64,000 nucleotides of DNA from Octopus vulgaris. Lineage: Eukaryota. This document shows positions 1-64,000 of this stretch, in pieces. How positions within the stretch are numbered: position 1 is the first letter of the stretch; every line of letters starts with the position of its first letter. A program made the position numbers and the translations under genes. Location of the stretch: contig OX597816.1 in assembly GCA_951406725.2 (NCBI GenBank), forward strand, positions 38,316,001-38,380,000, read 5' to 3'. The notes under the pieces were generated by a model. The model did not search any database. It was given only the letters and a program-made list of their open reading frames with translations, and was not told the origin of the DNA.

Positions 1-342
1 ATCGTGCAGACCTTGCCCTGCAAAGAGAATGGCAGGAACCAGTGCATCTTGGTACCAGAGTTATTGCAGAAATTGGCAGAATGAAGCAGAAGACAACGAC
101 AAACTACCTTAGGGATGCCAAATTTTAATTGATATTCTCTTAAATCGACCACTGTACTTAACTGGTACTGGTACTTTTTATATAAGCACCGGAAAGAAGA
201 TAAACAAAGCTGACTTTAGCAGGGTTTCATAGCAAAACATAGAGCCGGAACTAACAACGCAAAGCATTTTGTCCGACACTTTTACGGTTCTTCCATCAAT
301 TGCCTTTTTACGAAAAACACCACCACTACAAGCATCAATATT

Positions 343-558
343 GGCGGTGAGCTGGCAGAAACGTTAGCACGCCGGGCGAAATGCTTAGCGGTATTTCGTC
401 TGCCGTTACGTTGTGAGTTCAAATTCCGCCGAGGTCGACTTTGCCTTTCATCCTTTCGAGTACCAGTTACGCACTGAGGTCGATGTAATCGACTTAATGC
501 CTATGTCTGTCCTTGTTTGTCCCCTCTGTGTTTAGCCCCTTGTGGGTAATAAAGAAAT
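343..558 (+). mobile_element. tRNA-derived SINE, family A (central GCCTTTCATCCTTTCG..AGTACCAG domain, MetaSINE-like), near full length
   Basis: Head GGCGGTGAGCTGGCAGAAACG, B-box-like GAGTTCAAATTCC, 13-bp TSD AAGCATCAATATT at 330-342 and 559-571. More than 15 related copies in the window. Confidence 0.9.
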
Positions 559-977
559 AAGCATCAATATTTCCACCACCATCTCAACCAACGCCCCTGC
601 TATCACAACCACTATCACCACCACCACTAACAACAATGACAGCAAGAACAACACCAAAACGACTACTACCTACACCATCATCACCACTGCCAAATTCCTT
701 TTAAGCTTTTTAGGGGTTTACAGAAGATGATAACGCTGAAGTCAATCAAGCTGTGTTTGATATTGATCACAATTAAGCGGTTAGACCAGTGAACATGGGC
801 CCTAAACCGAAGAACTGGCCAATGAAGTCCCGATGAAAACATTTGAAGAAGGCTGACAGGAACGAGAAGTCCCAGATCAGAAAATTTTGAGGTATGATCT
901 AACTGATGCGTTTAATTTATTGAAGCAGATGCTACAAGACCATTTTATAATGCGAAAATAAAAAGCTCTGTTCGATG

Positions 978-1350
978 GCTTTGTGGTTAAGAAGCTCGCT
1001 TTGCAACTACGTAGTTTCAAGTTCAAACCTACTACGCGGCACCTTGGGGAAGTGTCTTCTACTATAGCATCGAGCCGACCAATGTTTTGCGTCTGATTTT
1101 GGTGGACAGAAATTGTGAAGAGGCACGTCGTATATACGTGTGTGTGTTTGTGTTGCGTTTGTTTTTTCCCTCACTGCTTGACGACTTTTGTTGGTTTGTT
1201 TACGTTCCTGTAACTAAGCGATTCGGCGAAAGAAACCTTAGAATAAGTTCCAGACTTTAAAATAAGTGCTGAAGTCGATTTGGTCCACTAAAACTTTCGA
1301 GACAGTGCCCCGGCGTTGCCGTAATCCAAAGACTGGAACAAGAAAAACAT
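978..1350 (+). mobile_element. Older diverged copy of SINE family B (tRNA head, CORE-like ACCTTGGG..AGTG, 3' tail)
   Basis: Colinear with the intact copy at 10579-11008, with many substitutions. Confidence 0.75.
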
Positions 1351-1609
1351 AAATATTCGTTGGTGTTTATTTCAAGAAATACAGTTCGGAAATTAACTCT
1401 GATCAGCAAAATCTAACTTTGATTGTCCAGCAATAGAATCTATTCCTACACATCAGTGTCAAGACCATCCTTTCTGGTACCAAGATCATCCTCTCTAATA
1501 CCAAAACCATCATCATCTTCAGCAGGAGCTATCTTATTGTTTTTTTCCCCCGTATTTTAAAATTAATATTTCAGTTATTGGTATTATTAAATTAATATTT
1601 TAATTATTC

Positions 1610-2033
1610 GTTTCAAATTTTGGCACTAGGTCAGCAATTTCGGGGGAGGGCTATAGTCGATTACATCGACCCTAGTTTTCAACCAGCATGGTACTTCTTT
1701 TATCGAGCTCGAAAGGATGAAAGGCAAAATCGACCTTGGCGGGATTTCACCTCAGAACATAAAGACGTAAAGACGAAATGCTGTTAAGTATTTTACCCAG
1801 AGTGCTAACGATTCTTTTCTAATCTAGGCACAAGGCCCGACATTTTTGGTGAGGGGGCCAGTCAATTAGATCAACTGCAGTACGCAACTGGTACTTAATT
1901 TCTCGACCTCGAAATTAGCAGTTCGGCAATTTTTTTTTAATAGACACTGGGTTGATCTGTTCGACTAAAACCCCAGAGGCAGTGTCCCTGCATATCCGCA
2001 GTCCTAAGACACAAGCAAGTATAAAAGTAACAA

Positions 2034-2068
<35 letters not shown>

Positions 2069-3700
2069 AAGATGTTTGTTTATGAAACTCAAACCGTCTC
2101 AATGTCAATTTTTGTTATGGAACATTTAGGATAAAAAAAAATATCCTGAAGCCCTAATGGACCACTTCTTGTCAACATATTTCTGGTTTGTATAGAGATC
2201 AACAAAAAAAACAAAACATTTTAATCATTTTTATTTTATCACGATGATGTCAAAAAGGATAACAACACTTTATGGTATTTTTTCAGTCTGATTACGTTTT
2301 AAGTTTAAATTCCGCCGAGGTCGATTTTGTCTTTTAACCTTTCGGGGTCGATAAAATACGTTCCAGTTGAGCACTGGGGTTGATGTAATCGACTTATTTC
2401 CTCCCTTAAAATTGCTGACATTATGCCAAAATAAGAAACCATTATGATGGTACAAAAAAAAAAGTGGGTGCAGTGGACTGGTAGAATATGTTGACCGTTG
2501 AAGAACATAACTTGTGCTATTTATTCTAGCTCTTTGTTTTGAGTTCAACTCCTGCAATGGTCAACATTGATTTTATCTCTCTTACGTCTTTAAAATAAAG
2601 TGTGTGTGGAAGCACTCTGTCGGTTACGACGACGAGGGTTCCGGTTGATCCGAATCAACGGAACAGCCTGCTCGTGAAATTGACGTGTAAGTGGCTGAGC
2701 ACTCCACAGACACGTGTACCCTTAACGTAGTTCTCGGGGATATTCAACGTGACACAGAGAGTGACAAGGCCGGCCCTTTGAAATACAGGTACAACAGAAA
2801 CAGGAAGTAAGAGTGAGAGAAAGTTGTGGTGAAAGAGTACAGCAGGGATCACCACCATCCCTGCTGGAGCCTCGTGGAGCTTTAGGTGTTTTCGCTCAAT
2901 AAACACTCACAACGCCTGGTCTGGGAATCGAAACCGCGATCCTATGACCGCGAGTCCGCTGCCCTAACCACTAAAATAAAGTGCCAGTCAAGGACTGGGA
3001 TCGATGTAATCGACTAATCCACTGCCCACAAAGTTTTGGCCTTTAAAAACGAGAGCAGGGAATTGAGATAAAATTTTGGGTATCGGAAAATAGCCTTGCA
3101 GTATTTGTTGCGGATCTTTACATTCTAAGTTCAAATCCCAACGAAGTTAACTTTGCCTTTCATTTCTTCGGGGTCGTTAAAATCAAGTACCATTCTAGTT
3201 CTGAGGTCGAAGGTATTAACTAACCTCCCCACCCACTCATTCATCGTCCCTAATAATTACTGGACTTATGCCTTTATCATTTCCAATTTTGAAACAAGGC
3301 CAGTAATTTCAGGGGAGAGGCTATGTCGATTAAACCAATCAACTGGGACTTATTTTATCGACCCCGAAAAGATGAAAGGCAATATTCACCCTGGCAGCAT
3401 TTGAACTCAGAACGTAAAGACGGACGAAATGCCGCAAAGCGTTTCGCCCGGTGTGCTAACGATTCTGCCAGATCGCCGCCTTGGCAAAAAAAAATATATA
3501 ATTATTAGTAAAAATGGTGGGTTAACAGAATTGTTACAACATCGGAAAAGATGCCTTGCGATAACTGTTCTCCGGGGTCAAATTTGACTTTCATCCTTCC
3601 GATATCGTTAAAAAAGCACAAACCGTGTGGGGAAGTCGATATAATTAATCAACTAATACCATCCTCCAAATCTGAGGCATTGTGCTTATGTTAGAAACAA
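1610..3700. mobile_element. Cluster of about 7 degenerate SINE family A fragments on both strands
   Basis: Repeated GTCGACTTTGCCTTTCATCCTTTCGGGGTCGATAAAATAAGTACCAG-like motifs at about 1690-1740(-), 1885(-), 2320(+), 3150(+), 3350(-) and 3585(+). Confidence 0.8.
2603..2971 (-). mobile_element. Young tRNA-derived SINE family C, slightly 5'-truncated, nested in an old family A copy
   Basis: Near-identical to copies at 9885, 18509, 36476 and 47768. 12-bp TSD TAAAATAAAGTG at 2591-2602 and 2972-2983. Confidence 0.92.
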
Positions 3701-4139
3701 TTATAAAGTCAAATGCGTTATTATAAACTTGCATGTTTTAATTACCCAACCGGGGTAGCTCTGTATGCTTTTGGGAAAGAAATATTTTGTTGTTGTTTTT
3801 TATTATTATTGTACCGATAATATTCTATGTAAACTAAGTGTAGAGCTTAGCAATGCTATTTTTGTATGCTGTGTATATGAGGATATAGTTAAAGAGCTGT
3901 TATTTTTTATTTATAGTTTTTCATTCACAGCATACCTATTAATATTGAGATTGCTTCTGTTCCTGCTTTCACTTTTCACATTTTCTGGATATATGTATTT
4001 CCAGAATTTATATTCGGATAATTTCTCCAGTTCTTTTAGAGGTATATTGTCGTCCATTGGGATTGAAATATCTATCAGGAAATATTTTTTTATTACAAGC
4101 TTTAAAAATCATCAAAGCGATAAATGTTTAATAAGAATT

Positions 4140-5772
<1,633 letters not shown>

Positions 5773-6224
5773 TTATCATATGAAAATAGCCAAATCTCTT
5801 TTCGAACGCTTGCTAACATATGCTTTCGTGTTTTAATTTTATATTTTCCTTTTTTTTTTTTATTTTGCTCAAGAATAAAATAAAATAAATACGGAAGCAA
5901 ATAAATAAATAAATAAAATACGTGTAAAAGATGGGATAATTTGCAAATTGTCTAATGCACAGTGGTCGCGGTTGGACCTTCGGTCACCATCAATAATAGC
6001 TTACATTTGACAGATGTCAGCTCCTTTACAGCTATAATAAAAAGAAGAGATAAAAAAAAAGACAAATAAACATACAAACAAAGAAAAATAAATAAATAAA
6101 AAATAAATAAATGGCGGTGGAGAACACTGATTCATTGCCAAATCAAAAGACCTTACTACGATTCAATGTTTAGTTGTTGGTGTCACACACAAACAACCAT
6201 GAACCGGCACACCAGTTTTTCAAC

Positions 6225-6552
6225 ACTGCCACCACGACCACCACGACCACCACCATCTCTGCCACTACAGCCACGAACCACCAAAACCATCTTCATTATC
6301 CTCGTCGTCGTCATCATCATTGTCGTCGTCGTCACAACCACCACCACCACTGCTATCGTCTTCATCATCATCATCATCATTGTCATCATTGTCATTATCA
6401 TTATCTTCCACTTCCTCCACCTTCTCTTCCTCATCATCATCGTCATCACCATCATCATTATCGTCGTCGTCGTCGTCGTCATTGTCGTTGGATGATGAAG
6501 ATTATTATTGATGATTATTATTATTCTTATAGCAGTGATAGCAGTGATAGCA

Positions 6553-6632
<80 letters not shown>

Positions 6633-6719
6633 GGTATCGACTAGCCCCTCCTCACGAAGTTACTGGCCTTGTGCCAACATTTGTAACTATCATTATTATT
6701 ATTACTATTATTATTATTA

Positions 6720-6795
<76 letters not shown>

Positions 6796-7068
6796 CAGCA
6801 GCAGCGGCGATATCGTCATCATCAGCATCATGGTTGCCGTCGAGATGAAGATGGTCGTGTGGTGGTCGGCTATTATCACCCTAGTCGTTCCAAGGGGCTA
6901 ATTTCAAGGGTGAATAGGAATGAAATAAAGCAATTCAATCACAACATTAAAATAATTGGGAGAAATCATGAACAACAACAACTATAGCAATAATAATAAT
7001 AATAATAATAATAACTACAATGACGATGGCGGAGATGACGATGATGGTAATGATGATGATGGTGATGG

Positions 7069-7164
<96 letters not shown>

Positions 7165-7206
7165 GGTGGTGGTGGTGGTGGTGGTGGTGGTAATAGTGAT
7201 GGTGGT
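6225..7206. repeat. Trinucleotide microsatellite block (CAC/CAT/CGT/CAG/TAG/TAT/AAT/GTT/GGT)n
   Basis: Successive trinucleotide runs. Homopolymer ORFs appear in all frames. Confidence 0.95.
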
Positions 7207-7399
7207 AAAATGGATTTGTTGTCTTAAAATTTTATGTTGCTGACTTTATTGTCATTAAAAAGTGCGGATACAATATGGTGATTTTACACGAGCGCACACG
7301 CGCGCATACACATTTTTATAAGCATGTACAAATATATATATGTGAGTTTATATATATATATATATATAAGTATGTATCTCTCTACCTATATATGTATGT

Positions 7400-7602
7400 A
7401 AAGTTAATCCAAACAAGAAAGCACAAAAAAAAAAACACAACAACGCGAGGACGTGGGACAAATATAGTATTATTGGACGCTCAGGAAAGAAGGAAAGAAG
7501 GAGGGTTTAATGTTTCGAGCGGAGCTCTTCGTCGGAAACATAGGAGAAGGAAAGATCCAGAGAAGGGAAGACAGAGGAAAAAAAATCGCCAACGGTACAC
7601 GT
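7400..7602 (-). mobile_element. Short non-coding hammerhead-like element, family X, copy 1 (probable Penelope pLTR derivative)
   Basis: Near-identical to 19192-19396 and 29177-29383. Minus strand 7505-7539 reads GTTT-CCGACGA-A-GAGC-TCC-GCTC-GAAA-CA-TT-AAAC. Confidence 0.75.
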
Positions 7603-8057
7603 GTGTCTGTAACCTAAATTTAGCATTTATATGAATTCATGCATACATACGTACATGTACATAGGCATATAAAGATGGATGGATAGATGGATGGATAGAT
7701 GGATGGATATAAATTCATCTTATTGATAATAGCAGCACTTGAAAATGAAGTACCAGTCATGTACTAAGGTCAATTTAAAAGGCGAAAATTGCTGAGTTTG
7801 CACCAATTTGTGAAACATTATTATGAACAGAGTATTATAAATTCCTTTCTACTATAAGCACGAGGTCTGAAATTTGTGGTGCGGGGGACCAGTCGATTAC
7901 AACGCCCCCAATGCTTTGCTGGTACTTATTTTATCGACCCCCAAAAGGATGAAGGTTAAAGTGCACCCCGATGGATTAAACCAGTGTTATAAGTTAAACT
8001 CTGTTATTGGCGAAAGCGTTACCGGACCTTTTCATGAGATTAATTTTTCCTACACCG

Positions 8058-8270
8058 AAGGTGCATGGCTCAGTGGTTAGAGCGTCGGGCACACAATCAT
8101 GAGGCAGTAAGTTCGATTTGTGTTATTGAGCAAGACACTTTATTTCACGTTGCTCCAGTTGACTCATCTGTAGAAATGAATTGCAACATCACTAGTGCCA
8201 AGCTGTATCAACCTCTGCATTGTATAACATCGGTAGCGGGGAGAGAGTAGGCTGGTATGCATGGGCGTAA
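8058..8270 (+). mobile_element. tRNA-derived SINE family D
   Basis: Head TGGCTCAGTGGTTAGAGCG..GTTCGAT, then TTGAGCAAGACACTT. Related copy at 17830-18140. Confidence 0.75.
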
Positions 8271-8289
8271 GTTAGCAGCAAGGTTTGAT

Positions 8290-8885
8290 GTTTCGATTCC
8301 AACTGTATTGGACCATCTGAATCAAATCGGCAAGGTAAAGAAGCTGAATGAACAAGTGGGTACCACACGGACTGAACGAGTATCAAATGACACGTCGTCT
8401 TGAAACTTGCTGTTCTCTGTTGTCACGGCATAAAAGCGAACTAGTTTTGCATCGTATTGTCACGTGTGATGAAAAAATGGATTCTTTTCAACAATAGCAA
8501 GCGTTCTGCACAGCGGTTGGATAGAGACGAAGTACCAAAGCACAATTCAAAAAAGAATATTCACTGAAAAAAAGCTAATTGTGCCTGTTGGTGTTCCAGC
8601 GCTGGTGTCATCCATTACAGCTACATGAGATCTGGTAAGTCAATTGCAGCGGATGTATACATCAACCAACTGGATGAAGTGATGAGTGCACTTGCAATTA
8701 AACAACTGAGATTGGTCAATAGAGAAAGGCCAATTTTCTTGCAGGACAATGCTCGACCACTTTTGCACAAAGAACGCTATTCAAGTTACAGGAACTAAAC
8801 TTGGAAGTACTCTGTCATCCACCATATTCCCCAGACCTCGCACCAACTGACAATCACATTTTCCAGGCATTAGACAACTTTTAGC
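8290..8885 (+). pseudogene. Mariner transposase remnant (catalytic domain, frameshifted)
   Basis: Manual translation gives KWVPHGL, HRIVTCDEK(W), LQDNARP and HPPYSPDLAPTD, matching the mariner WVPHEL and YSPDLAP motifs. Confidence 0.92.
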
Positions 8886-9175
8886 ATGTACGCATGCATG
8901 TATGTATATAGGAATATTTGTTCGTATATAACATATGAAAGAAAGAGAAAATGGAATACACCCAAATTTAAAATTATTACTGACATACCCGAATTTAAAA
9001 TTATAACTTATTTGTAGGTATATATGTATATTTGCATGTATGCATGTATGGTTGAAAATTTTAAACCGGCATTTCTTTCCTCCGCCTGATATACACCCTC
9101 ACTCAAAAAATACTGGTTTAACGAAGCACTCCTGCGCCTATGGCATGTGTGTATATGTGTGTGTGCGCGTGCACG

Positions 9176-9256
<81 letters not shown>

Positions 9257-9884
9257 CAAAACTGCTGTACGTTTCATTTTATTTTTTTGTATCAAAAGAA
9301 TGCGGGAAGTATTGGGGGTATTTATTAATTCAATATAAAAAATTTCTAGGCACAAAGGCGGAATTTGTTTAGATCATAATTTCTAAAAGATTTCGTAAAC
9401 CTTTTGAAAGAAGGAGGAGGAGGAAGAGGTGGGGTTATGGTCTGTTCCAATTTTTTTTTTATATCAAAAGAATGCGGAAAGTATTGGGGTATTCATCTAA
9501 CTATAAAATTCATACTTTCAACCGTTTCATTGGAGAAAAGAAAGAAAGAAAAAACAGAAATTATTTGTGAGTAGCTAAGGGACACAATTTAGTTAAGAAA
9601 AATGGAAAAGCAGTAAAAGTGTTTGCAATGACGTTACTATGCTTATCTATCAATAAGTTACTGTATTTACCAGCAGATATGACGTGCTTTCTTTTAATTT
9701 TTAATGATATCAGAAGAAAAAATTACTCTGCATCAAATGCGACCGTTTTACAGATGAGAGACTGAGTGCCACAGGCTAGCGTGCCAGATGAGAATAAGTC
9801 TGCTAGGAACAATAAGTTTTACCAATAACTAAGATTGCTACTAATAACGATTCTGCCAGCTCATCGTCTTAATAACTTACCAAT

Positions 9885-10270
9885 GGGAAGCACTCCGTCG
9901 GTTACAACGACGAGGGTTCCGGTTGATCCGAATCAACGGAACAGCCTGCTCGTGAAATTAACGTGTAAGTGGCTGAGCACTCTACAGACACGTGCACCCT
10001 TAACGTAGTTCTCGGGGATATTCAACGTGACACAGAGAGTGACAAGGCCGGCCCCTTGAAATACAGGTACAGCAGAAACAGGAAGTAAGAGTGAGAGAAA
10101 GTTGTGGTGAAAGAGTACAGCAGGGATCACCACCATCCCCTGCCGGAGCCTCGTGGAGCTTTTAGGTGTTTTCGCTCAATAAACACTCACAACGCCCGGT
10201 CTGGGAATCGAAACCACGATCCTATGACCGCAAGTCCGCTGCCCTAACCACTGGGCCAATGCGCCTCCAC
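9885..10270 (-). mobile_element. SINE family C, full length
   Basis: Minus-strand head GGAGGCGC..TGGCCCAGTGGTTAGGGCAGCGG..GGTTTCGATTCC. 12-bp TSD TAACTTACCAAT at 9873-9884 and 10271-10282. Confidence 0.93.
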
Positions 10271-10578
10271 TAACTTACCAATAATAAAACATTGAAAACA
10301 AACCAAATTAACGTTGACTTTGAGCATAAAATTTGGAAAAATTGCTTACAGTATGTTTGCAGTCATGTGGAGAGCGGTCGTATTATCTCATTTTACTCCA
10401 TTCTCCAGCATACATAATCCATACCTGTTAAACGTTTTACTTTATTTATTGACAATGTTACATTTAAAAAGCCATTTGTATATTATCTCAATGAAACATT
10501 CTGCAAGAAAATTTAAAGAAATGTTAAACTTTCATCGACAATGTTAACCGATCGCGGTTGCACAAAAATAATCACAGG

Positions 10579-11008
10579 AGGCGTAGGAGTGGCTGTGTGG
10601 TAAGTAGCTTGCTTACCAACCACATGGTTCCGGGTTCAGTCCCACTGCGTGGCACCTTGGGCAAGTGTCTTCTACTATAGCCTCGGGCCGACCAAAGCCT
10701 TGTGAGTGGATTTGGTAGACGGAACCTGAAAGAAGCCCGTCGTATATATGTATATATATATATATATATATATGTATATGTGTGTGTGCGTGTATGTTTG
10801 TGTTTGTCTCCCTAGCATTGCTTGACAACCGATGCTGGTGTATTTATGTCCCCGTCACTTAGCGGTTCGGCAAAAAAAGAGACCGATAGAATAAGTACTG
10901 GGCTTACAAAGAATAAGTCTCGGGGTCGAGTTGCTCGATTAAAGGCGGTGCTCCAGCATGGCCGCAGTCAAATGACTGAAACAAGTAAAAAGAGAAAAAA
11001 AAAAGAGT
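10579..11008 (+). mobile_element. SINE family B, full length (tRNA head, CORE-like domain, internal (TA)n/(TG)n, A-rich tail ending AAAAGAGT)
   Basis: GTGGCTGTGTGGTAAG..GGGTTCAGTCCC, then ACCTTGGGCAAGTG. 38-bp direct repeats flank it at 10540-10577 and 11009-11046. Confidence 0.93.
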
Positions 11009-11191
11009 AATGTTAACCGATCGCGGTTGCACAAAAATAACCACAGACTGGTATAACGAGTTTTACATCCCGTATGGCAATTCTCTTGACTAAACTGTTA
11101 ATAACTATAAAGTTGATCTGAAAGGTAGTAAAGTTGAAGTATGACATTATTCATGATAAATTTAAAGTTTTATACTTAAGGTACAGGAGTA

Positions 11192-11604
11192 TACTCTTTT
11201 ACTCTTTTACTTGTTTCAGTCATTTGACTGCGGCCATGCTGGAGCACCGCCTTTAGTTGAGCAAAATCGACCCCGGGACTTATTCTTTGTAAGCCCAGTA
11301 CTTATTCTATCGGTCTCTTTTGCCGAACCGCTAAGTGACGGGGACGTAAACACATCAGCATCGGTTGTCAAGCAATGCTAGGGGGACAAACACACACACA
11401 CAAACATATACACACACACTTATATATATATACATATATACGACAGGCTTCTTTCAGTTTCCGTCTACCAAATCCACTCACAAGGCATTGGTCAGCCCGG
11501 GGCTATAGCAGAAGACACTTGCCTAAGATGCCATGCAGTGGGACTGAACCCGGAACCATGTAGTTGGTTAGCAAGCTACTTACCACACAGCCACTCCTGC
11601 GCCT
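11192..11604 (-). mobile_element. SINE family B, full length, inserted into the head of an older + strand family B copy (11178-11975)
   Basis: Reverse complement of 10579-11008. The host copy resumes at 11605 (AGTATCTGTGTTGTAGGAAG..ACCTTGGGCAAGTG). Confidence 0.9.
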
Positions 11605-12242
11605 AGTATCTGTGTTGTAGGAAGTTAGCTTCCAGTCATATGGTTTCGGGTTCAATCCCACTGCACGGAACCTTGGGCAAGTGTCTTTTGCTATAGCCTC
11701 AATCCGACCAAAGCCCTGTGAGTGGATTCAGTGGACGGAAACCGAAAGAAACCCGTCATGTGTGTGTGTGTATGTGTGTGTGTGTGTGTGTTTGTCCCAA
11801 CCCATCATCACTTGGCAACCGATGTTGGTGTGTTTACGTCCCCATAACATAGCAGTCGGGCAAAAAGAGAAAAATAGTACCAGGGTTAACAAAAAGAAGA
11901 ACGATTTGTCCGACTAAAATTCTTCAAGGCAGTGCCCTAGTACGGCCGCAATCTAATGATTGAAATAAGTAAAAATATATTTTTTAAGCGATATATTGTC
12001 ACACAAATGTATTTACTTGCACAGAATCATACATTTTCCCCTACAAAACCACTTTAAAATCTCTTTCGAGAAGTGGTTGATGAAACATAACTACATTTGT
12101 TTTTTCCACAAGATCTCCTTGTAAAATAAGAATGTGCCTTATACACCGAGAGATAATCATGAGAATGTTAAATTTAATGCTTTGTAAAACTGTATAAAAT
12201 CTAATAAATCAAATCATTATAAAGTGTGTTTTGTATACTTAA

Positions 12243-12454
12243 CCCTTTAGCATTCGGCCATATCCAACCGAAATATTCTTCTTATTTTATGTTAAAACTG
12301 GCCAAATCCAACCTCTCACACCTCCCTTACAATGTCATTCTAAAAATATACAAACTCACCATTGGAATCTTGAAGTTAGGAGATAATGCATGATAAATTC
12401 AAAACAATGTGAATGAGTACGCAATACATTTGACAATGTCTGAATGCTAAAGAG
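12243..12454. mobile_element. piggyBac-type MITE (TTAA|CCCTTTAGCATTC ... GAATGCTAAAGAG)
   Basis: Left TTAA followed by a CCC-starting TIR, with an imperfect right TIR. A second copy at about 19500-19696 ends GAATACTAAAGGG|TTAA. Confidence 0.8.
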
Positions 12455-12535
12455 TGTAGGATAATAGAGTGGTTTTTAAAATCTTTGGTTGGATAAAATG
12501 AGGGAGAAGAGAAGATTAGATATAAAGGGTACAAT

Positions 12536-12584
<49 letters not shown>

Positions 12585-13188
12585 AGAGAGCTAGGAGAGG
12601 GGAGAAAAAACCCCAAAAATCTGGTTGTGAAAGTAGAATAATCCAGCGGTTTAAATATGATAGAAAATATCGAAGTATAATAATCAAACAACACAAGGAA
12701 AAAATAATGAACGTTTCTTTGTGAACATATCTAATGTTTGTAAAACTAAAATTGTATAAAGACAGTTCCAGCTAGAAGAGGAATTAATTTTCTATATTCT
12801 GTTTTCTATTTTATCGTCTTCAAAATACAACGAAATAATAAGCTATGAATGATAAAATCCTTTGCCAATATAAATATTTAGGTACATAAATTACTAGTTA
12901 AACAAATGAAAAATTGAAAAGAGCACGAAATGTCTTATAATTAGATTTATAATAATTCAAAGTTAAAAGTATTGTAAATGAAGTATAGCATTTAATTTCA
13001 TATTTGAAATTTATAGAGTTGGATGATTAATTCAAGATACTTTAACAGTTTCATCAGATTTCGATAAAAAATAAAACTAGGAGCACTTTGAAAAAATTTC
13101 TTGCAAGCAAATGTGCTGATCATGTAAACCAGTATCTTCAAAGGGCTGCCTGAAGAGTGCTGATTGAATAATAATGAGATTAATCACA

Positions 13189-13491
13189 CAGTAATCCCTC
13201 GCTATCGCGGCTGTTACGTTCCACCCCACCCCACCTCCCCGCGATAGGTGAAAATCCGCGAAGTAGAAACAGTACGGTACTCTTTTACTCTTTTACTTGT
13301 TTTAGTCATTTGACTGCGGCCATGCTGGAGCACCGCATTTAGTCGATCAAATCGACCCCGGGACTTATTCTTTTTGTAAGCCCAGTACTTATTCTATCGG
13401 TCTCTTTTTGCCGAACCGCTAAGTGACGGGGACGTAAACACACCAGCATCGGTTGTCAAGCAATGCTAGGGGAACAAACACAGACACACAA

Positions 13492-13542
<51 letters not shown>

Positions 13543-13860
13543 TACGACGGGCTTCTTTCAGTTTCCGTCTACCAAATCCACTCACAAGGCATTGGTCGGC
13601 CCGGAGCTATAGCAGAAGACACTTGCCCAAGATGCCACGCAGTGGGACTGAACCCGGAACCATGTGGTTGGTTAGCAAGCTACTTACCACACAGCCACTC
13701 CTGCGCCTATATTGTATATTATTTAAAATATTGTAAAATTATTTTTATAATTTGTATATATTTAGTTTATTGTAAATGCAAAACAACACCACGGAGGAAT
13801 CGACGTAAGCGTAAATAATAAACCGCGATAAGTGAACCGAGATATGGCGAGGGATTATTG
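13189..13860. mobile_element. Tigger/pogo-type MITE carrying a nested SINE B
   Basis: TIRs CAGTAATCCCTCGCTAT and ATGGCGAGGGATTATTG|TA, with subterminal CCGCGATA(G/A)GTGAA repeats. Confidence 0.8.
13281..13708 (-). mobile_element. SINE family B, full length
   Basis: Near-identical to 11192-11604, with (TACTCTTT)n tail at the left. Confidence 0.92.
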
Positions 13861-13892
13861 TAATTACAATCGATTATGTATATAATATAAAT

Positions 13893-13956
<64 letters not shown>

Positions 13957-13965
13957 CTAAAGCAT

Positions 13966-14043
13966 TATCAGTGACAATTCAAATAGTCATTCCTCCTACA
14001 ACTATAACTGCCGGAGGAATGACTATTTGAAATGTCACTGATA
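13966..14043. repeat. Near-perfect inverted repeat (31-bp stem, 1 mismatch, 16-nt loop)
   Basis: TATCAGTGACAATTCAAATAGTCATTCCTCC pairs with GGAGGAATGACTATTTGAAATGTCACTGATA. Confidence 0.95.
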
Positions 14044-14259
14044 TTGATTTCTATTATTCTTTCAAATGTATTCTACTCTGTTCATCCGTTATAGTCTATT
14101 CCGAAATAATATGTAACATTGTATGTAGATATGCATTTTACTCGTGAATCTGCATTGTTTAACAGGATATACTATACTGTGCACTAATGCAAAATTATTT
14201 GTTGTGCCGCAACAGATAGATAGCTAAATAGATAGCTAACTAGCTAGCTAGCAGGTAGG

Positions 14260-14333
<74 letters not shown>

Positions 14334-14395
14334 CGTAAATAGATACGTAGATAGATACGTAGATAGATACATACATACATACATGCATACAGAGA

Positions 14396-14480
<85 letters not shown>

Positions 14481-15204
14481 GAAAAATGTTTTGGAAATTA
14501 AAATATTACACTCGACTATAAATTGACTAAACTCAAATAAGAATTAAACTTTACGCAAAAAGCTCACTCGAAATCTATCAGCGGTCTACAGAGAGCCTAT
14601 GGAACAATCTATAAAAAAATTACTGATGCTTCTTCTAAGGAGATGCAGGTTCATTCTGGAGAAAAATTTGGAGCGATAAGAATGATCTGATTTGGTTTCA
14701 AAAATTCCAACGAATTATTGTCCCTGTATTACGCTAAAAGCATGTAGTTATGTTACTAGATGTTTAAGTAGATGCCAGGGATGAGAAAGAACTGGCATTC
14801 TTAGGCAAATAAAGTAACTAATATACTCTGCAAATATAATCTGTAAGCTAAATAGGGAAAGTAAGGAAGAATTTTCTGAAATTCAGCTTGCAACTTTTCA
14901 CCGTTATCATCAAAACTTTTGAAAGAAAATAACTCCCTTCTGCATCAGAAGAATTAAAAAACTATACTCTGTATCTGTTTTTCACAAATAATATTATTTT
15001 GTAAGCCCCAGTATTACAACATTGGTTAATAATATGAGACCAATTCCTTCTCTATTAGAGAAATTAATGAATTATTAATAGAGAAAAATAGTATTTAGAG
15101 AAATAAATATTCTCTTCCTGATTGGCGATTTGCTATTTACTTTGACTAACAACCTGCTTCGTAGAGAAGAAAGGATGTATAATGTAATAATATAATATAT
15201 AATA

Positions 15205-15325
<121 letters not shown>

Positions 15326-15432
15326 ATTAAAAACAAACACTATATAAATGTATATGCATACATACAGTTACATATACATGTTTATAGACATATAGACAGA
15401 TAAAGACATTTATATATATATATATATATATT

Positions 15433-15560
15433 AAGGTATGTAGAAAAATACAACATGGACAAGAACGTATAACTCTTAGAAGACGATACAATAAACACGG
15501 ACAGGACATTCGAAACCCTCAGTCTTCAGTCAAGAACCGGATCATCGTGGTAATTTCGGC
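15433..15560 (-). mobile_element. Short (TA)n-embedded element, family Y, truncated
   Basis: Flanked by (TA)n on both sides. Shares GCCGAAATT..GATAATCTGG..GACTGA..CGAATG..GTCC-like motifs with 51717-52018. Confidence 0.55.
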
Positions 15561-15632
15561 TATATATATATATATACATACATATATATGTTGCACCCTT
15601 TCAATCTCATAGACACTCCCCCTCTCTCTTTC

Positions 15633-15690
<58 letters not shown>

Positions 15691-16306
15691 ATAAGACCAC
15701 ATTAATAGTATTCGTCCAGGGACACATTCAGAACCAAAAACATAATAAAGTTTGTTTACCTCATACGAGAATAAATATAAATAACAGTGGGAACATATAA
15801 GTTGGTTTATGTCCCCCTTTAATTGAATATTGTCAAGAACCAAATTCGTTTTGCCTCCAATAACAAATATTTGCTTTTGCCATCTTTCTTCTTTTCTTTT
15901 TCCTTTTCTTTTTCTTCTTTTCACGTATAAAAATAATTTCAAACGACAGACCTGAATAAAAAAAATAATAATTTGAACACATTAAAAAAAATAAATGCGA
16001 CATGAATAGGAAGTTCTAAATACACATTAAAAAGTAGATAATTATTATACTATGTTCTGTAATTGGCTGAAACTACCATGTGTTCCGCCACATATGTCGG
16101 TAATTAAAAACAGGACATTTATCATGATTTAGCTCCAATCTGAGAAGCTATTAAATGTTAAGTTTGTAAAAATATAATTACATTCGTGTATAGATTGAAG
16201 CAAAATCTTTACTGGCAAATTTATAATTGATATATTACTGCCGTCTCATATTAATTTCTAAGTATATATTTCATTTTGTTCATATATATTTTATCTAACA
16301 ATATAT

Positions 16307-16401
<95 letters not shown>

Positions 16402-16514
16402 AGGAGTGGGTGTGTGGTAAGAGGTTTGCTTCCCAACAATATCGTTCCAGGTTCAGTCCCACTGAGTAGCACCTTGGCCAAATGTTTACTACTATAGCCC
16501 ATCGTATATATCTA

Positions 16515-16577
<63 letters not shown>

Positions 16578-16592
16578 ATATCTATCTATATA

Positions 16593-17428
16593 CGTCGTTT
16601 GATCAATAAGTACCCGGACTGTTACTATAGTAACGAAGCTAAAGCACGCAGAGAAAAGCCGCTTCGCACAGATTGACCTTCAGCTCTGCTGTGCATGCAC
16701 GCCAAGTTTAACGTTCTAGCTCACTTCTGCCGTTACATCCAAGCAGTGCTTGGACGTAAGGTGTGTAGCGTGTGATCATCGATTTGACTATGACCAAGTC
16801 AAGCAGAGAATCTGCATCGAAATTTGCCAAAAACTTGGCGTTACCTGTTCAGAGGCCTACGCCTAGTTTTCATCGTTCTCGATACAATCAAGGAGATCTT
16901 GTACGACTGAAACTCGAGTGTTCTTTTTGGACAGCTGAAAACCGTTTTGGTACAAACTTGGCGGACACGCGTCTCATACCCAAATCTTCATTCATAATGG
17001 ACTGGACTGAACCGTAATTAATCTGCACATCTTCTGATAACTCACGGATGGTGATTCGACGATTTCCCCTCACAGATGCATGCACATCTGCGACGTTTTT
17101 CTCAGTTCTGCTGGTTGCGGGTCTCCCAGAACGTTCGTCAATATCGACATTTTTTTACCGTCTTGGAAACGTTTGAACACTCGTACACTTGTGTGCTACT
17201 CAAACACTCCTCTCCATACACTTTCTGCAACTTTGCATAGGCCTCCGAGCAGGTATCGCCATGACAACTTTCTCTGTCATGGTCAATACGACGATCACAC
17301 GCAACATGCCTTTCTTCCAAGCACTGCTGTAAACAGCAAAAGTGGCGCATGCACAACAGAGTTGAAGGCTTATCAGTGCTTTAGCTTCGTTACTATGGTA
17401 ACAGTCCGGATATTTATTGATCAGACCA
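16593..17428. mobile_element. Non-autonomous mariner built from two inverted 5' ends
   Basis: Long inverted arms (TGATCAATAAGTACCCGGACTGTTACTATAGTAACGAAGCTAAAGCAC...). Minus strand encodes HTH fragments GDTCSEAYAKLQKVYGEECLS, ERSGRP and RRITIRELSEDVQINYGSVQSIMNEDLGMRRVSAKFVPK. Confidence 0.88.
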
Positions 17429-17600
17429 GGATAAGTACCAAGTTTTAAAAAAAGGAGTAGTGGAGTCGATTCGCTAGAAAAATATTTTTCAAGGTGGTGA
17501 CCCAGCATGGTCGCAGTCCAATCACCGAAACAAGAAAAATATAAAAGATATATATAAATCCCCTCTCTACTTTAATGTATTAATGGAAAACCTCTATAAA

Positions 17601-17684
17601 TGGCTGATGATTGCTCGACATTTTAAAACTGTTGTAATACTTACAATATTTAATAAAATGATGTAGCGTGAAACGATCGTACCA
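17601..17684 (+). ncRNA. Type-I hammerhead ribozyme motif (family Z element, about 17575-17718, abutting (TA)n)
   Basis: TGG-CTGATGA-[TTGCT..AGCGT extended stem II]-GAAA-CGATCG-TA-CCA, with canonical core and palindromic stem III. Confidence 0.8.
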
Positions 17685-17714
17685 AATTACCGGAGATATT
17701 CTTGTTGCTTATTT

Positions 17715-17782
<68 letters not shown>

Positions 17783-17787
17783 TTATT

Positions 17788-17829
<42 letters not shown>

Positions 17830-17830
<1 letters not shown>

Positions 17831-18140
17831 AGTCGTTAGAGCGTCGGGCTCTCAGTCATGAGGTAGTGAGTTCGATTCCCGGACCGGGCTGTGTATCCTT
17901 GAGCAAGACTAAATTATTTTCTTGAGCAAGTCCCTTTATTTCCTGTTGCTCCAGTTCACTCAGCTGCAGAAATGAGTTGCGATGTTACAAGTGCCAAGCT
18001 GTATCGGCCTTTGCCTTTCTTTTGGACAACATCGGGCGACTGTCTTCCATAAACAACCTTGCTCAGATTGGTGCCTCGGCGGGGAACTTTGTAGGTGCAA
18101 TCCCATGGTCATTCATGATCGAAAGGGGTCTTTACACTTT
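17830..18140 (+). mobile_element. tRNA-derived SINE family D
   Basis: GTTAGAGCGTCGGGC..GAGTTCGATTCCC..TCCTTGAGCAAGAC. Related to 8058-8270. Confidence 0.75.
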
Positions 18141-18508
18141 ATATATATACTTTATCAGTTCACTCATATACTTTATTAGTTTGTAAATGGGTAACCCAGT
18201 GATAGGCTCTTTCTTCATGTATCATGTCTTCAGACGTCGATGATCATGGATCTTCATGCCAAAGTGTGAACTGGCTTCCTATTTCGTTTTGTCAATTTAT
18301 TTACAGCTCGTTCTGTTGGCTTCTTAAGCTTAATCCTAAGAAGCTATTTAATGACTAGTTCACGTGACATCAAGTTATGTGGGCTTGGGTGATACATGCA
18401 TAGAGACAACCCTCCTCCGATTTCTATATGTCCTAGGCACAAGACCAGCTTCTTTTATGGCACATTACTGGTGCCCTTGACAGGTACTGCTACCATGAAA
18501 TAGAACGT

Positions 18509-18894
18509 GTGGAAGCACTCCGTCGGTTTCGACGACGGGGGTTCCGGTTGATCCGATCAACGGAACAGCCTGCTCGTGAAATTAACGTGTAAGTGGCTGA
18601 GCACTCCACAGACACGTGTACCCTTAACGTAGTTCTCGGGGATATTCAGCGTGACACAGAGAGTGACAAGGCCGGCCCTTTGAAATACAGGTACAACAGA
18701 AACAGGAAGTAAGAGTGAGAGAAAGTTGTGGTGAAAGAGTACAGCAGGGATCACCACCATCCCCTGCCGGAGCATCGTGGAGCTTTAGGTGTTTTCGCTC
18801 AATAAACACTCACAACGCCCGGTCTGGGAATCGAAACCGCGATCCTATGACCGCGAGTCCGCTGCCCTAACCACTGGGCCATTGCGCCTCCACA
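18509..18894 (-). mobile_element. SINE family C, full length
   Basis: 11-bp TSD AAATAGAACGT at 18498-18508 and 18895-18905. Confidence 0.93.
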
Positions 18895-19191
18895 AAATAG
18901 AACGTACCTGAGAGTAGAAGTGATTAAGGAGAATCTCCATACTTCCTAAAAATTCCTGAACGCCCGAGTTGGAGTCTCACTACCAGATGTTGTTTAATAT
19001 CTTATTCAGAACACTAAATTATAATAATCTATTCTCTTGCATACAACATTACAATTTCGGGCTAAGAAAGTCCTCGTAAGGCAGTTTACTCTTTCGACCA
19101 TTCCATGTAAGACCATTCATGTAAGGCAAAACTAAGCACTAGCGTTAAAAGCAAGCCAAATTCTTGTCAACAATATTTATGCAGTATAACA

Positions 19192-19396
19192 GCGTGACCT
19201 CGTGAGTACCACTGGCGATTTCTTTCCTCTGTCTTCCCTTCTTGGGATCTTTCCTTCTCCTATGTTTCCGACGAAAAGCTCCGCTCGAAACGTTAAACCC
19301 TCCTTCTTCCCTTCTTTCCTGAGCGTCCAATAATGCTTTATTTGTTCCACGTCCTCGCGTTGTTGTGTTTTTTTGCTTTTGTGCTTGGATTAACTA
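19192..19396 (+). mobile_element. Hammerhead-like element family X, copy 2
   Basis: 19264-19298 reads GTTT-CCGACGA-A-AAGC-TCC-GCTC-GAAA-CG-TT-AAAC. The 3' end runs into (TA)n. Confidence 0.75.
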
Positions 19397-19466
19397 TATA
19401 TATATGTATGTATGTATGCATATATGTATGTATGTATGCATATATGTATGTATGTATGTATGCATG

Positions 19467-19499
<33 letters not shown>

Positions 19500-20047
19500 A
19501 AACCAACTATATCTCGACCAAATATTCTACCTGTTTATACTCAAACTGGCCTTTCACGCCTACACCATAATGTCATTCTAAAAATATACAATTACATCTA
19601 CAAAATCTCGAGGCTATGAGATAATGCAAGATGAATTCAACAACAATGTGAATAAATAAGCATTGCATTTGACAGAGTAACCTGAATACTAAAGGGTTAA
19701 ACCTACAAAAATCCTATATACGAAAAAAAAAAATGCTGGGCAGGAAATAATCTGTTGACCTTCACCTAAAACTGACGAAGTTATATTTTCGATGGAATCG
19801 ATGATGTCAGCAGTTTATTTCAGTTGTCTGCGAGAGGAAGAATTGACATTGATTAGTAGAACAGTCTTCCTCATTTTTAGTAGAACAAAAAGTATCGAAT
19901 AGAAATTACAATGCTCAGAATCAATTCTCTATGTTTATCTCTAGCAGTCAATTTGCTTGATCGTTAGTTTGTCCTTCGGTTGTACACATACGACACGAAA
20001 TCACTGACGCTGCCCACCCCACACACTACGCACACATTCTCTGTCTC

Positions 20048-20079
<32 letters not shown>

Positions 20080-20342
20080 CATACATACACACATACATAG
20101 GCACACATACAATCTTACATACATACATACATACAAACATACGTACATACATACATACATACATACATACATACATACATACATACATGCGTGGATGATA
20201 TGTGTTAAGAAGTTTGTACCCAAGCTCATGATTCCGGGTTCAGTCCCACTGCATGGTACCTTGAACAAGTGTCTCCTAAGGCCTCGGGCCGACCAAAGCT
20301 TTGTGAGTGAATTTGATCAACGGAAACTGAAAGAAGTCCGTC

Positions 20343-20412
<70 letters not shown>

Positions 20413-20492
20413 TCTGGGACGGCCACAAGTCGCTTTACCCATTTCTTTATTATTATTAGAAATGCGTAAAGCAACAAACACAGACACACACA

Positions 20493-20535
<43 letters not shown>

Positions 20536-20606
20536 GTGTGTGTGTGTGAGTCTGTGTTTGTCTCATACCAACATACCAAGACTACATTACCCAAGGTGTG
20601 CTAATC

Positions 20607-20682
20607 ACACTTCCCTTTGGCCAAGACATACCAACTTATTCAAGCATGAATAAGTTGGTATGTCTTGGCCAAAGGGAAGTGT
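20607..20682. repeat. Perfect 36-bp inverted repeat with a 4-nt loop
   Basis: ACACTTCCCTTTGGCCAAGACATACCAACTTATTCA-AGCA-TGAATAAGTTGGTATGTCTTGGCCAAAGGGAAGTGT. Confidence 0.97.
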
Positions 20683-21129
20683 AAGGTCAGAAATGTCCTT
20701 GTCCATTGGTCTACTAGATCAGGATTAAATATAGGCAAAACAAGGACAATAATGATGATAAGGTGACTACGGCTGGGACACTTTTGATCATAAGTTAGCT
20801 TAATCGTAACTAACCTAGGATTAAATAATAACATATAAATTTGATGAACTCTACCGCTCATCTACAAATCTTGGGTTTTGTGTCAGTGTAAGAAACCCTT
20901 GGTACATTTCCACATTTCACTATTCAGTTATTAATGAATTTTAAGTTTAGAACTACTTCCCTTGCCTTTTTTGATAACAATTATTATTAAATCTGATGAC
21001 GTTTCTCATCATTACGAGTATAATTTTAAATGATTTAAAAATATTTCGTGACTTGGCTACATAAAGTACAGTAGTTTATACAGAACTGTGTTATGTGCGC
21101 TAGCCCCCTGCAGAAATGAATATGCGTAA

Positions 21130-21540
21130 GGCGGCGAGCTGGCAGAAACTTGGCACGCCGGACGAAATACGTAGCCGTATTTCGTCTGCCGTTACGTTCT
21201 GAGTTCAAATTCCACCGAGGACGACTTTGCCTCTCATCCTTTCGGGGTCGATTAAGTAAGTACCAGTTACGCACTGGCGTCGATATAATCGACTTAATCC
21301 GTTTATCTGTCCTTGTTTGTCCTCTGTGTTTAGCCCCTTGTGGGTAGTAAAGAAATAGGTATTTCGTCTGCCGTTACGTTCTGAGTTCAAATTCCGCCGA
21401 GGTCGACTTTGCCTTTCATCCTTTCGGGGTCGATTAAGTAAGTACCAGTTACGCACTGGCGTCGATATAATCGACTTAATCCGTTTATCTGTCCTTGTTT
21501 GTCCTCTCTGTGTTTAGCCCCTTGTGGGTAGTAAAGAAAT
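21130..21540 (+). mobile_element. Head-to-tail dimer of SINE family A
   Basis: Full copy 21130-21357 is followed directly by a 5'-truncated near-identical copy starting GGTATTTCGTCTGCC. Confidence 0.9.
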
Positions 21541-21776
21541 AACAAATAAATACCTGTGTCAAAGCTTACTCCATTAATCACATAATACACAATCTGATTC
21601 TGTGTATTTTATTTCTCTACCAAGAAAATACTTGTCTCAAGGTATTTCACAATAGGGTTGAACTCATGTTCTTATGATTGTGAAGCGAACTTCTTAACCA
21701 TTGGACTAAGCCAGTGTTCTGAAGAAGGTACATAGATATATGAACACTGTACAGAAAAGCTATATTCTGCACAACA

Positions 21777-22006
21777 GCGGCGAGCTGGCAGAATCGTTAG
21801 CACGTCGGGCGAAATGCGTAACCGTATTTCGTCCGCCGTTACGTTCTGAGTTCAAATTCCGCCGAGGTCGACTTTGCCTCTCATCCTTCCGGGGTCGATT
21901 AAATAAGTACCAGTTACACACTGGGGTCGATATAATCGACTTAATCCGTTTTTCTGCCCTTGTTTGTCCCCTCTGTGTTTAGCCCCTTGTGGGTAGTAAA
22001 GAAATA
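21777..22006 (+). mobile_element. SINE family A, full length
   Basis: 16-bp TSD TATATTCTGCACAACA at 21761-21776 and 22007-22022. Confidence 0.92.
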
Positions 22007-23149
22007 TATATTCTGCACAACACATAGATCTAAGCCTCCTCTTCTTCATGCCGGTTTTCCGCCCCCACCGTCTTATTTTATTCATATCTGTTTCCTTCTT
22101 CTTTTTTTTTCTATCTTCTTTCGATATTCCACCCCTTCGGTTTTCGTTCATTCACCTTTCTTTTACCCCCCCCCCCACCCCCACCCACCTCTCCACCTTG
22201 TTTCTCCCACAACTATTTGAAATTAATGATATTCTTACGTACTTCATTTTTCTCTCACTGCCATTATACTTTTTTTCCCTCTCTCTCTCTCCATCAATTA
22301 TTCTTAATCTCTTCCTCTTTTCGTTAAACAACATAATTATAAATATATCTTTATTTTCTCACTTTTTTTTTTTTTTCTATTTTTGTTTTTTTTTACTTTT
22401 GCGTGTCTCGCTCCAAAACCCAGAGATGGGCTGTCCATCAAAACAGCTTTATTTCATGACAGCGCTGCTGATACAAGCATAGGAAACCATGCCTACTTCT
22501 CGCTAACGAAATGTAAAATTTATTACATGGTGCTCTTTCTTTCTTAGTTAATTGAAAGCCGTTGCGACTGACAGCATACAGAAGAGGAAAGGCTATTATA
22601 GTATTTATCAATCAACAATTATAAATCTATGAATTAACAAAGAAGCTTGATCGATATCCATAATAGCAAATTTATGGAAATCTCACAGACATATGTGGCA
22701 GGAGTGATGGTGAGGGGCAAGTATAAATAGCTGCTGTTCTGTCTTACGCACCTGCTCATCAGTTTTTACACGTTACTGACACAAGGAAAAGATATTTGTT
22801 ACAATGTAATTGATGTAGAGTCATCAACTGGTGGTCGAACATTTTGTTTCTATTATAGTCGTAAATAAAAAAAATATCTCACACACATGGGTGGTGGGGT
22901 ATTGGTCGTGATAGTTGGCGGTCGTGGTAGTTGGTGTTGGAGATGTTGCAATAGTGGTGGTGGTGGTGGTGGGTGGTGGGGGCGAATTTCGTCAGTTGTA
23001 AGAATAGTGGAGGTGATAGTGCTAGCTAGCATTGCGGAAGTTCTGCTTGAAAGCAGGAAGACGTTAAAGGGCATGGTCACGAACAGTAAGTGATATATGG
23101 TAGGAATATGCAAATTAGAATATAACAAATGCTAGTGATTTAGAAACCG

Positions 23150-23411
23150 ACTCATCTTTTTTGGTGTTGGGGTGTGGGGGAGGTGGTGCATGGCGGAATC
23201 GAGTTGATACGATCTCATTTATTTCCGTAATCTGTATCATAGAGCAGAGGTATGAACCCAGAACTTTGCAATCTGATTTCATTTGCACCATTTCTACTCT
23301 TAGCCGTCTACCGTTTCTCATGATGACCTTCTCTCAATATTGTCACCCTGAGAATGAGAGCACATGTGGATATGCAAACTGATTCAAGATCTACATGTTC
23401 TTGCATTTGGG

Positions 23412-23468
<57 letters not shown>

Positions 23469-24120
23469 GTGATCATAGTCATGATTGTTGCAGTTTTTTT
23501 TTTTAAGGGGAAAGGTCAACGCGAGCCAGTTTTCTTCTGTTCGTTTCTTGTAATCAGTGTGTGTTGCGTGGATTTTGTACCATTGGCTAGAGTTGAGCGC
23601 TAACCAAAGCAATCTTTTGATAGTTCTTCCCACTGAGTCTGGGATGTCTTGCACCATTTCAGCGTGTGCCTGAGGTGATCTCTGTATCTCTTCTTTTGGT
23701 CTCCGGTAATCAGGTGTTCAGCATATAATAAATTGTTCTACTCATCGCAGCTGTGCATTGGTTAACATTCTTCAATACTGGCGCTTTTTGTTCACAGTAA
23801 AACCTCCTTGTTTGGTCACTCTGTTCTGTCACTTGCTCCATGGTATATACCATAGTCTTCTTTGATGGGAGGTTTCATGTTATCTTCTCTGTCTCTTGTA
23901 TAGTTTCCCAGTTTCATCACAATAGATGAAAACAGGTATTACCGGCGTATATCGTTAGTTTGACATTGACAGAGAAATTCTTGTCAAAAACACACTTTCG
24001 TCCAGAATTTTAAGTCGAGTTGTTTTCATGTAGTCTGTTCTCTATTTATTTGTCTCTTGGGGTGTTTTTTGAGATGTAACTCCCTAAGTATTCGTAACGT
24101 GCCATCACAAACAACACAAT
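23150..24120 (-). pseudogene. Decayed RTE-clade (BovB-like) LINE ORF, 3' part
   Basis: Minus-strand fragments EYLGSYI, SVNVKL, ETGKLY and GDQKKRYRDHLR match RTE RT/C-terminal motifs (FKYLGS, CETWTLY, GGQRKRYKD.LK). Interrupted by (CA)n. Confidence 0.65.
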
Positions 24121-24449
24121 TTCATATGCTATTAATAATACCTACATTTATTGATTATATATAATTCAATAGATGACTGAAGCTCGCCCACCACCTAACA
24201 AACCTTTCTTCTGGCTCATAAACGGGAAAAGGCGGTCGAGCTCTGCTTCTACGTGGTTGTTTGATTGGTAGAAATAGCAGTCGAATCTCCCTCAAATCGC
24301 ACCATACTTCTTTGAAGAAAATAAATCGTTCAACAACCTAGTTTAGGTTACACTATGTCTTAACAAAAATATTGGATGATCATGCTTGCTCATTATGGTT
24401 GACTTGGGATTAAACAACAAAGCTAAATATTACATACAGACCTTGATAA

Positions 24450-25140
24450 CAAGAATTTTAGAACTGATTTCTGTTTCATTAACAATAAACACATTTCATT
24501 AATCACCCTTTCAACTCCAAACTAAGAGTAATGCTCTTCCAACTCGGATACACCATGTTTTTTTTTTTTAAACGGAAATGTACAAGCCATGCAACACAAA
24601 GGCTACGGCAGGATTTAAACTTTAAATCTTTGCATTTACAGTGTCTTGTTCGGAGCGATCTCAACCACAATTAAGAAAATAAAAAATTATCACCGACTTT
24701 CGTAATTCGATTTTCCCCGACCCAAAATAACCACAACCCACGCCAGCAATTATTACACTTCAACTATCGTATTTTATGAGCCATCCTTCCTCAACAAACA
24801 TACCTCAGTTTGAACCCGCTAATAACTTTACATGTCATCAGCCTCAACTAAATAACACAATGCTTCTTTTAGTATTTGTGATTTAGGTTTCAAAACACCA
24901 CTCACAAACCTAGTCGCGTGCCACTCGTCATCCGCAGTCACTCCCACTTAACCCTCAAGACCATAGATCCGTGAACCGAACTAAAGTAGGAGCCACCACA
25001 TCAGGTGTTCCCAGCCTGGGATGCCTTTATCCCCTGCGGTTGATTGATTAGATTTTAGGAAGTACGACACAGAGGAATAGTGTATACTTCATTCCTTCAC
25101 GTGGTGTACCCTGGTGGTCAGCTACTGTACGGGAGACAAT
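24450..25140 (-). pseudogene. Possible 5' end (UTR plus endonuclease start) of the same RTE LINE
   Basis: Weak motifs only (EG.L and GYFGSGK, similar to YTFFWSG) plus a GC-richer leader. Confidence 0.35.
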
Positions 25141-25902
25141 CTCTTCTAGATCAAGTTAAAGCGGAATTAGAAGTTTGAATTTTAAATCAAAGAGTTAAGA
25201 ATGCACACAGAATATATACATTTAATATTTCTTTTTTTTTTTTTTTTTTTCATTTGACAAATTATAAAGATTTTAAAATTTCAGTTGTTGGTAGCCATGG
25301 AAAGCGCAATTTCATCCTTATTTAAAATCGCCTGCATGAATACACTAAATTAAACATTTTACGAGGCTAGACTATTCTTATAGAGAAAAAATAATTTACA
25401 CGCATTCATGGGATACTCATCATAGATCGCTAATTGTTTATATTTTATTAAAATTGCTTTCCAGAATAAAGTTATGAACCAAATCTTTAAGAGAATTTAG
25501 TTGTATTATTGTGCACATCGAGAACTTTATTATTTTACAGTATTGTATGTAATTCAGTTATCCTGCCGAGATCAACTTTGTCTTCCATGCTTTTCGTGAC
25601 TGATAAAATAAGATACCAGTCAAATAATAAAGTTGATGTAATCGATTTATTCCCCCCCTCTCAAAATCGCTGGCCCTGTACCAAAATTAGAAAGAATTAT
25701 TAAAAATAGTAATTAGTTTTTCGAAAATCGACTTTTCCATCTTCAAATGCAATATTACTTTTGTAGAAGGTGCGAAAATTAATCAAGCATTTCCTCGGGG
25801 TGGGGACATAGAAAAGGTTGGGAATCGTTGCTTTGTACCCTCTGTCAAACTGCTTGAAATAGTGGCCATAGAATCCTCAAATCATGGAACAACATTTTGC
25901 AT

Positions 25903-26137
25903 ACTCTCTTTACTCTTTTACTCTTTTACTTGTTTCAGTCATTTGACTGCGGCCATGCTGGAGCACCGCCTTTAATCGAGCAACTCGACCTCGGGACTTA
26001 TTCTTTGTAAGCCCAGTACTTATTCTATCGGTCTCTTTTTGCCGAACCGCTAAGTGACGGGGACATAAACACACCAGCATCGGTTGTCAAGCAATGCTAG
26101 GGGAACAAACACAAACACACAAACACACACATACATA
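25903..26137 (-). mobile_element. SINE family B, 3' half only
   Basis: (TACTCTTT)n tail and GACTGCGGCCATGCTGGAGCACCGCC domain. Truncated at the internal microsatellite. Confidence 0.88.
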
Positions 26138-26481
26138 TTTCCGAATATATTTCCGAAATGAAAAAAATATGAGATGGTTATTACAAAAACACTGTTAATC
26201 ATGTCTGCTGGGCCAGGACTACCAAGCGGCTAACTTTGCAGAACAACAGTAATAACCACAACTCAAGGACCACAAATGGCTCGCAATTATTTGATAGTCA
26301 TCAGAAAACCAATGACAATAGTAAATGAAACCACTTCCTAAACCGCTGTTCAATTCTAAATAAAGCGGCAGAAGATCGACACTTACTGAATAAATTAACG
26401 AAGAAGATTTTTATTGTCCTTGCTACATAATTGGCGTTTAAACGATACACGAAGATATAAAGATACGAACATATGAATATT

Positions 26482-26531
<50 letters not shown>

Positions 26532-26676
26532 AATGTGTGTGTATGTGTATATATAAACTGATATACATATACACATCTACATGTATGTACGTATGTATGT
26601 TTGTATGCATGCATATACGGCCTCAAGCTGAAATCACTCATCCACAACGGCAACATATACAACAATAATACACATG

Positions 26677-26760
<84 letters not shown>

Positions 26761-27264
26761 ATGTAACATTGATATGTATATGTGTGCGTGTATACATACA
26801 TACATACATACATACATACATACATACATACATACATACATACATACATACATACTACGTACATACGTACAGTACCACTGCCCTCTTCCTGTCTCCCTAG
26901 CCATACCTACCCACACAACACCCGCTAATTAAAAGAACCACTTACCTCTATATGAAATGTCTATGTATTATTCATACCCTGATTATTAACTATTTCCTCA
27001 GTACAACCCGCCACATCTTGCCCACATCACCCCCAACCTACTTCAGTAATTATTCTACTTTTACTATTCCTCCTTCTTTCAACGCTTCCGTTTCTTCGTT
27101 CTCTTCTTTGTTTTTTTTTTTTGTTTTTTGTTGATTTTGCATATTTTTTTTTACTTTCTCTGCTCCTCTGCATCCCCCCCACCGCATCTCTTTTTTTTTT
27201 CTCTTTTACTCTTTTCTTTTCAACCGTGTCATCACCAGTATCAGCATTATCAACAGTAACTATG

Positions 27265-27648
27265 TCTTCTTCTTCTTCATCTTCTTCTTCTTCTTCTTCT
27301 TCTTCTTCTTCTTCTTCTTCTTCTTCTTCTTCTTCTTCTTCTTCTTCTTCTACTTCTTCTCTTTCTTCTTCTTCTTCTTCCGCTTCTTCTCCTTCTTCTT
27401 CTTCTCCATCTTCTTCTTCTTCTTCCTCTCCTACTTCTTCTTCTTTTTCTTTTTCTTTTTCTTCTTCTTCTTCTTCTCTTCTTCTCCTTCTTCTTCTTCT
27501 TCTCCTTCTTCTCCTTCTTCTTCTTCTTCTCCTTCTTCTCCTTCTTCTCCTTCTTCCTCTCCTTCTTCTTCTTCTTCTTCTTCTTCTTCTTCTTCTTCTA
27601 CTTCTTCTTCTTCTTCTTCTACTTCTTCTACTTCTTCTTCTTCTCTTT
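27265..27648. repeat. (CTT)n microsatellite
   Basis: Directly visible. Confidence 0.97.
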
Positions 27649-27950
27649 TCCAGTGTATAGTATAGTTTTCCTTCTTTCTCCTACCGGATCTTTCTCACTT
27701 TCTATTTCTTTTTTTCACACCACCTTCTCTTTCCTTGATCCAGTCACACTTCCACTCATACATTTTTTTCTCTGTTTTGTCTTTGCTTTCTTTTTTTTGT
27801 GGCGGGGGTCTCTTCAACGAATGTCTTGCTCTTTATTAATAATTATGCTTATTTCATTCGTATACTCTCTATATGTTATTTCATATATATGTATGTATCT
27901 CTGTGTGCCTGTGTGAATGTATAGACAGACAGACGGACAGACAGACAGAC

Positions 27951-28004
<54 letters not shown>

Positions 28005-28229
28005 TTAGATAGATAGATAAGTACATCCAATTAGTACATCCAACAAAACTTGGATGCGTTGTTTATAACGCCGTAGACTGCGGTAGACGTCACGAAAAAT
28101 CTTTCTATATAGATTACAAATGCTAAGAAGCCTCGAAATTCTCTCGGTTGACGGATCATCAGCGACAGCTCGCCAAATACCGAATACCAGACGAAAGATC
28201 ACTCAAACAGATATAAAATAATTTTGGTC

Positions 28230-28276
<47 letters not shown>

Positions 28277-28982
28277 CACACACACACACATTTCAAGGCA
28301 GAAAAATTTCACAGGTCGGTACGCCGTGTTTTACATTATGAGGATAAAGCAAGTGGAACAGCAGAAAATATTTTGGGTAAAACCAATATTAATTTAGTAA
28401 TAACTAAGGAGTTAGCTATCAAGTGCTTTAGTAATGACAGCGACAAGCATCGTTGGAAGGAAAGCCAGTTCAATATCCTCGATTTTTACTTTTCCACAAC
28501 GAAGCATCAATCATTTAAAAACTATCACTTTTGGTCAAAATCTTCACGTCTGTTAGTGATTTGGACATCAACACTATCCTTCATGCGCAAGGCAGCGAGC
28601 TGGTAGAATCGTTAACACACCGGGCAAAATGCTTTGCGGTATTTCGTCCATCCTTATGTTATGAGTTCAAACTCCACCGAGGTTGACTTTGCCTTTCATC
28701 ATTTCGGGGTTGATAAAATAAGTACCACTGGAGTCGATGTAATAGACTTACCTTCCCTCAAAATTGATGGCTTTGTGCCAAAATGTGAAGCTAATATTAT
28801 CCTTTATGCAAGGAAATTATTGCTGTGCTTAGATGATACTACCTGGGTTTATAAAACTTCCACACGGGTGTTTTTGACGAGCCAAACTGTGCATGATTAT
28901 TGGGGAGTATATTGTGTTGTTGTTTTCTTTTTTGGTGGGGGTTTCACATATAGACTTCGCTTATTTTAGGGAAGGAACTTAC

Positions 28983-29053
28983 AGAAACGTCAGAATGGTT
29001 ATCACCTATTGTCGATGAAAGCACGAAACAGAGAGTAGTAAAACAGTCGACAT
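28983..29053 (-). other. Candidate 71-nt exon of an unidentified minus-strand transcript
   Basis: tcgtcag| acceptor and strong |gtaagt donor. Open frame (D)VDCFTTLCFVLSSTIGDNHSDVS. No recognisable homology. Confidence 0.2.
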
Positions 29054-29176
29054 CTGACGAGCAATTTATCTTCTTTTGGTATTTTATTCTGTACTTATCT
29101 CTCGTGTTTACGTATTTTTCACTCGTTGGTGATGTCTTGTACTTAATGTGCATTTATATATATCGTCTTTCAAAAT

Positions 29177-29378
29177 GTGACCGCGAGTGTACCGTTGGCG
29201 ATTTTCTTTCCTCTGTCTTCCCTTCTCTGGATCTTTCCTTCTCCTATGTTTCCGACGAAGAGCTCCGCTCGAAACGTTAAACCCTCCTTCTTTCCTTCTT
29301 TCCTGAGCATCCAATAATACTATATTTGTTCCACGTCCTCGCGTTGTTGTGTTTTTTTGTGCTTTCTTGTTTGGATTA

Positions 29379-29383
<5 letters not shown>
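29177..29383 (+). mobile_element. Hammerhead-like element family X, copy 3
   Basis: 29248-29282 reads GTTT-CCGACGA-A-GAGC-TCC-GCTC-GAAA-CG-TT-AAAC. The 3' end abuts a long (TA)n. Confidence 0.78.
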
Positions 29384-29460
<77 letters not shown>

Positions 29461-30739
29461 GCGAATGGTGACTAGGAAACTAGGGCATGCAGTCCCCTAC
29501 ACACACTGAGGTTGGGGAGTGGAACTTTCGAGTGTTCCACTTTTCCCCGTTTTCCGTGAAAAGTGTAGTATTATATGCTTTGAGATATGGGGAGTCTGAA
29601 AATGAAAATAATTTTTTCTACTACGATGCACTGTTTTGAAATAGTTAGTAAAACACGAGAAACGTACATACAAACATTTCCAAAATATATACTGAAATCC
29701 CGTGATTAGTGCACAAAAATTTTTTAAGACTCTCCCTATATAAGTGGTGTCAAATGTGATTAGCTCGTTTCAATAAATGTTTGGCTTTTTTTTTTCGCGC
29801 AAACCTTTCAGTTTTGCATCAATCCTTCACGCATGGGATCGTGTGCCACACTTACTACTGCTTAAGTAATATATTCAAAATAAATCGAAAAAGCTCATTG
29901 AAATTCTACCAAAAGTCGTGTAGTTGTCCGATTTTTTTTTTCTTTTTTCATGAGTGTGTCGTAAAGATCAGGACCCTCTTTTTTTTAATAAAAATTATTA
30001 TCAAATAATAAATGGCTTTTCGCCTATTAATTACCGCTCAAAAACTTTGAAACGGAAATACTCTCATTTCTAATATCGTAGCCATATTGAGGCGGCTAGC
30101 TGACAGAGTTGTTGACGAGACGCTTTGCAGTATTTCGCCCGCACTTGCGCTCTGAGTTCAAATACAGCTGGGATCGACTTTGCCTTTCATCCGTTCGAAG
30201 TCGATAAATTAAGTACCAGTCAAGTAATCGACTAGACACATTCCCCAAAACTTCCAGCCCTTGTGACTGCATTAGAAAGGAATATCACAGCCATATTGAA
30301 CCATGACTATTTTTAAAGAACATTTTATATAGAAACAAAATAAGAAAAAATTTCCTAAAAACGATACGTTTTTTTTCAGTGGAGTCTAACATGGAAAGCT
30401 GATTTTTAAAAAAGCATCAGTCAAATCATTCTTTTTTTTTTTTTTTTTGTGCATTTTATAAATATAACTTTTTTCTAAGATAAAACAGCAGTCCACGAAT
30501 TTTTTTACTGCTACCTTGATTCTTTTATATCTTATGTCTGACTGTAATAAAAATATAATATACAAATTAAAGTAAATTTTGATCGGTTTTTAATTTAAAA
30601 AAAAAACGATAGGTGCTTTTTTAAAGCATTTTATTTATTTGTGTCATATTTCATTTTTTAAGTACGGCTGGCCATAAGTGATAAACATTTATCAGCGCAC
30701 AGATTTAATTGAAGAAAATTGGTAGGATTATCGTCAAAT

Positions 30740-31700
<961 letters not shown>

Positions 31701-31829
31701 AAGTGGGCGCTTACCAACCAAGTTCAATCTCACTGTGTGACGACGCCTTGGGCAAGTGTCTTCTACTATAGCGTCGGGTCGGCCAAAGCCTTGAGTGGAT
31801 TTGGTAGATGGAAACTGAAAGAAGCCCGT

Positions 31830-31879
<50 letters not shown>

Positions 31880-31929
31880 TGTATGTATGTATGTATGTAT
31901 GTATGTATGTATGTATGTATACTTACCAC

Positions 31930-33120
31930 AAAGTAATCTACTGGTCAAAATCAGACGTAATAATTTTATTACTTCTGTCAGAGCTTGATTTAGTTCAAGT
32001 TCTTGTATTATATTTGCTACTTCTTGGATACTTGATGCTTGCTTTGCAAAATCTGCAGCATAAACTGATTTGAGCTCGCATTTCATTCCATCCAATTCCA
32101 ATATATTTTTGTAGATATTCAGAAATGAAAATGTTTCCATCGGAAATTGTTTTTCATAAGTGTGAAAAAGCTTCGGATTCAATAATTCCATAAATTTGAA
32201 CTCTTCCATCGTTTTTAATCTTTGTTCAACATGAACAATAATTTCATCTAAAACGTTGTGAAACAAAGTTCTTAAAGATTTTGGTTCTTCGTGTCGACTT
32301 CGCTTTTCTGGTGGTTCAGTGAAACCATCCAAAACCCGGGAGTAAAATTCCTCAAATTTGTCCTAAATATGAATCAATTCTTTTTTGTAGTTCTCAATTT
32401 CACAAATACATCTTGAAATATCAAGCGAACTTTTTTGAAGTATCGAATAAAGAATCTCTGAACCACTCAATACGGTTTCAAGAACTACTAATAAAAATTT
32501 TAAATGAAAATCTTCAAGGATTGCAACGAATACCCTTGCTTATGCTAATTCCGAAGTATTCCAATTCTCTGGATTTTCTGATATGGCTGAAATTAACTCA
32601 GAAAACGAAGTAATTTTATCGGACAAAATAGATACTTGCCGAGATGAATAATTCCATCGTGTGTCAGGTAGCTTGGAATTCGCCTTCCAATGATTTCATC
32701 CGAGCCGTCGCCTTTGAGAAAAAAGTTGAAATTCCTTTTAAAGTTTGAAAGAAAATTCGAAATTCACGAATACTTGAAGCTGATTGGGAGAGTACCAAAT
32801 TAAGTGAATGTGCATAACAATGTACAGATATGACATTGGCACCTTTATTCTTGCTTGCACTCCGTTCAAGTGCCCAGCCATCACGCTCGCTCCATCATAA
32901 GTGTGTGCGAGGAATTTTTGGCCACATTTGAATTCATTAACAAATTTTCGAACTTCTTCAGTAAGTGATGCAGCCTTTCTATCGTTACCGACATCGATAT
33001 AACCCCCAAAAAACCTTTCTTGAGGCTTTTCTTTCTCAACAAATCGTAAAACATGCGACAATTGAGATTTCATTTGCAGATCCGTAGTCTCATCAAATGA
33101 TGTTTTTTCGATCACAAAAT
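31930..33120 (-). pseudogene. hAT transposase remnant (ZMYM1/DUF4371-like)
   Basis: DETTD, LRFV, YDGASVMAGHLNGVQARIK, HCYAH.LNL and TRWN motifs, plus a C-terminal KLLRLILT truncated by a SINE and microsatellite. Confidence 0.9.
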
Positions 33121-33936
33121 GGCTAAAGAGTCAATATACTCAGTTTCCTCTCAGTTTTTTTTAAAGAAATATACGTAAACAAGAAAACTTTTAAAATGTT
33201 ACTGAGTTTTAGCAATGAATCTAATAGCAAAATTATGCTTTAGTTTACTTGTTTATGCAAATTTCTTTAAAATAAATTTAAATATTTAGAATTCAATTTT
33301 AAAGCATTGGAATTAATAAATAGATAAAAACGTTACCTTTTAACCACACAAAATCAAATTCGCTGCTAGATCCTTTGCACATCTAATGAATTCTGGATAG
33401 TGGTCACATGATTAAATTCCACAAGGTAGTGTTGTGACTTTTGGCCCCTCAATAGGCAATTAAGAACGTAAGCAGGAAAAAGAATTGCTTTACTCGCTAT
33501 GTTTTGACCTACTTTTTTTTTCTCTTTTCACTCCCTAGAAAACCGCATGCAAGTTGTCTATCTTTTGAATTCCCCCAAAGCTTGCGATTATATTTGCTTT
33601 CTTTAACGGTTTTAGCTTTCTTTAGCGACCCATTTCTTTTCTTAACGGCTGCTGACCAATTCAATTCATTCTATTGAATTCGTTCTCCTGTAGAGTCACA
33701 AGCTAGTGTTTTTCTGCATACTGTGTCTATTCAGACGTCATAATTCATTCATGCGACCACTACCCAGTGAGAAATGGGAAAAAAATTCACAAGAAAATTG
33801 AGGAAAGTTAAAATTATCAATAATTAATTTTATAATCAATAATTAATCTTATATTAAACAAAAATTTATTTATCCTAGAAAAGAAGGCATGCAATGTATG
33901 CATGCATACATGGACGCTTCGCACCTGGTATATATA

Positions 33937-33978
<42 letters not shown>

Positions 33979-34525
33979 CACACACACACACATATGATTT
34001 AATGTACACTGTATTAAAATACGAGCCACCAATAGTTTCTTGCCTTTGAGACACGTGGTTGGGCAGATTTCTATAACGTCTTATATCTCGAAGCAAGATT
34101 TGAATGTGATCTACTATGAGTTTCAGATTGCGATAGTACAATTGGCGGACGAGCTTGTATAGTGTGCTGTGTACTGTCCTGCAATCGTTCAGGCTCAAAA
34201 TGAAACATGGCTGCTCTCTGGGGAAAAACGAGTCAGAAGGCGAAAGAACGAGAGAAAAAAATATATGAAAAAAAGGAAACTAGAAAAAAAAGGGAGATAA
34301 GAGTTGTGTGCCTTTGATTTTTTTAGAATGGGAATTAATGATGATTGGTGTGGTTAATTCGATGAGGAAAGGTTGTGTGTGTGTGTGTTGTGTCTGGTCA
34401 TTGTGTATTCGATGTTACATGAACCATAGTCAACAACTTTCACGTTTACTTTGACATTTGTATACTACATTGACTCTCTGTACTCTCATGATCCTCTGCG
34501 ATCAATACGCCAATATTACCATCTC

Positions 34526-34577
34526 TTCATTCTGATGATGAGACCGTGAACCGAGAAGGTGTTGAAATGTTGATGAA
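34526..34577 (+). ncRNA. Degenerate minimal hammerhead motif
   Basis: TTCATT-CTGATGA-T-GAGACC..GGTGTT-GAAA-TG-TT-GATGAA. Stem I is 6 bp and the core is canonical, but stems II and III are imperfect. Confidence 0.5.
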
Positions 34578-34954
34578 CTAATGTATTTAGGAAAACTATT
34601 GTTAGAAATTAAGCGTATCGATAAAATGTGCACGAAACGGAAGTATCTACTGGGATCGATATAAACAACAAAGAGGTCTTGAGGGCGGTGCTCCAAATTG
34701 GCCGCAATCCAATGACCGGAACCGATAAAAAAGTAAAAGAAATTATGTATGTATGTATGCGTGTATGTATATATATAAAGAGAGAGGGGGAAGAAAGTGG
34801 GGAGAGAGGAGGGGGACGGAGATTTCTTTATTAATTTGTCTTTTAAATCATTTATGAAGACAATAAAAAAACCAGGTTTCTTATATATTCTGCGAGAGTA
34901 TTCTCTCTTTCTCTCTCCCCCACCTTCTCCCTTTGTCTCTCCCTCAGCATATAA

Positions 34955-35432
34955 CTTTTATCTTTTACTTGTTTCAGTTATTACACTGCGGCCATCCTGG
35001 GGCACTATCTTGAAGAATTTTTAGTTGAAGGACTCAACCCCAATAGATGTTTTCCGTTTTGTTGTTAAGCCTGGTATTTATTATATCGGACCCCTTTGCC
35101 GAACCGCTATCTTACAGGGACGCAAACACACCAACAAGCGATGGTGGGGGACAAACATAGATACACACACACACACACACACATACTCACACACACACAT
35201 ACACACAAACATACACAAACACACACAGTTACGCGCGCGCACATACACACACATATAAATATATATACGACGAGCTTCTTTCAGTTTCCGTCTACCAAAT
35301 CTACTCACAAGGCTTTGGTTGACCCGAGACTATAGCAGATGGCAATTGCCCAAGATACCATGCAGTGGGACTGAACCCGGGGACCATATGACTGGGAAGC
35401 AAGTTTCTTACCACATATCCACACCTGCGCCT
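34955..35432 (-). mobile_element. SINE family B, older full-length copy
   Basis: Colinear with 11192-11604. Confidence 0.85.
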
Positions 35433-35659
35433 ATAGGCATAAGATCTGTTGGGGTTAAACTAGTAATAACAGCCACTTTGATGTGACGATAAATTTACTT
35501 GTTAGTATAGTTACTACTCTGATCTCTTCTTGAGATTTTGCAGCTAGCTACTTTGCTTGTTGTAAATCAGTGACCGATGGTCGCTTTGTTAACAATATAT
35601 TGCTGACAGGAGCAGACTCTGATTATCTCTCTGGCTGCCAACTGGACTCTTAAAGGAAG

Positions 35660-36022
35660 TTAAGGCTTGTTTTTACTGTAGGGTGGCAGTACTGAAAGAG
35701 TGTGTGTGGAGAACCAGAATGGAAGGTTTAGTGACAGGGTCCTTTGTCTCTGGCACCAGTTTGTTAAAATACTTCAGATATCATCTGAAGAGCAAGATAG
35801 GGTTGGAGAAGAGGAGCCTGCCACAGAAAGAGTATGTGAAACGTTGGAAGGATGTGATGAGAAAGGTGGGTGTTAGTAACCCAGCTTTTCATCAAAGAAA
35901 GGAAAAATTAGTTGCTGGGCCTTATAGGCTGCCGGGTTCAAAATTCGGAACCTTCACTTCTCCCCTTTTTCATTTTAACATATGTTATGTTTTCTAATGT
36001 TATTAAAAAAAAATAATAAAAA
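35660..36022 (+). pseudogene. 3' end of an L1/Tx1-type LINE ORF2 with A-rich tail
   Basis: VAVLKECVWRTR..F..HLK.KI..E...L....Y.KRW resembles the L1-Tx1 C-terminus, followed by a short UTR and A-rich tail. Confidence 0.6.
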
Positions 36023-36475
36023 ACTCACAAAAGTTCTCGTTATAAAGGCAAAAGTAAGCCAAGTTTTCGTTTATGTCATATTATAACTAAATTTTTAAGT
36101 TTCATTCGAACTCTCATAACATTCTTTGTAATTGTTCGTCTTGTTATGTCCAAATCTATGTAAGATCGTATGATTATAATAAAGATTTTTATCTCTCTGG
36201 TGACTGGGTGTTCGCAACAGTAGATGAGCCAACCAGCTCGAAACTGAGTCAGTCTTGCGATCCCGTTGTCCGCTAGCTAGAGGATGGCAGGAGTTCGCAC
36301 CTCTGCTAGCAATATATATGTATGTTGAGGATGCAGCGCTGCACCGATAACCGACTGGCGGAAGATCTGCCTGCGGTTGAATAGTCACTTCGATATGGCG
36401 ATGAGCCTTACTGGTTAGGATAGTTACAACTCTGATCTCTCCTTGAGATTTTATAACTAGCAACTTTGCTTGTGT

Positions 36476-36856
36476 GTGGAGGCGCAATGGCCCAGTGGTT
36501 AGGGCAGCGGACTCGCGGTCATAGGATCGCGGTTTCGATTCCTAGACCGGGCGTTGTGAGTATTTATTGAGCGAAAACACCTAAAAGCTCCACGAGGCTC
36601 CGGCAGGGGATGGTGGTGATGCCTATTGTACTCTTTCACCACAACTTTCTCTTACTTCCTGTTTCTGTTGTACCTGTATTTCAAGGGGCCGACCTTGTCA
36701 CTCTCTGTGTCACGCTGAATATCCCCGAGAACTACGTTAAGGGTGCACGTGTCTGTGAAGTGCTCAGCCACTTACACGTTAATTTCACGAGCAGGCTGTT
36801 CCGTTGATTCGGATCAACCGGAACCCTTGTCGTCGTAACCGACGGAGTGCTTCCAC
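36476..36856 (+). mobile_element. SINE family C, full length
   Basis: TSD ACTTTGCTTGTGT at 36463-36475 and 36857-36869. Confidence 0.93.
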
Positions 36857-36863
36857 ACTTTGC

Positions 36864-36932
<69 letters not shown>

Positions 36933-37587
36933 GGGTGTGTGTGTGTGTGTGTGTGTGAAGGGTGTAGGAGCAGGCATGGCTGTGTGGTAAGAAGTTTGCT
37001 TCCCAGCCTCATTGTTCGAGTGTTTTCCACTATAGCCCCGAGCCAATCAAACCATGCGAGTGGATTTGGTGGACAGAAACTGAAAGAAACCTTTCGAATC
37101 TTCCAAGAAATCTAGTGTTCTTAGGTTAGAAACCTATGGAATAAGTAACAAGGTTTAAAAAAAAAAATAAGTAGTGGAGTCAATTTGTTCGATTAAAATC
37201 CTTGAAGGCGTTACCCCAGCATGGCCACAAGTGAAAGAAGAAAAGGATGTAAATACCTCTCTATACCCATTTTGCCTGATGAGCTGGCTGAATTGTTAGC
37301 GTGAAAATTACTAAGCGGTATTTCGTCCGTCTTCACGTTCTGAGTTCAAATTCTGCCGAGGGCGACCTTGCCTATCATCTTTCCGAGGTCGATAAAATAA
37401 GAACCAGTTGCGCACTGGGATCGATGTAATCGACTTCTCTCCCCGTTTCCCGCAAAATTGCTAGCTTTGTGCGAAAATCTGAAGCCTATATGTGCGCTTC
37501 AATAATGAGGAAGTCTTACAAGAAGGACAAGAGGTGAAGCAGTTGGACAACATTAACTCAGATCCACATATATCTGTACATTTAATA

Positions 37588-37627
<40 letters not shown>

Positions 37628-37639
37628 ATAAAATAATAA

Positions 37640-37979
<340 letters not shown>

Positions 37980-38011
37980 ATATATATACATATATATATA
38001 TACATACATAT

Positions 38012-38052
<41 letters not shown>

Positions 38053-38062
38053 CATATATACA

Positions 38063-38107
<45 letters not shown>

Positions 38108-38546
38108 CATATATACATACATATATATCATATATATATATACATACATATATATATATACATATATATGATTATGTGATTATGTGAGCATGTTCGTTAA
38201 TGTTATTCAACTGCTCCACCCCTTATTACTGATGCTAACCTTCATCATTATTGATGTCCCGTACGTATATGCCAGCAAATAACCCACTACAGTAATGTTG
38301 TGAACGTTTGTTGTTAGTGAACACACGCAACACTTCTTCCTGTATTTTTACAGCCATCTAAGGCACGATGTGCGTGCGCGTGCGTGTGAGAGTGTTCACG
38401 CGCGCGCGAGCGTGTGTGTATCGATGTTCAAGTATGGATTTATGAATATCTGTGTGTGTTTATATTTGTTCACTTAAGAAATTTTGAATTGAAGCTATGC
38501 CCATGTGGGAATAGAGGCATAACATTAACGCACACGCATACACGCT

Positions 38547-38584
<38 letters not shown>

Positions 38585-38588
38585 CATA

Positions 38589-38631
<43 letters not shown>

Positions 38632-38656
38632 ATATATTTGTATATATATATATATA

Positions 38657-39046
38657 CTAGTATCGCCCGGCGTTGCTCGGGTTTGTAGGAAATAACTATA
38701 TAAGCATTTTTAGAGAGTTATAGCCAAAAAATAGCAAAAAAATGCATTAAAAATTGAAAAAAAATTAAGGTAATTTTTTTTTAAATCGTTGACACATCGT
38801 AGATATTTTTAGAAGTTACTTCCCTTATATAATAACGAAAAATATGCATTAAAATGGAAAAATATGATGGTAAATTTTTTAAAATCGTAGACTCATCGTA
38901 GACGCGCGCTAATACCCAGAAGGGCTCGATATGAATCACGACTATAAGATACCCGCTTTTGGTTAAACTACACCGCAAAATGTGGGAGTAGTTACGAATC
39001 TAAATCGTAGGAGACAGACACACAACTTCACTCTTATATATAAAGA
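38657..39046 (-). mobile_element. Non-autonomous Helitron
   Basis: Minus strand A|TC 5' end, subterminal hairpin CCCGAGCAACGCCGGG, CTAG|T 3' end, no TSD, internal two-copy subrepeat. Confidence 0.88.
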
Positions 39047-39158
39047 TATAAGCCACGTAGTTATATACACATACTTTGTTATATACACATTCTTAAAAGA
39101 AAATGTTATTTTGAACACAACATTTACAAAGAATAAAATATTTTTTGGTTTTTCTTAA

Positions 39159-39976
39159 CCCTTTCGTTACTATATTTCTGACCAAAATACACCCCTTATG
39201 TGTTTCAATTAATTTCTAACGTAATCATAAATTTAGTCTGGTTTCATTAAACAACTATAACTTTTTTATTTATGAATATATTAATCTGATTTTTGGAAGA
39301 TAATTTAGTGAAATGTTCTCAACCAATTCTATACTATAATTTTTGTCACAAAGTGACTCTAATTCAGGTAGATACAGGTAAATTCAACAATATATAAAAT
39401 TATTAAAATTTTGTTCAAACATCGCTATAGAAAATGGGTTATTAGCTAATATTCAATTGGGTATACAACAAAATTTTACGATAGAATTTGTTATTCTGGG
39501 TAACTTTCTAATACCCATAATAATATTTATGGCAAAATAGCCTTAATTTCATTTAAGGTTGTGGAATAACAAACTATCGTTTCTTTCGCTTTGTTTAGGT
39601 TGAGATCAAATACCGCATGCTTTTTTTCAGTCATAGAGTTAGATTTATGAAGGTCTTCAGTAGAAAATCCTTCGAATTCTGACTCGCTGCTTGATATAAT
39701 GAAATTCGTATCCATTTTTTGTCAGAATTACAAATTTTGGAAAAACACAATAGGAACAAATTTCGGAAAAAAATCTCCCATAATTCACGGAATTAAAATT
39801 ACACTTCGATTTTTGTACAAAACTGTAGTTGAACTGTTTACGAAGTATAATACGTGTTTTCACGAATGTTCTAAAGAGATTTACTCTGATATTCTCATTT
39901 AAATATGAATAGGTAAATTCGGGCGGCTTGGTCACATTAACCAAAATTTTTTTCGGGCGGTTTGGTAACGAAAGGG
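39159..39976 (-). mobile_element. Non-autonomous piggyBac element
   Basis: TTAA on both sides, 12-bp perfect TIR CCCTTTCGTTAC, and a residual acidic N-terminus MDTNFIISSSESEFEGF on the minus strand. Confidence 0.9.
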
Positions 39977-40049
39977 TTAAACGGATGCATACATTTATTA
40001 ATAACTATATATAAGTGTCGTCTGTTTATACATAAACACTGTTTCATAC

Positions 40050-40714
40050 TGCAATTATATATACATATATCTATATATAATATTATATAATAAAATATAT
40101 ACAGAGTAAAATAAAAACCAATTTACCTTTTCTGTATTGTTATTCGACCGTCCGTGTGTCTTTGCAAATGTGTTGGAATGATAAGTGAGTTGTGTTTTGG
40201 CGCCTTTTTTACTAATAACAAACACACACGTGTTTGTATGTAGTCGTTTGAAACGTTTGTGTTTGCCACTCTCATATATGTATGTGTATGCGTGTGTGTG
40301 AGGAATGACACACACACACTCACCACACACATGTACATCAATGCTTTTATGAGCGTCATAGAGAGAAACAAATATTACATCGCCATCGCCATAGCCATCG
40401 CCATCGCCATAGCCATCGCCATCGCATTCTATTTTCTACCTGTCAACACACAGTGAATTAGTTTCAGTTTATTCATTGCCCACTGTGTGTGTGCGTTTGC
40501 GTGTGGTGTAAACCAGACTAAGAAAAGCATTTGACACACACACAGAATGTGATATTTTGCTTAATTGGAGTTTAAATTTTAAAAACTGGACCTGGCATGA
40601 CGCGATATTGTACTCTTAAAAATGCTAGGTAAATTGTAATTGAAGAAATCCTATATTGTAGATTTGTATAACTCCCAAAGGGAGGCAGATAAAATCTGCC
40701 TTTATAATAAGAGA
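40050..40714 (-). mobile_element. Possible second Helitron (5' end only), containing an (ATCGCC)n repeat
   Basis: Minus strand starts A|TCTCTTATTATAAAGG next to (TA)n, like the 39046 terminus. No 3' CTRR or hairpin found. Confidence 0.35.
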
Positions 40715-40742
40715 TATATATATATATATGTATGTATGTATA

Positions 40743-40788
<46 letters not shown>

Positions 40789-40949
40789 ATATATTTTTTT
40801 TTTTTTTATTATATATATATATACATACATATATATATATATATGTATGTATGTATATATATTTGTATATATATATATGTATGTATGTGTATATATATTT
40901 GTATATATATATATACATATATATATATGTATGTATGTATATATATTTG

Positions 40950-41034
<85 letters not shown>

Positions 41035-41035
41035 T

Positions 41036-41084
<49 letters not shown>

Positions 41085-41093
41085 ATATATTTG

Positions 41094-41166
<73 letters not shown>

Positions 41167-41175
41167 ATATATTTG

Positions 41176-41208
<33 letters not shown>

Positions 41209-41261
41209 ATATATATTATATATTATATATATATATATATATGTACGTATGTATATATATT

Positions 41262-41296
<35 letters not shown>

Positions 41297-41297
41297 G

Positions 41298-41366
<69 letters not shown>

Positions 41367-41429
41367 GTATATATATTTGTATATATATATATAAAATATA
41401 CATATATATATGCATAGATATATATACAA

Positions 41430-41473
<44 letters not shown>

Positions 41474-41496
41474 TATATATGTATTATATATATATA
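40715..41496. repeat. About 780-bp compound (TA)n/(TATG)n array
   Basis: Directly visible. Confidence 0.97.
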
Positions 41497-41675
41497 GGGA
41501 GAGTTTACGAAAAAAACAAAAAACGAAGACAGGTGGTGTACGAAACAAACAGATGTATCAGTATAACGCTCAGGAATAGAAAAAGTATTTTACGTTTCGA
41601 GCCTACGCTCTTCTACAGAAAGGGAGACAGAAAAAAACAAGGAGAGAAAAAAATGTGTGTAGTGGCTAGCAATCT

Positions 41676-41680
<5 letters not shown>
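41497..41680 (-). mobile_element. (TA)n-embedded hammerhead-like element related to family X
   Basis: Minus strand 41588-41621 reads TTT-CTGTAGA-A-GAGC-GTAG-GCTC-GAAA-CG-TA-AAA. Shares downstream TTCCTGAGCGT with family X. Confidence 0.7.
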
Positions 41681-41729
<49 letters not shown>

Positions 41730-41732
<3 letters not shown>

Positions 41733-42095
41733 CTGCGATCAATTCGCTGAAATGCATGCTCACTTGCAAAAAATGTGACCTGCATTGGTGAATCGGCGTG
41801 GCCCAATTCTGCTCTACAATAATGCAAAGCCACATGTTGCAAGAATGACACTGCAGAAACTCACAGACTTGGGATACGAGACTTTACCGCATCCTCCATA
41901 TTCTCCTGATCTTTCTGCCACTGTCAACCATTTTTCAAAGCATCTAAACACGATTTTAAGTGATAAAACTTTCAGGTCCAAACCAGAAGTGGAATCAGCT
42001 TTCAAAGATTTCTTAGCATCAAAGCCAATAAGTTTTTATTAACGATCGATGGCAGAGATGCATAGACATTCACAGCTCATACTTTGACTAATCAA
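41730..42095 (+). pseudogene. Mariner transposase C-terminal remnant
   Basis: PILLYNNAKPH and LGYETLPHPPYSPDLS. Confidence 0.92.
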
Positions 42096-42212
42096 AACCG
42101 AACCCAGGACATTGTGTGTGTGCGTGCATGTGTGTGTGAGTGTGTGTGTGTGCGTGTGTGTGTGTCTGCGTGTGTGTCTGCGTGTGTGTGTATGTGTGTG
42201 TGTGTACATATA

Positions 42213-42750
42213 CTAAGTGCGCTTAAAAATATGCGACTTTCCCAACAAAACTAATACCACGTGGGCAAAATCCTTTGGGTGAGCGTTGCCACCACCCTTC
42301 CTGCACATGATTGACAATTTTCGCGCCGGTTGGCCGCATCAGTTCCTAGATATTATGCCTAGAGTACGGACGTGTAGTGCACGCTCCTCGGATTTTCGTT
42401 TTCACCGAACGCATTACGCAGCGATATTGCATTAAGTTTGCCAAAAGTTTGGCGATACTCAAGCTCAAACCATCAAGGAGATTCAGCAGGTCTTTGGCCA
42501 AGGGCAAAACTCAGATCAAGAAGTAGTACAAATGCTTCAAACATGGCCACACCTCAGTGGAGAGCGATCTACAAGCCGAAACGAGGAGTCGATTTAGAAG
42601 CTTCGGCGAATAGTCATGGAAGACCGTCGTGTAACAATCTAAGAAATTGCTCAGGAAATGGGAAAAAGCACAGGATCAGTGTCTTCCATTTTAACAGAGG
42701 ATTTTTGCATGCAGAGAGTGTCGTTGAAATTGGTCCCCGAAGTGCTGGCG
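42213..42750 (+). pseudogene. Mariner 5' end and N-terminal HTH remnant, followed by SINE B (42755-43155)
   Basis: QRYCIKF, GDTQAQTIKEIQQVFG and GSVSSILTEDFCMQRVSLKLVPEVL. Confidence 0.8.
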
Positions 42751-44622
42751 GAGACAGACATGGCTGTGTGGTTTAGAAACTCGCTTTGTAATCCCGTAGT
42801 TTTCGGTCCATTCCCACTACGCTGCATCTTGGGCAAGTGTCTTCTACTATAACAATGAGAATGAATTTGGTAGACAAAAACTGAATGGAATCCCGTTGTA
42901 CACACACACACGCACACACACGCGCACACACACACGCACACACACACATACACGCACACACACAAAGATACATTTGCACACATATGCGTACACATGCATA
43001 CACACGCTCACATATATGTATATGTGTATTTGTATTTGTCCGCTCCTCTACCGATAGAATAAGTACCAGGTTTACAACTAAGTACGGACGTTGATTAGTC
43101 CGACTAAATTCTTCCAGCTGATGTCTAACCATTGTTGTAGTCTAATAACTGAAATAAAAAACAAAAAAAATATAAAATATTGTCTTAGATATACTGGGCG
43201 AATAAAAAACCAGATGGTCACGAATGGAATACATTTAATCATAAGTCGTTAATCATATGACGGTTCACCTAGAGTTTAACAATAACAACACTTTAGTACG
43301 GTACATTGACTAATGCATAGCCTCCATTATCTAACAACTTCCCTTTCGACGTTAAGCAATATTCTGTTTTCATATATAGAGTTTGATCTCTGAACATTGA
43401 CTGTTCATATCCTCTGAAAGGTCAAATAATGCTGGCAAACATATTTCTATATTTCTCAGTGAAAAAAAAAATTTATTCCTAAGGTACAAGTTATATTCAT
43501 TATGTGCCCCCATGCACGATAGATCTTCGTTGTTCGATGATGACGCTTCAGTTGTTTGATTGAATGAATTATCTGCTCCTGAATTCACATGTAAATGGCT
43601 GAACGTTCCACAGATATGTGTACCCTTAATGTATTTTTCAGGCGTGATCAGATGACACAATTTGTAACAAGACTGGACCTTTTGAATTACAGGTGCAATC
43701 CGCCCAGCGGGCATCTAAACAGCTTCCGTCTACCGAATTTCACTCACAAATTATGAGTCGACTGCAGGCTTTAGGATATAGCATCTGTCCATGATGCCAC
43801 GCAATGGGATCGAACCCGAAACCTCATGACTGTGAAGTGAGCTTCTTAACCAATCGGCCTTACTGCGCCTACACTCCTGTATCTGACATGATTTTGTAAT
43901 TCCTTATCATCACGTTTCACCACTATCGTGTCAGATAACTCATACACCATTGCCCGGATCCTGTGCAAGTTATCCTGAACAAATCATCTGCTCCATTTGC
44001 ATTCTTTCTGCACGGACACGTTTATATAGCACGTTGATGCTGTGATCCAAAAACGATGCAGGTAAGGCTTGTATTAGAAACCGTTTCTCTGCACTTCAAA
44101 AATATATATCTACTTCACAAAACACTAACAGCAAACGTGGCAAATAAAAGTGGGATAACGAAACAGTATGGCGGATCCAACTGTGTATTTATTTCTGCCG
44201 TAAATGAGGAGAGCACGTCTTTTCACTTGAGACGTGATTTATGAGCAGAGAAATGGATTTGAGGTCAAAAGACGCAGGTGACGCCATGTGATAGCTATTA
44301 TGGTAGGTTGACGTTATTAGAAGAGGAGAAAAATAATAATGAAAGAAATTTCCTGGATTAAAATTGTTGATTCAGGAGTTTATTGCAAGAAGCAGACGAC
44401 AACTAACAGCCCGCTAGTTGTTTCGAGATACTGGTAGTATTGAATCGTTCGTTTCTTTCAATTTTCAACGCTTTTTTATCTTTTTTTTTGAAAAGCAGTT
44501 TATCCAAACTATATTATATAGATGGTGTCTTGTTAACTAATCATCTAGAAACTGTTTTCAAACATACCTTACAAAAAACTAAACCTTCCCAAAGAGAGTA
44601 TGTGTGTAAGTACGTGTGTGTA

Positions 44623-44690
<68 letters not shown>

Positions 44691-45872
44691 CGTCTGTGTA
44701 TGCATGCGTGCGTGTGTGTATGCATGCGTGCGTGTGATCTCTCTCTCTATCTCTTGCCTAGTGCTGACACTTCAAATTTTGCGCTCAGCACTTCAAGTTA
44801 ATACAACATGCGTTACGGAGCTCTCGTTTACCACAAGGTCGAACCGAATATATGGATTTGCTCACACTCAAGCGCACGCATAGACACACACACACACACA
44901 CACATGCACATATACACACATATGTGTATGTATGTGTGTATATATATATATATGCATGTATATATATCTGTGGTGTGTGTGCGTGCGTGTGTGTGTTTGT
45001 GTGTGTTTATGCATGTAAGCATATGAAATATACCCAGTTTGGTGTTGAGAAGTCCATACTTCAAGCGAAAACTGAGAATACGTGTTGAGTAGAGTAAATA
45101 TGCTTACGAGTAGTAAAAGCCCCTACAGGGAGCACGTGATATTATATAGTTGCTAACAGCCGTATCCAGGATGTACTGTTACATATCTTTTACAAAGAAA
45201 GTTAGTTGAAACCTGTGAATAATTAATTGCTGGAAAAAGGCAGAATCGTTAGCACGCCCGACAAAATGCTTCGTCCGTCTTTACGTTCTGAGTTCACATT
45301 CGGCGGAGGTCGACTTTGCCTTTCATCCTTTCGGGGTCGATAAATTAAGTACCTGTTGCGTACAGGGGTCGATTTAATCGACCGGTCTCCTCCCACCAAA
45401 ATTTCGAGCCTTGTGCCTAGTGTAGAAAAGAATATATAGCTGGAAAAACTCCGTATCCAGGACATACTGTTACTTTTTACGAAGAAAGTTAGGAACATAA
45501 TTATTAATGTGCGAGTAATAGAATAGATTGCTTTAGCCAGAAGATTGCTTGGCGACACAAGGCACGTTATAAAACCTGCCACGTGACTTCATGGAAGAAA
45601 CTATTAGTAGCTCTTAATACAGTGGTCATTAAATGGATGGTGTACTTTTCTTGTTAATGTTACCTTAACGGAACAGTAAACTATGTATTGTGTTGGCAAC
45701 TAAGTTTCCACCGTTTTTTTAAATTTTGGAATTTATTGCGTTTTTAAATTTTGGAATCTATTTTTTTCGAGAATTCTATTTTTGAATCATTTTTTTTCTA
45801 GTTAATTTTAGTTAATTTTTGTTTATTTGCAGATCATTTAAATAGAATGTCAAGTTAAGAAAAACGTCTATG

Positions 45873-45908
<36 letters not shown>

Positions 45909-46614
45909 GTATATATATACCGAATATATTTGTATAATAGTGAATCTCATGTAAAGGTCGATCCCCTATTCTGGGTCCAAAAGTTGAGAATTTTCCATAG
46001 ACCCCTTATAAAAATCAACCTTAGTATTTCAGGAGCAACAGGACAACATTTGTGGGTCAAGGTACGGTATTATCCTGTATGTAGAAATAATACTGTCACA
46101 AAATTGCGTACCTATCTTACTGTAGCCTGCTCTATAGAGGAATGCTTGGTGCTTATAGTAAAACACCATTTAGTACCGAGCACTACGCATCTGTTGATGA
46201 GTGCTACATCACCATTACTAAAATGTGTGCATAGGATATGCTGCAATCCTGCATACATCTTCAAGCACAATAAACACATGCGTCATACACTCGTTGTTTA
46301 CATGGTGAGAAATGTGTTTCTTGGACAGCATTATTGGCGAACACTTGCAAACGCCACTGTCTGAATTCATACGAAGACATGACTTCGGTAAGCCTAAAAA
46401 CATTCACTTATTCGCCAGATCAGTGGTTCCCAAACAACCTTTATATTTTCCTCATTTCCAAATACAATAAACATATGCATCATACGCTTGTCTGTTTACA
46501 TGGTGAGAAACAATTTTTCACAGACAACACTATCGGCGAACAACAGCAAACACCACTATAAAATTAGGAATTTAGAATGCATTTATAGTGATGTCAGGGT
46601 TATCCAATTTTTGG

Positions 46615-47092
46615 TGGTAACATTGGCTTAATGACACACTATAATTTAGTCGGTATGAGAGAAAGAGGGGTCACCATCTTGTTCGCAACAACAAGAAAAT
46701 AGAAATTCACGAGAGGCTTGTAATAAGTCATAACTTTTATCACTAGAGGTAATGCGTAAACATACAAGGTTAATTGAAGGAAAGCTTATAATATTACATG
46801 AATATGTTTTATTGGCAGTCGCATGTCTCCAAGTAAGTAAGGTGAACGTGTGCGCGAGCGGGCGTAAAGTGCGGCGGCTTGACTCAATGCCAGCCTAAAG
46901 CTAGACAGACACGGAGTGGCGCGAATTTAGAATTTCTTTCCTTTATATAAGGGATGGGCCGAAAGTCCCCGACTTCCACGTAAACCGGAAGCTTCCAGAA
47001 AGGTCTCGAACATTCTAGAAGCTCAAGGGAGATTACTCTCGTTAAATCCCTTTTCCGTTTGGCTTCCCGTCGTAGCCGCCAGGGGTCGCTAC
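46615..47092 (-). mobile_element. Possible solo LTR inserted in the pogo remnant
   Basis: GC-richer insert that splits TCCAAT...TTGGATGGT (SN..LDG). On the minus strand TATATAAAG lies upstream of AATAAA. Start (T/G)GTAGCGACCCC, end ..TTACCACCA. No clean TSD. Confidence 0.45.
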
Positions 47093-47767
47093 CCATTGGA
47101 TGGTACAGAAGACAATTGTCTATGAGATGACATGGATGATGAACAGGTGGATGATGTGCTACCTCTAGCTATGGCTTGCGAAGATGAAGATGGAGAGAAT
47201 CTTTACGACGATGTCAGTCATCCTGATGATTAGGAAACTTTATCAAGTGCTGAAGATGATGAACAACATGATTTTTTAAAGGATTTTAATGAACTTTTGT
47301 GTTTAAAATGTTTAAGATGTACTACGTACCGTAATTGTAATTTAAAGCTGTATTACTGTAAATTTGTACTTCACTTTTTGTTTGCATAAGTAAAAAAAAT
47401 TGATAATTCATTGGGGTTTTTTATTGACATTATCAATTATTTTGATATTTGTTTTATATTTTGGGCTTTAAGCTTCACTGAATTAATTGAAACTAAAAAT
47501 ACAACAAAGAAATTGGTTCGGTAGTCTCTAATCCAGTCACGAAGGAAACGCTTTCGATGGAGACAGTTGGTGGTGCCAAGTGTTGTGCTTCTACTTCTTT
47601 TATCAATTTTTGGTATTTAAAACATTAAGTTGAATTAATTAAGTTTAATTAATTAGAAATAAAAACGCACCACTAATATACTGTGTCATAATACACTTGT
47701 GATAAGTGTGACTTTAACCATGTATATGAAAATAGTGTAATGTTATTGAGGAGTTATGATGTGAAAC

Positions 47768-48154
47768 GTGGAGGCGCAATGGCCCAGTGGTTAGGGCAGC
47801 GGACTCGTGGTCATAGGATCGCGGTTTCGATTCCCAGACCGGGCGTTGTGAGTGTTTATTGAGCGAAAACACCTAAAAAGCTCCACGAGGCTCCGGCAGG
47901 GGATGGTGGTGATCCCTGCTGTACTCTTTCACCACAACTTTCTCTCACTCTTACTTCCTGTTTCTGTTGTACCTGTATTTCAAGGGGCCGGCCTTGTCAC
48001 TCTCTGTGTCACGCTGAATATCCCCGAGAACTACGTTAAGGGTGCACGTGTCTGTGGAGTGCTCAGCCACTTACACGTTAATTTCACGAGCAGGCTGTTC
48101 CGTTGATTCGGATCAACCGGAACCCTCATCGTCGTAACCGACGGAGTGCTTCAG
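47768..48154 (+). mobile_element. SINE family C, full length
   Basis: 12-bp TSD ATGATGTGAAAC at 47756-47767 and 48155-48166. Confidence 0.93.
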
Positions 48155-48674
48155 ATGATGTGAAACACGCCGAGTAGGTATCAGATGTATGCACTGTATT
48201 TTGGTAGGTAGCGGCATGCCGCTACCGGGTAGATATGTTACTGTTGGTAATATAACTTAATTATGAGATATAAATTGATTTCACTTAGCTAGTCTGTTAA
48301 TGTGATACAAATAAAAGAAAAAGTGTAAATATTTATAAGAGCTACGCGGTCTTGTTTATGGGCTTTGTTATTTACTAGGACAAGTCTTTTGATGCATAGA
48401 ATAGGTAATATTACTGTAATTCATTGTTTTTGATTTTATTCGCTTAGAGATCAATTGGGATTCGCACTGGGGTCGATGTAATCGACTTAATACCTATGTC
48501 TGTCCTTGTTTGTCCCCTCTGTGTTTAGTCTCTTGTGGGTAATAAAGAAATAGGTACTTCGGGTTCTAGTTTGAATTTCAGCCCCTCAAAAGTAGTATCC
48601 ATGTAGTAGTCGACCCAATAAGTTTGACCTCAAAATAATGGTCTAAAAATTTCGACTTTTTCACGAGTATATAC

Positions 48675-48711
<37 letters not shown>

Positions 48712-48964
48712 TACTGGAACTGAACGAGTATTGTGTACCGTGGTCTCGGTGTGAGTGACGTCAATAAATCAAGTAGCTAACACTATACAGAATTGGCCTG
48801 CTGCGGCTCTTACTAACCGATTATCTTTAGAAAACTGTACAAATTTACCTGAATGAATTTGAGGTTCTATGACCATGTAGAAACAGAAACATCACATTAA
48901 CGAATTTGATAACAGTAATTTGAAAGACGGTTGTTTCCATTCGCCTATTTTCTTCTCTACCTAG

Positions 48965-49000
48965 ATCCAATGTTTTGACGAAGAGGAAGAGATAGTGAAG
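48965..49000 (+). other. Candidate 36-nt phase-0 micro-exon (IQCFDEEEEIVK)
   Basis: Polypyrimidine tract ttttcttctctacctag| and AAG|gtaata donor. Purine-rich. Gene not identified. Confidence 0.3.
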
Positions 49001-50013
49001 GTAATACTTCTCCATTAATGTACATAGGCTGGAGATGAACGCTGGAATGGTGCCCAAATTAATTGAGTTGATACTTCAGCCTTTCCACTCGACCTACTGC
49101 GACCCCTAAACACCCAAACTGAAAGCGATAACAAGACAAAGTCTTTGGAAGTTAGTTTACTGCTGAGATTTCGCCACATTAAATTGCTTTCTACAACCAG
49201 ATCGCTTTATTACTTCTGTTCTGGTGATTTGAGTAAATATAATTAATAAATATTTATTGATTTCGTCCGTTGCCTTTGATCTTCTGCCTGTTGTAGTGAT
49301 TAGTACACACTAATGCCAGATATCTGTACTTACCATTCTAATGTACAGTTCCGACTGTTTGCACACTTGTTACGCTTGATGAATTCAACAGTAAAATATT
49401 ATCCGTTTTCAAGGAAGATCTTTTACTGTGTCAAATACTAGTGTATATGTGTGCGTGCGCGTGTGTGTGCGTGTGCTCGCGCCTGGTTATATTATTTTAA
49501 TTTTTTTTTTTGCCATATATTGATCAGTAATTCTACGCCACCCTCGGGACAGGAAAATCTGTAACATCTTAGAAACAATTCGAGAGCGAGTGACAGTGTG
49601 TGTTTAGATAGAATATAAAAGCTTGTCACACAATATGTGAGTCGACATGAATATCATAATATAATAAATTTAGTTAACAATACAATGAGATTCATATAAT
49701 CTATCCGATCGAATGTTTAACTTCACTTTTTTATTCCAAACTTTACTAATTATTGATATCAAGTGTTGGCACAAAGCCAGCAATTTCGGGAAGGGGAAGG
49801 GGCTAAGTCGATTATATCGACCCCCCCCCCCTCCCTAGTGCTCAACTGGGACGTATTTTATCGACACCGAAAGGCAAAAAGACAATGTCGACCTCGGCGG
49901 AATTTTAAGCATTTCTCCGGGGTGCTAACCATTGTACGAGCTCGCTACCCTGCCTATATTAATACCATTTGATCATAGTCTACACGCGTACACTCACATA
50001 AGTATAAGTATAA

Positions 50014-50058
<45 letters not shown>

Positions 50059-50105
50059 CATATATATATAATATATACATGTAGATATATATATGTATAT
50101 ATATG

Positions 50106-50136
<31 letters not shown>

Positions 50137-50317
50137 GTATATATAACTAAAAGGCACAAGTATAGACGTCACTAAAGTGTGTGAGTTACTACTCAGCACC
50201 AGCATCGCTAGAACTAAGAACCAGAACAACTCTTAGCCACGGAGAAGCACTTAACTAATGATTGACAGGGAAGAAAGGTCCCTACAGCAATTCATTAATT
50301 CTCATCAGTCACTCTCA

Positions 50318-50396
<79 letters not shown>

Positions 50397-50397
<1 letters not shown>

Positions 50398-50770
50398 GGC
50401 GGTGAGCTGGCAGAATCGTTAGCATGTTTAGCGGCATTTCGTGTTCTGCTACGTTCTGAGGTCAAATTCCGCCGAGGTCGATTTTGCCTTTCATACTTTC
50501 GGGGTCGATGAATTAAGTACCAGTAAAACACTGGGGTCGATATAATCGACTAGCCCCCTTCCCCAAATTTCAGGTGAGCTGCCAGAAACGTTAGCACATC
50601 GAGCAAGAGCTTAGCGGTATTTCGTCAGTCTTTACGTTCTGAGTTCAAATTCCGCTGAGGTTGACTTTGCTTTCATCCTTTCGGAGTCGATAAAATAAGT
50701 ACCAGATGAGCACTGGGGTCGATGTAATCGACTAGCTCCCTCTCCACAATGTACCCATAGTAGAAAGGAT
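50397..50770 (+). mobile_element. Tandem pair of SINE family A copies following (TTA)n
   Basis: Two heads (GGTGAGCTG) at 50401 and 50573, each followed by the central domain. Confidence 0.85.
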
Positions 50771-51586
50771 TATCATTATGATTATTGAGTTTGTTATTAC
50801 CGGGACTTTATCCAAATTGTAGTGAATGAAAAGTGAATTTGATCCCAGAACCTCAAGAAAATTAAACTAAATGTGCAATACATTTAGCCTAGAGTTCTAG
50901 TATTTCAGCTACCTCTACTGCTGTGTGAGTAATGTGTGGTTGTGTGATTGTGAATGCTGAGTTGTTACAGACCTTATTTGGTACACAAAACTAGACTTAA
51001 TTTGAGATATGTTAGATCATTTCCGAATAGGCAAACATACTTCAGAAACTTGAGAAAGAAAATCGGAATTTGTCAAGAATCTGGGCAGAGTTATAGCGAT
51101 TTCTTTGTTGACAATTCCACCATGAAGTATCCTCATATATCAGTTTAACTTTGTATCATAATGGAATCATAATCCTGCTGGGATGAGCAGTCAAATTGGT
51201 TTCACCTCTTCCACCAACCCAATCTCACAGCTAAAGATCACACCCTTAATTAACATCGCCGGGAGATGGTCAAATGATGAACGAATTCTGAGAGATCCAA
51301 TGTCATTCGAGCTTGATATTTGCAGAAAGAGGAGGGTGACAAATAGAAGTATAGTCTAAAAGGAAAAAAAAAAAGAAAAGAAAAAAGAAAATTGCAGATG
51401 GCGTTATAAAGACAAATTAGATAAAGTATAGATGAGGGTGTAGCTAAAAAGCTGGCTTTACAACCACGTGGTTTCGGGTTCAGTCATACAGTGCGGCACC
51501 TAAGTCGGTATCTTCTACTATAGCCCCACACCGACTAATGCCTTGCAAGTGAATTTGATAGACGGAAAGTGTGTGGAGGCCCGAAT

Positions 51587-51637
<51 letters not shown>

Positions 51638-51658
51638 TATGCAGACGCGCATGCACTA

Positions 51659-51716
<58 letters not shown>

Positions 51717-51718
<2 letters not shown>

Positions 51719-52015
51719 ATTTGTATTTGTGTAACGTTCTCCGTTTTTTTCTTCCGTCCTTGTTTTCGTATACATTCGCTGCTTTCTTCCAAGGAATCTA
51801 ATGCTCTTAGCTTAAATTTTCCTTGGGGCTGGCCAGATTGGAGCAATCTCGAGTATAACCAGCCGAAATTGCAAAGATAATCTGGAACTCGACTGAGGAA
51901 AGAAAACTCCGAATGACCCGTCCTTGTTTTTTTTGTATCGTCTATCTTGATGTTTTGTTGTCCCTTTTTTGTATCACCTAACTGACTGGATGTTTTGCGT
52001 TCTTGTCCCATTTTG

Positions 52016-52018
<3 letters not shown>
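51717..52018 (+). mobile_element. (TA)n-embedded structured element, family Y
   Basis: Flanked by (TA)n. Stems CCAAGG/CCTTGG, GGCTGG/CCAGCC and AGATTG/CAATCT. Related to 15433-15560. Confidence 0.55.
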
Positions 52019-52071
<53 letters not shown>

Positions 52072-52098
52072 AAATAAGTAACAGGATCTCCAGAGATG

Positions 52099-52186
52099 AT
52101 GCAGTATGATCGTTTCAAGCGACTCCATTTAATTGAACAATACAATCATTACATCAATTTAAATGCAGAGCTATCCTCAGCTGCAT
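52099..52186 (-). ncRNA. Type-I hammerhead ribozyme motif (family Z relative, about 52068-52250)
   Basis: Minus strand ATGCAG-CTGAGGA-[long stem II]-GAAA-CGATCA-TA-CTGCAT. Tail GGAGAT..TGTT(A/G)CTTATTTTGAT-(TA)n is shared with the 17601 element. Confidence 0.78.
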
Positions 52187-52554
52187 AAATAAATAAAATA
52201 AATAGAATTTATTTAATCAGTCAGACACATTTGTATAAGTTTATCTAAATCTTCTAAGAGGGTAAGAAGACAGACAAGGTCCATGCTGTTTTCACTTCAG
52301 CTTAGAAGCTACTAAACCTTCAGGAAAAAAAAAACTTGTTAGAGATCTAGTTTGTCACTGATTTTTGAGTCGGTTTTTATTCATAGTCTTGTTTATCAAA
52401 TATCTGTATATCAAAATCCAAGACCAAAGATCATTGTCTGATTAGGAAAGGGCCCGAGGGAGTTGACAGAATCATAGTGGGTATAGTCATAAAGCTTGTC
52501 AAGATTAGTTTGAAGTTAATTGAAAACCACACATCCATTTCCAAGTAAATTTAA

Positions 52555-52622
<68 letters not shown>

Positions 52623-52667
52623 GTATATATATATACATATATACAGACATATATATATATATATATG

Positions 52668-52699
<32 letters not shown>

Positions 52700-52704
52700 G
52701 ACAC

Positions 52705-52736
<32 letters not shown>

Positions 52737-52779
52737 CATATATACAGACACTATATATATATATATATATATATATACA

Positions 52780-52855
<76 letters not shown>

Positions 52856-54125
52856 AAAGGATGGATGAGCTCATTGTGAGCCGATGGCCATCCACATGAG
52901 TGATGTCTTGTAAAAACATCCCGCACGCGGTCTGAGAAATTATGCAGCTGGTTCAAGTCCGTAGCCACGAAAACTCCAATAAAAGACACATTGCGCTCTT
53001 GAACTGGAGTCGACGAGCGATGTGACGAAGAGTGAAAAGAGATAGGGTTAGACTGCACGTTAAAGTGTAAAAATAAATGGCCAAGTAAACTTCGCTATTG
53101 GCACGGAACTATGATCTGTAAACAGTATTTCGTTATTTATTTGACAAAGGCGGCGAACTGGCAGAATAGTAAGCGCACCGGACAATATTCTCAGCGGCAT
53201 TTCTTCCAGCTTTACACTCTAAGTTCATATTCCGCCAAGGTCGACTTTACCTTTCATCCTTTCGGGGGTGGATAAGATACGTAGCAGTTGAGCACTGAGG
53301 TCATTGAAATCGGCCGTCTTCCTCCTCCCCTAAAACTTCAGCCCCTGTGTCTATTATAGGCAAAAAAAAAAAGCGGGGATGGGCAGAGTGATTAGGGAAA
53401 ACAATTTAATGAAAAATTAAGAGATTGTTCAAATGTAATTTTGCTATTTACACGACTGAATTTTATCGAATAATTACAAATTTTTATTGTTAGTGCAAAA
53501 CCACGTTAAAGTCAACCATGGTGGCTGCTTTAAAGCCCCTCATCAGTAGTATATTCTTATTGTGGGTTCTTTCAATGAACTGCGGTCAAACTGGGGCAAC
53601 AACTTAAAGGATTTTATAAATTATATCAAGCGTGTTGTTTTATCTTATACATATTTCATCGACTCTTGAACGAAGAAATGCAAAGTCGACCAGTGCAGGA
53701 ATTAAACTCAGAAGTGTTACTAAATATCACATTGCATCATATCCGATACTTTCCTGGCACTTCCAAGAAAATCCTTTGATAAATTTCCTAGCGTTGGTTT
53801 GATTTTTGTTTTAATTGCAATTTAATTGTTGTAATTTATCTTGATAAATAAGTCATCTTATTAATAATGTAGCTTATTTATAATATTAATAATAATCTTG
53901 TTAATAATGTTATTAATAGTTACCTTGTCAATAATTATCTAATCAATAATTCAATTTCCATCGGTTTCCATTTTATAGTATTTGACCATTTGACATATCC
54001 TACGGCTTTCGTCGATTCTATCCAGATTAATAACCAATTACTGCTATTCAATCTGCTTTGCTACGATCCATAAAAACCAAACAATTCAGGCCTTCACAGG
54101 AAATTGTCTATAATTGAATAATTAC

Positions 54126-54198
54126 CTTCCCAGTAGTCTGATGGTCGATTTGATAGAACGAAACAACCAATCTCCATTACATCTTTGTCAATAACCTT
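54126..54198 (-). other. Candidate 73-nt exon (KVIDKDVMEIGCFVLSNRPSDYWE)
   Basis: catctttcag| acceptor and AAG|gtaatt donor. Only one frame is open. Unidentified. Confidence 0.3.
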
Positions 54199-54612
54199 CT
54201 GAAAGATGATACTTAAACGAATAAGAGTGGGAAATTTGACTGGCTCCATTTTACTATTAAACAGTGGAATACCAACGACTGCTAAACGATTTACAGAGCA
54301 GTTTAATACATTATATGAGTATTCATGTATTCTTTTATTGGTTCCATTCATTGAATTTCGGCCGCTCAGGGTCACAACTTTCAAGGGTTTTAATAATCGA
54401 TTACATCGACTCTACTACATTGTCTGGTACTTATTTCATCGATCGTGTGAGATACAAAATGTGAAGTAGGCATTAACATAAAAGGATTTCAATCGGTTAT
54501 CGTTCAGAGTATTATTGCTTTCTGTGCAAATGAACTGGGGTTTTTATTCCTCATCCTACTGATATATATATATGTGTGTGCGTGTAGGTATAAATATGTG
54601 TAGGGTTGTCTA

Positions 54613-54679
<67 letters not shown>

Positions 54680-55060
54680 ATGCATGCATGCATACTATGA
54701 ATAAACCTTATTCATCGTATAGCTTTGCCGTGTTGCTTTTATAACAATATTCTCTGATATTTTACTTTACGCACTGTGTGCGTGCGCGTGCGAGCGTGTA
54801 TTTGTCTGTGTGTGTATTTATGCATATACATAAAATCATGTAGACTCCAAGAAGACTGTTGTTAGTCTGCGTCGGTGTCGTTGTTTCGTAAAACCAACTA
54901 TACATATATTATATCATCTGTGAACTATATATATAAGTAAATAAATGGAGTTGAACGAAGATGTTATTAAAATTCTTTTACTTTCGACATATGTTTCGAA
55001 GACAACATTGGTTTTATTCCAAAGGAATAAAAAACGCTGTAACATGCAATCTTCTCATCA

Positions 55061-56243
55061 TCTTTTCAAGTTGTAGATTGGTTTACTTCTATTACTAATA
55101 AGGTTAACACTAAATTTATTCAGTTTGATATATCTAGCTTCTATTCATTAATCAACCCTATTATACTCAATAAGGTACTCTGGCATGCGCACAATAAAGC
55201 AGGCCTCTCTAGAGAAGAAATTAGTGTGGTACTGGCTGCTAGAAAATCATTCATCAAGTTCGATAACAAGTCGTGGGTCCGGAAGGATACTCCCAATGCG
55301 TTCGATGTCCTTCTGGGGAGTACAGGTTCCGCTCAAATTTCTGATTTGGTCGGAATATATATACTTTATGAAATGGCCGACCAGTTCCCGGACATCTGTG
55401 GAGGTCTATATCGTGATGACTGTCTGCTTTACCTCCAAAACATTTCAAATCAAAAAATACAGAAGGTTAAGAATTGATTGGTTAGGTTTTTTAGTAGAAT
55501 GGGCTTTCACATCGTTTTTGACGATGAGTTAACTAAAGCTAACTTCTTAGATATTACTCTTAATTTACAAAATAACTCGTACTTCCCCTACCACAAACCT
55601 TCCACAAATCTCAAGTATATGAGTCCTTACAGTAATCACGCTAGGGCAATTACTAAGAATTTAGTTAAAAACATTTCACTTAGATTATCTAAATTATCCG
55701 CCAATGTTGACATTTTTAACGACAGGGCAGAATTTTATAACTCTGCCTTGGTTGAAGCTAGCTATAAAGAGAAAGGGACATATATTGATTCTGCTCAATC
55801 TCGTCCTTCATCTACTGTTCAAGACAAAAAATCTAATTGTAATAATAAGAGTGATTTTAATTCTAATATTGTAAACAACAAAAAACATAATAAAATTCCT
55901 TTACGTTATTTAAGCTCATTTTTTCACTCTAGAGGTATTTCACCTTCCTATAAAGATAATACCACTTACAATTTGAATGTTACTAGGAAAACTATCTGGT
56001 TTGTAATTCCGTTTGGAAAGAAAATTAAATCGAATCTTCCTTTGCAATTCCGTGAAGTGGTTGGTAAGAACTTTCCAAAAAATTCTAGATATTATTCGAT
56101 TATTAACTCTCATATAGTTAGAGTTGCCTCCTCCAACACAAAGAATCTTTCACAAATTATATCTTCTCACAATACTAATCTGCTAAATAAAAGTTCATTT
56201 TCTGGGAGTTCCAACATTAATCTTGTTAATTCCAACCCCTCAC

Positions 56244-56334
<91 letters not shown>

Positions 56335-56791
56335 TAATAATAATGATAGCAATAAAAACATGGTTTTGGTCTCTGAGGACAACCCCAACAGAATTAAATT
56401 TATGTCTAATAATTCTAAGATCAAGAATTCTATATACCAGTGTAAAATTTCTTGCGTTACCGATGTCTACTTCTACATAGGCGCATCCTCTTCCCAGTTA
56501 TCTAAGAGAATTTCCAATCATTATTCATCATTTAGGAATAGCAGTAAACGCCATAGCACAGGGCTAAATAAATTGGTTTGGCATCTTAAAGACAACAATA
56601 AAGATTTTAAGTTAGATTGGTTCATCCTGTCCATATCTTTTCCTTACGATAAGGGCAAGGGATTTTGTAACATTTGCAACTCTGAACTCTTCCATATTCT
56701 CTTCTCTAAGAATCACCTTATTAACACACTTATAGAGCGATCTTACAAATGTAAACACTGGCAGAAACATACCTTTAGCTCATATAAGTGA
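55061..56791 (+). pseudogene. Penelope-type reverse transcriptase plus GIY-YIG endonuclease (single frame, one TGA at 55475-55477, in-frame poly-Asn)
   Basis: FIQFDISSFY, GSTGSAQISDLVG, GLYRDDCL, NFLDITLNL, YHKP and SNH in the RT. SIYQC..YIGAS..KRISNH and CNIC..LIN..E..CKH in the endonuclease. Confidence 0.95.
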
Positions 56792-57063
56792 TTTCGTCAG
56801 TCTTTATAGTTTCAACAGTTAGTTTAACTTGCACTTTACTTCAATAGAGAAATCTACTTCTAAACCTTTTAACATTTTTCAACCAACGTATCCCTCTTTA
56901 TTTGTTCTCTACTTATTATTTCTTTAACCCTTCTCTTTCTAGTAACTGCCTTTGACATCAAATCTACTAACGGTTTTTTTTAAATACTTAATAACGTTCT
57001 GTTTATCATTTAGGCAGTCATCGTATTTGTTATAATGTCTTGTTGTTGAGATAGGCTCTCTTT

Positions 57064-57146
57064 CTTTCCTGATGAGAAGATTGCATTTTACACCGTTTAT
57101 TCTTTTGGAATAAAACCAGTGTTGTCTTCGAAACATATGTCGAAAG
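57064..57146 (+). ncRNA. Canonical type-I hammerhead ribozyme in the Penelope 3' repeat
   Basis: CTTTC-CTGATGA-GAAGA..TCTTC-GAAA-CATATG-TC-GAAAG. Predicted cleavage after GUC at 57141. Palindromic stem III. Confidence 0.9.
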
Positions 57147-57340
57147 TAAAAGAATTTTAATAACATCTTCGTTCAACTCCATTTATTTACTTATACCACA
57201 CAAATTACTGCGCATTAACCCGGAGTTTCTACCTTTGAATAGGTCGCTTCATCCGAGTTACATGCGTGAATTTTGCTACCCTGGTAACTGTTTATTGAAT
57301 TTTCCAAGTTAACGGTAAACAAAGGATAATTCATTCATCC

Positions 57341-57442
<102 letters not shown>

Positions 57443-57547
57443 TTCAAATGAATATGGTACTTAATTTAGATGCACCAGAATCTTGTATGGTGTTATACAT
57501 AAAAATCCGTATTAATAAAAATTTGTATTAATGGAAAACCTCTATAA

Positions 57548-57633
57548 TTGGCTAATGAGTACTCAGCATCTTAAATCTGTTGTAATACTTACAACATTTA
57601 ATAAAATGATGTAGTACGAAACGATCGTACCAA
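57548..57633 (+). ncRNA. Hammerhead motif, family Z copy 2 (core G5->A), element about 57441-57668 between (TA)n tracts
   Basis: TTGG-CTAATGA-GTACT..AGTAC-GAAA-CGATCG-TA-CCAA. Homologous to 17575-17718. Confidence 0.75.
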
Positions 57634-57666
57634 ATTACCAGAGTCATTCTTGTTGCTTATTCTGAT

Positions 57667-57699
<33 letters not shown>

Positions 57700-58374
57700 T
57701 TATTTATTTATTTATATATATATATAGGTATGTATGTATGTATGTATGTATGTATGTATGTATGTATGTATGTATGTATGTATGTATGTATGCATGTATG
57801 TATGCACACACGTACATATATGTACATATATGCATTAGCAGGTCGAAACATCGAAGTCACTGTCAACAACATTCTTGTTTAAGAACAATAAATTTGCCCT
57901 CTACAAAACTGATTAAGAGTTTTTATTATAACTGAATATAAAAACAAACGTTAATAAAAGCAGCTCTGTTCCGAAATGAGTGTTTTCGTAACAATAACTG
58001 AAAACAGGAAAAATTCAGCTACATTCACTACACTTCTCAATGAAAAGCATACCGCTACCTACCAAAATACGTTACCTTAACCAATTAAAATTGCTTTCAA
58101 AACACCTTTCCAAAACAATCTACCGCAAAAACCTAATTACCAGCCCACTCAAATCAACACACTCTAAAATGATTCTGAGACTATATGTGTATGTATGTAT
58201 GTATGTATGTATGTATGTATGTATGTATGTATGTATGTATGTATGTATGTATGTATGTATATATGTATGTATGTATGTATGTAGGTATGTATGTATGTAT
58301 GTATGTATGTATGTATGTATGTATGTATGTATGTGTGTGTATGTATACATACATACATAGTGCATATATATGCA

Positions 58375-58410
<36 letters not shown>

Positions 58411-58443
58411 TGCATATATATGCATTATGTATGTATATATACA

Positions 58444-58506
<63 letters not shown>

Positions 58507-58510
<4 letters not shown>

Positions 58511-59076
58511 GATGCGGTAAATAAACTGTCGTCTAAATTACGCAAAAATGAAAATAACACTGATATCTTATTTTAAGAGATAGATTTACCAAAATTACAT
58601 AAAAATATCTTGAAATACTAAAGAGTAAATTTATTCAATAAAATCGCCATTGGCTTTAACCACGACCTTCACACGACATCGGAATCTTCTGCAACTCTTC
58701 TGAAGGTATGCCTCTGTGTGGAGTGTGAAGCCATGTGGGAAGATGAATGGAGGCATAACGTCGCCATCACTAGTGATCACTCTAAACACCATGATGTTGA
58801 CTGGATGTTTGATTTTTATCACTCGGATTTCACATGTCCTCAGATTGACTCCCAAACGCTCTGAAATGTTCGTATTGGAGATTCCGGTGCGAATGCCAAG
58901 CAGTACAGCATGTTGTTTCCAAATTTCTGGCTGAGTGAATAGCGTCATGGTGCTGTTTTTCTCACAGACGATGCCCAACTGACCCTACTGTACTGTGTAG
59001 TTGACAAAATCCAAAACAAACAATGTACATGCGCGAAAATAGAATTTAAAATTGCGACAATTTACCCATTGCACCT

Positions 59077-59078
<2 letters not shown>
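58507..59078 (-). mobile_element. Internally deleted Tc1/mariner-superfamily (maT/DD37D-like) element in (TA)n
   Basis: KHPVNIMVF.VITSDGDVMPPFIF..G and CRRFR.RV..VVKANGDFIE. Imperfect TIRs at both ends. Confidence 0.8.
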
Positions 59079-59148
<70 letters not shown>

Positions 59149-59242
59149 GAGATATATACATACGTTTATAGATTTGTGTGTGTGTATATGTGTAGAATGC
59201 TGGAAAGTGACACACCAGTTGGTATGTATAAGTAACAAAGAC

Positions 59243-59481
59243 AAGGTGGAAAGTGCTAAAAGAATTTTGTCATGAAATATATTTTGTAACGGTTAGTACC
59301 GGTTTCTGCCGTCTCGACTTTTTCAACTGAGTAAAACAAAAGCGTATACTAATTGTTTCTTTTTTTTAATTAATAACTACCTTTGTTTTACTCTTAGTTG
59401 AAAAAGTTTAAAAGCCAGAAACCGGTACTAACAGCTACAAAATGTATTTCATGATAAAATTACTTTACCATTTTCTACCTT
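59243..59481. repeat. About 240-bp imperfect palindrome, each arm carrying a degenerate hammerhead-like motif
   Basis: Arms CATGAAATA..TTTTGTA..GTTAGTACCGGTTTCTG..TTTTTCAACT..GAGTAAAACAAA are inverted. Motif AG-TTGAAAA..GAAA-CCGG-TA-CTAA. Confidence 0.8.
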
Positions 59482-59492
59482 TTCATATTTTC

Positions 59493-59586
<94 letters not shown>

Positions 59587-60235
59587 GTGTATATATATAT
59601 ATACATATATATATACATACATACATACATACATACATACGTGCATATATACATACATATCTGTACATATATATATCTTTATATATTAATATATGTATAT
59701 GTCGTATGTATATTTGATGAGTATGTGAGTGTATATATACATCCATATATTTATGCATATACATATCTATGTGTATATATACATATAGATAGATAGATAG
59801 ATAGAAAGATAGATAGATATAAATGTATTTATATATAATATGTATATATGCATACGCATATATACATATATACGTTTATATATATATAGGTATGTAAATA
59901 TGTGTTTAAGTATCTATGATTGTATGCACGTAAGCATGTGTCTGACTGTGTATATCTGCATGTGTATGTATGTACGTACGTATGTATGTATGTATGTATG
60001 TATGTATGTATGTATGTATGTATGTATGTATGTATGTATGTATGTATGTGGCATGTGTGTGTATGATTCCGCTTGTAAATCAAACCCGAAACAACATTTC
60101 ATGTTTTGTGTTTTTACTAAATTTGTTTTATAGAATTTCCTGCACTCCTGTAATTAAAGAGCATTTGTATTCAATTAACTCTAATTACATATTTCATACC
60201 ATGTCTGTCGGTCAATGAAACACTGAATGAATGAA

Positions 60236-60266
<31 letters not shown>

Positions 60267-60461
60267 ACAAACAAATAAATAAATAATCATATTTTTCATC
60301 TCTACGAAACGTTACGAAGGTAAACACGTGAGTAGAAACAAGAAAAAGGACTTCTATACGATTTCGAAATATAAGACTTAACCACGAATTGTAGAAATAT
60401 CAATTCGTCCGTCGGAGCGACGATGATCATTAGCCATCTTTAAGGTTGACAGTTGACTCAC

Positions 60462-60735
60462 AAGTTGGCTTTGTTTAAAGTGAAGAACAGTTGTGTACTG
60501 TCAACATTACTCTCTTGTCCGGGATCATCTTCAATCCAGTCACAAGACCAGGCCAAGATGACTGGGGATAGAGACGGATGCAGTAGATGTGGATGACCAA
60601 GATATCTCTCTTGTCTCGTTTTCCTCTCTGCATTCCACATTGCGTTGCTGCAGCCACCTTCCCATTCGTTGAACCATGAAAGTTTCTTGCGCAGAGTCCG
60701 CCGAATCCAGTTTTCACATGCATAGGCAGGGAAGC
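60462..60735 (-). other. Candidate 274-nt coding exon of an unidentified gene
   Basis: Stop-free FPAYACENWIRRTLRKKLSWFNEWEGGCSNAMW...FFTLNKAN between a weak aag| acceptor and a |gtgagt donor. GC content is above background and the sequence is non-repetitive. Confidence 0.35.
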
Positions 60736-61077
60736 CTTAATATGTTATTAACATATATCTGGGACCCTGACATGTACTAATACTCCGAATCAGAGTAGAT
60801 CTAAGGACAATAGGGGCTAAGAAGTGATTCCACACTCTCGTCAAAACGCTGTAACTACTGAACCACTACTGGATGCAATTTGAAGTCAAGTAAGTACAAA
60901 TATAGCAGTGCAATAGTTAACCGTCATCTGACGATGGGTAACTTCGGAAGTATACTTTTGCCACGCTGGGTAATATCGCAAAACATCATCTATACAATAA
61001 TCAAAATTTAACTTTTATCAAATTTCTTGGTGCTTATATTTATAGAATGATGAAATGAATACTAATTTTCAATTAGG

Positions 61078-61438
61078 TGTTAGCTTGCTTCCTAACTACA
61101 TGGTTCCCGGTTCAGTCCCACTGCGTGGCAATTTAAGCAAATGTCTTCTACTGTAGCCTGGAGTTGACCAAAGTCTTATTAGTGGATTTGGTAGACGGAA
61201 ACTGAAAGCCATTTGACTGCGGCCATGCTGGAGCACCGCCTTTAGTCGAGCAAATCGATACCAGGACTTACTCTTTGTAAGCTTAGTACTTATTCTATCA
61301 GTCTCTTTTGCCGAACCGCTAAATTACGGGGACGTAAACACACCAGCATCGGTTGTCAAGCGATGTTGGGAAACAAACACACAAACACACACACACACAC
61401 ACACACGCACACACACACACATACATACATACATACAT

Positions 61439-61492
<54 letters not shown>

Positions 61493-61655
61493 TTATATAT
61501 ATATACATACATATATATATACGACGGACTTCTTTCAGTTTCAGTCGGCTCGAGGCTATAGTAGAAGACACTTGCCTAAGGTGCCACACTGTGAGACTGA
61601 ACCCAGATCCATGTGGTTGGTAAACAAGCTACTTACGACGCAGCCGCTCCTGCGA
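61078..61655. mobile_element. SINE B 5' half (+) fused to an inverted SINE B (-)
   Basis: Head on + at 61078-61208 joins directly to a minus-strand copy at 61209-61655. Confidence 0.85.
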
Positions 61656-62928
61656 CTAAAACAAATTCATCATTTGTATATTTGCAATAGATATATATTC
61701 TTTCATCTTTTACTTGTTTCATTCATTAGACTGCGGCCATGCTGGTGCACCGCTTTGAAGAATATTTTAGTCGATCGAATCACCCCAGCACTTTTTCTTG
61801 TTTAAGCCTGGTACTTATTCTATCATCGTGCTAACGATTCATCCCGCGCGCTGCTTATAACATGGTAAAATATTATATAACAGCTCCATTGCTCTTTTTT
61901 ATATATTTTTTTCTGACGAAAAGATTTGCTTGAAACGTTAGTATTTAAGTAGCCTCTCCACTGCAAAACGAATCCATTGCAAATCTGCGAATTATAATTT
62001 TACATAACATCGTATTTGTTAGAGAACACGTTTGCCACCACAGACACCCAATCCTACCCATTACCTAACTCAATAAAGTAAACAGCACAAAGGAAGTTTA
62101 GATAATTACGAACTTCTGTTTTTTTATTATTGTTGTTATTTTAAATTTCGCTCGTCAGCAACCTCGAGTTAACTCCCCGCAAAGGTTAGAAATAATTAAA
62201 CGATAAGAAATGTTTATTTTGCGTTTATAAAACCACACTTCTATTCGTCGTAGTATTATTATAGGAGTATTTTTATGTCAGATTTTTCTAATCATTTTTT
62301 CTTTTATTTCTGAATACCGTCGTTGGTCTGTCTGTTTATCTAACCGAATGTCTGCGTATTTGTCTGTCTGCTGGTACCTGTATTTTACTTTAAAACAATC
62401 AACTGCTTACAAGAGGAAACAAGCTGTGAAAAGCAAGCAACGGCTACAAGAATGACAAAACAGAGAAGATTTACACTAAAGGGAGATAAGCAAATGAACG
62501 GAAATTAACGATGTGCTAATTCGGATGCAGTTGTTAACAGTAAAATAAATCAATCTGCCAACAAATAAATTGGTGAGAAAAATAATAATAAAATTCCAGA
62601 GAGAGAGAGAGAGAAAGAAAGAGAGAGTGAGAAAGAGAGAGAGCATTAACAAAAATATGTAAATAAATAAATAAATATTGTATTAGATGAAGAAGATAGA
62701 AAAAGGAAGAGAAGAAAGTTATAAGAAGAGTGAAGAGAAATAGACGCGAAATAAAGTTTAAACAGAATGATTAACTGAGAAAGTGAAAGACCCACCGTCA
62801 TTGTAGCATCTTCGCATTTGTCACCCTTGTGGCAAATAAAAAAATTCATCATGATCATCATCATCATCGTCGTCGTCGTCATCGTCGTCGTCGCCGTCGC
62901 CGCCGCCATCATCATCATCATCATCATT

Positions 62929-62964
<36 letters not shown>

Positions 62965-63254
62965 TTCATCATTGCATCGCCGTCACTGTCGTCATTGCCT
63001 TCGTCGTCGTTCGTTGTTGATGCTGTTGTTATTGTTGCTGTTGTTGTTGCAGCTGCTGTTGTTGTTGTTGTTGTTGCTGTTGTTAAGTAGCGAGCTGGCA
63101 GAATCGTTAACACACCGAAGAAAATGCTTGGCGACATTTCTTCCGGTTTAACGTTCTGAGTTCAAATGCCACCGAAGTTGACCTTGCCTTCCTGTCCTTT
63201 AAGGGTCGATGGAATAAGTACCAGTCAAGTACTGGAGTTGTTATAATCGTGTTG

Positions 63255-63325
<71 letters not shown>

Positions 63326-63739
63326 GTTGTTGTTGTTGTTGTTGTTATTATACTCATTTTTTACTTCCATTCATATAATAGTATTGTAAGAAGGATGGTG
63401 GCTGTTCGGGATACAGGGAAGAAATCAATAATAAAAACAACAGCAACAATAACAACAACAACAACAACAACAACAAAAATTGTTTGCATCGTATTGCTAT
63501 TGACTGTCGTTAGATTTGATCCTACCCGTATCCTAAAATTTCCCACCGAATACAAACTATAGGGGATGTAAGACGTGCGGAACGAAGCGATCAGCAGATT
63601 TCGTACATTAATTGGATTTTCAAAGTGAAATCAATACTATGGTGATAGAGGTGAGTGGGAGACTGGTCGGGTGTTAGTAACATCGCTAGTGACATAACAC
63701 ACCCGTGAGGCGAATGTTCTCCGTGATGGGCACACTAAA

Positions 63740-63895
63740 ATCGAACTGACTTAGTCAAGACTCGCGGAAATGTAAATTTCCCCCTCGTCCATATCGGAAA
63801 TGTATGAATTTGTTGCTGGTAATCCGAAAGAACGAGAGGAAGTATTTTCAAGGTAAAACCGGAAGTGTGATTTGATTAGCGGCCATTTTAATTAA
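63740..63895. promoter_or_regulatory. Promoter-like CpG-richer segment with ETS (GGAA) and YY1 motifs
   Basis: CGGAAATGT twice, GAGGAAGT, ACCGGAAGTG (63858-63867) and GCGGCCATTTT (63879-63889). Confidence 0.5.
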
Positions 63896-64000
63896 GTTTG
63901 TACTGGTCAGCAGTGGCTGAGAGTCATACAGCTATCGTTAGTGACGCAGATATCATCTAATGGTAAAGATATAGTGCTTTGTGGTGTGTTTGCATGTGTG

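Follow-up and report, generated by a model that had tools for sequence, protein, structure and literature searches.

How a retroelement family could spread with a hammerhead ribozyme whose catalytic core departs from the CUGANGA consensus is the question raised by the motif at 29248..29282 on the forward strand of the window, the 64-kb stretch of DNA analysed here. The core of this motif reads CCGACGA, with a C instead of U at position 4 (C4). An initial annotation of the same DNA had proposed that this core was fixed in the family, that the element had spread with it and that the motif was either a variant ribozyme or a structure retained as a signal.

The motif is an intact minimal type I hammerhead with the layout described for Penelope-like elements (PLEs) by Cervera and de la Pena (2014, PMC4209133). 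Stem I (29248-51/29279-82) encloses the core (29252-58, with C4 at 29253), an extra A (29259), stem II (29260-70) followed by GAA (29271-73), a palindromic ACGT (29274-77) and the predicted cut after U17, at 29278. It lies on the same strand as its pLTR, a member of a C4 subfamily (29165..29381, +) corresponding to the 5'-truncated 3' end of a putative Neptune-type PLE. This copy stops at the common 3' end of the family, shared by the window copies and located here at 29381, beside a (TA)n tract (29383..29453, +) that would represent the insertion target; TA runs lie 3' of nearly all family copies examined. Two further pLTRs of the same family, family X, are found in the window: one from another C4 subfamily at 19194..19395 (+), with its hammerhead at 19264-19298, and one at 7402..7600 (-), with its hammerhead at 7505-7539.

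Re-reading the three copies placed CCGACGA at 29252-29258 (+), 19268-19274 (+) and 7535-7529 (-), precisely where it had been annotated. The GTTT/AAAC stem I and the extra A were present in all three copies, but the 19264 copy carries a private A at 19276 in place of G10.1, leaving the base of stem II with an A.C mismatch, and a private G16.2 to A change in the 7505 copy turned the palindrome into ACAT. Among the three family X copies of the window, only 29248-29282 is otherwise intact. The extra A, which had also been pointed out, is like the palindromic ACGT an ordinary feature of PLE minimal hammerheads (PMC4209133). These hammerheads share with ours the pLTR location, the short stem I, the extra nucleotide after A9, the G10.1-C11.1 pair, the palindromic 15.1-16.1 positions, the lack of stem III and their occurrence mostly in solo truncated copies. 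A pLTR from a sister family, Y, occupies 41497..41680 (-); its hammerhead (41587-41622) has the core CTGTAGA (A6 to U) and a GUA triplet. A degenerate hammerhead-like motif at 61909..61943 (+) combines a canonical CTGACGA with broken stems, and its flanks match neither family X nor family Y. No hammerhead family was present among the 150 matches listed, out of 228, in an Rfam scan of the window.

The host element was identified from longer copies in the genome. Walking 5' from the repeat led through a CA-rich stretch into a GIY-YIG-like frame. Forty 10-kb stretches (39 endonuclease matches and one extension) were then taken as long copies; their order was DKG, YIDD, a C-x4-C-x2-C linker, a GIY-YIG-like segment, a 3' UTR of about 1.1-2.6 kb between endonuclease and repeat, and the hammerhead repeat. 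Pfam matches were weak and all below the curated cut-offs (RVT_1, E 0.022-0.043; GIY-YIG, E 0.0023), and none of the 40 long loci contained an intact ORF, the motifs spanning broken frames. The reverse transcriptase (RT) and GIY-YIG motifs nonetheless follow one another across these frames in the order of EN+ PLEs with a C-terminal endonuclease. Partial tandems in which two copies of the repeat flank the ORF (L170 and L171) and an inverted truncated copy (L151) are further PLE traits, whereas the CX2-5CxxC linker before the endonuclease and the (TA)n target, with TA runs 3' of the common end in nearly all of 35 copies examined, are those of Neptune. The Neptune PLEs described by Craig et al. 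(2021, PMC8557442) have the same RT, linker, C-terminal GIY-YIG and DKG, the same (TA)n targets, and pLTRs, partial tandems and inverted truncated copies; the hammerheads described there are canonical, unlike the off-consensus cores found here. The Neptune placement rests on anatomy, namely the target and a linker that is common with Nematis (PMC8557442). Judged from their sequence, the family X copies of the window are 5'-truncated pLTRs of a Neptune-type PLE.

Assignment to non-LTR retrozymes was rejected. The copies are scattered, truncated derivatives of a coding element, not head-to-tail non-coding units, and among 30 loci examined only one adjacent pair (L007) was seen. The 3' UTR in L151-L189 is a degenerate CA-rich repeat belonging to the element; some of the apparent microsatellite DNA of this genome is therefore element-derived.

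Counts over the 2.8-Gb, 227-contig assembly indicated that C4 is the majority state of the family and is not fixed. A 33-mer with position 4 left free had 6,985 exact matches, against 0 for the reversed control, far above chance. C4 was found in 4,749 of them (68%) and U4 (T) in 2,196 (31%), leaving 40 with A or G by subtraction. The genome-wide tally called for in the initial annotation thus made CTGACGA the minority, although roughly one exact match in three is canonical, which contradicts fixation; these canonical copies come from other subfamilies, of which one is clearly older. The CUGANGA core of minimal hammerheads is present in the U4 subfamilies and lacking in C4 copies. Two other claims held well, that C4 is a family state rather than decay and that the element spread with it. 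C4 was carried by 89 of 98 copies chosen without using the hammerhead sequence, with queries drawn from the C4-rich subfamilies of family X, and by 31 of 35 readable endonuclease-linked 3' pLTRs, with a query from a C4 copy. It was also present in 16 of 19 readable 5' pLTRs from 30 junction loci. The state of these endonuclease-linked pLTRs indicates that the coding element itself carried C4. Four public contig runs, under four organism labels that may or may not be separate species, had 22-28% T at position 4; in the one presumed to derive from RNA, T at 29253 made up 27% of the depth, compared with 22-28% in the three others.

An asymmetric element, with an active U4 ribozyme in the 5' pLTR and a weak C4 ribozyme in the 3' pLTR, had been suggested by L170 and L171 and was rejected as a general rule on the C4 majority among 5' pLTRs. 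U4 does occur in 3 of 6 5' pLTRs of one subgroup (L170, L171 and L196), above the expectation for CpG decay. The 3' pLTR of L170 and L171 carries C4, and such copies may descend from a master whose two ends carried unequal ribozymes.

Since C4 and G5 form a CpG, decay could yield T4. As the main source of the U4 copies this was rejected: TG was found 2,196 times and CA, the mirror change of G5 to A that arises by decay of the opposite strand, only 178 times. Linked diagnostic bases, which define subfamilies, also countered it. Thirty T4 and thirty C4 loci matching the same pattern differed at linked sites outside the motif and separated into subfamilies Ta, Tb and C. With pattern-forced positions and homopolymer ends left out of the columns, median non-CpG divergence was 0.060 for Ta (n=14), 0.037 for Tb (n=16) and 0.027 for C4 copies (n=30); only comparisons with Ta were significant (C vs Ta, p=0.001; C vs Tb, p=0.16). 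The U4 copies thus appear to be mostly separate subfamilies, one of them clearly older.

A tree of 95 rows was built with position 4 masked, copies whose aligned span contained TA runs dropped, and the related family Z (core CTGAAGA) as outgroup. Forty of the 45 C4 rows formed one clade (93/95) within a U4 grade; this clade also contains 2 T rows, and the other five C4 rows fall elsewhere. The alignment is short and the bootstrap unsettled (correlation 0.869). In an earlier tree the outgroup had fallen within C4, though weakly supported there, and midpoint rooting, like rooting with long-branch rows that included flanking DNA, was unreliable and was set aside. C4 is most likely a derived state that became the commonest and later split into several subfamilies, and the few T copies within the C4 clade are attributable to decay or reversion. 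Three lone C4 copies with different stem II loops (L242, L253 and G000:C1:3860147) possibly represent more independent C4 families.

Position 4 is not the only core position that changed. A relaxed motif had 33,484 genomic matches, and 39,737 were found when the whole core was left free. The first 100 of these 39,737 matches were tallied by hand, which covers the common lineages at the start of one contig. Family Y contributed 65 of them and is more abundant than family X; 60 of the 65 carried U6 (A6U), in a core CTGT-N-GA whose N7 takes all four letters, and a minority kept the canonical A6. C4 was found in 23 of the 100 matches and a canonical core in 12. The remaining positions were nearly constant (G5 100, A9 100, G8 99, C3 97, G12 95), and in the samples seen C3, G5, G8, A9 and G12-A14 showed decay-level change only, with no lineage-level change. 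In locus L163, some 700 nt separate a family Y copy from a related endonuclease that precedes it. A third change, G17, was present in 446 of the 33,484 relaxed matches and defines a subfamily that formed a 14-row clade (100/96). This subfamily (L271-L288) combines a canonical core with a GUG triplet, and its stem I contains a compensated A-U pair. Across the lineages, N7 and H17 vary as they do in working hammerheads.

All rows in Fig. S3 of PMC4209133 have CUGA or UUGA at positions 3-6, as their descriptor required, and neither U4C nor A6U is among them; the core change recorded in that figure is U3-A8, together with one G17 row, whereas U4C and A6U are majorities in two high-copy families here. 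Leaving aside Lunse et al. 2017, the literature searched contained no high-copy PLE family in which U4C or A6U predominates. Taken singly, this class of element, its motif, the additional A and U4C itself are all known already. Searches that require CUGANGA would miss most of the copies tallied above, and published counts may therefore be well too low in some genomes.

It is highly improbable that the core changed because of an overlapping signal, such as a promoter or, where the pyrimidine tract ends, a splice acceptor, rather than through the ribozyme. A long pyrimidine tract does precede the motif, A6U followed by A7 creates a TAG after the tract in some family Y copies, and the intron of the D. 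virilis Penelope ends at helix I (PMC4209133). However, an acceptor is not generated by U4C, and in other Y subfamilies position 7 is T, C or G. Codon constraint is not apparent either, the likely first Met of the ORF being a few hundred nt downstream of the motif.

In contrast to the core, the fold has been kept. Stems I and II, the nucleotide after A9, the palindromic 15.1-16.1 positions and an NUH triplet are all present. Stem I reads GTTT/AAAC in family X, ATTT/AAAT in the G17 subfamily and CTTT/AAAG in family Y, so that its outer pair covaries (G-C, A-U, C-G). In the 98 copies chosen blind to the hammerhead, non-CpG variation was about half as frequent in the motif as in its flanks (53/2440 vs 343/8476, p=5e-6). 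Single dead copies decay neutrally, and the contrast between motif and flanks would therefore reflect constraint on master lineages. The predicted minimum-energy fold of the monomer keeps stems I and II and pairs the core with CGUU, C4 remaining unpaired; the predicted dimer differs from the active hammerhead dimer. Neither predicted fold gives a reason for C4.

The common 3' end of family X lies 103 nt past the predicted cut, which implies that every motif-bearing copy came from an uncut template. The Anolis Poseidon element PAc (Frangieh et al. 2024, PMC11167929) offers a parallel: its target is AT-rich, its main template is uncut RNA, and reverse transcription begins 3' of the cut site, about 85-92 nt from it. 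PAc differs in belonging to the Poseidon clade and in starting its ORF inside the hammerhead, whereas the element studied here has a Neptune-type Zn-linker and an ORF that apparently starts downstream. In our element, the protein would nick (TA)n, reverse transcription would begin about 103 nt beyond the cut site on its 3' side, and the RT would have to copy through the uncut hammerhead. As such read-through would be needed, fast cutting would bring no advantage or even carry a cost. Masters whose cores are slower (U4C, A6U or G17) would then amplify freely, and selection would keep the fold, perhaps with a slow dimer- or protein-assisted cut. We hypothesize, with a probability of roughly 0.55, that C4 marks a ribozyme that is slower without being dead and whose fold is conserved, the slowing being tolerated because reverse transcription would start about 100 nt 3' of the cut.

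The slowing effect of the three changes is borrowed from other hammerheads. In a viroid, U4C made cutting much slower in vitro and was sufficient in vivo (Ambros and Flores 1998, via PMC3088659), the viroid remaining infectious; that motif is a full hammerhead in an RNA replicon, while the one described here is a minimal motif without evident tertiary contacts, inherited in thousands of DNA copies. For position 6, the low activity reported is that of A6C (PMC3088659), and minimal hammerheads are strongly impaired by G17 (PMC3884650). Slowing is not required for success, since the canonical U4 subfamilies also reached thousands of copies. More tentatively, PLEs may have been selected to brake their own ribozyme. 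Since reverse transcription would begin a short way downstream and have to pass through the motif, slower hammerheads would out-replicate faster ones, with U4C, A6U and G17 as brakes and the active site kept for a late, protein-triggered cut.

The 5' ends of truncated copies were examined for a cleavage footprint. From the first 100 matches listed, 35 loci could be placed: 26 ended just 3' of the cut site (over 9 positions) and 9 ended 5' of it (over 22), a density about 7-fold higher on the 3' side. This step would suit a ribozyme that is fully adequate with C4, the ACGT dimer or the element's protein restoring normal cutting so that nothing is slowed in vivo, and the infectious U4C viroid (PMC3088659) and the anole hammerhead, whose cutting requires protein (PMC11167929), point the same way. 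We nevertheless consider it unlikely. The step is not a spike, as only 3 of the 35 listed loci start exactly at +1 and ends continue through +9..+27 (23 of 40 loci, from the first 100 matches listed). Stalling of the RT at the fold, or a preference of junctions for pyrimidine tracts, would explain it equally well; one tract subtype was enriched on both sides of the cut site, a subfamily bias (20 loci read). Moreover, metazoan PLE minimal hammerheads are thought to be dimeric and are slow in vitro even when canonical (PMC4209133).

The missing spike would also be compatible with a complete loss of catalysis, the fold being kept solely as a signal that the protein of the element uses for binding or initiation. 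Such a loss would explain how each of three distinct changes that lower activity came to characterise a lineage, and in the anole PLE hammerhead-dead mutants still insert, insertion in vitro being unaffected (PMC11167929). This seems doubtful to us, since natural variants at all three changed positions keep some activity (PMC3088659, PMC3884650). Within the 100 tallied matches, G8, G12, G5 and C3 had changed at decay level only. In the 33,484 relaxed matches, N7 and H17 varied in the manner of functional hammerheads and G17 was rare. Structural roles are also held by G8 and G12, so the constancy of these two positions does not prove catalysis. Taken together, the unchanged catalytic positions favour a slowed over a dead ribozyme.

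Within a single structural frame, this genome offers a natural series of alleles (canonical, U4C, A6U and G17, each in hundreds or thousands of copies), so that cleavage rate and replicative success can be compared directly to ask what the hammerhead does for PLEs.

Other dispersed repeats were noted in the window, at 344-479, 21130-21265, 21777-21912, 28592-28727 and elsewhere. One dispersed group (2609-2861, 9887-10163, 18556-18786 and 47876-48152) has members 96-99% alike and is therefore very young.
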